From an uncultured Gemmatimonadales bacterium (GTDB lineage: Bacteria; Gemmatimonadota; Gemmatimonadetes; Gemmatimonadales; GWC2-71-9): DNA of 64,000 bases. Location: contig CAWGED010000007.1 of assembly GCA_963821525.1 (NCBI GenBank), forward strand, positions 1 through 64,000. Reading direction: 5' to 3'. Of this stretch, positions 1-64,000 are shown in pieces. Both the position numbers and the translations under genes were made by a program. The notes under the pieces were generated by a model, which searched no databases, had not been told where the DNA came from, and saw only the letters and a list, made by a program, of their open reading frames with translations. Numbering within the stretch: position 1 is the first letter of the stretch; each line of letters starts with the position of its first letter.

Positions 1-901
1 CTACAATGTCGGAATGTTCGGACACGTCAACTGGAATTACGGAGGGGAGCGCCAGTTCACCCGCTTCGCGGTCAGCAGCAGTCAGACCTGGAAGCGATTC
101 CAGCAGACCTTTATCGGCGCCTACCTGCTGCCCCGCTTCTCCAGCGACGTGCTTACCCGGGGTGGCCCGCTCATGGGCTCGCCCACGGCGTGGGGCACCG
201 ATCTCGAGTTCTTCAGCGGCGAGGCCGGGGATTTCCAGTGGCGGGTGAACGGGAACCTGCAGGGCGACGAATTTGACGGGAAGCATCTGCAGATCGGCGG
301 CGGTGTCTCGCTGCGTCCTGCGCCTCAGTGGTTCCTGTCGCTCGACCCGCGATACGAACGCACCAGGGATGAGCGGCAATATCTCGACACCCAACCGGGT
401 GGTTCCTCGACCACCTACGGCCAGCGCTACATCTTCGCCGCGCTGGATCAGACGACAATCTCGGCCCAGCTGCGCCTCAACTACATCATCACGCCCAACC
501 TGAGCATCGAAGGATACCTGGAGCCGTTCGCATCGAGTGGCGCCTACACCAGACTCGGCGAACTGCCGGAACCACAGAGCACGACGCTCCGGCGCTATGG
601 CACCGACGGGACCACGATCGAACGATTCGCTCCCGATTCGATCGTGATCACCGACAACGGCGGGGCCGACTCGTTGACCCTGAGCGACCCGGACTTCAAT
701 GTGCTCAGCTTCCGGAGCAATCTGGTGTTGCGCTGGGAGTGGCGACCGGGGAGCACTCTGTTTCTGGTCTGGCAGCAGAGCCGGGGTTCGGAGGTGACAT
801 CAAGCCACCGGGTCACCCTCGACGACATGTGGGATTCCTTTGGCACGGAGGGGGACAACTTCTTCGCCCTCAAGATTACCTACTGGCTGGGGATAGGCTG
901 A
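1..901 (+). CDS. C-terminal part of an outer-membrane beta-barrel-like protein (DUF5916-like), 5'-truncated by window edge
   Basis: ORF 14..901; C-terminus 'FRSNLVLRWEWRPGSTLFLVWQQ...NFFALKITYW' resembles DUF5916 proteins. Confidence 0.7.
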   Translation, partial: YNVGMFGHVNWNYGGERQFTRFAVSSSQTWKRFQQTFIGAYLLPRFSSDVLTRGGPLMGSPTAWGTDLEFFSGEAGDFQWRVNGNLQGDEFDGKHLQIGGGVSLRPAPQWFLSLDPRYERTRDERQYLDTQPGGSSTTYGQRYIFAALDQTTISAQLRLNYIITPNLSIEGYLEPFASSGAYTRLGELPEPQSTTLRRYGTDGTTIERFAPDSIVITDNGGADSLTLSDPDFNVLSFRSNLVLRWEWRPGSTLFLVWQQSRGSEVTSSHRVTLDDMWDSFGTEGDNFFALKITYWLGIG

Positions 902-977
902 ACCTGCCGTACTCTTCACGACCATCCCCCACCCGTACCACGACTCTTTCAGGCCCACCGATCGGCTCACATATTCA

Positions 978-1841
978 ATCACCAAACCGGGTGAAGGGAC
1001 GGGGAGCCCAATTCCGCGCGACATCCTGGCACTGGTCCGTAAGGCCCTCGAGGGCACCTACGAGGTCGATCGAGAGATCGGCCGCGGCGGCGCGGCGCGC
1101 GTCTTCTACGCGACCGATCCCTCGGGAAAGCCGGTCGCCCTGAAGGTCCTGCACCCCGAGCTTCTGGTCAGCGTCGCGGCGGACCGGTTTCTCCGGGAGA
1201 TCGCGCTGGTGCGTCAGCTCGACCACCCGCACATCGGCAGATTGCTTGATTCGGGTGACCGGGACTGGCTGGTGTATTACGTCATGCCGTACATCGAGGG
1301 GCCAACACTGAAGCAATTGCTGGCCCGGGACCGTCTGCTGGATCCTCAGGCCACCCGTCGGCTCGCCCGCGACCTGTTAGGCGCACTCGGCCATGCGCAC
1401 AAGGCGGGCATCGTCCACCGCGACGTGAAGCCGGATAACATCGTGCTTGGTCCTGACGGGGCAGTTCTGGTGGATTTCGGCATCGCCCGGGCAGTGCCGC
1501 TCTCGGGTTCCGATCGGGTCACCCGCTCGGGGATCGCGGTGGGAACTTCGGCCTACATGAGTCCCGAACAGATCGGGGCGGTGGACGACATCGATCACCG
1601 CACCGATCTCTATGCCATGGGCTGCCTGCTCTTCGAGTGCCTGGTCTCACGCCCGCCTTACGTACACAAGAACGAGAATGTCGTTCTCCAAATGCACCGG
1701 CTGGACCCGGTTCCCGATCTGAAGACCTTTCGGGAAGATGCGCCGGAGGACCTGGTGCGGATGATCACTCGGGCACTTGCCAAGAACCGAGAGGATCGGT
1801 GGAGTGGAGCGGGAGAGATGGTGCGGGTGATGGTGGAGTAG
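978..1841 (+). CDS. Ser/Thr protein kinase (Hanks type); start codon not identified
   Basis: Frame is open upstream of ORF 1209 and gives IGRGGAARV and VALKVL; also HRDVKPDN, DFG, GTSAYMSPEQ. Confidence 0.9.
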   Translation: MTKPGEGTGSPIPRDILALVRKALEGTYEVDREIGRGGAARVFYATDPSGKPVALKVLHPELLVSVAADRFLREIALVRQLDHPHIGRLLDSGDRDWLVYYVMPYIEGPTLKQLLARDRLLDPQATRRLARDLLGALGHAHKAGIVHRDVKPDNIVLGPDGAVLVDFGIARAVPLSGSDRVTRSGIAVGTSAYMSPEQIGAVDDIDHRTDLYAMGCLLFECLVSRPPYVHKNENVVLQMHRLDPVPDLKTFREDAPEDLVRMITRALAKNREDRWSGAGEMVRVMVE

Positions 1842-1902
1842 CTGTTAGCCGTCAGCCGTAGCCGTCAGCCGTCAGCCGTAGGTCGTAAGCCATAGGCTAT
1901 TG
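1841..1902. repeat. Degenerate heptamer array (GCCGTCA/GCTGTTA family)
   Basis: gctgtta gccgtca gccgta gccgtca gccgtca gccgtag gtcgtaa gccatag, starting at the kinase stop. Confidence 0.9.
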
Positions 1903-1932
1903 ATTGTTGGCCAAGCATACGCGGTTTTTGGT

Positions 1933-1967
1933 ACTCCTCACTCCTCACTCCTCACTCCTCACTCCTT
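1933..1967. repeat. Heptamer array (ACTCCTC)x4 + ACTCCTT
   Basis: Read directly; overlaps the APC permease stop codon. Confidence 0.95.
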
Positions 1968-3282
1968 TCCGCTTTCTGCTCCAAAACCAGAACACCGGCA
2001 CGCCTGCCGCCAGGATCACCGAGCCGCGGAGCGCGTTCCCTGGGTTCGATGTGATCGAGCCGGCCACGACGTAGACCGCCGCTGCGACGAAGAGCAGAGG
2101 CGTAAGTGGATAGCCGGGTACCCGAAAGGCACCCTCCGGTGCTGGATCGCGACCAGCGTCCCGGTCACGGCGGCGATAAACGAAGAGCGCCGCGACCGCA
2201 CTTCCAAAGAAGATCCAGTCGCAGAACACGACGTAGTCCAGAAGCTGGCCGTAGGAACCGGAGAACAACAGCACGATTGCCCACAGGCCCTGAACCACTA
2301 TCGCCGTACTCGGCGTGCGGAATCGCGGATGGAGACTCGCTAACTGCGGGAAGAACAGCCCGTCGGCTGCCATCGTGCGAAACACCCGAGGCGACACCAG
2401 GATGACAGGTCAGGAACCCGAACGTCGAGGCTGCGATGCCGGCGGAAATGAAAGTGGCCCCGATGGGTCCGACGGCGATTCGCATGGCATCGGCCGCCGG
2501 AGCCGTGCTGGCAGCCAAACCTCCGGCACCGAGGGTACGTAGATATGTCAGGTTGGCGAGAACGTACACGATCACCACGATGATCACGCCCAGGACCAGA
2601 GCCCGGGGGAGGTTCTTCTCCGGTTCTACGATCTCTTCGGCGATGAAGTTGGTTTGCTGCCAGCCTCCGTAGGCAAACAGCACAGGAACCAGCGCTGCGG
2701 CGAGCGCAGGAAGAGTCAGCCAGGAACCTGAGCGGAGGGAGTCGGTGCCGCTTCCGGAGCGGCGACCAGCCCCGCGACGATCAGCCCTGCGAGCGCGGTG
2801 AGCTTGAGGATTGAGAAAAGGTTGTTGGTGACGGCACCCGGCTCCACTCCGACATAATTGACCGCTGACAACGTCACGATCGCGCCGGCGGCGATTGGCA
2901 TCACCATGTTGTTGCCGAGGCCGAGCAGGGCGGAGCAGTATGTGGCGAAGGTGACTGCGACGGCGGCCGTGGCACCGGTCGCAATGACCAGCAGAAGGCT
3001 CCAGGCATAGAGAAAAGCCGGGAGAGGTCCGAAGGCATCGCGGAGGTAGACGTAGCTGCCGCCGGCGGGGGTTTCGCTGGGCCAGCTCGCCGAAGCAAAA
3101 GGCGCCGATGAGGGCGATGGCTCCGCCAGGATCCAGACGGCAAGCGTCAACTCGGCGGTGCCCACCCGCTGGGCCACGATCGCCGAGTTCATGAAGATGC
3201 CGGAGCCGATGATGCCGCCGACCACGGCCATGGTGCCGGAGAAGAGGCCGAGGGAACGGCGGTAGCCGGTGGGAGAAGTCAC
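1945..3282 (-). CDS. APC-family amino acid permease (several frameshifts)
   Basis: Pieces in ORFs 2716..3771, 2165..3919 and 1945..2397: VGGIIGSGIF, GGSYVYL, FAYGGW, EEIVEPEKNLPRA, FRVPGYP; GTG start at 3282. Confidence 0.88.
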
Positions 3283-3293
3283 GGGGCCAAGGT

Positions 3294-3358
3294 GAAGCCG
3301 GAAGTGGGAAGTCGGAAGTGGGAGGTAGGTGGGGTGGGACATAAGAGGTAAGACTTGG
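3294..3358. repeat. Degenerate heptamer array (GAAGTGG family, drifting to AGAGGTA)
   Basis: gaagccg gaagtgg gaagtcg gaagtgg gaggtag ... ggacata agaggta agacttg. Confidence 0.8.
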
Positions 3359-3511
3359 CGCGTAGTAGGTGAGAGGACGGACCAGGTGGCGCACGGAATG
3401 GTGCGGTCCGAAACGAATAATGTTCGGTAAAAATAGCATTTGGCCGACGATTCGTTCTTGACCGGTATGATTGGTAGAATTATTTTGGGATTTGGATGGG
3501 AGTCCAAGACC

Positions 3512-3986
3512 ATGCTCGACGCTACTGATCTCCGCATTCTCGACCTGCTCCAGGGCAACGCGCGTGTCTCCAACGCGGACATCGCCCGGGAGCTGGACAT
3601 GGCCCCCTCTGCCATCCTCGACCGTATCCGGAAGCTCGAAGCGCGCAGTGTCATCACCGGGTACGAAGCCCGGCTGGATGCCCATGCCGTCGGCTTCGGG
3701 CTCACAGCCTTCATCCTTGTTAGAACCGAGGAGCGAGTCGGCTCGGCCAGCGTAGGGCAGTCCATCGCCAAGTTCCCCGAAGTACAGGAAGTGCACCACG
3801 TCGCCGGCGAGGATTGCTACCTCGTGAAGGTCCGAGTCCGGGATACCGACGCGTTGGGAGAGTTGCTCCGGCGAGCGTTTCGGCCGGCTCAAGGCGGTCC
3901 GCAACACCCGGACGACCATCGTCCTCTCGACGGTGAAGGACAGCTCCCGAATTCCGCTGAATCACACGAATGGAGCCGGCGAATGA
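3512..3986 (+). CDS. Lrp/AsnC transcriptional regulator (frameshift near 3870)
   Basis: MLDATDLRILDLLQGNARVSNADIAREL...EVQEVHHVAGEDCYLVKV; alternative frame ends at TGA 3986, overlapping the next ATG. Confidence 0.92.
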
Positions 3987-4963
3987 CCGACCACGCCTCG
4001 GCTCCACGCTGGCAAATGATTGCGGCCTTCGCCGCCATCTACCTGATCTGGGGCTCCACCTACCTCGGTATCGCCCTGGCAATCCAGAGTATGCCGCCGT
4101 TCATCATGGCCGGCTCCCGGTTTGTCCTGGCGGGTGCAGCGCTCTACATCTACGCCCGCCTCACCGGCAGCCCGCGGCCGACTGCCACTCACTGGAAATG
4201 GGCCCTCTTGCTCGGAGCGTTGTTCTTCCTGGTCGGGAACGGTGCTGTCGCCTGGGTCGAGGACAAGGGAATGCCCTCGGGGCTCGCAGCCCTCGTCGTG
4301 GCGATGGTGTCGGTGTGGACGGCACTTCTCGAATGGCTCCGCCCCGGTGGCACGAGGCCCAGCCCCGTCGTGTTGGCCGGCATCGCCCTGGGATTCGGCG
4401 GCGTTGCCCTGCTGGTTCTGCCCGGGCAGGCTTCGGGCCCGGTGAATGCCGCGGCCATCGGACTGCTCCTGTTTTCGACTCTCACCTGGGCCAGCGGCTC
4501 GGTGCTGAGCCGCGACGCGAAGCTGCCCGAGAGCGTGGCTCTCGCATCTGGCATCCAGATGCTGGCCGGGGGAGCCTGGCTGTTCCTTGCGAGCCTCGTT
4601 AACGGCGACTGGGCGCAGCTCGACCTGACTGCCATAACCGCCAAGTCATGGATCGCCTTCGGCTATCTGACCCTGTTCGGGTCGCTGGTGGCCTTCACCG
4701 CCTTTGCCTGGCTGCTGCGAATCACGACGCCTTCCAAGGTGTCCACCGCCGGCTACGTCAATCCGGTCGTGGCAGTGTTCCTTGGCTGGGCTATCGCAGG
4801 AGAAAAACTGAACGGCCGTACCCTGGTGGCCTCGATGGTCATTGTGGCCGCGGTCATTCTGATCATTACCGGCAAGGAACTCGTGGCGAGCCGAGCTCGT
4901 GCGTCGGCCAAGGCGGTGACGGCTGGGAGCGGTGTCGCGCCACGGGCCACGGCAAGCGACTGA
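3983..4963 (+). CDS. EamA/DMT family exporter (YedA-like)
   Basis: YLIWGSTYLGI, GSRFVLAG, YLTLFGSLVAF, YVNPVVAVFLGW. Confidence 0.92.
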   Translation: MTDHASAPRWQMIAAFAAIYLIWGSTYLGIALAIQSMPPFIMAGSRFVLAGAALYIYARLTGSPRPTATHWKWALLLGALFFLVGNGAVAWVEDKGMPSGLAALVVAMVSVWTALLEWLRPGGTRPSPVVLAGIALGFGGVALLVLPGQASGPVNAAAIGLLLFSTLTWASGSVLSRDAKLPESVALASGIQMLAGGAWLFLASLVNGDWAQLDLTAITAKSWIAFGYLTLFGSLVAFTAFAWLLRITTPSKVSTAGYVNPVVAVFLGWAIAGEKLNGRTLVASMVIVAAVILIITGKELVASRARASAKAVTAGSGVAPRATASD

Positions 4964-4988
4964 TCCGTCTCTGTTACGCCCCTGTGAT

Positions 4989-5016
4989 TTGACGTCCTTG
5001 AGGAGCCGTTTACCTT
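4989..5016 (+). promoter_or_regulatory. Putative sigma70 promoter
   Basis: TTGACG (4989-4994), 16 bp, TACCTT (5011-5016); predicted start falls at about the ATG at 5024. Confidence 0.5.
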
Positions 5017-5023
5017 GCGTTGC

Positions 5024-5092
5024 ATGACGATCTCACTTACCTGCTGGGCCAATTCCGATCCCAACACGCACGTGATTAATACGGGCGGGTGA
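5024..5092 (+). CDS. Putative leaderless leader peptide MTISLTCWANSDPNTHVINTGG
   Basis: 22-codon ORF between promoter and terminator; its 3' end GGGCGGGT can pair with the terminator 5' arm. Confidence 0.45.
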   Translation: MTISLTCWANSDPNTHVINTGG

Positions 5093-5113
5093 GTCTGTCG
5101 TGATCCGATATCC

Positions 5114-5148
5114 GACGGCCCGCTCCCAATGAGCGGGCCGTTTCTTTT
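5114..5148 (+). terminator. Intrinsic terminator / attenuator hairpin
   Basis: gacggcccgctc-ccaat-gagcgggccgtt followed by tctttt. Confidence 0.88.
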
Positions 5149-5157
5149 GCGGGGAGC

Positions 5158-6720
<1,563 letters not shown>

Positions 6721-6734
6721 CGGATTTGTCGCCC

Positions 6735-6774
6735 CATCGGGGAAGTCCCGACAAAATTGTCGGCTTCCCTGATG
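6735..6774. promoter_or_regulatory. Inverted repeat with core CCGACAA-aa-TTGTCGG; candidate activator binding site (UAS) or terminator
   Basis: catcggggaag..ccgacaaaattgtcgg..cttccctgatg; related GAC-N6-GTC at 6719-6730. Confidence 0.5.
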
Positions 6775-6866
6775 TCTGGCAGGCTATCGTCGGCGCTTCG
6801 GTCTGGCCTCTCAAACTCCCTAATCCATCTCTACTTGAACGCGGCGGCGATTGGGACCGTCGCCCC

Positions 6867-6882
6867 GGGCACGGGATCTGAC
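6867..6882 (+). promoter_or_regulatory. Putative sigma54 (-24/-12) promoter
   Basis: GGGCACG-ggat-CTGA versus consensus TGGCACG-N4-TTGC; lies downstream of the sigma54 activator and about 30 bp before ATG 6913. Confidence 0.45.
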
Positions 6883-6912
6883 TTACCAGTTGGCGTCATC
6901 ACTGGAGATCGT

Positions 6913-7475
6913 ATGCGTGCCCGTCTGCTTTTCCTGATCGCTTCCGCCATCGTCACTACTCCTCTGGCAGCTCAGGGAGCGCTTCTCGCCCGGGCCGATA
7001 CCCCGGTCGAGACGCTCTATCATCTGCGGCTGACAAGTGCCTGGCCCGAACTGCGCCTTTCGCCTGAGTGTGTCAACGGCGGGGAGGAGGTCCTGAGCGG
7101 CAGCCTGCACTGGGTGAGCTCCGGGCGCTACCGCGGCGAGCTTAACCGCCAGACCACCATTCGGTTTTGTGGCGCCCACGGCTCGGTTGCCGACGCCTGC
7201 TCGGCCACGCTTACCGGATCCGGTACGGTGGTGGCCGAAGGAACCGTGCTGGCCCCGTCTGACAGGAGGGATGGAAACCTGGTGGAGCTGCGCTGGTCCC
7301 CCGACTCGACCACCGTGGCCTCATTGAGCGGGGATTGCCCTCATGATTTTGGGGAGGCGTTGCGGAAGCTTACGCGACCGCCACCCATAGCGTCGAGCTT
7401 GTGCTCCCCGCCGGCGACCAGCGCCCGGAGAGGCAGCCGATTGAGGACTACGGGTGGGTCGTGGAGATCTGGTAG
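6913..7475 (+). CDS. Exported hypothetical protein (frameshift near 7370)
   Basis: GGAG RBS; signal peptide MRARLLFLIASAIVTTPLAA; alternative frame ends ...EDYGWVVEIW* at 7475. Confidence 0.65.
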
Positions 7476-7511
7476 AGGCGCTCGGATCCGCGGAATATTG
7501 ACCCTCAGAGG

Positions 7512-7603
7512 GCAATTGCTAATTTGCAATTGGCAGTCTTCTAACTTTCAATTACCAATTCTCAATTACCAATTACCAATTACCAATTTTCAATTACCAA
7601 TCT
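7512..7603. repeat. Inverted pair of heptamer arrays (GCAATTG left / CAATTAC right)
   Basis: gcaattg ctaattt gcaattg ... tcaatta ccaattc tcaatta ccaatta ccaatta ccaattt tcaatta ccaatct; AT-rich island ending 5 nt before ATG 7609. Confidence 0.92.
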
Positions 7604-7608
7604 CCCCA

Positions 7609-8613
7609 ATGCCCCTCCCCACCCGTCCCCTCGGCAACACCAACCTGTTGATCAGCACCGTCGGCTTCGGGGCCTGGGCCGTCGGCGGCGGCGGATGGGC
7701 TTTCGGCTGGGGTGAGCAGGACGACGCCGAATCGCTCAGCGCGATACGACATGCGGTCGAGCTAGGCGTGAACTGGATCGATACGGCGGCGGTGTACGGT
7801 CACGGACACTCCGAGCGCGTCGTCGGACGGCTGCTCAAGGAACTGCCTCCCGCGGACCGGCCGCTCGTCTTCACAAAATGCGGACTGGTGTGGGACGACC
7901 AGCATCCGATGACTCCCGCGCAGTCGGTGTTACGTCCAGCGTCGATTCGCAAGGAGTGCGAGGCCTCGCTCCGACGCCTCGGCGTCGAGCGTATCGATCT
8001 CTATCAATTCCACTGGCCGGACCAGGCCGGTACGCCGGTCGAGGATTCCTGGGCCGAGATGGGCCGGCTCGTGGATGAAGGAAAGGTGCGCCACGCCGGG
8101 GTGTCGAACTTCGATGTGGAACTGCTCGACCGGTGCGAGCGGATGCGCCATGTGGTTTCCCTGCAGCCTCCTTTTTCGATGATACGCCGCGAAGCGGCTG
8201 CCGATGTGATTCCGTGGGCGAAATCCCACCGGACCGGAGTGATCTGTTACAGCCCGATGCAGGCAGGGCTTCTGACCGACCGGTTCTCGGCGGAGCGCAT
8301 GGCCGCGCTCGCCACCGATGACTGGCGGAGACGAGCCGAGGAGTTCCAGCCCCCGCGACTGGAGCGGAACCTGGCGCTGCGGGACGCATTGAAACCGATT
8401 GCGGAGCGGCACGGAATCACGATCGCCGCGGCTGCCGTTGCCTGGACCATCTACTGGCCGGGCGTAACCGGAGCGATCGTCGGCGCGCGCTCGGCCGCAC
8501 AGGTGGACGGCTGGATCGCCGCCGCCACAACCAAGCTCACCGCTCAGGACCTCGATGAAATTGCCGGGGCGATCCGTCAGACCCGGGCCGGGTCCGGCCC
8601 AGTTCGCCCATAA
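7609..8613 (+). CDS. Aldo/keto reductase
   Basis: GFGAWAVGG, WIDTAAVYG, IDLYQFHWPD, GVSNF, YSPMQAGLL. Confidence 0.95.
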   Translation: MPLPTRPLGNTNLLISTVGFGAWAVGGGGWAFGWGEQDDAESLSAIRHAVELGVNWIDTAAVYGHGHSERVVGRLLKELPPADRPLVFTKCGLVWDDQHPMTPAQSVLRPASIRKECEASLRRLGVERIDLYQFHWPDQAGTPVEDSWAEMGRLVDEGKVRHAGVSNFDVELLDRCERMRHVVSLQPPFSMIRREAAADVIPWAKSHRTGVICYSPMQAGLLTDRFSAERMAALATDDWRRRAEEFQPPRLERNLALRDALKPIAERHGITIAAAAVAWTIYWPGVTGAIVGARSAAQVDGWIAAATTKLTAQDLDEIAGAIRQTRAGSGPVRP

Positions 8614-9197
8614 CGAAGCGCACTTTCGGCTACTGCGAGTAGCCGTGAGGCGTCCCGGTGGTCCGCGTATCCCGATTCGTCCCGCACCGCGACAGTCAGA
8701 CCCACCTCCTCGGCGAGATCGAGCGCGGTAATGACGGTGCGGTGGGACTCGAGAAATCGTTCCGAACCCAGCAGCCTCGCATAGTGAGTCTTACAGCTGG
8801 CGTGCCAATGCCAGCCGGAGAGGCCGGTCGGGAGCATGCGGCCGCCGCAGCGGACCTCTTCGGGATAGCGAGCCAATCCGAGCGTCAGGGGCTCGACCCG
8901 GCTCCCGATCCACGCCACAAATCCCATCAGCTCCAATGGATCGATGGAGATGAGCTGGTGAGGTGCTCCCGGGTCGTCGAGGTGGCCCCACGCACAGGTC
9001 TTGAGGAACTCCCCCGGGTTGCTCCAGGCACCGCTTCCATCGGGACCACAGTCGGGCCCCGCAAAGGACAAGACTCTGGTCAACTCGAGCACGCCGAGGC
9101 CTTCGATTCCCCTTCGAAGCTCCTCCAGCCGCTGCGTCGCGAAGGCGCGGGTGTTGAAGCCGGAGAGGCCGAGTTTGTAATAGACGGCAAGTCCCAC
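8577..9197 (-). CDS. Hypothetical protein
   Basis: 206-aa ORF with protein-like motifs (SCKTHYA, VRDESGY); convergent overlap with the AKR 3' end. Confidence 0.6.
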   Translation of the reverse strand: MGLAVYYKLGLSGFNTRAFATQRLEELRRGIEGLGVLELTRVLSFAGPDCGPDGSGAWSNPGEFLKTCAWGHLDDPGAPHQLISIDPLELMGFVAWIGSRVEPLTLGLARYPEEVRCGGRMLPTGLSGWHWHASCKTHYARLLGSERFLESHRTVITALDLAEEVGLTVAVRDESGYADHRDASRLLAVAESALRYGRTGPDPARV

Positions 9198-9354
9198 AAT
9201 TTCCTTCCGGGTCGAGTCGCTTCGCCGAGAATAGGCATCCAGCCCTGAAGTGCCCCATCGTTGCGACGCGAGACGTCGCAGGCTAACGCGCCGATCGCTG
9301 GCGCCTCGACGTGGTCAGAAACAGATTGTGCCACCTTCGCTCTCCGGGATTTTC

Positions 9355-11397
9355 ATGCGTCGCTCAGCGATCTTGTCGATCGTCCTTGGATTTTCACTGC
9401 CCATCACTTCCGTGGCGCAGGATGCCGGATCCGCAAAGTTGCGAGATCTGATCACACAGTTCGGCCAGGCGACTGCCGTCACCGGTTACGAGCAGGGATT
9501 CGCTCAGTTGTTGCGGGCGGTGCTGAAGGGATCGGTGATCGACCGGAGTGACAACGTCATTCTGACCCTGGGCAGTGGAACGCCGAAGCGCCTCCTCGCC
9601 TGTCCGATGGACGAGGCGGGCTACGTAGTCGGAGGGATTCGGGATGATGGCTACCTGACGCTCCGGCGGGTTGGCTCCGCGCCGGGGCCGCTGTTCGATC
9701 AACAGCTGGAAGGCCAGCGAGTGACGATCGTCGGGCGTCGAGGAGAGGTACCGGCTGTGGTGGCGGTGCGATCGGTTCACCTGACCAGGGGACGGAACAC
9801 CGGCTGAAAATCCCTTTACCGTGGACGACGCGCTGGTAGATGTCGGCGCGGCCAGCCGTGTGGAGGTGGAGCGGCTCGGCGTTCAGGTGCTCTCGCCGGT
9901 GACCCTGACCAAGCGCGCGCGCTGGTATGGCGACGATTTGGTATCGGCGCCGGCCATCGGCCGGCGGGCTGCCTGCGCCGCGATGCTTACCGCCGTGGCG
10001 GGCAGGAGGCCTGGCGAGGGGACGCTAGTCGTGGCGTTAGTCGCTGAACAGCGGCTGGGTGCGACTGGATTGATCGCGGCGTCTCGAACTCTTGGACCGT
10101 TCGATCAAGTGCTACTGGTGGACGGCCAGCCCGATTCACTCGGTCGCAACCTCGAGCCGCAGCCTTCCCGGCTCCCGCCTTCATCAAGCATGCGCGAGGT
10201 GATGCAACTGAGTCTCCCTTCGCGATTCGCCGATACGCCGGTCGAAACGGTATCCCTCACGGATGTGGTCCAGATCCAGCAACGAGTCGCGCAGTGGATC
10301 GGGGGGACGGAATCTCAAGACGACCTGATCAGCACACCGCTTCGAGAACAGCGCCCATCAGCCACACGACGCTCCCGGCTTCTCTTGCTCCTGCCGACAG
10401 CGTGCTTGGTACGCTGGTCGAGAGCTATGGCGCTTCTGGTGCCGAGGACTCGGTACGCGAGACGGTCAAGCGACTGTTGCCCTCCTGGGCTCGGCCCACG
10501 GTGGACACAGCAGGAAACCTCTGGCTCGACCTGGGCAAAGGCGATCCGGTGACGGTCATCGTCGCGCACATGGACGAGATCGGATTTCGCGTCTCCGCCA
10601 TCAGCGATGACGGCACGCTCGATCTCACCGCTCTCGGCGGATTCTTCCCCTCGTTGTTCGAAGCGCAGCCCGCTCTGATTCACACGGCGCGGGGGCCGGT
10701 GCCTGCGATCTTTCTCCCGAGAGAAAAAGTCGACTCGGCGCCGCGCCGTTCGCCCTCGGTGAGCCGCGCGGATCCTGGGGTGGGAAGCAGAGAGAAGGCG
10801 GAGGCTCTCGGGATCGCGGTGGGCAATACGCTCACCATGCCGAAGCAGTACGTGCGGCTCGCCGGCAACCGATCCACCGGCCGGTCATTCGACGACCGGG
10901 TCGGTTGCACCGCTCTCCTTCTAGCCGTGCGGCGACTTGATCCTGCCCGGCTCAAGCACCGGGTGATCTTCGTCTGGAGTGTGAGAGAAGAAATCGGGCT
11001 GCAAGGCGCCCAGGCGGTGGCCAATTCGCTGGGCGTTTCGACGTCGCGGGTCCACGCCATCGACACCTTCGTCTCGGCGGATAGCCCGCTCGAGCCGAAG
11101 AGCTTCGGGCTCGCCCCATTGGGCAAAGGACCGGTGGCCCGGGCTCTCGATAACAGCTCGGTGACTCCCCCGGCTTATCTGGATTCGCTGGTCACGCTGG
11201 CTCGTGGATCCGCCATCCCGCTCCAGGTAGGCACGACGAATGGCGGGAACGATGGGTCCACCTTCTCGGCGTGGGGCGTCCCCGACGTCGCCATCGGGTG
11301 GCCCCTGCGCTACTCGCACTCACCGGCCGAAGTGATCGACCTCCGCGACGTGGTCAATCTCGGTGCTCTCGTGCGTGCGCTCGCCGAGCGGTGGTAA
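9355..11397 (+). CDS. Secreted M42/M20-family metallopeptidase with tandem-duplicated domain (frameshifts near 9805 and 10300-10360)
   Basis: Signal peptide; second domain has AHMDE, FDDRVG, REEIG, HSPAEV; first domain is homologous but degenerate. Confidence 0.85.
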
Positions 11398-11406
11398 CTG
11401 CCTCCT

Positions 11407-11892
11407 CTACTTCTTCACCTCGAAGTCCTTGGTCCCGGCCGTGGCTCCGTTCAGCAGAATGGCAACGCGGTATTTCCCCTCCGGCCAGGGTGTTGGCTTG
11501 GCGAGGTGAAATTCGCTCTGCGCCGGGCCGGTGGGTGATATCGACTGCGAGGCCTGGTTGATCTGCTTCTCCTTGCTTCCCACATACGTCCATATCGCTT
11601 CCAGTGACGCGTCGGTCGCGACACCGGTCGTACTGACGACCGCGTAGATGGTATCGCGCGGGCCGAAGGTGCTCTTCGGCGCCGTGACCGATTTGTCGGC
11701 CCCGATCTGACTGCCGAGCTGGATCGAGGCGACGGCGACGCCGGTCGGGGCGGGCGGGGCCGGTGCGGCGCTCTCCTGAGCGGCCGGTGGTGCCGGCTTC
11801 TTGCACCCCAAAACAATCAGGGCGCCGAGCAACACCAGCCGGGCGCCTCGGTTGAATCGTTGGGCTCTCATGATGGCATCCTGTCGGTTCAT
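11407..11892 (-). CDS. Hypothetical lipoprotein
   Basis: Lipobox-like IVLGC, Pro/Ala linker, Ig-like end WPEGKYRVAILLNG...FEVK. Confidence 0.75.
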   Translation of the reverse strand: MNRQDAIMRAQRFNRGARLVLLGALIVLGCKKPAPPAAQESAAPAPPAPTGVAVASIQLGSQIGADKSVTAPKSTFGPRDTIYAVVSTTGVATDASLEAIWTYVGSKEKQINQASQSISPTGPAQSEFHLAKPTPWPEGKYRVAILLNGATAGTKDFEVKK

Positions 11893-12125
11893 GAAGCGGG
11901 GATCTTGAGCACCTGGCCCGGATGGATCAGGTCAGGATTCTTGATGCTGTCGCTGTTGGCCTCGAAAATCTTCTTCCACTGTTTGGCGTCGCCGTAGAAC
12001 TGCTTGGCGATCTTGGAGAGGGTATCGCCCTTGGCGACCGTGTAGGTCTGGGCGCCCTGTCCGCTTGGGGCAGTCGAGGAGGCGCCGCCTTGGACATCGG
12101 AAAAGTCTGGATCAGATGGAACCAT
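11889..12125 (-). CDS. Small LysM peptidoglycan-binding protein
   Basis: YTVAKGDTLSKIAKQFYG...IFEAN...IKNPDLIHPGQVLKIP. Confidence 0.92.
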   Translation of the reverse strand: MVPSDPDFSDVQGGASSTAPSGQGAQTYTVAKGDTLSKIAKQFYGDAKQWKKIFEANSDSIKNPDLIHPGQVLKIPAS

Positions 12126-12251
12126 GGTTGGTCCTTGCAGAAGGCCTCTCAAGCGTAGGTGAGGGGCTCGGGCGGAGCAACCGCGCATTTTGTCCCGGGT
12201 GATGAGGGGCAGGTCCCCGGGTGCGGGGGCGGGGTTGCGTGAGCCGATACG

Positions 12252-12269
12252 ATTGCATAAATATCTAAT
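12252..12269 (+). promoter_or_regulatory. Putative ARG box (ArgR operator)
   Basis: aTTGCATAAATATCTAAt immediately before the argG ATG; resembles TGAAT-N4-ATTCA; argR is in the operon. Confidence 0.65.
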
Positions 12270-13478
12270 ATGCAAACTGTCGCCCTGGCCTTCTCCGGCG
12301 GGTTGGATACCTCCTACTGCGTCCCCCGCCTGGCCCAGGCCGGGGCGCGGGTCCATACCGTCTACGTCAATACCGGCGGCGCCACCGCCGAGGACTGCGA
12401 CGCCATCCGGCGCCAGGCCAAGGCGGTCGGCGCCGTTCAGCATCATGAGGTGGATGCCCGGGAGCAGGTCTACCAGCGCTTCGTGCGCTACCTGGTTCAG
12501 GGCAACGTGCTGCGGGGCGAGGTCTACCCGCTGAGTGTCGCGGCCGAGCGGACCCAGCAGGCGATGTCGGTCATCGAGGTGGCGCGGAGCATCGGCGCCA
12601 CCGCCGTGGCCCACGGGTCGACCGGGGCCGGGAACGATCAGGTCCGGTTCGACATCGCCTTCCGGGTCCTGGCGCCCGACCTCGAGATCCTCACTCCCAT
12701 TCGCGATGAAGGACTCTCACGGGACGCTGCCATCGCGTTCCTGCAGCAGCGCGGGCTGCCGGTGCCTCCCAAGGCCGGCGCCTACTCCATCAACCGCGGA
12801 TTGTGGGGCACCACCTGGGGTGGAGGGTGGACTCACGACACCTGGGCCGGTCCGCCGAACGAGCTGGTCGAGCCTCCCGCGGACTCGCCTGCTCCGACCG
12901 AAATCGTGCTCGGCTGGGCCGGCGGGCTGCCTGTCTCGCTCAATAACGAGGCGCTGGAAGGCCCGGAGCTGATTCGTCGGCTCGGCGACCTGGGTCTCGC
13001 CTACGGGTTCGGCCGCAACATTCACGTCGGGGAAACCGCCCTCGGTATCAAGGGGCGGATCGGCTTCGAAGCCGGCGCCGCTCTGCTCCTCATCGCCGCG
13101 CACCGCGAGCTTGAGAAGTTGGTGCTTACCCGGTGGCAGACCTTCTGGAAGGATCAGCTGGCCCGCTTCTACGGAGACCGGCTGCACGAAGGGCACTACT
13201 TCGACCCGGCGCTGCGCGACATCGAGGCGATGATCGCGAGCTCACAGCAGCGGGTCGAGGGCGAGACCCGGGTGCGGCTCATGCCAGGACGCTTCCTCGT
13301 CGTCGCCGCCCGTAGCCCTCACTCAATGATGGACCGCAGTGTCGCCACCTACGGCGAGGAGAACCGGCTCTGGTCGGGAGACGAGGCCCGTGCCTTCGCG
13401 CGAGTCTCGGCGATTCCGGAGGTGCTGGCGGCGCGGGTTGCGGGGAAGGGACACGGGTCGATGGTCGATAGTCGATAG
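12270..13478 (+). CDS. argG: Argininosuccinate synthase
   Basis: LAFSGGLDTS, AHGSTGAGNDQVRF, GIKGRIGFEA. Confidence 0.96.
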   Translation: MQTVALAFSGGLDTSYCVPRLAQAGARVHTVYVNTGGATAEDCDAIRRQAKAVGAVQHHEVDAREQVYQRFVRYLVQGNVLRGEVYPLSVAAERTQQAMSVIEVARSIGATAVAHGSTGAGNDQVRFDIAFRVLAPDLEILTPIRDEGLSRDAAIAFLQQRGLPVPPKAGAYSINRGLWGTTWGGGWTHDTWAGPPNELVEPPADSPAPTEIVLGWAGGLPVSLNNEALEGPELIRRLGDLGLAYGFGRNIHVGETALGIKGRIGFEAGAALLLIAAHRELEKLVLTRWQTFWKDQLARFYGDRLHEGHYFDPALRDIEAMIASSQQRVEGETRVRLMPGRFLVVAARSPHSMMDRSVATYGEENRLWSGDEARAFARVSAIPEVLAARVAGKGHGSMVDSR

Positions 13479-13567
13479 TCAAAAGTCGAGGGTCAGGCGG
13501 TCCACGACTCAAGACCCTTGGACGACTGACCATCGACGATCGACTATCGACTATAGACATTGACTCA
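13456..13567. repeat. Inverted pair of heptamer arrays (GGTCGAT left / ATCGACT right)
   Basis: ggtcgat ggtcgat agtcgat agtcaaa agtcgag ... actgacc atcgacg atcgact atcgact atagaca; overlaps the argG stop. Confidence 0.92.
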
Positions 13568-13580
13568 ACAGAGATCTCAA

Positions 13581-14679
13581 ATGGTAAAGACCACACGACT
13601 CCGCCTCGACCGCATCGCCTCTTCCACCCGGAACGCCCACCTCTCGCCCGATGTCATCGTGGGCGACGAGATCGTTGCCGCCGAAGGCTATGTGCTCGCG
13701 GTTCGCATCCTGGCCGACAAGTCGACCTACAACACGGTTGAGGACGTAACCGGCCGGATGGTGTCACTCCGGGCGGGCGATCTCCTGGCTGGGACACTCG
13801 GCGCACGGCGGGCGCTCCGCGGTTACGCGGGACAGGTGCCTGAACGGATCGCCGTGGGCGACACCATCGAGGTGCTCAACCTCGGCGGAATCCTCGGCCG
13901 CTGCACCTCGGCCAATCCCGATATTGGTCCGCCCTTCCGCGCCGAGGTGCTGGGTGCCGTGCTGAGCTTCCCCGACCTGGGTGACCGGATCGGTCGTCCC
14001 GCGCACATCAAGGATCACGCGGTGCCTCCGGCGGAGCGTCTGGAGTCCCAGGTCCCGGTGGTGTACGTGGCGGGCACCTGCATGAACGCCGGAAAGACAG
14101 TGGCCGCGACGGAATTGGTCAGAGGTCTCACCCGGTCCGGTCTGCGGGTTGCCGCAGCCAAGCTCACCGGCGTCTCGCTCATGCGCGACGCGTTGTCCAT
14201 GCAGGACGCCGGGGCGATCGCGGCGCTCACCTTCAACGACATCGGGATCGCGACTACGCGCGCCGGAATCACGGTGCCGGCGGCGAAGGGTATCCTGAAC
14301 AGTCTCGCCGGCTTCAAGCCCGACGTCATCGTCGCCGAGTTGGGCGATGGAATTCTGGGTGACTACGGGGTGCAGGACATCCTGCGTGACCGCGAGCTGA
14401 TGAGCGTCGGGGTATCCTACGTCATGGCGGCGCCCGATCCGGTGGGCTGCTGGGGCGCCGTCGCCCTGATGCGTGATCTCTTCGGACTCGAGGTGAGTGT
14501 TCTCACGGGTCCCGCGACCGACAATGAAGTGGGCCGTGACTACGTGAAGAAGGCAGCTCGACCTTCCGGCTCACAACGCGCTGCGCGATGCGGCGAAGCT
14601 GGTCGGCATCGTCCGGAGCGCCATCGAGACTCGTCAGGCGTCTTCCGTTGGTGGCCAGCTGGCCGCCATGAGCGCCTGA
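13581..14679 (+). CDS. DUF1611-like P-loop protein in the arg operon (frameshift near 14552)
   Basis: GTCMNAGKT, AAKLTG, DAGA, ELGDG motifs; alternative frame ends ...LAAMSA* at 14679. Confidence 0.7.
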
Positions 14680-14698
14680 CTGCCAGCGGATAAACCTG

Positions 14699-15740
14699 AT
14701 GGGGCTTAGCGTCGCGGTCATCGGCGCCGCCGGCTATGCCGGTGGGGAGCTGTTACGGCTCCTCTCTCAGCATCCAGAGGTGAACGATTACATCGCTACC
14801 AGCCGGAGCCAGGCAGGGATGCGGGTAGGCGAGGTACATCCGGCGCTCGCCGCGGTGTCCGACGCAACGTTCTCCGATGCGAGTCCCGCCGAAGCTGCAG
14901 CGCGGCGGGATGTCGTGTTTCTGGCCCTGGAGCACGGCGAATCTTCCAAGATCGCCGCGGAGGTTTTGAACTCGGGCGCCGGCCTCGTGATTGATCTCGC
15001 GGCTGACTTCCGAGTGCAGGACCTCACGCTCTACGAAAAATTCTACGGCGCGCACACTGCTCCGGAGCTCGTGCGCTGCTTCACCTACGGGTTGGCCGAT
15101 GTCCTGGGGACCTCGCTCCGGGGCAAGCGAGCCGTGGCCGTTCCCGGCTGTTTTGCGACGGCCGCGGAGCTCGCGCTCTATCCCCTGGCCCGCGCCGGTT
15201 TGTCGAAGCGCTCCGGCGCTCTTCGCGGTGACCGGGTCGAGCGGCGCGGGTGCGCATCCCAAGGCGACCACGCATCATCCGGCCAGGGCGCACAACCTCT
15301 TCGCCTACTCGACCATGGGTCACCGGCATGAAGCGGAGATCGCGGGTTGCTGGCGGGAATGGACCGGCAACCGCAACGCAGGTGTCCGGCTCATGGCGCA
15401 CTCGGGCCCTTTCGTGCGAGGCATCTATCTCTCCACTCATGTCCAGCTGGGTGCGGATCAAGAGGCGGGGAAGGACATGAGTGCCTGGTATCGTACGGTC
15501 TACGAGGGCCGGCCATTCGTACGGGTGCTGAACCAACCTCCTGAGCTGACTCACGCCGTTGGAACCAACTACGCTCTGATTCACGCTGCTCAGTCAGCCG
15601 ACGGTCGAGAGCTGCAGGTGAGTGTTGCAATCGACAATCTCGTCAAAGGCGCCTCGGGGCAGGCGATCCAGGCGATGAACCTCGCGTTGGGACTGCGGGA
15701 GGATGAAGGATTGCGTGGAGGAGGGATATTCCCGTGTTGA
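14699..15740 (+). CDS. argC: N-acyl-gamma-glutamyl-phosphate reductase (frameshift near 15208)
   Basis: IGAAGYAGGEL, IDLAADFR, PGCFAT, GSSGAG, IDNLVKGASGQAIQAMN. Confidence 0.95.
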
Positions 15741-16893
15741 TCAGCCGCCGAGCCGTCCGACGCCGCCCTCCTCCCCGTCTACGCCCAGTTCCCCATCCGT
15801 CCCGTCAGCGGCCGGGGATCCTGGCTGATCGATGAATCGGGCGATGAGTGGCTCGACGCCTACGGCGGGCACGCGGTCTCCTCCACCGGCCACTCGCATC
15901 CGGACGTCGTTCGGGCCATCGCGGACCAGGCGCAACGTTTGCTCTTCTATTCGAGCGCCGTCCCTCATCAGAACCGCGAGGTACTCGCCGAGCGGCTCGC
16001 CGAGTTGTGCCCCCGCCCGCTGGACCGGGTCTTTTTCTGCAACTCGGGCGCTGAAGCCAACGAGAACGCACTTCACATCGCCCGCAAGCACACCGGACGC
16101 CAACTCGTCTGCTCGTTAGAGGGTGGGTGGCATGGCAGGACCGTCGCAGTGCTCGCGGTTACCGACGGTGAGAAATACGCCTCCGGAGCCCGCCGCGCCG
16201 GAATGCCCCTGTCCCGAAAAATTCCCTTCAACAACGTCGAGGCCCTCGAGACAGCCCTCGATGAGACCGTCGCGGCGCTGATCCTCGAGCCGGTGCAGGG
16301 CATGGCCGGTGCGCGGGACTGCTCCCCCGAATTCCTCGCCGCCGCACGCCGTGCCGCGGACCGGGTCGGTGCGGTGCTGATATTCGACGAGGTGCAATGC
16401 GGCGTCGGGCGAGTGGGGACCTTCACCGCAGCCGAGTCTTTCGGCGTCACTGCCCGATATCCTTACGCTGGCCAAAGGCCTCGCGTCGGGACTGCCGATC
16501 GGAGCGGTGATCTGCTCCGACCGAGTGAGCGCCACTATTGCGCAGGGAGATTTGGGCAGCACCTTTGGCGGCGGGCCGGTGCCCTGCGCCGCGGCGCTGG
16601 CCACCCTCGATGTCATCCAGCGGGAGCGGTTGATGGACAATGCCGGAGAGATCGGCGCCTACCTGAGCCGCGAAGCGATCAGAGCCGGCGTGGTATCGGT
16701 GCAGGGGAAAGGTTTGCTGCTCGGTCTCCGCATGCCGCGCCCCGCCGCGGAGGTGCAGCAGGCGCTCTTCTCCCGCCGCATTCTGGCCGGCACCGCGAGC
16801 GACCCCGCCATCCTCCGCCTGCTGCCTCCGCTCAGCTTTTCCCGGAGCGAGGCCGCTATCCTGGTCGGCGCATTGAAGGAGATTCTCTCGTGA
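15737..16893 (+). CDS. argD: Acylornithine aminotransferase, class III PLP (frameshifted; start approximate)
   Basis: DAYGGHAV, FCNSGAEANE, LEPVQG, FDEVQCG, GSTFGGGP. Confidence 0.92.
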
Positions 16894-17906
16894 CCAAGCG
16901 GGACTTTCTCGCCGCCGAGGATTGGCAGCCGGAGGAGATCGACGCCGTGCTCGCGCTCGCCCAGCGGATCAAGCGGGGCGAGGTGTCCGGCGGCCTGGAG
17001 CGGAAGATCATGGCGATGGTCTTCATGGATCCGAGTCTCCGCACTCGCGCCAGCTTCGAGGCCGCCATGTTCCTCCACGGAGGGCATGGCATCGTGCTCG
17101 AACCGGGCCGGGGCAGCTGGAGCATGGAGACCCGACAGGGCGCCGTGATGGATCAGGACACCGTTGAACACCTGGTCGATGCGGCGCGAGTGCTGGGGCG
17201 CTATGCCGATGCGGTCGGTCTGCGATCCTTTCCGCGAGGCACCGACTGGTCGGTCGTCCGGAACGACGGCGTCCTGCGAGACTTCGCCCAGTACTGTGAG
17301 AAGCCGGTCATCAACATGGAATCGGCGCGGCGGCATCCCTGCCAGCAGCTCGCCGACGCGATGACCCTCAAGGAGCGCCTGGGAGACCCGCGCGGCAAAC
17401 GTTTCGTGCTCACCTGGGCGTGGCATCCCAAGGCGTTGCCCACCGCGGTCCCCGCCAGCGCAGCGCTCGCCGCCGCACATCTCGGCATGGAGATCGTCAT
17501 CGCTCGCCCGGACGGCTACGAGTTGGATCCGGAAGACACTGCTCTGATCCGCAAGATCACCCAGCATCAAGGTGGTGAGTTCGTCCACATCATCAACGAT
17601 CCCGACGAAGGCGTGGTCGGGGCCGACGCGGTGTACGTGAAGTCGTGGGGATCGGTGAAGCTGTTCGGCCAGCCGGAGGAGGAATCGGCCTTCCGCTCGA
17701 CACTGCGTGACTGGCGACTCACCCCGCAACGGCTCAAGTCCACTCGACAGGGGAAGGCGGTCGTGATGCATTGCCTGCCGGTCCGCCGCAACGTGGAGAT
17801 CGACGACGCCGTGCTGGACGGTCCCAATTCCGCGGTGGTGGATGAGGCCGAGAACCGGCTTCACGTGCAGCGGGCCTTGTTGCTCACGATGTTGGGTGGA
17901 TCATGA
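16890..17906 (+). CDS. argF: N-acetyl/N-succinylornithine carbamoyltransferase (ArgF' type)
   Basis: SLRT (not STRT), HPCQ, LTWAWHPKALP, HCLPVRRN: AOTC/SOTC signature. Confidence 0.93.
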   Translation: MTKRDFLAAEDWQPEEIDAVLALAQRIKRGEVSGGLERKIMAMVFMDPSLRTRASFEAAMFLHGGHGIVLEPGRGSWSMETRQGAVMDQDTVEHLVDAARVLGRYADAVGLRSFPRGTDWSVVRNDGVLRDFAQYCEKPVINMESARRHPCQQLADAMTLKERLGDPRGKRFVLTWAWHPKALPTAVPASAALAAAHLGMEIVIARPDGYELDPEDTALIRKITQHQGGEFVHIINDPDEGVVGADAVYVKSWGSVKLFGQPEEESAFRSTLRDWRLTPQRLKSTRQGKAVVMHCLPVRRNVEIDDAVLDGPNSAVVDEAENRLHVQRALLLTMLGGS

Positions 17907-17965
17907 CCCACGACTCACGACCCTATGACCTTGGACCAACGACCAGCGACCATAGACCCTCGACG
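17903..17965. repeat. Degenerate heptamer array (xxGACC family, lone right-type arm)
   Basis: atgaccc acgactc acgaccc tatgacc ttggacc aacgacc agcgacc atagacc ctcgacg, filling the argF-argB gap. Confidence 0.85.
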
Positions 17966-17969
17966 CAAC

Positions 17970-18905
17970 GTGACCATCGACTCCACCAAAGGAATCGCCG
18001 GTCTCAAAGGCGCCCTCCGCTACGTCCGCGCCTACCGCGACCATGTCTTCGTCGTCAAACTCGGCGGCGACGTGCTCGCGGATCGGGAAGTGCTGGATCA
18101 GGTGGCTGCTCAGCTCGCCCTGCTTTACTCCCTCAGCATCAGGCTCGTCGTGGTGCATGGAGGCGGCCCGCAAGCCAGCGCCATGAGCCGGCGGCTGGGG
18201 CAGGAGCCGCAGCTCATCGCCGGCCGCCGGGTCACGGACAACGGGGCGCTCGAAGTCGCCAAGATGGTGTATGCGGGTCTGCTCAACACTGATCTGCTGG
18301 CCGCGCTGCGAGAGCACGAAATCCAGGCGGTCGGGTTGAGTGGAGTGGACGCCGATCTCCTTACCGCACGGCGCCGCCCGCCGGTCAGGGTCGTGGACGA
18401 CAACGGTACCGCTCGCGAAGTGGACTTTGGCCACGTGGGAGATATCGAGCTGGCCGATCCCCGAGTGCTCACCACCCTGCTGGATGCGCGCTTCGTCCCG
18501 GTCGTGGCGAGCCTCGCCGGGGACGGGGACGGCAACGTGTACAACGTGAATGCCGATACCGTGGCGGAATCGCTCGCGGTCGCCCTCAAGGCCCAGAAAC
18601 TCATCTTCCTGACTGGTGCGCCTGGTGTGCTGCGCGATCGGGACGACCCCACGAGCCTCGTCACCTTTGCCGATCCTGATGAACTCGCGGCGCTGATGGC
18701 GAGCGGCGCCCTCTCCGGTGGCATGCGACCCAAGGTCGAGGCGTGCATCCGTGCCGCGACCGGCGGAGTCGAGCGCACCCACATCATCGATGGCCGGACT
18801 CCCGATTCTCTGCTGCTCGAGGTGTTCACCGGTGCGGGTTGCGGTACCATGATCGTCGGCCGCAAGGAGAAGGCGACCTACCTTGGCGTCGACCTCGCTA
18901 CCTGA
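17970..18905 (+). CDS. argB: Acylglutamate kinase
   Basis: VVKLGG, VHGGGPQ, GRRVTD, NVNAD, GGMRPK. Confidence 0.95.
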   Translation: MTIDSTKGIAGLKGALRYVRAYRDHVFVVKLGGDVLADREVLDQVAAQLALLYSLSIRLVVVHGGGPQASAMSRRLGQEPQLIAGRRVTDNGALEVAKMVYAGLLNTDLLAALREHEIQAVGLSGVDADLLTARRRPPVRVVDDNGTAREVDFGHVGDIELADPRVLTTLLDARFVPVVASLAGDGDGNVYNVNADTVAESLAVALKAQKLIFLTGAPGVLRDRDDPTSLVTFADPDELAALMASGALSGGMRPKVEACIRAATGGVERTHIIDGRTPDSLLLEVFTGAGCGTMIVGRKEKATYLGVDLAT

Positions 18906-19960
18906 GCTCGCGCTGCTCGAGGAACTGGTCGCGATTCCTTCAGTAAGCGGGACGGAGGAGACGCTGGCCCGGTGGATCGAGGAGCGGGTCCGCGGGTGGG
19001 GCCTGGACGTTCGCCGGGACGATGCCTCGGTCACCGTCAGCATCACGGGTGCGCAACCCGGACCCACCCTCGCGTTGGTCTCCCATCTTGATACGGTCCC
19101 GGCCGGTGACGGATGGACCCGGCAGCCCTTCATCCCCACTATCGAGGGCGACCTGCTTTACGGACGCGGGTCGGGTGACGCGAAGGCGTCAGTTGCCGCA
19201 ATGCTGAGCGCCGCTCGTGACCTGGCCGCCGAAAGCGCGGCTCCGGAGCGGTCGCCTCCTGGTCATACTCGGTTACGGCGAGGAAACCCGCCACACCACC
19301 ATGCCCGTCGCGGTGGAGCGGGCCGGGCCCATCGATGCCGCCGTGGTGGGCGAGCCGACCAATCTCGATTTCGCTGTCGCGCAACGCGGACTCATGATGG
19401 TGGACCTGCTCGCCCGGGGAGTGCAGCGTCATGCGGGCTACGCCGCGGATGACGGGGAGTTTACCAACGCGGTGGTTTCACTCAGCCAGGACATCGTGAG
19501 GCTCGGTGGCCTGTTTCGGGACCGGACCCATCCGACGCTCGGGCGTGCGACCGCAACTCCAACCATGCTGGAGGGCGGCATCAGCCGGAACGTGACTCCG
19601 CCGGTGGCTCGGGCGGTGCTCGATGTGCGAAGCACTCCCTCCTGGACCCACGCCGAGTTGGCCGACGAGATGCGCCGCGCGCTGAAGTGTGAGGTCGTGG
19701 TAACGTCCGACCGGCTGGTTCCCTGCGAGACACCGCCAGCCTCCCGCCTGCTCGCGCTGGCGGAAAAGACCCGGCCCGAGTCTCGCCGGTTTGGGAGTCC
19801 CACCTGCTCGGACTGGGTTTTTCTCAGGGACCACGACACTTTCAAGTGCGGCCCGGGGACCAGCCGGCGTTCGCACACGCCCGATGAGTGCGTGAGTCTG
19901 ACCGAAGTCAGCGCCGCTCGCCTGTTCTACCGACACCTCGCCGAGTCGTATCTCGCATGA
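18883..19960 (+). CDS. argE: M20 deacylase (acetylornithine/acylcitrulline deacylase; frameshift near 19235)
   Basis: SHLDTV, GRGSGDAK, GEE, GEPT, HTPDE; operon context. Confidence 0.85.
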
Positions 19961-21370
19961 CTAAGCGCGCCCGGGGCACCGCCCGCCCCCCAACTACGTT
20001 GTGGATCCCGTCGGCCTCCCTGGACCGGCAACTGCTCGATTACACCGCGATCGAAGACCGGTTGTGGGACGCCCGGCTGCTCGCCTGGGATATCTTCGGC
20101 AGCCTGGGTCACGTCGAGAGTCTCCGCGCATCGAAACTGCTCTCTCCGGCGGAATACCGCCGCATTCGAACCGGCCTGCGCGCCGCCTTGGCGGAGGTGG
20201 ATGCAGGAACCCTTCGCGTCGGCCCTGAACACGAAGACGTTCACACCGCGGTGGAGGACTGGCTCACCAGGCGAATCGGGCCTGCCGGGGAGCGGCTTCA
20301 CACCGGACGCTCTCGCAACGACCAGATCGCGTGCGATCTTCGCCTCTATCTCAAGGACCGTCTCCTTCTCCTTCAGGACGAGGCGCTGGATCTGGTGGAC
20401 AGCCTGCTTTCGTTCGCCCAGAAACACCAGCACGATCTCTGGCCGGGATACACCCACCAGCGGCGGGCCATGCCCTCCTCCGCCGGGTTGTGGGCGGCGG
20501 CGTTCGCCGAGGGGATTCTGGACACGGTCGAAGCGCTCCCGGCGCTCTGGTCTCAGGTTGATCGCTCGCCGCTGGGCAGCGCGGCGGGTTACGGCGTCCC
20601 GCTCCCGTTGAAGCGCGAAGTGGCTGCCCGCGCGCTCGGATTTGCCGACATCGAACACAACGTGGCCTCGGTGCAGAATGGACGAGGCAAGCTCGAGGCC
20701 GGGGTCCTCTTCTGGTGTACTCAGCTGGGCCACGAACTCGCCAAGCTCTCCAGCGACGTCATTCTCTTCAGCGCCGACGAGTTCGGATTTCTGATCCTGC
20801 CGGCCGACCTCGCTACCGGGTCGAGCATCATGCCGCACAAGCGGAATCCCGATCTCTTCGAGCTGACCCGGAGTCGCGCCGCGGCGCTCGAGGGCGAGCT
20901 GGTGACGGTGCTCCAGATCAAGGCGAAGCTCCCCAGCGGCTATCACCGCGACTTCCAGCTGCTCAAAGAGCCGCTGATGCGTGGGGTGGACCGGCTGGAA
21001 GGGATGCTGTCCATGATGACCGTCGCGGTGCCGCGACTCTCGGTGGATCCGGCGGTGGGGCGACGGATCCTTTCGGGCGGACCGTTGGCCACCGACGAGG
21101 TGATGCGACGGGTCGCGACAGGGCGGGCTTTCCGCTCCGCTTATCGCGAAGTGGCTGCCGCTATCCGCGAGGGCGACTTCTGGCGTGAGCCCGCCACCGC
21201 CGAGATCATCGGACGCCGCCGGTCCTCCGGAGCGCTGGGCAACCTCGGTCTTGCTCATGGCAAGGGCGAGGCTCACGGCGGGCCGCAACTGGGCCAACCG
21301 GCAGCGCCGGCGCTTCGACGGGGCGCTCGGCCGGTTGCGCGGCAAGGGAACCAGACGGCGAGCCGAATGA
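19957..21370 (+). CDS. argH: Argininosuccinate lyase (frameshift near 21255)
   Basis: EDVH, LHTGRSRNDQ, PGYTH, GSSIMPHKRNPD. Confidence 0.95.
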
Positions 21371-21819
21371 CCGCGGATCGACGGAAGCGCCAGCTCAAGA
21401 TTCTCGAGCTGATCAGTACCCGTCCGATCCGGACCCAGGAGGAATTGGCGGACGCGCTGTCGGCCGAAGGATGGAACGTGACCCAGTCGTCGGTGAGCCG
21501 CGACATCGCTGCACTGCGCCTGGCGAAGGTGGACGGCGCCTATCAGCGGCCCGCCCGCGTTGTCGATACACCTGAACATCCTGATGAGCGCCGGATTGTC
21601 GAAGGCGTCCTCACGCTGGAGACTGCGGGCGACTCCCTGATCGTGCTGCACACTCCTCCCGGAGAAGCCAACCGGGTCGGTGCCGCGATCGACCGCTTGG
21701 CCTGGGGCGATGTGATCGGAACTCTGGCCGGCGACGATACGATCTTCATCGCGGTGAAGCACTCGGCTGCACAGCAGCGGGTGCTTAGAGCGCTGCGGCT
21801 GCTGGGCCGGAGAAGATAG
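21367..21819 (+). CDS. argR: Arginine repressor
   Basis: TQEEL, VTQSSVSRDI, GTLAGDDTIF. Confidence 0.96.
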   Translation: MTADRRKRQLKILELISTRPIRTQEELADALSAEGWNVTQSSVSRDIAALRLAKVDGAYQRPARVVDTPEHPDERRIVEGVLTLETAGDSLIVLHTPPGEANRVGAAIDRLAWGDVIGTLAGDDTIFIAVKHSAAQQRVLRALRLLGRRR

Positions 21820-21838
21820 CGGTCCCGGCTCTTCCCGA

Positions 21839-23948
21839 ATGCCAGTCCACAATTTTCTTCGCGACCTTGCCATCGTTCTGGTGACCGCCGCGATCACGGC
21901 GCTCACCTGCCAGCGGCTCAAGCTGCCGGTTGTCCTTGGCTACCTGCTGGCCGGCTTCCTGGTCGGTCCCCGAACTCCTCCCCGCCTCATCGCCGACGAA
22001 GCATCGATCCAGACTCTGTCGGAGCTGGGCGTCGTCTTGCTGATGTTCAGCATCGGGCTGGAGTTCCGCGTGCGACAGGTAGTCGCGCTCGCCCCAACCG
22101 CCGGGCTCACCGCGGCCGTCGAAGTCAGCGGCATGCTGGTGCTGGGCTATGCCGTCGGCCATCTCCTCGGGTGGACCTCGCTCGCCAGTCTCTTCGCGGC
22201 TGGAGTCGTAGCGATTTCCAGCACGATGATCATCGTGAAGACGTTCGAAGAAGAGCCGCCGGCGCGGGAGTTCAAGGACTTCCTCTTCGGGGTGCTGATC
22301 TTCGAGGACCTCGCGGCGGTCCTGCTGCTCACGATTCTCACCTCGGTTGCCTCTACCGGTGCCCTGACGATTTCTCTGGTTGGCCGTGGTCTCGCCGGTC
22401 TCGCGTTGGCGTTGCTCGTCATGCTGGCGGCGGGCATGCTGGTCGTTCCCCGCGCGGTGCGCGCTGCGGCGCAGCATTGGCGGCCGGAGACAATGGTGCT
22501 GGTCGGTGTGGGTTTCTGCTTTGGCATGGCTGCCGTAGCTCGGGCCTTCGGCTACTCGGTCGCCCTCGGCGCCTTCCTCGCCGGCTGTCTGGTCGCCGAG
22601 TCTGGCGCCGGGCGCCAGATCGAGCGGGAAATCCGGCCGGTTCGCGACATGTTCGCGGCGATTTTCTTCGTGGCGGTGGGGATGCAATTCGATTTCGGGG
22701 GAATTCGAGAGCACTGGCCGCTGGTGCTCCTCTTTCTGCTCATCGTCACAATGGGCAAGCTGGCCTGCGGTATCGGTGGGCTCCTTTCTGGCGGGACGCG
22801 GAGTCCGCACCGCGGTACGGACCGGCATGAGTATGGCGCAGATCGGAGAGTTCTCGTTCATCATCGCGGCCGTAGGCTTGCAACTGGGTGCGGTACCGTC
22901 CGAGCTCTACGCGGTGGCCATCACCGTTTCGGCTATTACCGCCTTCACTACGCCCTGGACCGTGCGGTACGCTCCGGCGCTCGCGGGATACGTGGACCGC
23001 AAGCTGCCCCATCCGCTTCAGTCCTTTGCCTCACTGTATGGGACATGGGTCGAAGCGTTGCGCCGCAGCCCTGCCCGAGGTTCCCTTCCCGCTGTGGGCC
23101 GATTGCTCTGGCTGCTGTTGCTGGACGCCCTCGCCGTCCTGGCCATCGTGCTTGGTTACCCCATCGTGCATCGTCGCCTTATAGACCTGATCGGCACGCA
23201 GGTTGGTCTCTCAGCCGGCGTGGCGCGCCTGGTGCTCGTTCTCGTCACGCTCGCCCTGTTGGCGCCGTTTGTGTTTGGTATTGTCGCCGTGGCGCGGCGG
23301 CTCGGCCTCGGACTCGCCGCGGCCGCGCTGCCACCGCCGGGCCGCGGGAAAGTGGATAACGCGTTCGCCCCACGGCGGCTCATGGGACTGACGATGCAGA
23401 TCGCGGTGGTGCTCCTGGTGGGAGCGCCACTCGTCGCGATCACTCAGCCGTTTCTGCCGCCCTTCGGGGGGATTCTGGTCCTGGCGGGGGTGCTGGCGCT
23501 GCTCGGAATCGGGTTCTATCGCAGCGCGAGTGAACTACAGGGTCATCTCAAGGCTGGCGCGGAGGTGGTTGTTGCCGCCCTCGCGAAGCAATCGGCGGCG
23601 GACTCCAGCGTTGATCTTGCCCGCCGCTTGCTGCCGGGCCTCGGTGACTTCACGGCAGCACACGTAGGCGAAGGAAGTGAGGCGGATGACCGCACCCTGA
23701 CCGAGCTGAATCTCCGTGGCCGGACCGGAGCCACCATACTCGGGCTGCTCCGCGGCGACCGCCGCATCCCGTTCCCCGACGCCGGAGAACGGCTCCAGGC
23801 GGGCGACCTGGTCGCCCTCACGGGCAGCCACGATGCCATCGCCGCTGCCAAGGCTCTACTCACCTCATCCCGGAGTCTCTCGATCACACCTGACAGCCAA
23901 TTTGAAATTTTCAATTTGCAATTTTCTAATTTCAAATCTTCAATCTGA
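21839..23948 (+). CDS. CPA2 cation:proton antiporter with TrkA-C domain (frameshift near 22775)
   Basis: GYLLAG, LMFSIGLEF, ISST, FEDL, ALGAFLAG, QIGEFSF; C-terminal LNLRGRTGATIL. Confidence 0.92.
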
Positions 23949-23968
23949 AATCTTCAATCTTCAATTTC
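23898..23968. repeat. Heptamer array (CAATTTG/CAATCTT family, lone right-type arm)
   Basis: caatttg aaatttt caatttg caatttt ctaattt caaatct tcaatct gaaatct tcaatct tcaattt, between convergent genes. Confidence 0.92.
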
Positions 23969-25631
23969 AGTCCCGTCCCCTCACCACCACCCGTCCCGGC
24001 AGCGCCCCCGTATGCTCCCCATCCTTGAGCACCTGGGTGCCATTCACAAACACGTGCACCATTCCCGTGGCGTATTGGTGCGGCTTATCGAAGGTCGCGT
24101 GATCCTGGATTTTCCCGGGATCGAAGACGGCGATGTCGGCGAAGTAACCCGGCTTCAGGTTGCCCCGATGCTTGAGCCCCAGATTCGCGGCGGGCAAACC
24201 TGAAAGTTTGCGGATCGCCTCGGCCATCGGCATCAGCTTTTCGTCACGCGTGTACTTGGCGAGGACCCGCGCAAAGTTCCCGTAGGCCCTTGGATGCGGG
24301 TTCGACTTGAGGAACACTCCTTCCGGCGCCTCCGACTCGGCGTCGGATCCGAAGCTCACCCACGGAAGGACTACCTCTTTCCTGATGTTGTCCTCGGACA
24401 TCAGGAAATACACCGTGCCCACCCGGCTGCCATCCTGGATCACGAGATCCATCGCCGTCTCCTCCGGCGACTTGCCTCGCATCTTTGCCACTTCGGCGAG
24501 GGTTTTTCCGGTCAGGGGCTTGAGAGAGTCTTCCTTGAAGGCGACGAGCAATATCCGATCGGGGGACCCAGCGGCGAGGTAGAGGCTCTCCCACTTGTCG
24601 GTCGGGGTTTTCATCTCGCGCACCACCTTCGCCCGGATCGCCGGATCCTTGAGCCGCTTGATCCACTCCGGCAGTCCCCCCTCCTGCACCCAGGGCGGCA
24701 TCGAAGCATCGAGCCCGGTCGCGCCGGCGGGATAGGTATACATATCGGCGGTGATTCGATGTCCGGCTGCGCGGGCTGAATCCACTTTCTGGATTACCTC
24801 GTCCATCTTCGGCCAGTTGGCGTTCCCTGCTGCCTTGAGATGATAGATCTCGGCCGGTATCCCGGCCCGCGCCGAGATCTGAATCAGCTCATCCACCGCT
24901 TCGAGCAGACGGTTGCCTTCGCTCCGCATGTGGCTGATGTACATCCCTCCGTAGGGCGCTGCGACCTTGCAAAGCTCGACCAGCTCGTCGGTGCTGGCGT
25001 AGAAGGCGGGGGCATAGATGAGCGCGGAGCCGATACCGAAGGCGCCCTCCTCCATCGCCTGCTTCACCAGCGCGCGCATGGAGTTCAGCTCGGCCGCGGT
25101 CGGGGGCCGGTCGTCGAAGCCGATCACGTTTTCCCGGATTGTCGTGGCCCCCACAAACGATCCCACGTTCGTGGCGATGCCTTTGCGCTCCAGGAAATCC
25201 AGGTATTCGCGCAGCGTGGTCCATTGAATGTCGTACTTGATATCGCCCTGGTTGGCCTTGTTGTACGCCTTGAGCGAGTCGGACCAGGGACCCATGGATT
25301 CCCCTTCGCCCATGATCTCCAGGGTCACGCCCTGGCGAATCTCGCCCTGCGACTTCCCGTCTTCGATCAGCGTTTCGGTGGCCCAGCTCAGCATGTTGAT
25401 GAAGCCGGGCGCAACCGCCAGGCCGGTGACGTCGAGCTCGACCTTGCCGCGAGCCTTCGAGAGATCTCCAATCGCGGCGACGGTATCGCCTTTGATCGCG
25501 ACGTCGGCGGTGACCGGGGCAGCGCCGGTCCCGTCATAGACGGTACCGTGGCGGAGGATGGTGTCGTAGCTCGGTCCGCACCCTGCGAGCGCCCCCATCA
25601 AACCAATGAACCCGACCGACCGACGAAGCAT
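23967..25631 (-). CDS. D-aminoacylase family amidohydrolase (lipoprotein)
   Basis: LAGC lipobox, VAPGFIN, YISHMRSE, EIYHLK, GSD, HPRAYGNF. Confidence 0.9.
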   Translation of the reverse strand: MLRRSVGFIGLMGALAGCGPSYDTILRHGTVYDGTGAAPVTADVAIKGDTVAAIGDLSKARGKVELDVTGLAVAPGFINMLSWATETLIEDGKSQGEIRQGVTLEIMGEGESMGPWSDSLKAYNKANQGDIKYDIQWTTLREYLDFLERKGIATNVGSFVGATTIRENVIGFDDRPPTAAELNSMRALVKQAMEEGAFGIGSALIYAPAFYASTDELVELCKVAAPYGGMYISHMRSEGNRLLEAVDELIQISARAGIPAEIYHLKAAGNANWPKMDEVIQKVDSARAAGHRITADMYTYPAGATGLDASMPPWVQEGGLPEWIKRLKDPAIRAKVVREMKTPTDKWESLYLAAGSPDRILLVAFKEDSLKPLTGKTLAEVAKMRGKSPEETAMDLVIQDGSRVGTVYFLMSEDNIRKEVVLPWVSFGSDAESEAPEGVFLKSNPHPRAYGNFARVLAKYTRDEKLMPMAEAIRKLSGLPAANLGLKHRGNLKPGYFADIAVFDPGKIQDHATFDKPHQYATGMVHVFVNGTQVLKDGEHTGALPGRVVVRGRD

Positions 25632-25640
25632 GTTAGCTCC

Positions 25641-26330
25641 TCAGGTGAGTGTGACCTTGCGAATATCGGCGACATCAATGACGCGAACTCCACTGACCGG
25701 CTGCTCAACGGCGTGCACCAAGGCTCGCACCATCTGAGGACGGGAGACGAGGCCCAGGCGCCTCGCCGTTTGCCGGAGAGAAGGAGTCAGCTCCGCCAGC
25801 CAGTAGCCGGGCAACAGCAGGGCAGGCCACCAGTGCCCTGGACCCAGCACGTACCAGGGGCGAAGGAACGTGGCGCTGAGCCCGCTGTCCCGAATCAACT
25901 GCTCCCCGCGAACCCGTGCGGCGACGTACGCTTTCATCGATGGTGCCGGCTGAGCCACGCTCACGTAGATGAAGTGCTTCACGCCGGCCGTGACTGCCAC
26001 GGGAACCGCCGCGGCTACAGATGCCAGATCGATAGTCAGGAATTGTTCTGCCTTGGCCGGGCTGGGATGCGAGACACCGACCAGGTGCACGAACGTGTCC
26101 GCCGGCGCCACCTGTGCGGCATACGAGAGACCGTGGAGCGCATCTCCCACCACCGGCATTGCGCCCAAAGGCAGTCGGCTGACTGAGCCCTGTCGAACCA
26201 GAGCCCGCACCGAGTGGCCGCGTTTGGTCAGCTGGCGAATCAGTTGAGCGCCGAGGTAACCGGTTCCCCCTGTGATGAAGACCGTGCGCGGGGGTGTGTC
26301 GGGCGACGATGGTCGATGGTCGATGGTCAA
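25641..26330 (-). CDS. NAD-dependent epimerase/dehydratase (SDR); start lies in repeat and is uncertain
   Basis: VFITGGTGYLG, YVAAR, LRPWYVLGPG. Confidence 0.88.
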   Translation of the reverse strand: MTIDHRPSSPDTPPRTVFITGGTGYLGAQLIRQLTKRGHSVRALVRQGSVSRLPLGAMPVVGDALHGLSYAAQVAPADTFVHLVGVSHPSPAKAEQFLTIDLASVAAAVPVAVTAGVKHFIYVSVAQPAPSMKAYVAARVRGEQLIRDSGLSATFLRPWYVLGPGHWWPALLLPGYWLAELTPSLRQTARRLGLVSRPQMVRALVHAVEQPVSGVRVIDVADIRKVTLT

Positions 26331-26475
26331 TGGTCAATGGTCGCAGGTCATCGGGATCACGACTCCAAAATCCGATTGGCGACAATCGGCAAACCACAAT
26401 CAGCAATCAGCAATCAGCAATCAGCAATCAGCAATCAGCCATCGACTATCGACTATCGACTATCGACCAATCGAC
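26307..26475. repeat. Inverted pair of heptamer arrays (CGATGGT left / CAATCAG-to-CTATCGA right)
   Basis: (cgatggt)3(caatggt)2 ... (caatcag)6 ccatcga (ctatcga)3. Confidence 0.96.
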
Positions 26476-27498
26476 CGTCCATAGCGTGCCGCTATCATCT
26501 CGGCCACGATCGCGAGCGCTACCTCGGTGGGGGACCGGCCGCCCAGATCGAGTCCAATCGGTCCATGGATCCGGTCGATGTCGGCATCCCTGAAACCCGC
26601 TTCCCGCAGGCGCTCCCGTCTCTTGTCCTGGGTCTTGCGCGACCCGATCGCCCCGAGGTAGCGAGCCGCCGACCTGAGTCCGATCTCGAGGGCCGGGTCG
26701 TCGAACTTGGGATCGTGAGAGAGAATGCAGATGTAGGTGGCCCGGTCAATTCCAATCCGGGCGAACGCGGCTTCGGGCCAATCGAGCACCAGCTCATCCG
26801 CTTCGGGAAACCGCTCTCGAGTGAGAAACGCCTCTCGAGCGTCGGCCACTATGGTCCGGAATCCCACAGCCTTGGCCAAGGGCACCAATGCCATCGCGAT
26901 ATGGCCCGCGCCGAACACCACCAGCTTTGGTCGCCGCGCAAAGACTTCGAGGAATACCTTGGCCCTACCGCCATCCGGCAAAGGCAATTCTACGGTGCGG
27001 CTCTTTTCGGTGCGGAGCGATTCGAGAGCCGCATCGTGGATCTGGTCGGCGAGCCAGGCAAGGTCGCCCGGGGTGGTAACGGCACCGTCCTCTCGAATCA
27101 CGACCGATCGCCCGATCGACCCACCATCCAGCACGGTCGCCACCACGGATCCGCTCTCATCGCTCGCCGCGGCGATGACTTCATGGCGAATCGAGGGTTC
27201 GACGAACACTTCGATCGTACCCGCCGCACGCGAGACCTACCTCCCAGGCGCGCTCATGGGTCACCCCGAAACTGACCAGGCGAGGAGTGTCCTGCTCGAT
27301 TGCCTGAACGATCTCCTGCAACACGGCACTCTCGACACATCCTCCGGAAATCGATCCCGCAAAGGCTCCAGTTTCGGTGCCCAGCATGCAGGCGCCTTCC
27401 GGTCGGGGTGCCGAACCCCAAACACTGGTGACCACCGCTCGCCCCAGACGCGACCCCTGAGTCGAAAGGCGTTCCAGCTCGTTGAGCACGTCGCGCAT
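26460..27498 (-). CDS. xdhC: XdhC/CoxI family molybdoenzyme maturation factor (frameshift near 27225)
   Basis: WGSAPRPEGA, GSISGGCVE, GLACGG, FGAGHI, YLGAIGSR, IHGPIGLDLG. Confidence 0.92.
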
Positions 27499-27511
27499 GG
27501 GTTCCTCGGCC

Positions 27512-28147
27512 TTAAGCGTCGCCTTCCAGCTCGCGAAGGTCTTCCCGAGTATCGACGTCGGGGTTGGCGCCCGGCAGGTCGAGTGTCGCTACCGATCCGG
27601 GCTGAGAGGCGAGCAGCGAGCTGAGCCCATGGTCGCCCTCGAGCCGATCCACCAAATGCCAGAGTCCGCGATCGAGCAGCACCGGATGTCCGGGAGCGTC
27701 GGGCTGTTGTGAGTATCGGGGTCGGACCGAGATGCCCTTCTGTCGCCAGTAGTAGACCAGGTGTTCGATGGCGTCGTCTCGTAGCAGCGGCTCGTCTCCC
27801 AGAATGATGAGCGCGGCGCCCGCAGGAGGCGTTCGACCAGCCGCTGTGAGGGACTTGAGCCCACATCTGATGGAGGTGGCGAGCCCCTCGTCGGCATCCG
27901 GATTGGGGACCAACTCCAGTCCCGCGGTATCGAGGTGCCAGCCCAGCCGAGTGTCGCCCGACCGCACGACTGCCACTCCGCCTGCCAGGAAGCCGTTCGC
28001 CATGGCTTGAGCGATTGCGATTCCCACGTGGGCAATCAGCGGTTTTCCGTGAAACGGGGCAAGGAGCTTGTCGCCGCCGAAGCGCAGACCCTGTCCCGCC
28101 GCGAGAACAAGGGCGTAGGCGGCACTCTCCCCGGCCGTCAGGCTCAC
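27512..28147 (-). CDS. Molybdenum cofactor cytidylyltransferase-like NTP transferase (MocA-like)
   Basis: VLAAGQGLRFGGDKLL, GLATSI, LGDEP, GHPVL, DVDT; adjacent to xdhC. Confidence 0.85.
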   Translation of the reverse strand: MSLTAGESAAYALVLAAGQGLRFGGDKLLAPFHGKPLIAHVGIAIAQAMANGFLAGGVAVVRSGDTRLGWHLDTAGLELVPNPDADEGLATSIRCGLKSLTAAGRTPPAGAALIILGDEPLLRDDAIEHLVYYWRQKGISVRPRYSQQPDAPGHPVLLDRGLWHLVDRLEGDHGLSSLLASQPGSVATLDLPGANPDVDTREDLRELEGDA

Positions 28148-28216
28148 GTCATTCTCTCCCCGCCAGGGATAACCGGCGCCCCTGGACCATGGCGCATGTG
28201 CAACAGGGTCAAGGCC

Positions 28217-28245
28217 TTGACCCGTCGCGTCGCAGTTCTTACCAT
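28217..28245 (+). promoter_or_regulatory. sigma70 promoter for leader peptide/tRNA-Asn
   Basis: TTGACC (28217-22), 17 bp, TACCAT (28240-45); -35 sits inside the perfect palindrome GGGTCAAGGCCTTGACCC (28206-28223). Confidence 0.75.
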
Positions 28246-28254
28246 TGACGGCCC

Positions 28255-28326
28255 ATGATTACGAAAGCTGCCGGTCTCGCGAATCGAAACGCGAACAATC
28301 CGCCGACCAGGACGGGTTGGGCATAG
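28255..28326 (+). CDS. Putative Asn-rich attenuator leader peptide MITKAAGLANRNANNPPTRTGWA
   Basis: 23 codons, with 4 Asn codons within codons 10-15; lies between promoter and terminator upstream of tRNA-Asn. Confidence 0.7.
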   Translation: MITKAAGLANRNANNPPTRTGWA

Positions 28327-28351
28327 CCGGCGTCTGTAGCCCGCGCTGACC

Positions 28352-28383
28352 CGACCCGTCGTCCGGCGGGTCGCTTTGTTTTT
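28352..28383 (+). terminator. Intrinsic terminator (attenuator) directly upstream of tRNA-Asn
   Basis: cgacccgtc-gtcc-ggcgggtcg followed by ctttgttttt. Confidence 0.85.
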
Positions 28384-28455
28384 GGGGTGTAGCTCAACTG
28401 GCAGAGCGCCCGGCTGTTAACCGGGAGGTTGCAGGTTCGATTCCTGCCGCCCCAG
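28383..28455 (+). tRNA. tRNA-Asn (GTT), CCA not encoded
   Basis: Full cloverleaf: acceptor TGGGGTG/CGCCCCA, D arm GCTC/GAGC, anticodon arm CCCGG-CTGTTAA-CCGGG, T arm GCAGG-TTCGATT-CCTGC, discriminator G. Confidence 0.96.
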
Positions 28456-28460
28456 TAGTT

Positions 28461-28561
28461 CAGCTGTTAGCTATTAGCCATTAGCTCTTAGCTGTTAGCG
28501 GCTGACGGCTGACGGCTCACGGCCGACAGCTAATAGCTAAGAGCTAACAGCTAATCGCTGA
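28461..28561. repeat. Inverted pair of heptamer arrays (GCTGTTA left / GCTGACG-GCTAACA right)
   Basis: gctgtta gctatta gccatta gctctta gctgtta gcg gctgacg gctgacg gctcacg gccgaca gctaata gctaaga gctaaca gctaatc. Confidence 0.95.
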
Positions 28562-28565
28562 TCCC

Positions 28566-30146
28566 TCACCCCAACACTTCATACGCCGGAATCGTCAGAA
28601 ACTCCTCCTCCACGTCCCCAATCACCAGCCGATCCAGCAGTCGCGACGCATCCTGCATGCGACCCGGCGCCTTCCGCTCCGAAACCAGGCTCTCTGCCTC
28701 TCCCTGCCGCAGACGCTGGTACAGCTCTCCAGTGAACCGACTTCCATCGTCCAGAGCGACTCCGCGCTTCACCCACTGACGAAGTTGCATGCGGGAGATT
28801 TCCGCCGTTGCCGAGTCTTCCATCAAGTTGGCGATGCCGACCGCACCGCGTCCCTCCAGCCAGTTTTCGATGTACTCGAGTGCTACCCGGATATTACCCC
28901 GGACTCCAGCGACCGTAACCCGGCCTCCGGGGATCCGGACATCGAGCAATTGGTCTCGGGTGACCCGCACCTCTTCGCGCAGTCGCTCCTTCTGATTGGG
29001 ACGGTTGCCGAGGACCACATCGAATGCCTCACGGGCCACCGGCACCAGATCGGGATGAGCGACCCAGGAACCGTCGAACCCGTCGCCTGCCTCGCGACTC
29101 TTGTCCTCCCTCACTTTCGCCAGCGCACGCGCATTTACCTCGGCATCGCGCCGTGAAGGTATGAACGCGGCCATTCCCCCAATGGCATGCGCCCCGCGGC
29201 GATGGCAGGTCTGCACCAGCAACTCGGTATAGGCCCGCATGAACGGCACGGTCATTGTGATCTGTCCGCGGTCCGGCAGGGCGAATTCGGGTCGGTCTCC
29301 GAAATTCTTCAGCAGGCTGAAGATGTAGTCCCAGCGGCCGGCGTTGAGCCCGGAGGCATGCTCCCTGAGTTCATGGAGGATTTCTTCCATCTCGAATGCC
29401 GCCGGGGCAGTCTCGACCAGCACCGTCGCGCGAATTGAACCGGCCGGAATTCCCAGGGTCTCCTGGGCGAAGACGAAGACCGCGTTCCACAGTCGTGCTT
29501 CGAGATGGCTCTCCAGCTTGGGGAGATAGAAGTAGGGTCCGCTCTGCCGGCGCAAAAGCTCGGCAGCGTTGTGAAAGAAGTGAAGGCCGAAGTCAACGAG
29601 ACTCGCAGAAACCGGACTTCCGCCGAGCAGCAGGTGTTTTTCGTTCAGGTGCCACCCGCGGGGACGGACCACCAGCGTTGCCGGACGCGGGCCCAAGGCG
29701 TAGTGCTTCCCTTCGGGTGAGGTGTAACTGATTCGCCCCCGCACTGCCTCCTGACAGTTCAGCTGGCCGCCGATCACGTTCTCCCACGTCGGCGAGAGGG
29801 CATCCTCGAAGTCGGCCATGAAGACCTGCGCCCCGGAATTGAGCGCGTTGATCATCATCTTCCGCTCGACCGGCCCAGTGATCTCGACCCTCCGGTTCAA
29901 CAGATCGGCCGGCGCCGGTGCCACCTGCCAGGATCCCTCTCGAACCCCGCGGGTCTCGGCCAGGAAATCGGGAAGCTCTCCGGCTCTGAAGGCATCCCGC
30001 CTTCGCATCCGTGCCGCCAGCAGGTCCGCTCGCGTTTCCGCGAAGCGATGTTCCAGCGCCGCGAGAAAATCGAGTGCCTCGCTGGTGAGGACTTCCCGAT
30101 CGCCCTCCACAGGCGGTCCGGCGACTCTGAGTTGGGGTTGGGACAT
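28566..30146 (-). CDS. aceB: Malate synthase A
   Basis: [54 protein letters not shown]. Confidence 0.96.
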
Positions 30147-30209
30147 GGGCTCATCCGGCTGGTTAGACCACCGAATGATAGCTTGCCGGGCCGTATTACC
30201 TTGTGAAGC

Positions 30210-31451
30210 GTGACCACGACCACCACCACCCACGACAGCTATGCCGCGCTGCGAGTCCCCAATTTTCGGCAGCTCATCTATTCGGTGCTCGGTGAGACGC
30301 TCGGCTCCCAGATCCAGATGGTCGTCGTCGGTTGGCAGGTATACGCCTTTACCAGGGATCCCCTCTCCCTTGGCCTGATCGGGCTCGCCGAGGCGCTTCC
30401 TTTCATTTCATGCGCGCTCCTGGCCGGGCATGTGGCGGATGTGGCGGACCGGCGCCGAGTGGTCACCGGCGCCTTGAGCGTGCTGACGATGTGTTCCGTC
30501 TCCCTTCTGGTCCTGACGATAACGGGCGCCGTGGGGCCCGGGCGGGTGTGGCCCTTCTACGTCGTCATCTTCCTGAGCGGCATTGCGCGAAGTTTCCTCA
30601 TGACTTCCCGCACGGCGTTGTTCTCTGAGATCGTGCCCCGGGAGCTTTATGCCAACGCGATTCCCTGGCGCAGCTCCACCTGGCAGTTCGCCGCAGTCGC
30701 CGGACCTGCCGCGGGCGGCCTGATCTATGGCTTCGCGGGACCGAAAGCTGCCTATGGGACCGCGATCGTTCTGATCGGCCTGGCCAGTCTCGCCATCATG
30801 TTGGTTCGCAAGGAGCCTCGAACCATCCCGGCACGGACCGAAGCGCTCGCGGAAAGCCTCTTTGCCGGAGTCCGCTTCGTCCGGCAGCAGCCTCTGTTGC
30901 TCGGCGCCATTACTCTTGACCTCTTCGCGGTGTTGTTCGGTGGGGCGGAGGCGCTGGCCCCGGTCTTCGCAGCGGAGATTCTCCATGTGGGCCCCCAAGG
31001 CCTGGGGCTGATCCGTGCCGCTCCGGCCGCTGGCGCCGTACTCATGGCAGTATATCTGTCGCATCGCCGGCCCATCGAGCGGAGCGGACGGGCTCTGCTC
31101 ACCGCGGTCGCCGTATTCGGCTGCTGCATGCTCGGGTTCGCCTTGTCCACCAATTTCCTGCTCTCGCTGGTACTCCTCGCGATGAGTGGTATGGCCGACA
31201 ACGTGAGCGTGGTCCTTCGCTCCACCCTGCTTCAGACCCTGCCTCCGCGCGAGATGCTTGGCCGAGTGGCCGCGGTCAATTCCATCTTCATCGGCTCTTC
31301 GAACGAAATCGGCGCCTTCGAGTCGGGGCTCGCTGCCAAGCTGCTTGGCACCGTCCCCTCGGTAGTCTTCGGCGGCTGCATGACCCTGCTCGTCGTGGCC
31401 ATTGCCGCGTGGCGCCTTCCTCAACTGCGCAAGCTGGGACGGCTGGCATGA
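30210..31451 (+). CDS. MFS transporter
   Basis: [11 protein letters not shown] motif [23 protein letters not shown]. Confidence 0.92.
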
Positions 31452-32339
31452 CAACCACCGTGGCGTTTCTGGGCCTGGGTGCGATGGGCACCCCGATGGC
31501 CGCAAATCTCACTCAGGCAGGCTTTCAGCTTCGAGTCTGGAATCGGACTCCTCACCCCCAGCGAGTTCCTCGCGGAGCCTGGTCCGCAGCGTCTCCGCGG
31601 GAAGCAGCCGAAGGCGCCGCTTTCGCGATCACGATGCTGGCGAACGATGATGCTGTGGAAGCAGTGACGAACGGTCCCGAAGGCCTGCTCGCCGGTCTCG
31701 ATAGCCATGGTGTGCATCTCGGCATGAGCACCGTTTCGCCGGGACTTTCCCGACGGTTGGCCGAGGCTCACACGGCACGGGGCAGCGCGTATGTCGCGGC
31801 ACCGGTCTTCGGTCGGCCTGATGCGGCGAAGAACAAGGCGCTCTGGATCGTCACCGGCGGCGAGCCCTCGGACCTGGAACGCTGTCGTCCGGTGTTGGAG
31901 GCGTTGGGCCAGGGCATTTTCCATATGGGCAGCCCCGCCGAAGCCGGGCTTGGCAAAACTGGTAGGGAACTTCCTGCTCGCCGCTACGATCGAGGCGTTG
32001 GGCGAAGCCCTCACGCTGGCCGAGAAGGGGGGGATCGATCCCGCCCGGCTCCATGAGATGCTCGTCACGACTCTGTTCGGATCCCCGGTGGTAAATAGCT
32101 ATGGCCTCAAGATTGTCCGCGGCGAATTCTTGCCCGCGGGCTTCGCGCTCCCACTGGGACTCAAGGATCTGCTCCTGGCCCGGGCCGCTGGACGCGAACT
32201 TGGCGTTCCCTTACCACTCGCCGACCTCATCACGCGCCATATCAACGATTCGATCGCGCGGGGTCGGACCGATTATGACTTCGCGGGGTTCACCCAGGTC
32301 ATTCGAGAAGCCGCGGGATTGCCTGAAGTGAAGCGGTAG
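31448..32339 (+). CDS. NAD(P)-dependent beta-hydroxyacid dehydrogenase family protein (frameshift near 31965)
   Basis: FLGLGAMGTPMA, VWNRT, APVFGRP, KLVGN, LGLKD. Confidence 0.9.
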
Positions 32340-32402
32340 TTGTCACTTGTGCGCTTACTGCGCCAAGGCTAGGCTATGACAGAACAACGCCATCCTTGTC
32401 CC

Positions 32403-33548
32403 ATGCGCATAGCCATTTTCTCGGAAGTCTACTGGCCGATGGTCAGCGGGGTCGGTGTCACCCTGCTGCGTCTCGTGAATGCGCTGGAGAAGCGCGGCCA
32501 TTCGCTGCGCATCTACACGGCCAACTACGCACTCCCGGAAGGGACCGCCGACCGCCCCGAGGTACACCGGTCGACCAGTGTCCCGTTCTTTCTGTATCCC
32601 GATATCCAGTGGGCTTTCCCCCGGGCGCGGGACATCGAGGACGATCTCGCTGCCTTCCAGCCCGATGTGGTTCACGTGGCGACGGAATTCGCCATGGGCC
32701 TCGCAGGGCTTAAAGCGGCCGAACGGCTCGGCATCCCGGTCATCTCCTCCGCTCACACCGACTATCAGAAGTACGCCTATCGCTACGGCGTGCCGTGGGC
32801 ATTGGATATCGGGTGGATTTATGGACGGTGGTTTTACAACCGGACTGCGAAGGTGTTGTGTCCGTCGCGCCTTTATGAGGAGTACCTGCACACCCGGGGA
32901 ATTCTGCACACTGGAGTTTGGACTCGCGGAGTGGATCCTGAAGAGTTCAACCCCGCGTTCCGCAGCGAGAGCTATCGCCAGTCATTCGGGGTCGGTCCCG
33001 ATGATCTCCTGGTGACCTACATCGGACGCCTGGCCAAAGAAAAGGATTTGGGCCGCTTGCTGGATGCCTGGCGCGGTCTGGGAAACCGGAAAGGCAACGC
33101 TCAGCTGGTGCTGGTAGGGAAGGGGCCCATGGGAGACGACCTGAAGCGTCATCCGATGGCCGGAGTCCATCTGGCCGGTCTTCGGCATGGCCGCGCGCTG
33201 GGCGAGGCCTATGCCTCCGCCGATCTCTTCGTGTTCCCTTCTTGCACCGAAACGTTCGGCAACTCGCTCCTCGAAGCGATGGGGTCGGGTCTCCCCTCAC
33301 TCGCCGTTGCCGATGGCGGGGTCATCGAGTTCGCCAACCAGGGAGCGAACGCGCTCCTCGTGAAACCGAGAGACACCGGTGCCTTGCTCACCGGGCTCCA
33401 GCGGTTGCTTCAGGACGCCGAGCTGCGTCACCGTCTCGCCCAGGGAGGGCTCAAGACCGCGGAAGAACGCGCGTGGGGCCCGATCCACGACCAGCTGCTG
33501 GCGGACTATCAGTGGGTGGCGGAGATGCGGCGGACTAGAGCGGCCTGA
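32403..33548 (+). CDS. Glycosyltransferase family 4
   Basis: YWPMVSGV, GRLAKEK, FPSCTETFGNSLLEAMGSG. Confidence 0.92.
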   Translation: MRIAIFSEVYWPMVSGVGVTLLRLVNALEKRGHSLRIYTANYALPEGTADRPEVHRSTSVPFFLYPDIQWAFPRARDIEDDLAAFQPDVVHVATEFAMGLAGLKAAERLGIPVISSAHTDYQKYAYRYGVPWALDIGWIYGRWFYNRTAKVLCPSRLYEEYLHTRGILHTGVWTRGVDPEEFNPAFRSESYRQSFGVGPDDLLVTYIGRLAKEKDLGRLLDAWRGLGNRKGNAQLVLVGKGPMGDDLKRHPMAGVHLAGLRHGRALGEAYASADLFVFPSCTETFGNSLLEAMGSGLPSLAVADGGVIEFANQGANALLVKPRDTGALLTGLQRLLQDAELRHRLAQGGLKTAEERAWGPIHDQLLADYQWVAEMRRTRAA

Positions 33549-33554
33549 TGTCTG

Positions 33555-33740
33555 GCCGTCAGCCGTCAGCCGTCAGCCGCGAGCAATTAGAGTGTCGCCA
33601 TTAGCCATTAGCAACGAAGCCGCAGGCCCCGATCGGGAATCTGCGGCTTCTGCTTTTGTGTATGGGTTAGGGCTCAAGCCTCTCTAACCGCTAACCGCTA
33701 ACCGCTAACGTCGCTGACGGCTGACGGCCGAGGGCTGACT
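33555..33740. repeat. Inverted pair of heptamer arrays (GCCGTCA/GCCATTA left; CTAACCG/CTGACGG right)
   Basis: (gccgtca)3 gccgcga gcaatta ..(gccatta)2 ... (ctaaccg)3 ..(ctgacgg)2 ccgaggg ctgactc. Confidence 0.92.
33616..33657 (+). terminator. Intrinsic terminator between convergent genes
   Basis: gaagccgcag ... ctgcggcttc followed by tgctttt. Confidence 0.7.
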
Positions 33741-34769
33741 CACCGCAACGCCAAATACACCAATCCCGCCGTCGCCGCACTCATCGGAATCGTCAGGATC
33801 CAGGCCCACACGATTTTCCCCGCAACTCCCCAGCGCACCGCAGAGATCCGATTCGCTGTACCGACCCCGACAATCGCACCGGTGATCGTGTGAGTCGTGC
33901 TCACCGGGATGCCCAGCCGTGAGGCGAGGAGAATGGTGATGCCTCCGGCCGTCTCCGCGCAGAATCCTCCGAAGGGCCGCAGTCGCGTGATCCGTTGACC
34001 CATCGTCTTCACGATCCGCCAGCCACCCGTCGCCGTTCCCAGCGAAATCGCCGAGTAGGCCGCGAACTCCACCCAGAGCGGCACATGATCCGCCGAGGTC
34101 AGATGCAGGTGGGCGAGCCAGCCCGTCTTGTCGGCGAAGAGGGATTGGGTGGATACCAAGAGGCCCACGATGATGCCCATCGTCTTCTGGGCGTCGTTGG
34201 CGCCGTGTCCGATCGAGTAGAGTGCGGCCGACAGCAGCTGGAGTCTTCGGAACGTCCGATCGATGGGACCGGGCTGCCCCCGCCGGAGCAGCCAGGAGAG
34301 CCCAACCGTCATCCCGAGTGCGAGGGTCAGGCCGATCAGGGGAGAAAGGAAGATGAAGGCGATCGGCAGCACCCATCCGCTTCCGATCAAGGCGCTGGCC
34401 CCCGCCTTGGCGACGGCGGCTCCGCCTAAGCCCGCCCATCAGCGCGTGCGATGACGAACTGGGAAGTCCCAGCCACCAGGTGATGAGGTTCCAGACGATC
34501 GCCCCGGTGAGCGCGGCGAGGATGACGTGAGGATCCAGCACCGAGGGCTCGACCAGGCCCTTACCGATGGTCTTGGCGACGGCGGTGCCGACCAGGAAGG
34601 CGGCAACGAAATTGAAGACCGCGGCCCACACGACGGCCACGGCCGGGGTGAGCACCCGGGTCGCGACCACGGTGGCTATCGAATTGGCGCTGTCGTGGAA
34701 ACCGTTGATGAAGTCGAAAAGCAGCGCGACGCCGATGATCGCGACGATGTAGAGGACGGGGCCATCCAT
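33740..34769 (-). CDS. pit: Inorganic phosphate transporter PiT (frameshift near 34430)
   Basis: NGFHDSANSIAT, GLPSSSSHAL, HGANDAQK, PVSTTH. Confidence 0.94.
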
Positions 34770-34772
34770 CGT

Positions 34773-35393
34773 TCAGCTGTGCTTGATCGAGATGGACTCC
34801 AGCACATTCGCCGTGTCTTCGGCCTGGTCCAGCGTTCGCTCAAGATTGTCGTACAGCTCCTTCCACTTGATGAGGGTGACCGGATCAGGGTTTCCCTCGA
34901 AAGCCTTGCCGAGCCATTCGTGGTAAAGCGAGTCTCCCTCCTCCTCCAGCCGCTTTACCGCGATGCAGGCGGGGAGCACGACCCCATCCTTCGTATTGCC
35001 CAGCCCCTTCACCGCGATCAGCAACTGTTCACTGGCACGCCGGATGACGTTGGCCAGGAGGATCGCGCCTTCGGGCACTTTGTCGATGCGAAAGATCTGA
35101 GACCGACGGGCCAGCCCGTCGATGAAGTCGATCACGTCGTCCAGGCCTGAGGCCAGCGCGTGGATGTCCTCCCGGTCGAGCGGCGTGATGAAGGTCCGGT
35201 CCAGCCTGGTTACGACCTCGTGGGTCAACTGGTCGCACTCGTGCTCCAGCCGCTTGATCGCGTCGACTATATGGTTTCGCTGGTTCACCTCGGCACGCAG
35301 CAGGTCCTCCAATAGTCCTGAGGCCTCGACATTCCGCTCAGCCACGGCGGTGAAAAGGTTGAAGAAGCGTTCATCACGGGGGAGAAGGCGCAC
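34773..35393 (-). CDS. DUF47 / PhoU-like Pit accessory protein
   Basis: EHECD, TFITPLDREDI, LEEEGD; adjacent to pit. Confidence 0.92.
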   Translation of the reverse strand: MRLLPRDERFFNLFTAVAERNVEASGLLEDLLRAEVNQRNHIVDAIKRLEHECDQLTHEVVTRLDRTFITPLDREDIHALASGLDDVIDFIDGLARRSQIFRIDKVPEGAILLANVIRRASEQLLIAVKGLGNTKDGVVLPACIAVKRLEEEGDSLYHEWLGKAFEGNPDPVTLIKWKELYDNLERTLDQAEDTANVLESISIKHS

Positions 35394-35399
35394 GGAAGA

Positions 35400-37614
35400 C
35401 TCCGGAAGTTTGTAACGATGAGGTAACGACGGGGGAGAAGATAGCTTGGGAGCCGACGAGGGGAAGGGAAGGGTCGGCGAAGATCAGAACTCCGGTAACC
35501 CGTGCGGCCATGGTATGCCAACTCGGTGGCTGGCTTCGGGATCGAGGCCAGGGCCCGCTTCAAACTCGCATCATCCAGGGTGCTCATTCTCGATACCAGC
35601 TCGGCTTCGCCCGCCGTATGACCTCTGACCGTGAAGCGCACGGCCTGCTCCAGTGCATCAAGACCTCGGACGTCGCGCGCCTGGGTAGCCAACTCGATCA
35701 GTTGGCGCAGTCGCTGGAGTAGTTGGGCCTGTCCCGGGGATGGGTTGGTCGCCGCCCATCGAGCGCTGTTGCCACCGCGACTGCGGAGGGTGATCACTGG
35801 TTGAGTCGCCTGAAGCGCGAGATCGATCTCCTGATCTGATGCTCTTCGATTTCTGGCACCCGCGGCGTGGAGGAGTCTCGGTTGCACCTGCTCTGGTGCC
35901 TCGCTCCACTCTCCTCCTGTCAGCCATCCGGCTGTACTGAATCGCAAACAGACCGATTCGCAGCTGGCGGTGAGTTCGAAGCCGGCCAGGATCCCCTCTT
36001 CCCGCGATTCAATCACCGCCACGCCACGGCCCGGCGGCTCCGTCCGGGAGGAAGTCGAGAAGCTCCTCCCGCCACCGGAAGAGCCATCGCCCTCCGTCGC
36101 CCAGACCGGCCAACTGAGGCATTTGCGCCTTTCGCGCCAGGATCTCGCGGCCGTGCAGCCTCTCTTCGCCTTGGAAGGTCGGCTGGTAGCGAATCGATTC
36201 GACCCGCTGGTGTCGAGATCCGAGCCGAGCCGCTCGACCATCCCGCTGGGCAAGGCCGACCTCGAGTCCAGGGCAAGTCGTAGTGGATCACTCGTTCTGC
36301 GAGTTGCAGATCCAATCCTTCCGCCGATACATCGGTGGTCAGGAGGATGTGTGGGCCCGCAGCCTGAGGTCGTTGGGTTGGAGAAAACCAGGCGAGGATG
36401 TCGTCGCGCGCCATCAGGCTCGCTCCAATTCCGGATCGATCGCCGGTGCACCAGGCCGGTCCCAACGATGCGAGGCGCCTTCGCAAATAGCTCACGGTCT
36501 CGCGATAGCAGGTAAAGACCAGGGTAACCCTGCCATCGCGCAGCACGTCTCCGAGTCGTCCCGGTTTCCTATCGGTCTCCGCCCACCAGGCGGACTCCTG
36601 CATGAGACAATCCAGTCCAGCCCCGTCCTCGAGCACCAGCTCCCCGTGCTCTTCGGCCTGTGGTAGCAGGGCCCACAACACGAGTTGCTCGTCCGCCCCG
36701 GCCGTGAATCGCCGCAGTGCGGCTCGATCCATCGGGCGCCCCGCCGCCCGCGCATCCGCTGCATGGTGGAGCAATGCCCGATAGCGCCGCAGCACCCCAT
36801 GGAGAGCGGCGGGACTCGATTCCATCGCTCGATAAAGCATGTTGCGGAGGATCGAAGCCGTGCCCGGCTTCGTCGAGAGAGATAGACGGTCGAGCCCCGA
36901 GACGATCGCCGATGGCCGGTCCGTCTCCCCATCCAGGACGGTGCGTTGAGTCAGGCGTGGTCGGCCAGTGACCTCGTCCGAGCGGGTGATCACGAGCTCG
37001 CCGAGTGCGGGATGACCGGTCTCACCGCGAAGCAGCGTCGTCAGCGAGGATACGCCGTGCCACACCAGGCAATCGTCCCTGACCGCCAGCAGCAGCTGAT
37101 GCGCCAGATCGATCAATCGGTTCACGATCGGAGTCGCACTGAGCAGGAGCGCATGCCGGCCTGTCAGGTAGGGCGCAAGCGTTCGGTAGCGGCGGGAACC
37201 GGGATTTCGATACCAGTGGGATTCATCCACGATCACGAGGCGAGGACGAACCGAAGGGAGTACGCCTCGACTGATGCGCTCGTGCGAGTGAGCGTCGATG
37301 GTGACGTGGAGTTGTTCAGCGGTGCGCTGCCATTGCTGGAGCAGCGCGGCTGGTGCCAGGACTACTAACCCACCGCGGCCCTGCCACAACGATCCCACGG
37401 CCAGCGCCGAGTAGGTCTTTCCGCTGCCGGTCGGGTCTGCCAGCAACGCGCCGCCGTAGCGGGTGAGCGTGCTCAAGACTCGGCGGACACCTTGGCGTTG
37501 ATCTTCTCGCAGCCAGTCGGGCAGTTCCACATCCGATCGCGAAGACCGGAGACTCGCTGCGATAGCCCGGGCAATGTCTCCCGCATCGCCCGGTGGAAGG
37601 TCAGTGCCGGCCAC
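35400..37614 (-). CDS. SNF2-like SF2 helicase (several frameshifts; 3' end approximate)
   Basis: LLADPTGSGKT, IVDESH, LLLSATP, TDVSAEGLDLQ, HYDLPW; QRDGR in the next frame. Confidence 0.8.
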
Positions 37615-40600
37615 CGGCGGTCGCGACGGAGGCCAGTGTCTCCCTGGCCGATTGCGGCAGATCCAGTAGTTCGGCGCAGTGAGCATCGATCGCGTCCTGC
37701 ACGATCGCTCCTTGAGCGCCCAGCCTGGCAAGGTGCGCCAGCTTCGAATCGTCCGGAACCGAAGGCGGAAGGGGAAGCGATCCAACTACCCTCGCGTTGA
37801 ATCGCGCGAAGCCACCGCGTGCCGGATCCGCTACCGCACGTGCAGCCGCGCGCATCCAGGTCGAGTTGAGCCATGCCGCCAAGGCACTCGCCTGATCGGC
37901 CGATTCGGCGGCAATGACGTAGCAGGTGTTGAGCGGAACCCGATCCCGATCCGCCGGTTCGGTAAGCGCTGCCGCCGTGAGCCGGCGGCGAATGTCGGAC
38001 CAGATCACTCGAAACGGTGCCGATGCGGCGCGGGTGCGGAACAGCGTCCAGGAGGGGCCGCCTACATAGTCGGCCCGGGCTCGGAGAACTCCCTCGTGAC
38101 AGGTGAAGTACTCCAAGGCGCGCCGCGGGAGCTTGCGGTAGACCCTGCCGCGCTCATCGTGAGGCCAGAGCAGGCGAATTCGATCCGTGGTGCCGAATGG
38201 GCGCACGTCCCGTCCCCGGATGCCCCAGCGAATCAAGCATCCTTCGATGAACTCCGGTGGGTCGAGGAAGATCTGATTGGCCCCGGTCTTGGCGCCTAAC
38301 TGAAGCGCGAAGCGTTCGCCGAGAGCCGGATGGTTGGACCGGATGAGATCGAGAGCGTCGTGGGCCGCCGACGGGAGCAGAATCCAGGGGGCGCCACCGA
38401 GCAGCCGGCACTGAGAGACCTGGTAGCTCCCGCCGGATCCGAGAGTGGTATGGATGAGATGATCACGCGGAGCCGTAGTCTTGGAGGCAACCAGCGCGAG
38501 CGGATAGACCGTCGCATCAAAACCATTCTGCTCCGGCGTGGTGAGATCGGTCAGGCGGTGGATCGTTGTGTGCGCTGCAAGACCGCGACGGGCCGCTACA
38601 CCGTAGGCCGCCGTCGCCAGCTTGGCCGGCAGGAGAAACCCCAGCACTCCTCCATCGCCCAGCAACTCCAGTCCGCGCTCGAGAAACGCGATCGCCAGAT
38701 CCGGCTGGTGGGCGAAGCCGCTGCTACCGCTGTGCCACCACCGGTAGCGTGCCCCCAGGCTGTTCGCTGCGCCGGAGGAAGATCCTCGGCCCGCACCCAC
38801 GGCGGGTTCCCTACCACGATGTCGAACCCGCCCTGCGAGACCACGTCTGCGAAGTGGCACTCAAACTGAAACCAGGGCACCTGCCCTTCTTCGGTGACCC
38901 GTCGCCGCAGGCGGCGGAGCCGCTGAAGTTGCTGCCGCGCCGCGCGGAGTCGCTCTCCGGTCTCTCGATCAAGCCCGCGCCGGCGGCCGAAGAGATCCGG
39001 CGCCCGCGCCTCGGCGAGACACTCGGCAACGGTAGCCTCGACTCGCGCGATTACTCCATCCAGGCACTCCAGCATGGCGGCCAGTTCTGTCTGACGCAGT
39101 CTGCGCGCCAGGTCCTGCTTGTTCTCCCCCACCGCAACGACAAACCTGCGGCGCAACTCGGCGATGGCGTGGGCCGCCGCCCTCGGCAGGAGTGGTAGCG
39201 TTGTCACCAGGCGGGCCGGATCGAGGAGGCTGTCCCCTTGTCGAATCAGCCCGTCGAGATTGGGCAAGGGTTCAACCGCTTCCGGCTCCTGTGCCGGATC
39301 GTGCGCAATTACGGCCAGCCATAACCGCAGCTCGGTGAGCCGGACCGCCATCGGGTTCAGGTCCACTCCGAACAGATTGCGGGCCAGCACCGTGCGACGG
39401 ATGCGCGCGCCCGATTCGTTGCTCCCGTGCAGGTCGGCGAGTCGCTCCAGCATGCCGAGAAGGAAGGCGCCTGAGCCGACCGCGGGATCCAGTACGGTGA
39501 CCTCGGCGACCAGCCGGCGGACGCTTGCATCCGGAGTTCCGAGGTGTTCCGCTGCGGTTTCCAACGAGCAGCCGAGCCGGCTCGCCAGGTAGGCTTCCAG
39601 GGTGGCATCAACCAGCTGCGAAACCAGATGCACCGGCGTATAGAATGTTCCGCTGCCATGCCGTGCCTCCGGCTCCATCACCCCCTCGAAGACTCGCCCC
39701 AGCATGTCGGGCGCCACTTCTCCCTCGGCTCCGTTCTCATTCACCGTGAACGCGAAACGCTCGAACAAATGGTCGAAGGCGTCTCTCCAGACGGCGTTGG
39801 GAACCTCGCCCCGCCATTGGCGCTCGAGAGGGTGCGGCTCAAAGAGACCGCCATTCAGGAAGGGGATTCGCCCAAAGCATCGAGCTCGGCCTCGCGCTTC
39901 GGCGCGGCGATTGAGCGTGCCGAAGAACAGTGGTTGAAACAGGTGGCGGTGTAGCTTGCGGCGACGGGCCAGACAATCATCGACGGCCTGGCGGAGGAAG
40001 TCTGGTCGCCCATCCAGCCATCCTTTGCACTGCACGAAATAGAGGAAGAGGACTCTGGTGAGGTGGAGCAGCGCGAGATGGTGGCGTTGTTCTGGCTGGA
40101 GTCTTCCGGTCAGTCCTTCGGAGAACTGTGCGACGAGTTGACGGAAGCTGGTGAAGAATCGCTTGCCCGCATCCTCCTCCTCCAGAATTTCGGCGAGGCG
40201 GAGCGCAAGGCCGAGTCCGGTTGCGGAGCCACATCGCCCGAGTCGTTCGAGCCGCTGAACTACTCTCGGGTCGGGAGAGGGCAGGGACAAAATGGCCGTG
40301 GGGCCTCTGCCGGCCGCGATGGAGACCGCCAGCGTGCGGCTCCGCTCATCGAAGGCGAGGACTCCCACCAGTTTGCCTTGGGCGATGAACCGTGCGGCGA
40401 GCCTTCGGGCTGCCAGGAGCGGCTCCCCGGTGGCGACCGCCAGCCACTCGAATCCGGCCGTGCGCCCCAATACGGAGGCGGCCGTCACCTCGAGGCTCGA
40501 GTTGACGGGCACCAGGACGCCCGGGTTCAGTTCTTCCCACAGGCTCGATTGGCCCAAGTGAGGCATCAACCCGGCAAGGTCGCGGAACCCGCGGATCCCC

Positions 40601-40650
40601 CCGAGGGTTAGAACCAGAGACACGGACCCTCCGCTGCGGTGGGGGTCCAT
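37601..40650 (-). CDS. Large N6-adenine DNA methyltransferase, Eco57I/TaqI-like (frameshift near 38755)
   Basis: FLNGGLF, DMLGRVFE, GTFYTP, LDPAVGSGAFL, GFDIVVGNPPW, DLAIAFLERG; C-terminal LNS...GGFARF target-recognition-like region. Confidence 0.88.
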
Positions 40651-40745
40651 GCTAGGCACGCCGGGCCGTTAACTTGGTATCCGCGTGCCGCGCTGCGAGG
40701 CGGCAAAACTGCGGCTGAACTTCAGACTACGGAGTCGATCTCGGA

Positions 40746-41407
40746 TGGGGTCACGATTCTTGTGCGTGGCAGGATCTATTCTTGTCGGTGCTCTCCTCAC
40801 TCCTCGGATCGCCCTGGCGCAGACCACTCAGATTGACAGCGCATTCTTCGCGGTGCTCAAAGGCACCGATACGATTGCGGTTGAGACCTTCGCCCGGGAA
40901 GGCCACGAGCTACGGGGTCAATTGGTCAAGGTCGCCGCGGGACGCGAGCGCACCATCTATCGGGCCGCGCTGATGGACGACGCCTCGACCCCGCTCATCA
41001 ATTTCAGCGTCTGGAAGGGTGAAGACCCGCCCAACTCGCCGGCTCGGCAAATGGGACGGGTCATCTTCAAGGAGGACAGCGCGGCGGTGGACGAGGCCGA
41101 CTCGCGGGGACTCCGCACCATCATGTTCCATACCCAGCGCGGAGCCATCGTGTATTTGAATCTCTCCTTTGCCCTCTTGGAGCAGGCGACGCGACGCGCC
41201 CGGACCCTGAAGCAGGATTCGGTCGCGGTGCCGTTCTTCAATCTGGGTGGCGGACAGACGCTGGATGGCACGGTCCTCCGGCTGACCGCCGATTCCGCCG
41301 CGGTCCGCCTCGGATCCGTGGAATTCCGGTTGCAGATCGATCCCGCTGGCCGCATCATGGGTGGAGCAATTCCCTCGCAGAGCCTGGTGGTATCGCGAAG
41401 CCCCTAA
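40746..41407 (+). CDS. Exported hypothetical protein
   Basis: Signal peptide ending ...RIALA-Q; within ORF 40685..41407. Confidence 0.65.
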
Positions 41408-41792
41408 GGAGGGTCACCTGACCGCGGGTCAACACATTCTCCTGGTGGATGACGAGGAAGGCCTGCGGCGGATCGCCAAGCGCGCTCTGGAGCTGGCGGG
41501 CTATCGGGTTACCGTGGCGGCCGACGGAGTGCTGGCGTTGGAAGCATTTCAGGCACACAAGCAGGAGATCGCGCTCGTCGTTTCCGATATCACCATGCCG
41601 AACCTGGACGGCGTCGGTCTGCAGCAAGCGATCCATCAGCAGGGCGATCGAGTACCGTTCCTGTTTATCTCCGGCCTGCCGCCAGAGGATGTGCTTCAAG
41701 CCTCCTCCGGCATGGTGACCGACGTTCTCGCAAAGCCGTGGACCGTGGCCGAGCTGACCGAGCGAGTGAGACAGATTCTTTCACACCCATGA
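41361..41792 (+). CDS. Single-domain response regulator (true start probably near 41418)
   Basis: ILLVDDE, VVSDITMPNLDG, FISG, LAKPW. Confidence 0.9.
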   Translation: MEQFPRRAWWYREAPKEGHLTAGQHILLVDDEEGLRRIAKRALELAGYRVTVAADGVLALEAFQAHKQEIALVVSDITMPNLDGVGLQQAIHQQGDRVPFLFISGLPPEDVLQASSGMVTDVLAKPWTVAELTERVRQILSHP

Positions 41793-42424
41793 GGCCTTCC
41801 CCTCTGCTTCGGCCTCTCGCCGTGCTGCTCGGCGCCGGCAGCTTACTTCTCGTAGGTGCTGCGTCGGTCCATCCTGTCCTGCACGGCTCCGCCTCCGACC
41901 AGCTCGCCATGATCGGCGATACCGGTCACTGGCGCACCATTCACCTGCTCCTCTCCCTGGGGACTGGCCTCTTCATCGTCGGCCTCGGAGCCCGGGCTCT
42001 CTCAACACCCGACTCCCTGCGGCTCGAATATGGAATCGTCTTGATTGTGCTGGCGTTGGGGGAACTACTGAACGGCGTCAATATCGCCTTCATGACCGCG
42101 GCCGGCACCGAGCTCGCGGCACTCGAGCGTCAGACACCAGGCTCGACGACCCTTCTCTACCAGGGAATTCATCCCGCGACGCTGATGGCGGCACGGCTGG
42201 GGTCTTTTCTCGTCGCGATCGCGGCACTGCTCCTGGCCCGACTGGGCAGTCACGACCCGGCGGAGCCGCGCTGGGAGCGCGGGATCACGCTGGTCGCTGG
42301 GGTCGTCGGCCTCGCTGCGGTCCTGTTGCTTCCCGAGACTAACGTCGCGACCCCGATCGGGATCGGCATCATGGCCCTCTGGGGTATCGCGGCTTCGGTG
42401 CGGTTACTGCGGCAGGCGTCCTAG
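41789..42424 (+). CDS. Hypothetical membrane protein
   Basis: Multiple hydrophobic segments; ATGA overlap with the upstream gene. Confidence 0.7.
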   Translation: MRPSPLLRPLAVLLGAGSLLLVGAASVHPVLHGSASDQLAMIGDTGHWRTIHLLLSLGTGLFIVGLGARALSTPDSLRLEYGIVLIVLALGELLNGVNIAFMTAAGTELAALERQTPGSTTLLYQGIHPATLMAARLGSFLVAIAALLLARLGSHDPAEPRWERGITLVAGVVGLAAVLLLPETNVATPIGIGIMALWGIAASVRLLRQAS

Positions 42425-42672
42425 TAGTTCTCCATCACCATCACAGAGAGCTCATCCAGCGCCCGGTGCTCCGGCAGAACGTTGCCGTCCTGATCGAACC
42501 GGATGTTCATGGCGCACAGTTCTTCGAGAGCCGTGCTCTCCTGCGTCTTCAGGGTGAGAACATACGGCTCGCCCGCGGCCCGAATCTCGGCGAGTCGCTG
42601 AATGAGCCAATCCGGCTTGTCGGCCGCTTGTTCAAGCGACTCGACCATCTGGGGAGTGAGGGTGAGCTTCAT
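42421..42672 (-). CDS. Hypothetical protein
   Basis: 83-aa ORF with host-like codon usage. Confidence 0.65.
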   Translation of the reverse strand: MKLTLTPQMVESLEQAADKPDWLIQRLAEIRAAGEPYVLTLKTQESTALEELCAMNIRFDQDGNVLPEHRALDELSVMVMENY

Positions 42673-42675
42673 GGC

Positions 42676-42720
42676 GAAGATTGAAGTTGATTGCCTAATT
42701 GCAATCTTCAGATTTCAATC
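42676..42720. repeat. Short eroded inverted heptamer pair (GATTGAA/CAATCTT family)
   Basis: gaagattgaagttgattg cctaattg caatcttcagatttcaatc. Confidence 0.65.
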
Positions 42721-43234
42721 ACCGGTGTCTCACTACCGACTGCAGCTCTCCCTCGATCAGCTCCAGCTGCCGTTCGATGTCGTTGTGATCGAGATCGGTG
42801 TCGGGCGCGGGTACCCCGTTCTGAGAGAAGAGGGTCGCGACCAGCGCATCGGTGTAGCCCACGACGGCCACCGCGATGCCCTTGTCCAGCGTGCGATTCA
42901 GGTGAAGAATGATCGCCATCGCCTGGCGAGGACGGAGGCCCGCGAAGATCGGGGCCAGCTGGCGGGTGAGCAGTTCGCGGAGGAATTGGATTTCTTCCAC
43001 GACCTCCCCCGCGGCGAGGCCACGCGCGGCTCCCACACGCCCGTAATGTTCGCAGGCGTGGAACCAGACTTCGCGCACTTCCTGGCGCATGGGCCCGACC
43101 GTCTCCACCAGCACGTCCATCAGGAGACGCAGCTCGCGTTCGACGGTGTGGGGAGGCACGTGAGGCGCGGCGGTGAGACGCACACCGAGCCAATCTGCCC
43201 ATTGTGTTACTACTTTGTCCCGCAGATCGGTCAT
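42719..43234 (-). CDS. RsbRD N-terminal-like domain protein
   Basis: HYGRVGAARGLAAGEVVEEIQFLRE resembles the RsbRD_N pattern. Confidence 0.6.
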   Translation of the reverse strand: MTDLRDKVVTQWADWLGVRLTAAPHVPPHTVERELRLLMDVLVETVGPMRQEVREVWFHACEHYGRVGAARGLAAGEVVEEIQFLRELLTRQLAPIFAGLRPRQAMAIILHLNRTLDKGIAVAVVGYTDALVATLFSQNGVPAPDTDLDHNDIERQLELIEGELQSVVRHR

Positions 43235-43331
43235 TGCACGACCGACCGTTTGTAACGTCGGGTGAGACGCTCGCAATGCCACGACTCCATGGTGTGGTGA
43301 GAGCAGCGCGACAATCTACACGGGAGCCAGA

Positions 43332-44294
43332 ATGGGGTCAAAGGACGTTATTCGCCCTCGCATGCTGAAGGCCGGCAGCCGCATCGCGCTCATCGCGCCC
43401 GCCGGGCCGCTGCTCAATCGCGACGATCTCACCCGTGGCGAAGAGCTGTGCCGAGCGCTGGGATACGAGCCGGTGCTCTTCCCCAACGCGGGGCGCGCCT
43501 ACGGCTATCTCGCCGGAACCGACGAGGAACGGCTCGCCGACCTGAATGCCGCGCTGCGGGATCCCTCGCTGGATGCGGTCTGGTGCCTCCGCGGTGGGTA
43601 CGGCATGACTCGCATTCTCTCGCAGGTGGACTACAAGGCGTTGGCTCGCGCCCCCAAGGCCGTGATCGGATACTCCGATATCACGGCGCTGCTTCTCGGG
43701 ATCTACCGAGAAGCTTCGGTCGTCAGCTTTCATGGACCGGTCGCGTACTCCAGTCTCTCTCCATTCTCGCGCTGGCACTTCGATCGGGTGCTGACAATGC
43801 CGGCTCCCGCCGGCCGCCTCGGACGGGTGGCCCCGCCATCCGACGTGCTGGTGCCCGGTGATCTCCGCGTCGTCACCTTGAAGAGCGGTGTGGCCGAAGG
43901 GCGCCTGCTCGGCGGCAACCTCTCCCTGTTGCAGTGTATGGTGGGCACCAGGCACCAGCCGGACTTTGACGGGGCCATTCTCTTCATCGAAGACGTGGGA
44001 GAGGCGTTGTACCGCGTGGACCGTATGTTGTCCCATCTGAAGCTGGCCGGTATTCTCGACAAACTGGCCGGCGTAATCGTGGGCCAGTTCACCGAAATGG
44101 ACGAAGGGGGAGAAGACGGGGCCCTGGGCTTCGATCAGGTCCTGGCCAACTACTTCCTGCCCCTGGGTATTCCTGTGGCTTACGGATTTCCCTTTGGTCA
44201 CGTCACCGAAAAGTGGACCCTCCCGGTCGGTGTGAAGGCGAGACTCGACGCAGGGGCCGGAGAAGTCGAGATCCTCGAACCGGCAGTCTCCTGA
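43332..44294 (+). CDS. ldcA: LD-carboxypeptidase (S66)
   Basis: RGGYG, IGYSDIT, GGNLS, FIEDVGE, FGH. Confidence 0.93.
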   Translation: MGSKDVIRPRMLKAGSRIALIAPAGPLLNRDDLTRGEELCRALGYEPVLFPNAGRAYGYLAGTDEERLADLNAALRDPSLDAVWCLRGGYGMTRILSQVDYKALARAPKAVIGYSDITALLLGIYREASVVSFHGPVAYSSLSPFSRWHFDRVLTMPAPAGRLGRVAPPSDVLVPGDLRVVTLKSGVAEGRLLGGNLSLLQCMVGTRHQPDFDGAILFIEDVGEALYRVDRMLSHLKLAGILDKLAGVIVGQFTEMDEGGEDGALGFDQVLANYFLPLGIPVAYGFPFGHVTEKWTLPVGVKARLDAGAGEVEILEPAVS

Positions 44295-44301
44295 TCTCGC
44301 T

Positions 44302-45147
44302 ATGGCAAACGCAATGGCAACACCTACTCTCACGAAACACACTCTGCCGGGGTCGCTCGGTCCCATCCTGATTGATGTGCGGGCCGCGGGCCGGACATCG
44401 CCGCAACCCGCGGTCCTCGTCATTCATGGATTCAAGGGATTCAAGGACTGGGGCATGTTTCCGTCTCTCGCGGTCCGCCTGGCTCGCGCGGGCCTCTCGG
44501 CTATCTCGTTCAACCTGAGTGGCAGCGGAGTGGACGACGCGGGAGAATTCGCCTTTCCCGAAAAATTCGGCCACAACACCTTCAGCGCCGAGCTGCACGA
44601 CATCGAGATTGTCCTGGAGGCGCTGCTCGCGGGCAGCCTGGGAGTGGCGCCGCCCACCTCGGTCGGGCTGTTCGGGCATTCGCGGGGTGGTGGAATGGCG
44701 ATTCTCTGCGCGGCGGGCAATCCGAAAATTGGAGCGATGGTCACCTGGTCCGCGATCTCCACGGTGGATCGCTGGCCCTCACAAAAAGCGCTTTGGCGCG
44801 CGACCGGGAAGCTCGAGATCGTGAACACCCGGACCGGACAGGTGCTGCCGCTCTATACCGACGTGCTGGATGATGTGGAGCGCCACGGCCGGGCTCAGCT
44901 CGATATCCTCGGCGCCACGGGAAGGGTGCGCGCTCCCTGGCTCATCCTGCACGGCGCGGCCGACCCGACCGTCCCGGTCGCAGAAGCCGAGGCCCTCCGG
45001 GGCGAAGCGAAGGCTGACCTCGCCCGCCTGCTGATTATCCCGGAAGCCGGTCACACTATGGGCGCGGTGCACCCCTTCGCCGGCATGACGCCCCAGTTGG
45101 CGGAGGCGATTGACGAGACCGTGAAGTGGTTCGGGCGGAATCTGTGA
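44302..45147 (+). CDS. Alpha/beta hydrolase
   Basis: HGFKGFKDWG, GHSRGG, HGAADPTV, GHT. Confidence 0.9.
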   Translation: MANAMATPTLTKHTLPGSLGPILIDVRAAGRTSPQPAVLVIHGFKGFKDWGMFPSLAVRLARAGLSAISFNLSGSGVDDAGEFAFPEKFGHNTFSAELHDIEIVLEALLAGSLGVAPPTSVGLFGHSRGGGMAILCAAGNPKIGAMVTWSAISTVDRWPSQKALWRATGKLEIVNTRTGQVLPLYTDVLDDVERHGRAQLDILGATGRVRAPWLILHGAADPTVPVAEAEALRGEAKADLARLLIIPEAGHTMGAVHPFAGMTPQLAEAIDETVKWFGRNL

Positions 45148-45232
45148 TTGAAGATTGCAGATTTCAGATTGAAGATTTGACGGAAACGTGCTGGCGGGCC
45201 AATCTTCAATCTGAAAATCTTCAATCTTCAAT
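45146..45232. repeat. Inverted pair of heptamer arrays (GATTGAA left / CAATCTT right), empty
   Basis: gattgaa gattgca gatttca gattgaa gatttga, about 20 bp, caatctt caatctg aaaatctt caatctt caat. Confidence 0.96.
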
Positions 45233-45242
45233 GATCTGAGAC

Positions 45243-45461
45243 ATGCCCATCTACGAATACCACTGCGCCGCCTGCGGCACCGATTTCGAATTGCTGGTAC
45301 GGGGCGGAACCGTCGTGAAGTGCCCGTCCTGTGAGGCCAGGAAGGTCGAGCGTCGGCTCTCCGTTCCCGCGCGCCCCGCCGGTGCGCCGGCAACCGATTT
45401 CTCCAAACTCGGCCCGCCCTCCGGTGGCGGGTGTCATGGAGGAGGGTGCGGCTGCCACTGA
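45243..45461 (+). CDS. FmdB family zinc-ribbon protein
   Basis: MPIYEYHCAACG...CPSC. Confidence 0.92.
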   Translation: MPIYEYHCAACGTDFELLVRGGTVVKCPSCEARKVERRLSVPARPAGAPATDFSKLGPPSGGGCHGGGCGCH

Positions 45462-46052
45462 GCCCGCTTCAGCAACTGCTCGCCAATCGGTTGGCCCAAC
45501 GCCGGTCCGTGAACGTCGAGCTTCCCGACGCATCATTGGCCGGCGTTGCCGTTGTCGTGGCGCCGGATCCCGATGCGGTTCTTGCTCATCCGGCGGGCGG
45601 ATCGGGTGGGAGATCCCTGGTCTGGGCACATGGGGTTGCCGGGAGGCCGATTCCAGGCCGACGACGAGGACCTGCTGGCCACCGCCATCCGGGAGACTCG
45701 TGAGGAGCTCTCGCTCACACTCAATCCAACCAGCCTGCTCGGCGTTCTCGATGATGTCTCTCCCAAGACTCCCATCCCGAGGCCAGTCGTCGTAAGGCCC
45801 TTCATCTTCGCCGTCGACGGACGACCGGCCCTTCAACCCAACGACGAAGTTGCGCTGGTTCTTTGGGTGCCGCTGACCGAACTGAGAAAAGCGGGGGTCT
45901 ACCGGGAGGCTCGGATCAGAATCCGGGGGGAAGACCGCCTCTTCCCTGCCTACCACTTGGGTGACCATGTGGTCTGGGGGCTGACCGAGCGAATTCTGAC
46001 TCCTCTTCTCGACCTGCTCACCGACAGGGAGATTCCTACCGGCGAATCTTGA
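45458..46052 (+). CDS. CoA pyrophosphatase, Nudix family (frameshifted; start approximate)
   Basis: GDPWSGHMGLPGG, AIRETREE, VWGLTERIL. Confidence 0.85.
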
Positions 46053-46097
46053 CTTTTGGCCCTGATTAACTGTAAATTAGTCTAACCTAAATTACAG
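46049..46097 (+). promoter_or_regulatory. Promoter with DtxR/MntR-type operator
   Basis: TTGACT (-35, 46049); palindrome ctgtaaattag-tctaac-ctaaattacag (46070-46097) containing TTAG-N6-CTAA over the -10. Confidence 0.8.
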
Positions 46098-46108
46098 GTC
46101 GGGGCTGC

Positions 46109-46798
46109 ATGAATTCCGCACTCCTCCACGAGCCCCTCACGCGCTCGGTCGAGGACTATCTCAAGACCATCTACCGACTGTCCCAGAAGGGGCAGCCGGC
46201 CACAACTAACGATATCGCTCACCAGCTTGAGCTTTCCGCTCCTTCGGTCAGCGGGATGATCAAGCGGCTCTCCGAGCAGGGACTGCTGGAGCACATTCCC
46301 TACAAGGGCGTGGTTCTCACCCTCGAAGGCCGTCACGCCGCTCTTCGCACCATCCGCCGTCACCGAATCATCGAGGCTTACCTGGTCGCCTTCCTCGGCT
46401 ACGGTTGGGAAACCGTCCATGAGGAGGCTGAGCGTCTCGAGCACGCCGTGTCCGAAATGCTGATCGAGCGCATGGCGGAAGCGCTGGGCAATCCCCGTTT
46501 TGATCCGCACGGAGATCCGATCCCGGATCCTGATGGATCGGTCAGCGAGCTGATTTACACCCCGCTGAGTGAAATCCCCGCCGGAGAGTCGGTGGAGATT
46601 CGTCAGGCGGACACCAGTCAGCCCGACCGTCTGCGCTACATCGCCTCGTTCGGGCTCAAGCCCGGCACCCGTGTCACTGTCGTAGACCGTCAGCCCTTCC
46701 GGGGACCCATCACGGTTCAGGTCGGCGGCCAGAGTCATATCCTCGGTCACGAAATCGCCATGCTGCTGCTCTGTGCTCGGCCGCAGATCGCCTCATGA
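46109..46798 (+). CDS. mntR: DtxR/MntR metal-dependent regulator
   Basis: [30 protein letters not shown], FeoA domain. Confidence 0.93.
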
Positions 46799-48150
46799 CC
46801 ACGATTCCCGCTCCAGTCCAGGATCAGGTAGCGTGGCGCTATCCCCGCCGCAGCCCCAGTCTGCCGGAGGCGCACCACTCAATCACCGTCCCCAAGGGCG
46901 TGAGCGTTCTGCGCAAGATGCTCGCGTTCGCCGGACCTGGTTACATGGTGGCGGTGGGCTACATGGACCCCGGCAACTGGGCCAGCGACCTGGCCGGAGG
47001 CGCCCGTTTCGGCTACTCCCTGCTCAGCGTCATTCTGCTATCCAACCTGATGGCGATCCTGCTGCAGTCGCTCGCCCTCAAGCTGGGAATCGTCACGGGG
47101 CGAGATCTCGCCCAGGCCTGCCGCGATCACTACTCGCGGCCGGTCAGCTTCGTGCTCTGGGTCTTGTGTGAGATCGCTATCGCGGCGTGTGATCTGGCCG
47201 AGGTGATCGGATCGGCGATCGCGCTGAACCTGTTGTTCGGCATTCCGCTCATCTGGGGCGTGTGCCTTACCGCGCTCGATGTACTGCTGATCCTGCTCCT
47301 GCAGAACAAGGGATTCCGCTACCTCGAGGCGTTCGTTATTTCGCTGGTCATCACGATCGGCCTCTGCTTCGCCGTGGAGCTGGTGCTGGCTCGGCCGGCC
47401 ATCGGTGCGGTGATGGGCGGTTTGGTCCCTACCACCCAGATCGTGACCAACCCGATCATGCTGTACATCGCGATCGCCATCCTCGGCGCGACCGTAATGC
47501 CGCACAATCTCTACCTGCACTCTGCCATCGTGCAGACTCGCAAGGTGGGTCCCGAGCCGGCCGCGAAGCGGGAGGCCATCAAGTACGCCACGATTGATTC
47601 CACCCTGGCCCTGCTGTTCGCGTTCTTCATCAACGGGGCGATTCTGGTCCTGGCCGCGGCGGCGTTCCACAACAGTGGCTATCAGGAAGTGGCAGACATC
47701 GGGGACGCCTACAAGCTGCTGACCCCGCTGCTGGGCACCTCGGTGGCGAGCTTTCTCTTCGCCCTGGCGTTGCTCGCCTCGGGGCAGAACTCCACCATCA
47801 CCGGCACCCTCGCCGGGCAGATCGTGATGGAGGGCTTCCTCGACATCCGGCTCAAGCCGTGGCTCCGCCGGCTGATTACCCGGCTCATCGCGATCATCCC
47901 GGCCGTGATCGTGACTGCGCTCTATGGCGAGAAGGGCGTGGGCAGTCTGCTCATCCTGAGCCAGGTCATCCTGAGCCTGCAGCTCTCCTTCGCGGTAGTG
48001 CCGCTGGTGCTCTTCACCAGTCAGAAGTCCAAGATGGGGGACTTCGTGAACGGGCGCGGCGTGGCCGCGCTGGCCTGGAGCGTTACCGCGGTCATCGTCT
48101 GCCTCAACGCGTGGTTGTTGTTGACGACGTTCCGTGGTTGGATGAGTTGA
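46795..48150 (+). CDS. mntH: Nramp divalent metal (Mn2+) transporter
   Basis: [28 protein letters not shown]. Confidence 0.96.
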
Positions 48151-48152
48151 GT

Positions 48153-48250
48153 CTGGCGGGAGGGCGGGATGGCGGGAAGGCGGTCGGATTGGTCGGCGGA
48201 ATTGAAGCCGGTCTGTCTGTCCGCCCTCCCGCCCTCCCGCCTTACCGCCT
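48153..48250. repeat. Inverted pair of octamer arrays (xxGGCGGG left / xCCCGCCx right)
   Basis: ctggcggg agggcggg atggcggg aaggcggt ... gtctgtct gtccgccc tcccgccc tcccgcct taccgcct. Confidence 0.88.
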
Positions 48251-49050
48251 GATCTCGACCCTGTCCGTCTCGTCCGTCCTGATCGCCCTGTTCGTCTCTC
48301 CCCTGTCCGCCCAAACGCCTCCTTCTCTCCCACCAATCTCCGACAACAGCTTCCTTGTCGAAGAGGCCTACAATCAGGAATCGCGGGTCGTGCAGCACAT
48401 CAGCACGTTCAGCCGCGGATCCGACGGTGGGTGGATCTACACCTTTACCCAGGAGTGGCCGTTCCGGGGGATGCGGAATCAGCTGAGCTACACGATCCCG
48501 GCACTCCACAATAACGGCACCGGGGTCGGCGATATCCAGCTCAACTATCGCCTGCAGGCGCTTGGGAATCCCGATGCGCCCGTCGCACTGGCGCCGCGGC
48601 TCACGGCGATCCTGCCGACCGGCTCCAGTTCGGAGTCTCGCGGTTTCGGCAGTGCCGGTCTGCAGGCAGCCCTGCCCGCCAGCATCCATCCGGTGCCGGC
48701 GTTGGTCTTCCACCTGAATGCGGGCGTCACCTGGCTTCCCAACGCCAAGAACCCTTCAGGCCGGGAGGCATCCACCACGAGCTACAACCTCGGCGCCAGC
48801 GCAATCTGGTTGGCCAAGAGCAGGATCAACTTCCTGTTGGAATGGGTCTGGCTGGATGCCGAACTGGTGAATGCGAACGGCGGTACTCGGCGGGAGCAGG
48901 CGATGCTGCTGAATCCAGGCGTGCGGGTCGGATTCGACTTCAAGAGCGGACTACAGATCGTTCCCGGCGTGGCCTACACGGTGGGAGTCGGGCCCAGCGA
49001 AGATGTAGAAGCCTTGTTCTTGTATCTCGAGTTTAGAGCACGGGTTTTAG
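48201..49050 (+). CDS. Putative outer-membrane beta-barrel 'transporter' (start unclear; frameshift near 49028)
   Basis: Signal peptide ...PLSA-Q, DNSFLVEEAYNQE, GVGDIQLNYR, LPTGS; corrected end YLSLEHGF* with C-terminal Phe. Confidence 0.75.
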
Positions 49051-49058
49051 GTTGTGGG

Positions 49059-49999
49059 TTACTCCCTCAACGCCTCGAGCAACCTCACCAGCCGCTGATT
49101 CCGTGCCTCGGTGAGCTCCGGTAGATGGGCCGCGTAGGCGTTGCCGACTAGCCGCATCAGCCGGAGCCGATCCTCGTCGCTCAGATGTTCAAACTTGGCC
49201 AGCGTAGTCCATTGGGCCTCGCTCTCCGCGAGGAGCCTGGAGAAGTAGACGTCAGCGCCTTCTTCGCCCGCGTTGATCACGTGTTCCAGGTGAGGGCCTG
49301 AAGCCGCCCAGATCAACGCCGGTCCCACCGAGAGTGCCCGATCGACGTCTTCCACATCGAGCGCACCCTCGAGCACCAGGTAAATGCATTCCCGCCACAC
49401 CGCCGCCGCGACCCGGCCCAGGATGTTCCCGGGGACTTCCTTCTGAAGCACGATCGGGGCGCGTCCCAGCATGCTCAGCCAGAACCGCAGGTCTTCGATG
49501 CAGGCGGGGTCGGTGTTGGGTCCAGAGACGACTTCGACCACGGGGAGTAGCTCGACCGGGATTGAGCGGGTGGGCGACCATCACCCGGTCCTGGTTGGCT
49601 ACTCGGGCGCACAGCTGAGAGAGTGGGAAGGAGCTGCTGCTGGTGACGACGGCGGCCCTGCGAGCATACCTGCTCGATCTGCTCCAGCAGCTTCTGTTTG
49701 AGGTGGAGTTCATCGTTACCCGCTTCGATGATCCAGTCGGCGTCGGTCACCGTTTGCAGCAGGCTCTTGCCGATTCGCATCTCGTTCAGCGCCGACTCGG
49801 CGATGCTGGCCTCGGCCCTTCGCAGCCGAACCAGCGTCTCTACCCGATCACCGATTTCCTGTTCGGCACTCGTCAGAGTGCCGGAGTCAGGGTCGAAAAT
49901 CGCCACGGGCCAGCCGGCGCCGATCGCGAGAGCCGCCCACCCGCGGCCGACCTCGGTGGCACCGATGACCGCGACTCGAGGTGTTTCGAATCGGTTCAT
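49059..49999 (-). CDS. 3-hydroxyacyl-CoA dehydrogenase family protein (frameshifts)
   Basis: VAVIGATEVGRGWA, IIEAGNDELHLK, AHPLNP, KEVPG. Confidence 0.85.
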
Positions 50000-50131
50000 G
50001 GATATCTGAGGATAACGCTGGACCTGACGGCGGCCAAGGAGTCTAAAGGCCAATTCGTGCGCTGAGCGACCCGGTGAAGTAGCGGAAGGCGCCAATCGGC
50101 TCTGATCACGAGTCTGAACAGGGAATCCGAG

Positions 50132-50392
50132 CTACTCAACCGTCCCTTGTCGGAGTGCTACATATCCGAGGCCGACTTTCGCGTCGAGATTGCGGGTGCA
50201 CAGGCGGTCAGCCTGACCGAAGCGCTCGCCTGCCTGAGTGATCGAATCGGAACGAAGAAGCGTATAGCCCTGGGCCACGAGGGTGCCGGCTCGGGGTGGG
50301 CAAGGGGTCTGGGCCACCCCGGTTTCCCAGAGGCCCGCAAGGGCAAGCGTGACGACCCACGCGAGCGGTATCCGGTGTAGATTCGAGGCCAT
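50132..50392 (-). pseudogene. Short or truncated exported TPR-like protein
   Basis: Signal peptide followed by about one TPR (DAKVGLGYVALRQG), then a stop. Confidence 0.4.
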
Positions 50393-50454
50393 GCCGTTGG
50401 GTGAATCATCAACCGCCGCCATTCGCTGAGCAAGCTATCGGAGCCGGCCAGCCC

Positions 50455-50835
50455 ATGACCGATACCGCACTCGAGACTACTCGAGCCTTGGGGCGCCAAC
50501 TGATTGATGAGTTTGGCAAAGGATGGAGTCGAGCCAAGGTCGACCAGATGATGGCCGTCTTCGCCCCCGACGCGGTTTTCGTGGAAACTCCCTTCTCTGA
50601 GCCGATTCGCGGTGACGCGGTGAGAGCCTATTGGGCAGACATGCCCGCACACCAGTCGGAAATCACCTTCACCTCGGGCGAGATTTTCGCGGCAGGGCCG
50701 TGGTTTTCGACAGAGTTCAAGTGCGTCTTCCGCCGGCGCCGGACCGGGGAGTGGGTCGATGCCCGGGGGGCGATCTTCTGTGAGACCAACGGCGACAAGA
50801 TCACTGAGATGCGGATGTACTGGCACCGTCAGTAA
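50455..50835 (+). CDS. SnoaL/NTF2-like protein
   Basis: FAPDAVFVETPF...IRG..VRAYW...GDKITEMRMYW. Confidence 0.85.
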   Translation: MTDTALETTRALGRQLIDEFGKGWSRAKVDQMMAVFAPDAVFVETPFSEPIRGDAVRAYWADMPAHQSEITFTSGEIFAAGPWFSTEFKCVFRRRRTGEWVDARGAIFCETNGDKITEMRMYWHRQ

Positions 50836-51065
50836 GGGGTAGAACCATAGAGGGAGCGCGTCCGGTGGATGCCGGCCAGCAGGGTCCGTAAGTGCAGCCA
50901 CGGAGGACACTTGCCTTCGCCGACTGTCCTGAACCAAATCCAACGTTGCCGGCAGCTGATTCGTAAATTCAATTAGGACTGTAGTTTGAAGGGTGGCATG
51001 GGGATCGCATTCCGACAGTTGGCTGTCTCCCTTTTGCCCCGTCTCACTTTGGCACCGAGGACGCC

Positions 51066-52731
51066 ATGCTCCTCGCACTGATGCTGTCGGCGCTCACTGC
51101 CGACCCCGGTTCTGCAACGGTCCCGCCTACGCGGGCCGTCACGACTGTTCGAGTTTCCCTCAACAAAGACGGTTATTACGCCCTGGGAGACCAGGTCACG
51201 GTCAGAGTCAGCTCGTCGGAAGACGGGTATCTGATCGTGTTCCGCGCCACGACCCGAGGCCGCGTGCGGGTCCTGTTCCCGCTCGACCCTGGGCTCGACA
51301 ACTTCGTGCGCGGCGGGAAGACCTACGACGTGCTCGGGCGGGGAGGGAAGGAGTCGTTCCGGGTGGATGACGAGCAGGGCTCTGGCGTCGTCTATGCGGC
51401 CGTCTCCGAGGAGCCACTGCAGTTCGAACAGTTCATGCGAGGAGACCACTGGGATTACCGGGCCTTCGAGGATTATCAGGTATCCGACGATGCGGAAACC
51501 ACGTTCGGAGACCTGATGGAAAAGATGGCCTCGACAGGGCGGTACCAGTATGACTTGGTGAGCTACCATGTGGCGGGGAACGACTACTCCGCAGACAACA
51601 ATTACAACTCCAACGACTACGACCACGACGGGCACTATCACTACGACGGCTCCGCCGGATTCTATGCCCCGTGCTTTGGTTGCAGCCCGTATTACGGCAG
51701 CGGCTTCAGCTTCAGTATCGGCTTCGGGTTCGGAGCGCCACCGTTCTATCCGTACTACTACGCTCCGTTCTACCCCGCTTACTACGGGTACTACCCGTAT
51801 TACGGCTACTACCATCCGTACTACGCCTACGTTCCGTACTACTACCGGGTGATCAACCCCTACTACGGCTACAATCCGTACTACTACCGGGGCACTTACG
51901 GCTACATGCCGGGCGGCCCGAATTACGGCGGTCGTCCGCCCTACGGGTTCAAGCCAGGACTCCCGGGATCTCCGGGTGGCCCGGGAACTCCGGTCGGCTA
52001 TCGTCCGCGGTTCACCGCAACTGGAAGAGACCCGCGTGGTGGTGTTCCGACGATTGGCATAGCTCCACGCGATCGTCGCAACCCTGATATCGGTGGTCGC
52101 GGCGATGGCAGGACAGTGATCCGTCCGGTGTCGTCCGGCGGAATGGGGTCCGGAGACAGCCCGAGACGCCGGGTTGGCGTGGATGATCGCTCACCGCGTC
52201 CTGCGCCGCGGACGACTACAACGACTCGTCCGGGCGGTCCGACACCGAGCACGTCTCCCAGCACCGCCAGGCCGAGTGACGGTTCGAATCGCTCTGGCGG
52301 ATCTGCGCCCAGCACCGGCACCTATCGGCCCCGGACTCGGGTGGAAGATCTCTCGCCGGCTGACCAGGTCTTCGACTCGTAGCGCGCCGTCGCCGCAAAC
52401 CGATGGATCGCCGCGCTACTCCTCACCTCGTCAGGGTGATCCGGTGAGGCCATATCCCTCCCAAGGTCGCGATCCTCGCCGGGCTGCACCTTCGCGAGAT
52501 GGCTCGCCGTCCTACCAGCCGCCGGCGCGTTCGAGTGGTCAGCCCAGTTATGGCGGCCGGCCGAGCTCTAGCGGGCGGCCCAGTGGTCAGCCCAGCTATG
52601 GCGGTGGTCGCCCCAGCTACAGCGGTGGTGGTGGCGGCGGTGGTCGGCCGAGCTACGGCGGCGGAAGTTACGGCGGTGGAGGCTATGGTGGCGGGCGGGT
52701 GTCGAGCGGCGGTGGTGGGAGACCGCGTTGA
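51066..52731 (+). CDS. Exported DUF4384-domain protein with Tyr/Pro/Gly-rich low-complexity tail (frameshift near 52340)
   Basis: YALGDQVTVRV...DGYLIV...GRVRVLFPLDP; YYP-rich, then SYGG/RP-rich tail. Confidence 0.75.
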
Positions 52732-52757
52732 ACGTACGGCAAGTAAGAACTACCTCT

Positions 52758-52790
52758 CGGGGCGGCCTCAGGCCGCCCCGTTTGCGTTCC
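52758..52790. terminator. Terminator hairpin between convergent genes
   Basis: cggggcggcc-tca-ggccgccccg followed by tttg. Confidence 0.75.
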
Positions 52791-53252
52791 TAGCTGTGTC
52801 TCCGCACGTAGTCGAGGCCCCACTCGAGATATTCGGCCGATCGCAATCCGACCTTCATCGCCGTCGCCACCGCGTCCTCCTCTGTCCATTCCCTGGTCGA
52901 GCATGAGATGCGCGATCAACGCCCCACCCACCCGGTTTCCACTCCCGCAGTGCATGAAGATTTGTTTCTCCCCTTTGTCTCGCAGGACCTTGAGAATGCG
53001 CTCGAGCGTCGCGTCGTTCAGCCGCCCCGCGCTGATCGGCACGTTCACGTACTCCATCCCGAGCTGCGCCACCTTCGCCGGTTCGTCGATGGGACGCGGC
53101 TCCATTGGCTCCCGCAAGTCGAGAATTACCGAGACACCGGCGGCTTTCATGGCCTCCAGTTGCGATGTCCCGGGTTGGCCGCCAGTCACCAGCCCGGTGA
53201 TCGGCTGGCAGGCATTGGCGACTCCGCTGATGGCTTCGAGTAGGGTTGGCAT
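52790..53252 (-). CDS. DUF442/PTP-like sulfurtransferase or phosphatase (frameshift near 52880)
   Basis: TGGQP, ILDLR, HCGSGNR active-site loop. Confidence 0.82.
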
Positions 53253-53286
53253 GGCAGGTTCATTGGAAACGGAAGAACTATCTTCC

Positions 53287-53359
53287 GTGAGGGGAGGACG
53301 TGAGGAGTAGGTCCTTAGGCCTAAACTCGGTACTCGGTACTAGGTACTTAGTACTATGG
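53287..53359. repeat. Heptamer arrays: eroded GTGAGGA-type arm, then ACTCGGT arm
   Basis: gtgaggggaggacgtgaggagtagg ... actcggt actcggt actaggt acttagt actatgg. Confidence 0.85.
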
Positions 53360-53377
53360 ATCACGAAAGGGGAAGGG

Positions 53378-53767
53378 GTGATCTGGTACATCGCGCTGGG
53401 TAGTGCGCTCGGAGGAGTCGGCCGATACTTGCTCGGCGGCCTGATCCAGGACTGGAGTGGGAGCTCCTTCCCCGTCGGCACGCTAATCGTCAACATCAGC
53501 GGGTCGTTCCTCCTGGGACTCATCAGTGGGTACGCCCTGGAATCCGCGGCAATCAGCGCCGAAGTCAGGGCATTCCTGACCATCGGGATTTGTGGCGGAT
53601 ACACCACCTTCTCCACCTTTTCTCTCGAAACCGTCAACCTGCTCCGCGACGGCGACTATGCGAGAGCTGCATCCTACCTGCTGCTGAGTGTCCTGATCTC
53701 TCTGGCGGCGGTATTCATGGGGCTCGCTGCCGGGCATCAGATCGTCCTGCTCCGGCGAGGCGGATGA
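53378..53767 (+). CDS. crcB: Fluoride channel Fluc/CrcB
   Basis: GSALGGVGRY, GTLIVN, GICGGYTTFSTF. Confidence 0.95.
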   Translation: MIWYIALGSALGGVGRYLLGGLIQDWSGSSFPVGTLIVNISGSFLLGLISGYALESAAISAEVRAFLTIGICGGYTTFSTFSLETVNLLRDGDYARAASYLLLSVLISLAAVFMGLAAGHQIVLLRRGG

Positions 53768-53770
53768 GAT

Positions 53771-54106
53771 ATGCACGGACTGACGGGTGAGCGGGTCCTC
53801 ATGCGGATTCACATCGGCGAACGCGACCGTCACGACGGGAAACCGCTCTATGAAGCGATCGTGAACCTGCTTCGCGAGAGACATTATGCGGGCGCCACCG
53901 TGACTCGTGCGGTCATGGGCTTCGGGGCGACAGCGCGGCTCCACACCGACAAGGTGCTGCGTCTCTCAGTGGACCTGCCTATCGTGGTGGAGTGCGTGGA
54001 TACCGAGGAGAAGATCCAGGCCATTCTTCCTGAGCTGGACCAGATGATCGGCGGCGGACTGATCACTCTCGAGAAGGTGAAGGTGATTGTCTATCGGGCA
54101 GAGTGA
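53771..54106 (+). CDS. DUF190 (PII-like) protein
   Basis: IGERD...GATVTRAVMGFG...DLPIVVECVD; follows crcB. Confidence 0.92.
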   Translation: MHGLTGERVLMRIHIGERDRHDGKPLYEAIVNLLRERHYAGATVTRAVMGFGATARLHTDKVLRLSVDLPIVVECVDTEEKIQAILPELDQMIGGGLITLEKVKVIVYRAE

Positions 54107-54123
54107 CCCCTTAAATTCCCATC

Positions 54124-55911
54124 ATGCTCACCCTCGCCATCGCGCAGTTCCGGCCCGATAAAGGAGCGTACGCCAGGAACCTGGCGCGCCTGGGAGAGGT
54201 GTTCAAAGAGGTCGGGAAATGGCCTGATCCGCCCGGGCTGGTTGTCGCTCCGGAGTCGGCGTTGACCGGCTATTTCCTCGAAGGTGGAGTGCGGGATCTC
54301 GCCCTGCCCGCCGAGCAGCTCTTTCAGGATCTCGCCCGAGTTCACGCCGAGTCAGGTGCTCCCCCACTCGACATTTCGCTCGGCTTCTACGAGGTCTATC
54401 GCAATCACCTGCACAATTCGGCGCTGTATGCAAGCCTCGGCGGTGGCGACGCGGGAATTCGCCACGTGCATCGCAAGGTGTTTCTCCCGACCTACGGGGT
54501 GTTCGACGAGGAGCGGTTCGTCGAGCCGGGGCAGGAAGTCGCCGCATTTGATACCCGCTGGGGCAGGGCAGCCATGTTGGTTTGCGAAGACGCATGGCAT
54601 TCGCTGACTCCGACTCTCGCGGCTCTGGATGGGGCACAACTCATCATCGTTCCCAGTGCTACTCCGGCTCGTGGCATCACCGCGCCTGGCAACGGAGGCA
54701 GGCCCGCCAACCTCGATCGCTGGGATCGGTTGGCACAGGGGATTGCCGAGGAGCACGGCGTATTCGTCGTGGTAACTCACCTGGTCGGTTTCGAGGGGGG
54801 GAAGGGATTTGTTGGAGGGTCCGTGCTGGTCAATCCCCGAGGCCAGGCGATAGTTCACGCTCCGCTGTTTGAGCCCGCTACCGTCCCGGCTGTCATCGAC
54901 TTCGAGGAGATCACTCGAGCCCGGGCCGAGACGCCGTTGCTATCTGACCTCAGGCTTCGGCTGCCGCACTTGCTCGCGTCGCTGGCGGAAACCAGGGATG
55001 GGGGAAAGGAAGACGGGGACGAGCCCGAGGCGCCGGGGGTGAAGAGCGCCGTCGCGACTCCTTCACGGAAGGTCTCGCGTCCGCCGCGACCGGTGGATTC
55101 TCTGGCGATCGATCCCGGCCTCACCCGCCGCTGGCTCGTGGAATTCATCAGAGATGAAGTTCAGCGGCGGCGCCGGTTCTCCAACGTGGTCATCGGCCTC
55201 TCGGGCGGCGTGGACAGCGCGCTGGTCGCCTTCCTGGCCGCCGAGGCCTTGGGCAAGGAAAATGTTACTGCCGTGCGAATGCCCTACCGAACCTCGAGTC
55301 CCGACAGCCTGGAGCACGCCCAGCTGGTGATAGACCAGCTGGGAATTCGGAGCCGGACGGTGGATATCAGCGCCGCGGTGGATGGACTCGTCGCCGCGAT
55401 AGGAGGCGACTCGTCGCCTTCCCGCAAGGGAAACGTCATGGCCCGGATGCGAATGATCACGCTCTTCGATCTCTCCGCAGAGCTTGACGCGTTGCCGCTG
55501 GGAACCGGAAACAAGACCGAGCGGTTGCTGGGCTACTTTACCTGGCACGCCGACGATTCACCGCCGGTCAATCCGATCGGCGATCTGTTCAAGACGCAGG
55601 TCTGGGCGTTGGCCCGCTTCGTCAAGGTGCCGGAAGTGATCGTCACCAAGCCCGCGAGCGCCGATCTGATCAAGGGGCAGACCGACGAAGGCGATTTCGG
55701 AATCTCCTATCCCAAGGCAGACCAGATCCTCCACGGCCTCTTGACCGGACTCCGTCCGGAAGAGATCGTCGCCCAGGGACTGACCCGGGAGGAGGTGGAG
55801 CTGGTCCGCAAACGCCTCGAGTCCACTCACTGGAAGCGCCGCCTGCCGACCGTGGCCATGCTGTCGCAGACGGCGATTGGGGAGTATTACTTGAGGCCGG
55901 TTGATTTCTAA
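54124..55911 (+). CDS. nadE: Glutamine-dependent NAD+ synthetase
   Basis: Nitrilase domain (PES, RKVFLP, CED) plus GLSGGVDS, ARMRM, GTGNKTE, PIGDLFKT. Confidence 0.95.
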   Translation: MLTLAIAQFRPDKGAYARNLARLGEVFKEVGKWPDPPGLVVAPESALTGYFLEGGVRDLALPAEQLFQDLARVHAESGAPPLDISLGFYEVYRNHLHNSALYASLGGGDAGIRHVHRKVFLPTYGVFDEERFVEPGQEVAAFDTRWGRAAMLVCEDAWHSLTPTLAALDGAQLIIVPSATPARGITAPGNGGRPANLDRWDRLAQGIAEEHGVFVVVTHLVGFEGGKGFVGGSVLVNPRGQAIVHAPLFEPATVPAVIDFEEITRARAETPLLSDLRLRLPHLLASLAETRDGGKEDGDEPEAPGVKSAVATPSRKVSRPPRPVDSLAIDPGLTRRWLVEFIRDEVQRRRRFSNVVIGLSGGVDSALVAFLAAEALGKENVTAVRMPYRTSSPDSLEHAQLVIDQLGIRSRTVDISAAVDGLVAAIGGDSSPSRKGNVMARMRMITLFDLSAELDALPLGTGNKTERLLGYFTWHADDSPPVNPIGDLFKTQVWALARFVKVPEVIVTKPASADLIKGQTDEGDFGISYPKADQILHGLLTGLRPEEIVAQGLTREEVELVRKRLESTHWKRRLPTVAMLSQTAIGEYYLRPVDF

Positions 55912-55915
55912 GGGC

Positions 55916-56412
55916 GTGAGCGGTGAGCGGTAAGCGGTGAGCGGGCAGTCAGCGAGTCGCTTTCTTTCCAGTCTCGCGATGAAGCAGTCCTAGCAGCAGT
56001 CGCTGGGATCGTTGAGAACTGGCTTTGATTTGCTCGATTTCGTCCCTTTCATTCGGCAGGAACTCGGCTAAATGCTCAAGTAGCTCATTGGTCTCGATTG
56101 CAGATCCGTAGGCGATACGCAGGTGACGGCAGAACAACGATGGTCTGGAAAGCGCATACCCTTCGGCAATATTCAACTGTACCGATAGAGCGAACGTTGT
56201 AGTTGGTCATAGACGGCCTTCAGGTGAGGTCGCCAATGGGTCTGTGCGAGGAGGATAACTCTCTGGCTGACCTTTCTAGCTTCCTGCCAGGCGAACAAGC
56301 TGGTATGGTCTCTCATGGGTTCACCAATCCAAGCAGGTGAACATGGCTATCCAAGCCACGCAATTGAGGACCCAAAACGCCGCCCGCTCACCGTTCACCG
56401 CTCACCGCTCAC
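55916..56412. mobile_element. Candidate cassette: four-helix-bundle gene bracketed by 31-bp inverted heptamer arrays
   Basis: Left 55916-55946 gtgagcg gtgagcg gtaagcg gtgagcg ggc; right 56382-56412 gcc cgctcac cgttcac cgctcac cgctcac; 29/31 complementary. Mobility is inferred. Confidence 0.6.
55949..56316 (-). CDS. Four helix bundle protein (23S rRNA IVS protein family, Avd-like fold); frameshift near 56191
   Basis: MRDHTSLFAWQEAR...YDQLQRS/ALSVQLNIAEGY...FCRHLRIAYGSAIET: family signature. Confidence 0.9.
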
Positions 56413-56417
56413 CGAAC

Positions 56418-56879
56418 ATGACGCCCGACTCTCACCCCATGTCCTTCAGCCGATCCGAGCTGACCTCGCTCGTGATGCCTCACATGCAGAATGTCCTGGG
56501 TGATCTGTTCGGCGGGCATCTGCTGGCGATGGTGGATCAGGCCGCCGCGGTGGCGGCGATACGGCATGCGGGTGGTCCGGCGGTCACGGCGAGGATGGAT
56601 CGGGTGGATTTCCGGGAGCGGATCCCCGTCGGCGCTCTGGTCACCTGTGCCGCCGCCGTGGACTATGTGGGCAACTCCTCCATGCACGTCTCGGTGGACG
56701 TCTTCGCCGAGAACGTCGCCACGGGTCATCGGCGCCACACCCATACCGCCTCGGTCATCTTCGTCGCGATCGATGAGAACGGGAAACCCAAGCGGGTTCC
56801 GCGGCTCATTCCCGAGACTCCGGAAGAACAGGAACGCTACGATCGGGCCCGGCTCATGGCCGAGAAGAGGCAGGCGTGA
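56418..56879 (+). CDS. Acyl-CoA thioesterase (hotdog fold)
   Basis: NVLGDLFGGHLLAMVDQAA, VTARMD, VGNSSM. Confidence 0.92.
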   Translation: MTPDSHPMSFSRSELTSLVMPHMQNVLGDLFGGHLLAMVDQAAAVAAIRHAGGPAVTARMDRVDFRERIPVGALVTCAAAVDYVGNSSMHVSVDVFAENVATGHRRHTHTASVIFVAIDENGKPKRVPRLIPETPEEQERYDRARLMAEKRQA

Positions 56880-57712
56880 GTACCGGCAAGGTGGTGCTGG
56901 TCCTGAGCGGGGGAGGGGCCAGGGCGGCGGCGCAGATCGGCGTCATGCAGGCGCTGCTAGCGGGTGGCATCGCGCCCACGAACTTCGTCGGCACCTCGAT
57001 GGGTGCGGTGATCGCGGCGATGTTCGCCTCGGGCATGTCTCCCGATGAGGCGATCCTCCGCGTGGGCGGACTGGAAAACCGGGATGTGGTGCACGCCAGC
57101 CGGTTGTCCCTGCTCCGAGGTCTCTGGTCTCGAAAGATCCTCGAGGAGGCCCCGCTCCGGGCCGCGATCAAGCGCCTGGTCCCCGCGGAACGATTCTCCG
57201 ACCTCAGGTACCGGCTCACGGTGACTGCCACCGACATCGATTCCGGCGGTCTCATGTGCTTCGGCGAGGGCGGCGCCGAGGCGCCGCTGCAGGACGCGTT
57301 GTACGCGAGCTGCGCATTGCCTCTGTTCTATCCTCCGGCAAATATCGGCGTTCGCCGCTTCGCCGATGGTGGCCTTCGTGCTGTGCTGCCGCTTCAGGTG
57401 GCGGCCTGGTTCGAACCGGGCTTGGTAGTGGCGGTGGACGTTGGCCCCGGGTTCGACGAGACCCCGCCGGTCGACGGACCGAGTTTTCCACCGGTGGTCG
57501 AAACCCACAACAACAGCACCCGGATCCTGATGGCGAACCAGACCGCCCAGGCGATCTCGCTCTGGAAGCTCACGCCCGATCGTCCGCCCCTGGTCTACAT
57601 CCGTCCTCCCGCCGAGCGTGGTGCTACCTTCCGTCTCGACCTGATCCGGCGCTATGTGGAGGAGGGTCGTGAGGCGGCCCTGAAGGCATTGTCGGACTTG
57701 ATTCCGTCGTGA
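56876..57712 (+). CDS. Patatin-like phospholipase
   Basis: LSGGGAR, GTSMG, DGG. Confidence 0.92.
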   Translation: MSTGKVVLVLSGGGARAAAQIGVMQALLAGGIAPTNFVGTSMGAVIAAMFASGMSPDEAILRVGGLENRDVVHASRLSLLRGLWSRKILEEAPLRAAIKRLVPAERFSDLRYRLTVTATDIDSGGLMCFGEGGAEAPLQDALYASCALPLFYPPANIGVRRFADGGLRAVLPLQVAAWFEPGLVVAVDVGPGFDETPPVDGPSFPPVVETHNNSTRILMANQTAQAISLWKLTPDRPPLVYIRPPAERGATFRLDLIRRYVEEGREAALKALSDLIPS

Positions 57713-57754
57713 GGGTGAGCAGATTCGGAATTACCTATTAACCTGATTCGGGCA

Positions 57755-58162
57755 ATGCGCGCTTCTGAAGTGATGGTTCCAAATCCTTTCGTCGCTGTCG
57801 CCAATGCATCAGCGAGCGAAGTGGCGATCATGTTCCGCAGCCGCAATATCTCCGTGGTGCCGGTGGTGGACGACCATCGCACCCGGCGCTTCCTCGGCGT
57901 CCTGAGCGATCGCGATCTGGTGACCCGCTGTCTCGCGGCGGGGAACGATCCCCTGTATACCCGGGCCGATGCGCTGATGCGTACCGACAGTTGCGTCGTG
58001 AATCCGGATCAGGATCTCGAGGGATTCGTCTTGAAAATGAACCAGGACGCCAGCGAGTCTCATCTGCGGGCGACCATCACCGTGATCGACGGCGACCACC
58101 GGGTCGTGGGCTTCATCAGCCACCCCGAAGATGTCGCCGGGATCACCATCATCTGGTCCTGA
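57755..58162 (+). CDS. CBS domain protein
   Basis: VPVVDD...GVLSDRDL; second CBS VVGFIS. Confidence 0.85.
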   Translation: MRASEVMVPNPFVAVANASASEVAIMFRSRNISVVPVVDDHRTRRFLGVLSDRDLVTRCLAAGNDPLYTRADALMRTDSCVVNPDQDLEGFVLKMNQDASESHLRATITVIDGDHRVVGFISHPEDVAGITIIWS

Positions 58163-58163
58163 C

Positions 58164-58590
58164 GTGGGAACCCCCAGGATCTTCACCGTGGCCGAGGCAG
58201 AGAGGACCTTGCCGTTGGTGCGCCACATCGTGGGAGATCTGCTGCTGGCGTATCCGCGAGTGGCGCGAGGCGCTGGCGCGCTACGAACTGCTCACCGGGC
58301 CGGCCCGCGCCGAGTGGGGTGAGACCCAGGAACTGCTGGCCGCGCGCGAGGCGGTGACCAGCCAAGCCGAGCGAATCCACAAGTACCTGGAGGAGCTCGA
58401 TCAGATCGGGTGCGTGTTCAAGGGATTCGAGGCAGGGCTGGTGGATTTCTACGCCCTGCGCGAGGATCGTCTGGTCTTTCTCTGCTGGAAGCTCGGCGAG
58501 GAGCGGATCACCCACTGGCACGACATCGACGCCGGCTTCGCCGGACGCCATCCGATTGACAACACCATGCTCAGCGAGACGATTGCCTGA
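58164..58590 (+). CDS. DUF2203 domain protein (frameshift near 58255)
   Basis: FTVAEAERTLPLV; KGFEAGLVDF, LCWKLGE, WHDIDAGFAGR. Confidence 0.85.
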
Positions 58591-59039
58591 TGCGAATCTG
58601 GATTCTGCTGCATATCGCGGGCTTCGTGGCCTGGATGGGTGGGGGCTTTTCGAACATGCTGATGGGCATCATGGCACGGCAGGAGGATCGCGCGACCCAG
58701 GGTGCTATTGCCCGCCTGCAGGCCCAGGTGGGTCGCCGGCTGATGGGGCCGGGGGCGCTGGTCGCCGTGATCTCCGGCGTGTACCTCAGCATCGTCGTCA
58801 TGCGCTCGGGCACCACGCCATCCGCCTGGCTCATGCTCATGCAGGGTGCCGGCCTCGTGGCCGCACTCATCGTGCTCTTCGTTCTGCTGCCCAACGGCGC
58901 CCGACTGGGCAGAACCAACCCGACCGGCCAGACCGCACCGCTGTTCGACGCGCTGAAGAAGCGGCAGGCGATCGCGGGGAGTATTGCGGGGACGCTGGGT
59001 CTCTTGGCCCTGCTCGGGGGAGTGTTTTCGAAATACTGA
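58590..59039 (+). CDS. Membrane protein (DUF2269-like)
   Basis: Four TM segments, LHI...WMGG, C-terminal K. Confidence 0.65.
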   Translation: MRIWILLHIAGFVAWMGGGFSNMLMGIMARQEDRATQGAIARLQAQVGRRLMGPGALVAVISGVYLSIVVMRSGTTPSAWLMLMQGAGLVAALIVLFVLLPNGARLGRTNPTGQTAPLFDALKKRQAIAGSIAGTLGLLALLGGVFSKY

Positions 59040-59157
59040 GTACCGAGTACCTAGTACCGAGTACCTAGAATGCCAGACCGTAACTCGATCTCGTGAGGAA
59101 CTCCGAGGATAGGGCCCCGCTGCTTACTCGGTACTCGGTACTAGGTACCCGGTACTC
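59034..59157. repeat. Inverted pair of heptamer arrays (TACCGAG left / TACTCGG right), empty
   Basis: 59038-59068 versus 59127-59157: 29/31 complementary, 58-bp spacer. Confidence 0.96.
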
Positions 59158-60340
59158 TAACAGGCACAATGCTGTTCGTCGCCCCCGCTCCCAGCTCACC
59201 GCGCGTCCCCTGTCCCCAGCAGTAGACTCCGCCGCTCGTCGAATTGCCGCAGTAGGTCGCCGTTTCGCCCCAGATCCGGGAGAACTCGACTCCGCCGCCT
59301 ACGGCGACCGGCGTGTCGAAGCGGAAGGTGCTCCCGATCGGCGTGGTTCCGACCTCGCCAGCTCCGTTGACGCCCCAGCAGTAGGGATCTCCCGCCGCGG
59401 TGAGACCGCACTCGGTGACCCGGGCTGATTCGATCGTCTCGAACTTGAGGGAGGTGTTCACCGGGTTGGGGACGTAATACTTGAGGTCGCCGGAGTTGAG
59501 CAGTGGCAGCACGTCGATCCCCCAGCACCACGGAGTCCCGTCTCCGGTGAGCCCGCAGGTGTGAAGTCCGCCGGCACTCACCTGCCGGAAGCGAAGACCG
59601 CCCGCGACCGGAAGAGGCTCCTCGACATACTCGATCACACTGTCGGCGCCGAGCTGGCCCTGGTGGTTGATGCCCCAGCACCAGGCCTGGCCGTCATCGG
59701 TGAGGCCGCAGGCATGGCCGCTGCCGCTGACGCTGATTCGCGCGAAATGATGGCCCCCGGAGACGGCGACCGGCGCTCGACTGCAGGGACCATCGGGACA
59801 ATTCTCCGGCGCCGGAGTTCCCAACTGGCCGAAGTCGCTCAGTCCCCAGCACCATGCCGATCCGTCGGCGGTGAGGCCGCAGGTCTCCTGACCGCTCGCT
59901 GCGAGGGTGGTGAAGACGATGTTGCCGGCTACGGGAGTCGGTGAGGTCGCGCAGGGAGAGCCTCCGCAGTCTCCCGTTGCCGCGCTCCCCCCGCCGAGTT
60001 GACCGTTCTGGTCCAGTCCCCAGCAGAGGGCGGCACCCTGAAGAGTGAGGCCGCAGGTGTGATACTTCCCGGCGACGAGTGCGGTGAAGATGTTTTGTCC
60101 GCTGACGAGTGCCGGACCGGCCTTGGCGGGCGTTGAATCTCCACCCAACTGGCCTTCGGATCCTCGGCCCCAACAGACGGCGAGACCGGATCCGTCAATC
60201 ACGCAGTTGTGGGCATCTCCTGCGGCGACGGTGGTATTGATCGGGTCGAGACCGGTGAATCCATCGTCGGAATTACTGGTCCCCTCGCAGGCGAGGAGCG
60301 TGACAAGGGCCAGGGCGAGTTGGCTACGACAGGGAATCAT
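59141..60340 (-). CDS. RCC1/BLIP-II repeat lipoprotein
   Basis: LLAC lipobox; seven AG..HTCGLT..G...CWG...GQLG-type repeats. Confidence 0.92.
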   Translation of the reverse strand: MIPCRSQLALALVTLLACEGTSNSDDGFTGLDPINTTVAAGDAHNCVIDGSGLAVCWGRGSEGQLGGDSTPAKAGPALVSGQNIFTALVAGKYHTCGLTLQGAALCWGLDQNGQLGGGSAATGDCGGSPCATSPTPVAGNIVFTTLAASGQETCGLTADGSAWCWGLSDFGQLGTPAPENCPDGPCSRAPVAVSGGHHFARISVSGSGHACGLTDDGQAWCWGINHQGQLGADSVIEYVEEPLPVAGGLRFRQVSAGGLHTCGLTGDGTPWCWGIDVLPLLNSGDLKYYVPNPVNTSLKFETIESARVTECGLTAAGDPYCWGVNGAGEVGTTPIGSTFRFDTPVAVGGGVEFSRIWGETATYCGNSTSGGVYCWGQGTRGELGAGATNSIVPVRVPGT

Positions 60341-60343
60341 GGG

Positions 60344-61036
60344 CTAGTCCAGGGATGATGTGGCCGGCTGCCACCTCCTTCCTGACGCACAGACCGCCCT
60401 GACCGGACACATCCCGCAGCGCGCGATCCGGGCAGTACAGACTCGCGCTCCCAGTTCCATGATCGCCTGGTTGAAGGTCCAGGCTGGGTTGCCTCGTTTG
60501 GGCACCAAGGCCTGGGCCGTGTTCCAAATCTTCCGAAAGCCCCTGGACCCGGAGGCCCGCGGATGGAAGGCACGGCGAATCACCCGCGCCACGTTGGTGT
60601 CCACGGTGGGCGTTGCGTGCTCGAAGGCGAAGCAGGCGACCGCACCGGCGGTGTATTGCCCGACACCGGGCAGTCGCTTGAGCGATTCCAGGTCGTCCGG
60701 GACCCTGCCGCCGTGATCCGCCACGACGACCTGAGCCAGCCGGTGCAGGTTTACGGCACGCCGGTAGTAACCCAGTCCTTCCCAGCTCTCCCGCACCTTG
60801 GCCGGATGAGCGCGCGCGAGGGCGTGAATCGTGGGATAACGCCGGAGAAACTTTCCGTAGTAGAGCTCGACCCGCGACACCTGCGTCTGCTGGAGCATGA
60901 ACTCGGAGACCAGTACTTCATACGGATCGCGCGTGTTGCGCCAGGGGAGGTCGCGACCGGTACGCCGGTACCAGCGGGTGAGGCGGTTGCGGAAGGTCTG
61001 GTATTCGGGTGTGGGCATGGTCGCAGCCAAAACCAT
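60344..61036 (-). CDS. mutY: A/G-specific adenine glycosylase, short form
   Basis: RDLPWR, VSEFMLQQTQV, WEGLGYY, LPGVGQYTAGA, VDTNVAR, C-x6-C-x2-C-x5-C Fe-S motif. Confidence 0.92.
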   Translation of the reverse strand: MVLAATMPTPEYQTFRNRLTRWYRRTGRDLPWRNTRDPYEVLVSEFMLQQTQVSRVELYYGKFLRRYPTIHALARAHPAKVRESWEGLGYYRRAVNLHRLAQVVVADHGGRVPDDLESLKRLPGVGQYTAGAVACFAFEHATPTVDTNVARVIRRAFHPRASGSRGFRKIWNTAQALVPKRGNPAWTFNQAIMELGARVCTARIARCGMCPVRAVCASGRRWQPATSSLD

Positions 61037-61088
61037 AAGGCAGGAGGGTACGGTGTGCTATCTGCCGGTACGCTGTAGCTTATAGCCC

Positions 61089-61883
61089 ATGACCGCACCG
61101 TCCACCACGCTGGATCTACGGCGCCCCGTCGGCAAGTATGTCCTGAGCGCCCTGGCGCACGTCGGCCGGCTGAGCCTGATGGTCGGGGAGATGGCCCGGA
61201 ACATCGGTGAGTGGCGAATCTGGCTGCCCCGCACCATCACCGAAATGTGGAATATCGGCGTCGGGAGCTTTCCGATCGTGGTGTTAGTCTCCGGCTTCGC
61301 CGGCGCCGTGACAGCTCTGCAGACCGGCTATCAGTTCAGCGGCAACATCCCCTACTACGTTGTCGGCACGCTCATCGTCGAGTCCATCGTGCTCGAGTTG
61401 GGCCCGGTGCTGACGGCGCTGGTGCTGGCGGGCCGAATCGGGGCCCGCTACGCGGCCGAGCTTGGCACCATGCGGGTGACCGAGCAGATCGACGCGCTGG
61501 AGACGCTGGGGCGCTCACCCGCCTCCCACCTGGTCATCCCCCGTGTGCTGGCCGGGGCGATCATGATTCCGGTGCTCGTGGTCATCGCCAACGTGGTCGG
61601 TGTCTACGCGGGCTGGGTCTCGGTGCAGGCCGTCCTGCCGGTGACCGATGCCGACTTCACCTATGGTGCCCGGGTCTTCTGGCGTCCGTTCGACGCGTAC
61701 TACTCGATCATCAAGGCGTTCGCCTTCGCCAATTGTATCACCATCATCTCCTGCTACATGGGATTCAACACCCAGCAGGGTGCGGAGGGCGTGGGGAAAT
61801 CCACCACCGGGGCCGTGGTCTCGAGCTGCGTCATGATTCTGCTGCTCGACACCATGCTGGCCAAGCTGCTGCTCAACCAATGA
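61089..61883 (+). CDS. mlaE: MlaE family ABC permease
   Basis: ELGPVLTAL, AELGTMRVTEQIDAL, GAEGVG. Confidence 0.94.
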   Translation: MTAPSTTLDLRRPVGKYVLSALAHVGRLSLMVGEMARNIGEWRIWLPRTITEMWNIGVGSFPIVVLVSGFAGAVTALQTGYQFSGNIPYYVVGTLIVESIVLELGPVLTALVLAGRIGARYAAELGTMRVTEQIDALETLGRSPASHLVIPRVLAGAIMIPVLVVIANVVGVYAGWVSVQAVLPVTDADFTYGARVFWRPFDAYYSIIKAFAFANCITIISCYMGFNTQQGAEGVGKSTTGAVVSSCVMILLLDTMLAKLLLNQ

Positions 61884-62632
61884 TCGAACTTCGCGACGTA
61901 TACAAGCGGTTCGGGACGCAGGTGATCCTGGACGGGGTGAACCTGACGGTGAAGGAGGGGGAGACCCTCGCCTTGCTCGGGCCCTCAGGAACGGGTAAGA
62001 GTGTTCTCCTCAAGCACATCGTGGGACTGATCCGGCCCGACAGGGGACAAGTCATCGTGGACGGGAAGGAGGTTCGCAAGCTCAACCGTCATGACCTCCG
62101 GGATTTGCGGGAGACTATCGGTTATGTCTTTCAGAACGGCGCCCTGTTTGATTCGCAGTCGGTCTTCGAGAATATCCGGCTGGGGATCACTGACGAGGCG
62201 AAGTATCTGGACGACGACTATTGCCACGAACGGGTCACGCGTTGCCTCAAGATGGTCAACCTCTCGCCCGAAACTGCCGACAAGTATCCGGCGCAACTAT
62301 CCGGAGGGATGCGGAAGCGAGTGGGGATCTCGCGCGCCATTGCGGGCACTCCCAAGTACCTGCTCTATGACGAACCGACCTCGGGCCTCGACCCGGTCAA
62401 TTCCGACATCATCGACGACCTGGTGAAAAGCCTCGCCGACGAACTCGGTGTCACCAGCATCATGGTCACCCACGACGTGAAGGGATCCTTCCGGACCGCG
62501 GACCGGATAGCCCTCCTCACCCATGGAAAGATCGTGCAGATCGGCACCCCCAAGGAGTTCATGGCCTCGACCGTGCCCGAAGTTCGCGAGTTCCTGGAGC
62601 GAGACTTCGGCAACGTCACCTTCGCCGCCTGA
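61880..62632 (+). CDS. mlaF: MlaF family ABC ATPase
   Basis: GPSGTGKS, FQNGALFDS, LSGGMRKR, LYDEPTSGLDP. Confidence 0.94.
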   Translation: MIELRDVYKRFGTQVILDGVNLTVKEGETLALLGPSGTGKSVLLKHIVGLIRPDRGQVIVDGKEVRKLNRHDLRDLRETIGYVFQNGALFDSQSVFENIRLGITDEAKYLDDDYCHERVTRCLKMVNLSPETADKYPAQLSGGMRKRVGISRAIAGTPKYLLYDEPTSGLDPVNSDIIDDLVKSLADELGVTSIMVTHDVKGSFRTADRIALLTHGKIVQIGTPKEFMASTVPEVREFLERDFGNVTFAA

Positions 62633-62639
62633 GTAGCCA

Positions 62640-63527
62640 ATGGATCTGAACTACAAGCAGGAAATTGCCGTCGGCACCCTGGTTCTGGTCGGCATCGCGC
62701 TCTTCATCGCCGGCACCACGTGGCTCAAGGGGACCAAGATCGGCCGGGAACGCCTGGTCCGGGTCGAGTTCGCCGATGTCGGGTCGCTCAAGGTCGGTGG
62801 CGACGTGACGGTCTCAGGAGTGTCCCAGGGCAGGGTGAAAAGGATCGAGCTGGAGCCCAACAGCCGGGTCCTGGTCTCCTTCAGCGTGCCGCCCACGGTG
62901 GTGCCCAAGGTGGATGCCACGGCCAAGATCTCGGCGGGATTCTTCAGCGCCGATTCCCGGGTGCTGTTCAATCCGGGCAGCGATGGCGCTCCCGCCCTTG
63001 CGGAGGATCAGGTGCTTCAGGGAGCGATGGACGAGGGGATCACCGGCAAATTCGCGGGCCTGGGAGACCGGGCCGATTCGGTGATGATCGGCCTGCAGGC
63101 CATTGCCAACCAGCGCACCGCAGACGACCTGCACACGACGCTCGTCGCCATGCAAAGGGCACTCAACGCCATGGAGAGCCGGCTCAAGACGAGTGGAGAC
63201 GAGGCGGAAAAGACCATGCGCTCACTGCAGGCGCTCTCGGCCCGCCTCGACACCACCGTTCAGACCCTGCCGCTCAAGTCCGCCATCAGCAACGCGGACA
63301 CCCTGACCCGCAACCTCTCGGCGATGTCGGTTCAACTCAAGAACGCCGGCAGCCGACTCGACACGCTGCTCGCAGGCATCAACGCCGGACAGGGAACCTT
63401 GGGCAAGTTCGCCACCGATTCAGGGCTCTATTACGACATGCGCGCGGTGAGTCAGAGTCTCAAGAACCTGATTGACGAGCTGAACAAGCATCCGGGGAAG
63501 GTGACGGTGCAGGTCAAGATGTTTTGA
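62640..63527 (+). CDS. mlaD: MCE/MlaD family protein
   Basis: N-terminal TM, F.DVGSLKVGGDVTVSGV..GRV, helical C-terminus GTLGK...D..LY. Confidence 0.9.
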   Translation: MDLNYKQEIAVGTLVLVGIALFIAGTTWLKGTKIGRERLVRVEFADVGSLKVGGDVTVSGVSQGRVKRIELEPNSRVLVSFSVPPTVVPKVDATAKISAGFFSADSRVLFNPGSDGAPALAEDQVLQGAMDEGITGKFAGLGDRADSVMIGLQAIANQRTADDLHTTLVAMQRALNAMESRLKTSGDEAEKTMRSLQALSARLDTTVQTLPLKSAISNADTLTRNLSAMSVQLKNAGSRLDTLLAGINAGQGTLGKFATDSGLYYDMRAVSQSLKNLIDELNKHPGKVTVQVKMF

Positions 63528-63548
63528 CCGGGGGACGGGAGACGGCTT

Positions 63549-64000
63549 TCAGTTTCCTAGTCGTTCCAACTGCCTGTCGTGAATCCTCGACAGCAACACC
63601 AGCGACAAACACGCCCCGATCATCGCCAGCATCATGTCCCACTGGGTATCCCAGGGATCGCCCTGGGTGCCGAGGAAGGCGTCGGCAGCGGTGCCGGTGG
63701 CGGCGGCGGTCCACCACTCGATCAACTCGTAGAAGCTGGAAAGCGCCATACAGAAGCAGATCACCAGGAAGGTGAGCCACTTCCCGGGCCGGAGCGGAGA
63801 GGTACGGAGCAGGATCTCCCGGGCGACAATCGCGGGAATGAAGCCCTGCGCCAGATGTCCCAGCCGATCGTAATTGTTCCGCGTCCAACCCATCAGATCC
63901 CGCATCCAATAACCCGCTGGTACCTCGGCGTAGGTGTAGTGCCCTCCGACCGCCAGGATGCAGGCGTGAATCGCGAGCAGCGTATAGGCCAGGGGAGTGA
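63549..64000 (-). CDS. DUF2238 (YjdF-like) membrane protein, 5'-truncated by window edge
   Basis: GGHYTYAEVP, RNNYDRLGH, YELIEW, FLGTQGDPWDTQWDM. Confidence 0.9.
   Translation of the reverse strand, partial: TPLAYTLLAIHACILAVGGHYTYAEVPAGYWMRDLMGWTRNNYDRLGHLAQGFIPAIVAREILLRTSPLRPGKWLTFLVICFCMALSSFYELIEWWTAAATGTAADAFLGTQGDPWDTQWDMMLAMIGACLSLVLLSRIHDRQLERLGN

Follow-up and report, generated by a model that had tools for sequence, protein, structure and literature searches.

An Asn-codon leader and a probable ribosome-mediated transcription attenuator ahead of an accessory tRNA-Asn gene in Gemmatimonadales

The leader and its tRNA-Asn gene

The window, a stretch of 64,000 nucleotides from an uncultured Gemmatimonadales bacterium, carries on its forward strand a compact array of a promoter, a short open reading frame rich in Asn codons, an intrinsic terminator and a tRNA-Asn(GTT) gene (Table 1). 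The promoter is the sole promoter-like site in 27800-28800, where shuffled sequences lead one to expect 0.2, and transcription of the leader would be expected to start at about 28251-28253. The start codon sits 9 nt past the -10 box. At least four Asn among 22 codons would occur with P of about 0.002 given the codon use of this genome, and the last of the Asn codons falls within the 5' arm of a hairpin formed by segments 1 and 2. Segments 2 and 3 can pair at 11 of 11 positions, one of them G-U, and the final T of the terminator tail (28383) is at the same time U1 of the tRNA. The original prediction had described the promoter, the near-leaderless ATG lacking a Shine-Dalgarno (SD) sequence, the 23-codon ORF with its Asn codons and TAG, and the terminator whose U-tract ends on the first base of the tRNA; all of these were found in place, and the 11/11 pairing was reproduced. 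Absent from it were the 1:2 hairpin and a second, canonical tRNA-Asn(GTT) gene elsewhere in the genome.

Table 1. Features of the leader locus and of a second leader in the window (window coordinates; G000 is the genome of the window)
Feature	Position	Strand	Details
sigma70-type promoter, TTGACC-17-TACCAT	28217..28245	+	-35 28217-28222, 17-nt spacer, -10 28240-28245
Leader ORF, near-leaderless, 23 codons, no SD	28255..28326	+	ATG 28255, TAG 28324-28326
Control codons, Asn at codons 10, 12, 14, 15	28282..28299	+	starts 28282, 28288, 28294, 28297
Segment 1:2 hairpin, putative pause/protector	28297..28319	+	-14.5 kcal/mol, z -2.6
Segment 2, antiterminator 5' arm	28311..28321	+	within final five codons of leader ORF
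Segment 3, common to antiterminator and terminator	28350..28360	+	pairing/folding
Intrinsic terminator, 9-bp stem, 4-nt loop, U-rich tail	28352..28383	+	stem 28352-28373, tail 28374-28383
Accessory tRNA-Asn(GTT)	28383..28455	+	U1-A72, G2-C71, G73, no U20a, CCA not encoded
NifA-like GAF/sigma54 activator	gene 5158-6720; leader region 4989-5150, ORF 5024-5092		paralog G000:C8:77240

Downstream lies a malate synthase gene on the opposite strand (convergent), upstream a divergent gene for a MocA-like transferase, so that at the window locus the tRNA is the sole possible target of the leader. The genes downstream vary freely among relatives, which likewise points to the tRNA as target. A reading of the locus as an integration site or mobile element found no support, no neighbours being conserved. 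Directly 3' of the tRNA, at 28459-28560 of the window, repeats of 7 bases form an imperfect palindrome, and many other sites in this genome and its congeners have repeats like them; transcripts of the tRNA and of the convergent malate synthase gene may both end in the palindrome. Part of the window is represented in 14 RNA runs, and contigs from 4 of these were compared with it. Two runs each gave one 154-nt contig (28231-28384), which begins within the promoter spacer, ends where the conserved tRNA starts and shows neither start, end nor level of a transcript; the contigs of the two other runs cross the promoter.

The two tRNA-Asn(GTT) genes of G000 have 52 of 73 positions in common, and both copies possess U1-A72. 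The accessory type retains U1-A72 and G73 and adds an Asp-like G2-C71 pair. Positions 68-73, which the search pattern had left free, are invariant in 131/131 accessory copies. C38 is found in 6/131 accessory copies compared to none of 30 canonical ones; copies with C38 were noted at L025, L063, L064, L071, L090, L155 and L286. The accessory pattern, which is strict and misses divergent copies (four such were found), matched 94 of 301 genomes of the phylum: 76/125 in the own family, 17/71 in the sister family and 0/101 outside the order. The public matches to the same tRNA type that were listed (80 of at least 120) are labelled Gemmatimonadales or Gemmatimonadota. Derivation from tRNA-Asp was not supported, with 50 of 73 positions in common as against 52 with tRNA-Asn1 and 55 with tRNA-Trp. 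A tRNA-Asn whose acceptor starts in the same way is found on low-GC viral contigs (L242-L252), mostly inside tRNA clusters: 9/11 of these matches lie amid other tRNA genes and 0/11 have a leader. A link of the phage-cluster tRNA-Asn to the origin of the accessory tRNA is possible.

Recurrence of the leader and its alternative folds

By its own terms, the original prediction would have been refuted by a lack of conservation of the Asn codons and the reading frame in relatives; the outcome was the opposite. From 151 matches to the accessory tRNA type, duplicates and those with less than 250 nt upstream were removed, which left 135 distinct loci. At 35 of them the tRNA is preceded by a 14-28-codon ORF that contains three or more Asn, and at 30 a terminator within 90 nt is present as well. 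Since a few leader-like ORFs failed the terminator filter, 30 is a floor. As controls, the same filter on nine other residues yielded 0-1 loci each, and the reverse strand of the 135 loci gave 0 Asn ORFs. Lowering the threshold to two Asn gave 31 loci, or 28 non-redundant leaders after removal of three near-identical congeners; extra leaders occurred at 3 new loci of 30 and at 6/14 in another set, of which one duplicates an earlier locus and one is doubtful. Divergent versions of the leader are found across several genera and two families. They stand before the accessory tRNA type and before none of the canonical (housekeeping) tRNA-Asn genes (0/30 loci, two with less than 250 nt upstream). 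A scan of other tRNA genes, which had also been proposed, found a cognate-codon leader with terminator at 1/51, namely at the tRNA-Asn of the window. The unpublished genomes G018, G211, G095, G261 and G345 contribute to tallies only, and the conclusions are independent of them.

The 28 peptides are dissimilar apart from Asn, length, stop position and near-leaderless start. Their length is 21-23 codons in 23 cases, TAG is the stop codon in 25, a TANNNT box lies 3-15 nt ahead of the start codon in 24, and just three have an SD-like word. Asn makes up 20% of their residues compared to 2.5% genome-wide, mostly 7-16 codons ahead of the stop, with both Asn codons in use (61 and 56). AAY occurs 117 times in frame and 3 and 1 times in the other two frames, which is partly due to selection; in-frame Lys codons number 3. 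The distance from the stop codon to the U-tract is 46-71 nt.

Folding of the window locus predicts a switch. The terminator forms with a probability of 0.00-0.01 when a mask on the RNA mimics a ribosome at any one of the Asn codons, and of 0.98 when the mask extends to the stop codon. The claim that a stall would favour the antiterminator and arrival at the stop codon the terminator is thus borne out by folding for this locus. Full-length equilibrium folding gave a switch in 14/28 leaders. In transcripts ending short of the terminator 3' arm, an Asn stall left at least 6 nt of segment 3 paired with the ORF in 27/28 leaders, a co-transcriptional proxy in which this pairing at the stop is zero by construction; the one leader without antiterminator is L097. 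A 1:2 hairpin with z < -1 was seen in 15/28.

The proposed covariation of the stems received mixed support. Cognate 2:3 duplexes, at a mean of -17.4 kcal/mol, are stronger than swapped ones at -15.3 kcal/mol (permutation p 1e-4, although related leaders are not independent), and the cognate pairing ranked first or second in just 5/28 leaders. In the 8 alignable relatives the 2:3 helix pairs in 89.7% of cells compared to 32-51% when slid, but column-wise covariation in the 8 aligned rows did not exceed that of shuffles, with one two-sided change and an equally high score in 241/500 of them. If no ribosome is present, the window locus folds to the antiterminator at equilibrium and read-through is predicted; for this reason super-attenuation of the trp type is not assured, and loss of the ATG may yield read-through instead. 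Across the 28 leaders the mean terminator probability of the ribosome-free RNA is 0.65 in equilibrium folding.

Taken together, the arrangement is real and conserved, and it is highly probable that it constitutes a ribosome-mediated transcription attenuator controlling the accessory tRNA-Asn gene. In this model, a ribosome would load at the near-leaderless AUG. Fast reading of the Asn codons would bring it to the stop codon, where it would cover segment 2, so that the terminator could form and transcription would stop at base 1 of the tRNA. If charged tRNA-Asn were scarce, the ribosome would wait at codons 10-15 and cover segment 1; segment 2 would then pair with segment 3, and the tRNA would be transcribed. 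Translation of the leader, switching in vivo and Asn decoding speed as the signal are what we infer from this arrangement. Soil Gemmatimonadales probably make the accessory tRNA when charged tRNA-Asn runs short. The original prediction had gone further, with a tRNA induced by shortage of its own charged form. The feedback geometry is supported; since the genome also has a housekeeping copy that looks constitutive and the target is an accessory isodecoder, the pooled rate of Asn decoding would be sensed and not strictly the tRNA's own charged form.

Three accounts would dispense with Asn sensing by a ribosome. The leader might encode a small peptide or be an sRNA, in either case ended by a terminator of its own, and the tRNA might be made by fixed leak-through or from another promoter. 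Most loci indeed appear to express this tRNA without a leader, as no leader was detected at 104/135 loci and a plain promoter pattern lies within 140 nt at 56 of the 104 (4 in a control stretch), so that Asn leader control is dispensable; equilibrium folding without a switch in 14/28 also fits. However, Asn alone is conserved in the peptide, a second promoter-like site is lacking in 27800-28800, and the terminator tail abuts base 1 of the tRNA, which leaves no room for a promoter between leader and tRNA. We therefore regard an absence of regulation as quite improbable. Equally improbable is a general sensor of translation speed or antibiotics, in which ribosomes would stall at Pro-Pro or Arg-X-Arg irrespective of Asn supply. 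Pro-Pro does follow the Asn run in the window leader, and Asn is followed by Arg in 45/117 cases, but Pro-Pro occurs in only 3/28 leaders and [RK]-x-[RK] in 9/28, whereas 2-6 Asn are present in 28/28 (selected for at least two) and the target is the cognate tRNA. A terminator and an antiterminator that exclude each other, ahead of a gene related to Asn, would also suit a T-box or riboswitch that senses tRNA or a metabolite directly, the ORF being incidental; yet in an Rfam scan of the window tRNA was the sole family to reach its gathering score, with no T-box or riboswitch, and the leader measures about 130 nt and is conserved in frame, not in sequence, which makes this account extremely unlikely.

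Among the loci without a detected ORF, L012 retains a promoter and a G+C hairpin right before the tRNA and is possibly a decayed attenuator. L029, from G018, has two accessory tRNA-Asn copies 1.2 kb apart, both without a leader.

Asn supply and the role of the accessory tRNA

A genome-wide scan for a promoter, a near-leaderless ORF and a terminator gave 5 matches in 4.3 Mb. One (G000:C19:1064461, L161) is a Phe-codon leader ahead of prephenate dehydratase, a positive control which indicates that ordinary attenuators of this organism share the near-leaderless design. Two precede NifA-like sigma54 activators, one of them inside the window (Table 1); the activator leader is near-leaderless, with 22 codons, 3-4 Asn and a terminator. 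Near-leaderless leaders containing 3-4 Asn, together with a -10 box and a terminator, were seen at 7/17 homologous activator loci, the seven coming from two genera; the fixed search interval may miss some. The activator gene is preceded by Lrp/AsnC-family and EamA-family ORFs. The fifth match (G000:C19:197646, L298) is a near-leaderless leader before the glutamate synthase large subunit; among relatives (L299-L328; 30 fetched), leader and terminator occur in 11/22 parsed loci. A pure Asn leader was rejected for this gene, as Ala/Val/Ile/Leu/Thr abound in its leaders and Asn makes up 6%; these leaders may constitute a multi-amino-acid nitrogen sensor. Asn leaders ahead of asnS or aspS were not found in G000. 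A Cys/Met-rich leader with a terminator lies before O-acetylhomoserine sulfhydrylase (G000:C5:704781, L162).

G000 encodes AsnRS, one AspRS and GatB; AsnA, GlnRS and a second AspRS were not found in this genome, which is 81% complete. Three AsnB-family genes lie above the cut-off, and at least two adjoin genes resembling polysaccharide or nucleotide-sugar functions. E. coli-type AsnB is present in 1/125 and 2/71 genomes of the two families with accessory tRNA (3/196), and the accessory tRNA is absent from all three of these genomes. In two families of other orders it occurs in 13/23 and 21/49 genomes. AsnB-family genes in the broad sense were present in 4/5 genomes checked. gatB was not found in 20/196 genomes of the two families; of five rechecked, one was cut by a contig end and one was in pieces. 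The accessory tRNA occurs in 0/18 genomes without an intact-looking gatB versus 93/178 with gatB, and the uncorrected table p of 3e-5 is overstated by kinship (about eight genera). GlnRS is encoded by 5/35 relatives with the accessory tRNA and 15/25 without, and in the own family the accessory tRNA is present in 42/45 glutamate-synthase-positive genomes compared to 7 of the 20 negative ones listed (of 47). Genome G034 (99% complete) combines GlnRS, AsnRS, GatB and the accessory tRNA with its leader and has no AsnB-family match; in the accessible part of PMC4206432, such a gene set is taken as tRNA-dependent Asn synthesis.

AsnRS was present in 57/61 genomes. At the sites where the solved Asp/Asn ligase 4WJ3 carries His and Gly, the AspRS of G000 has Leu and Ser, respectively. 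His and Gly at these positions are what we take to be the non-discriminating signature, and this His occurs in 0/28 AspRS sequences listed; by its residues, the enzyme of G000 looks discriminating. In a tree of AspRS (quick method, 29 of 30 rows), leader-bearing genomes fall into at least two supported clades, and the residues of the AspRS loop showed no clean link to the accessory tRNA among the 29 rows, although Gly at the loop site is present in 5/5 rows of family f3, four of these without accessory tRNA. Some genes are split across frames (window 21839-23948 and 33705-34769; G000:C3:87712-89449), aspS among them; these look like assembly errors, as aspS is intact in congeners.

What the attenuator is for can be read in two ways. 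The accessory tRNA tracks with GatCAB, and E. coli-type AsnB is almost absent from the order; the tRNA may therefore serve tRNA-dependent Asn synthesis as an inducible substrate. We tentatively propose that it is, in effect, the cell's Asn biosynthesis gene: with its Asp-like acceptor and U1-A72 it would be loaded by an otherwise discriminating AspRS, amidated by GatCAB and switched on by the attenuator when Asn decoding slows, much as enzymes are in the case of trp and his attenuators. The route would then be opened via an induced, tailored tRNA and not by a relaxed synthetase, and a wider Asn-sensing set would include the NifA-like activator. According to the accessible part of PMC9976931, U1-A72 is the determinant of the amidotransferase, whereas among the Asp determinants G2-C71 is minor and C36/C38 are strong. 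Under pure Asn starvation, extra AsnRS-charged tRNA would add no Asn, but extra substrate for AspRS and GatCAB would. Against Asn synthesis speak the Leu/Ser of AspRS, U1-A72 on both tRNAs, the AsnB-family genes in the broad sense and the need of GatCAB for Gln. The attenuator may instead act as a supply homeostat or backup that boosts Asn decoding when the bottleneck is the amount, the modification or the integrity of tRNA, for example during fast growth or under attack by anticodon nucleases, with AsnRS charging the accessory tRNA like the main one. We give this possibility nearly even chances. It agrees with the broad presence of AsnRS, with AspRS enzymes that carry Leu/Ser and not the His/Gly of 4WJ3 (His in none of those listed), with the same acceptor start in tRNAs of phage clusters and with a GatCAB that is required regardless where GlnRS was not found. 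Also, the accessory tRNA retains U36 and mostly A38, which are not the strong Asp determinants given in the accessible part of PMC9976931. The strict G2-C71 acceptor, the C38 variants and the absence from gatB-less genomes are, however, left unexplained by a homeostat.

Relation to known attenuators and Asn-tRNA routes

The output of tRNA genes is usually ascribed to copy number, promoter strength and stringent control. If true, a cognate-codon attenuator on a tRNA gene would let decoding capacity feed back directly on itself, and Asn would join the amino acids that attenuators sense. With a divergent second isodecoder under control, a long-standing question becomes testable, namely what maintains tRNAs of differing sequence but one anticodon in bacteria, and how cells with both AsnRS and GatCAB switch from one route to the other; with about 170 nt, the element can be moved into a reporter. 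In agreement with the original prediction, which knew of no described case, neither a leader-peptide attenuator of a tRNA gene nor an Asn attenuator was found in the literature searched, supplements, subscription journals and older comparative surveys being outside its scope. The accessible parts of PMC7778990, PMC4695836 and PMC13236596 contain nothing on tRNA genes as targets.

The arrangement resembles the classical attenuators trpL, hisL and pheL (as modelled in the accessible part of PMC1183508) in its short ORF, cognate control codons, 1:2, 2:3 and 3:4 pairings, terminator and stop near segment 2. It departs from them in its target, a tRNA gene, in the sensed residue, Asn, in its near-leaderless start and in a product that would act back on the pool being sensed, and super-attenuation is not predicted at equilibrium for the window locus. 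His leaders before hisS paralogs in bacilli, and leader peptides ahead of synthetase paralogs, are described in the accessible part of PMC2965389, where 'asparagin' occurs 0 times. Like such leaders and pheM, the attenuator would tune the translation machinery of the amino acid that it senses, but those govern a synthetase mRNA and here it is the tRNA.

In Bdellovibrio and Staphylococcus, dual Asn-tRNA routes (AsnRS and AspRS/GatCAB) exist and relaxed AspRS specificity was measured, as stated in the accessible part of PMC4206432. Gemmatimonadales with the accessory tRNA share with them AsnRS, one bacterial AspRS, GatCAB, a U1-A72 tRNA-Asn and usually the lack of an E. coli-type AsnB; they differ in a second, probably regulated tRNA-Asn, none being described for the former in that part of PMC4206432.

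The pheM peptide is the leader of E. coli pheST, and T-boxes control Asn/Asp genes in Clostridium and some tRNA genes in Firmicutes. As with T-boxes, low tRNA charging would here induce genes of its own pathway, but T-boxes bind uncharged tRNA directly and none was detected in the window. The mycobacterial polycysteine sORF attenuators, leaderless and present at several loci under one codon signal (a 'ribulon'; accessible part of 10.1101/834739), work through a downstream ribosome-binding site in response to Cys, while the output here would be termination and a non-coding RNA; common to both are leaderless sensor ORFs and one codon signal that several loci share.
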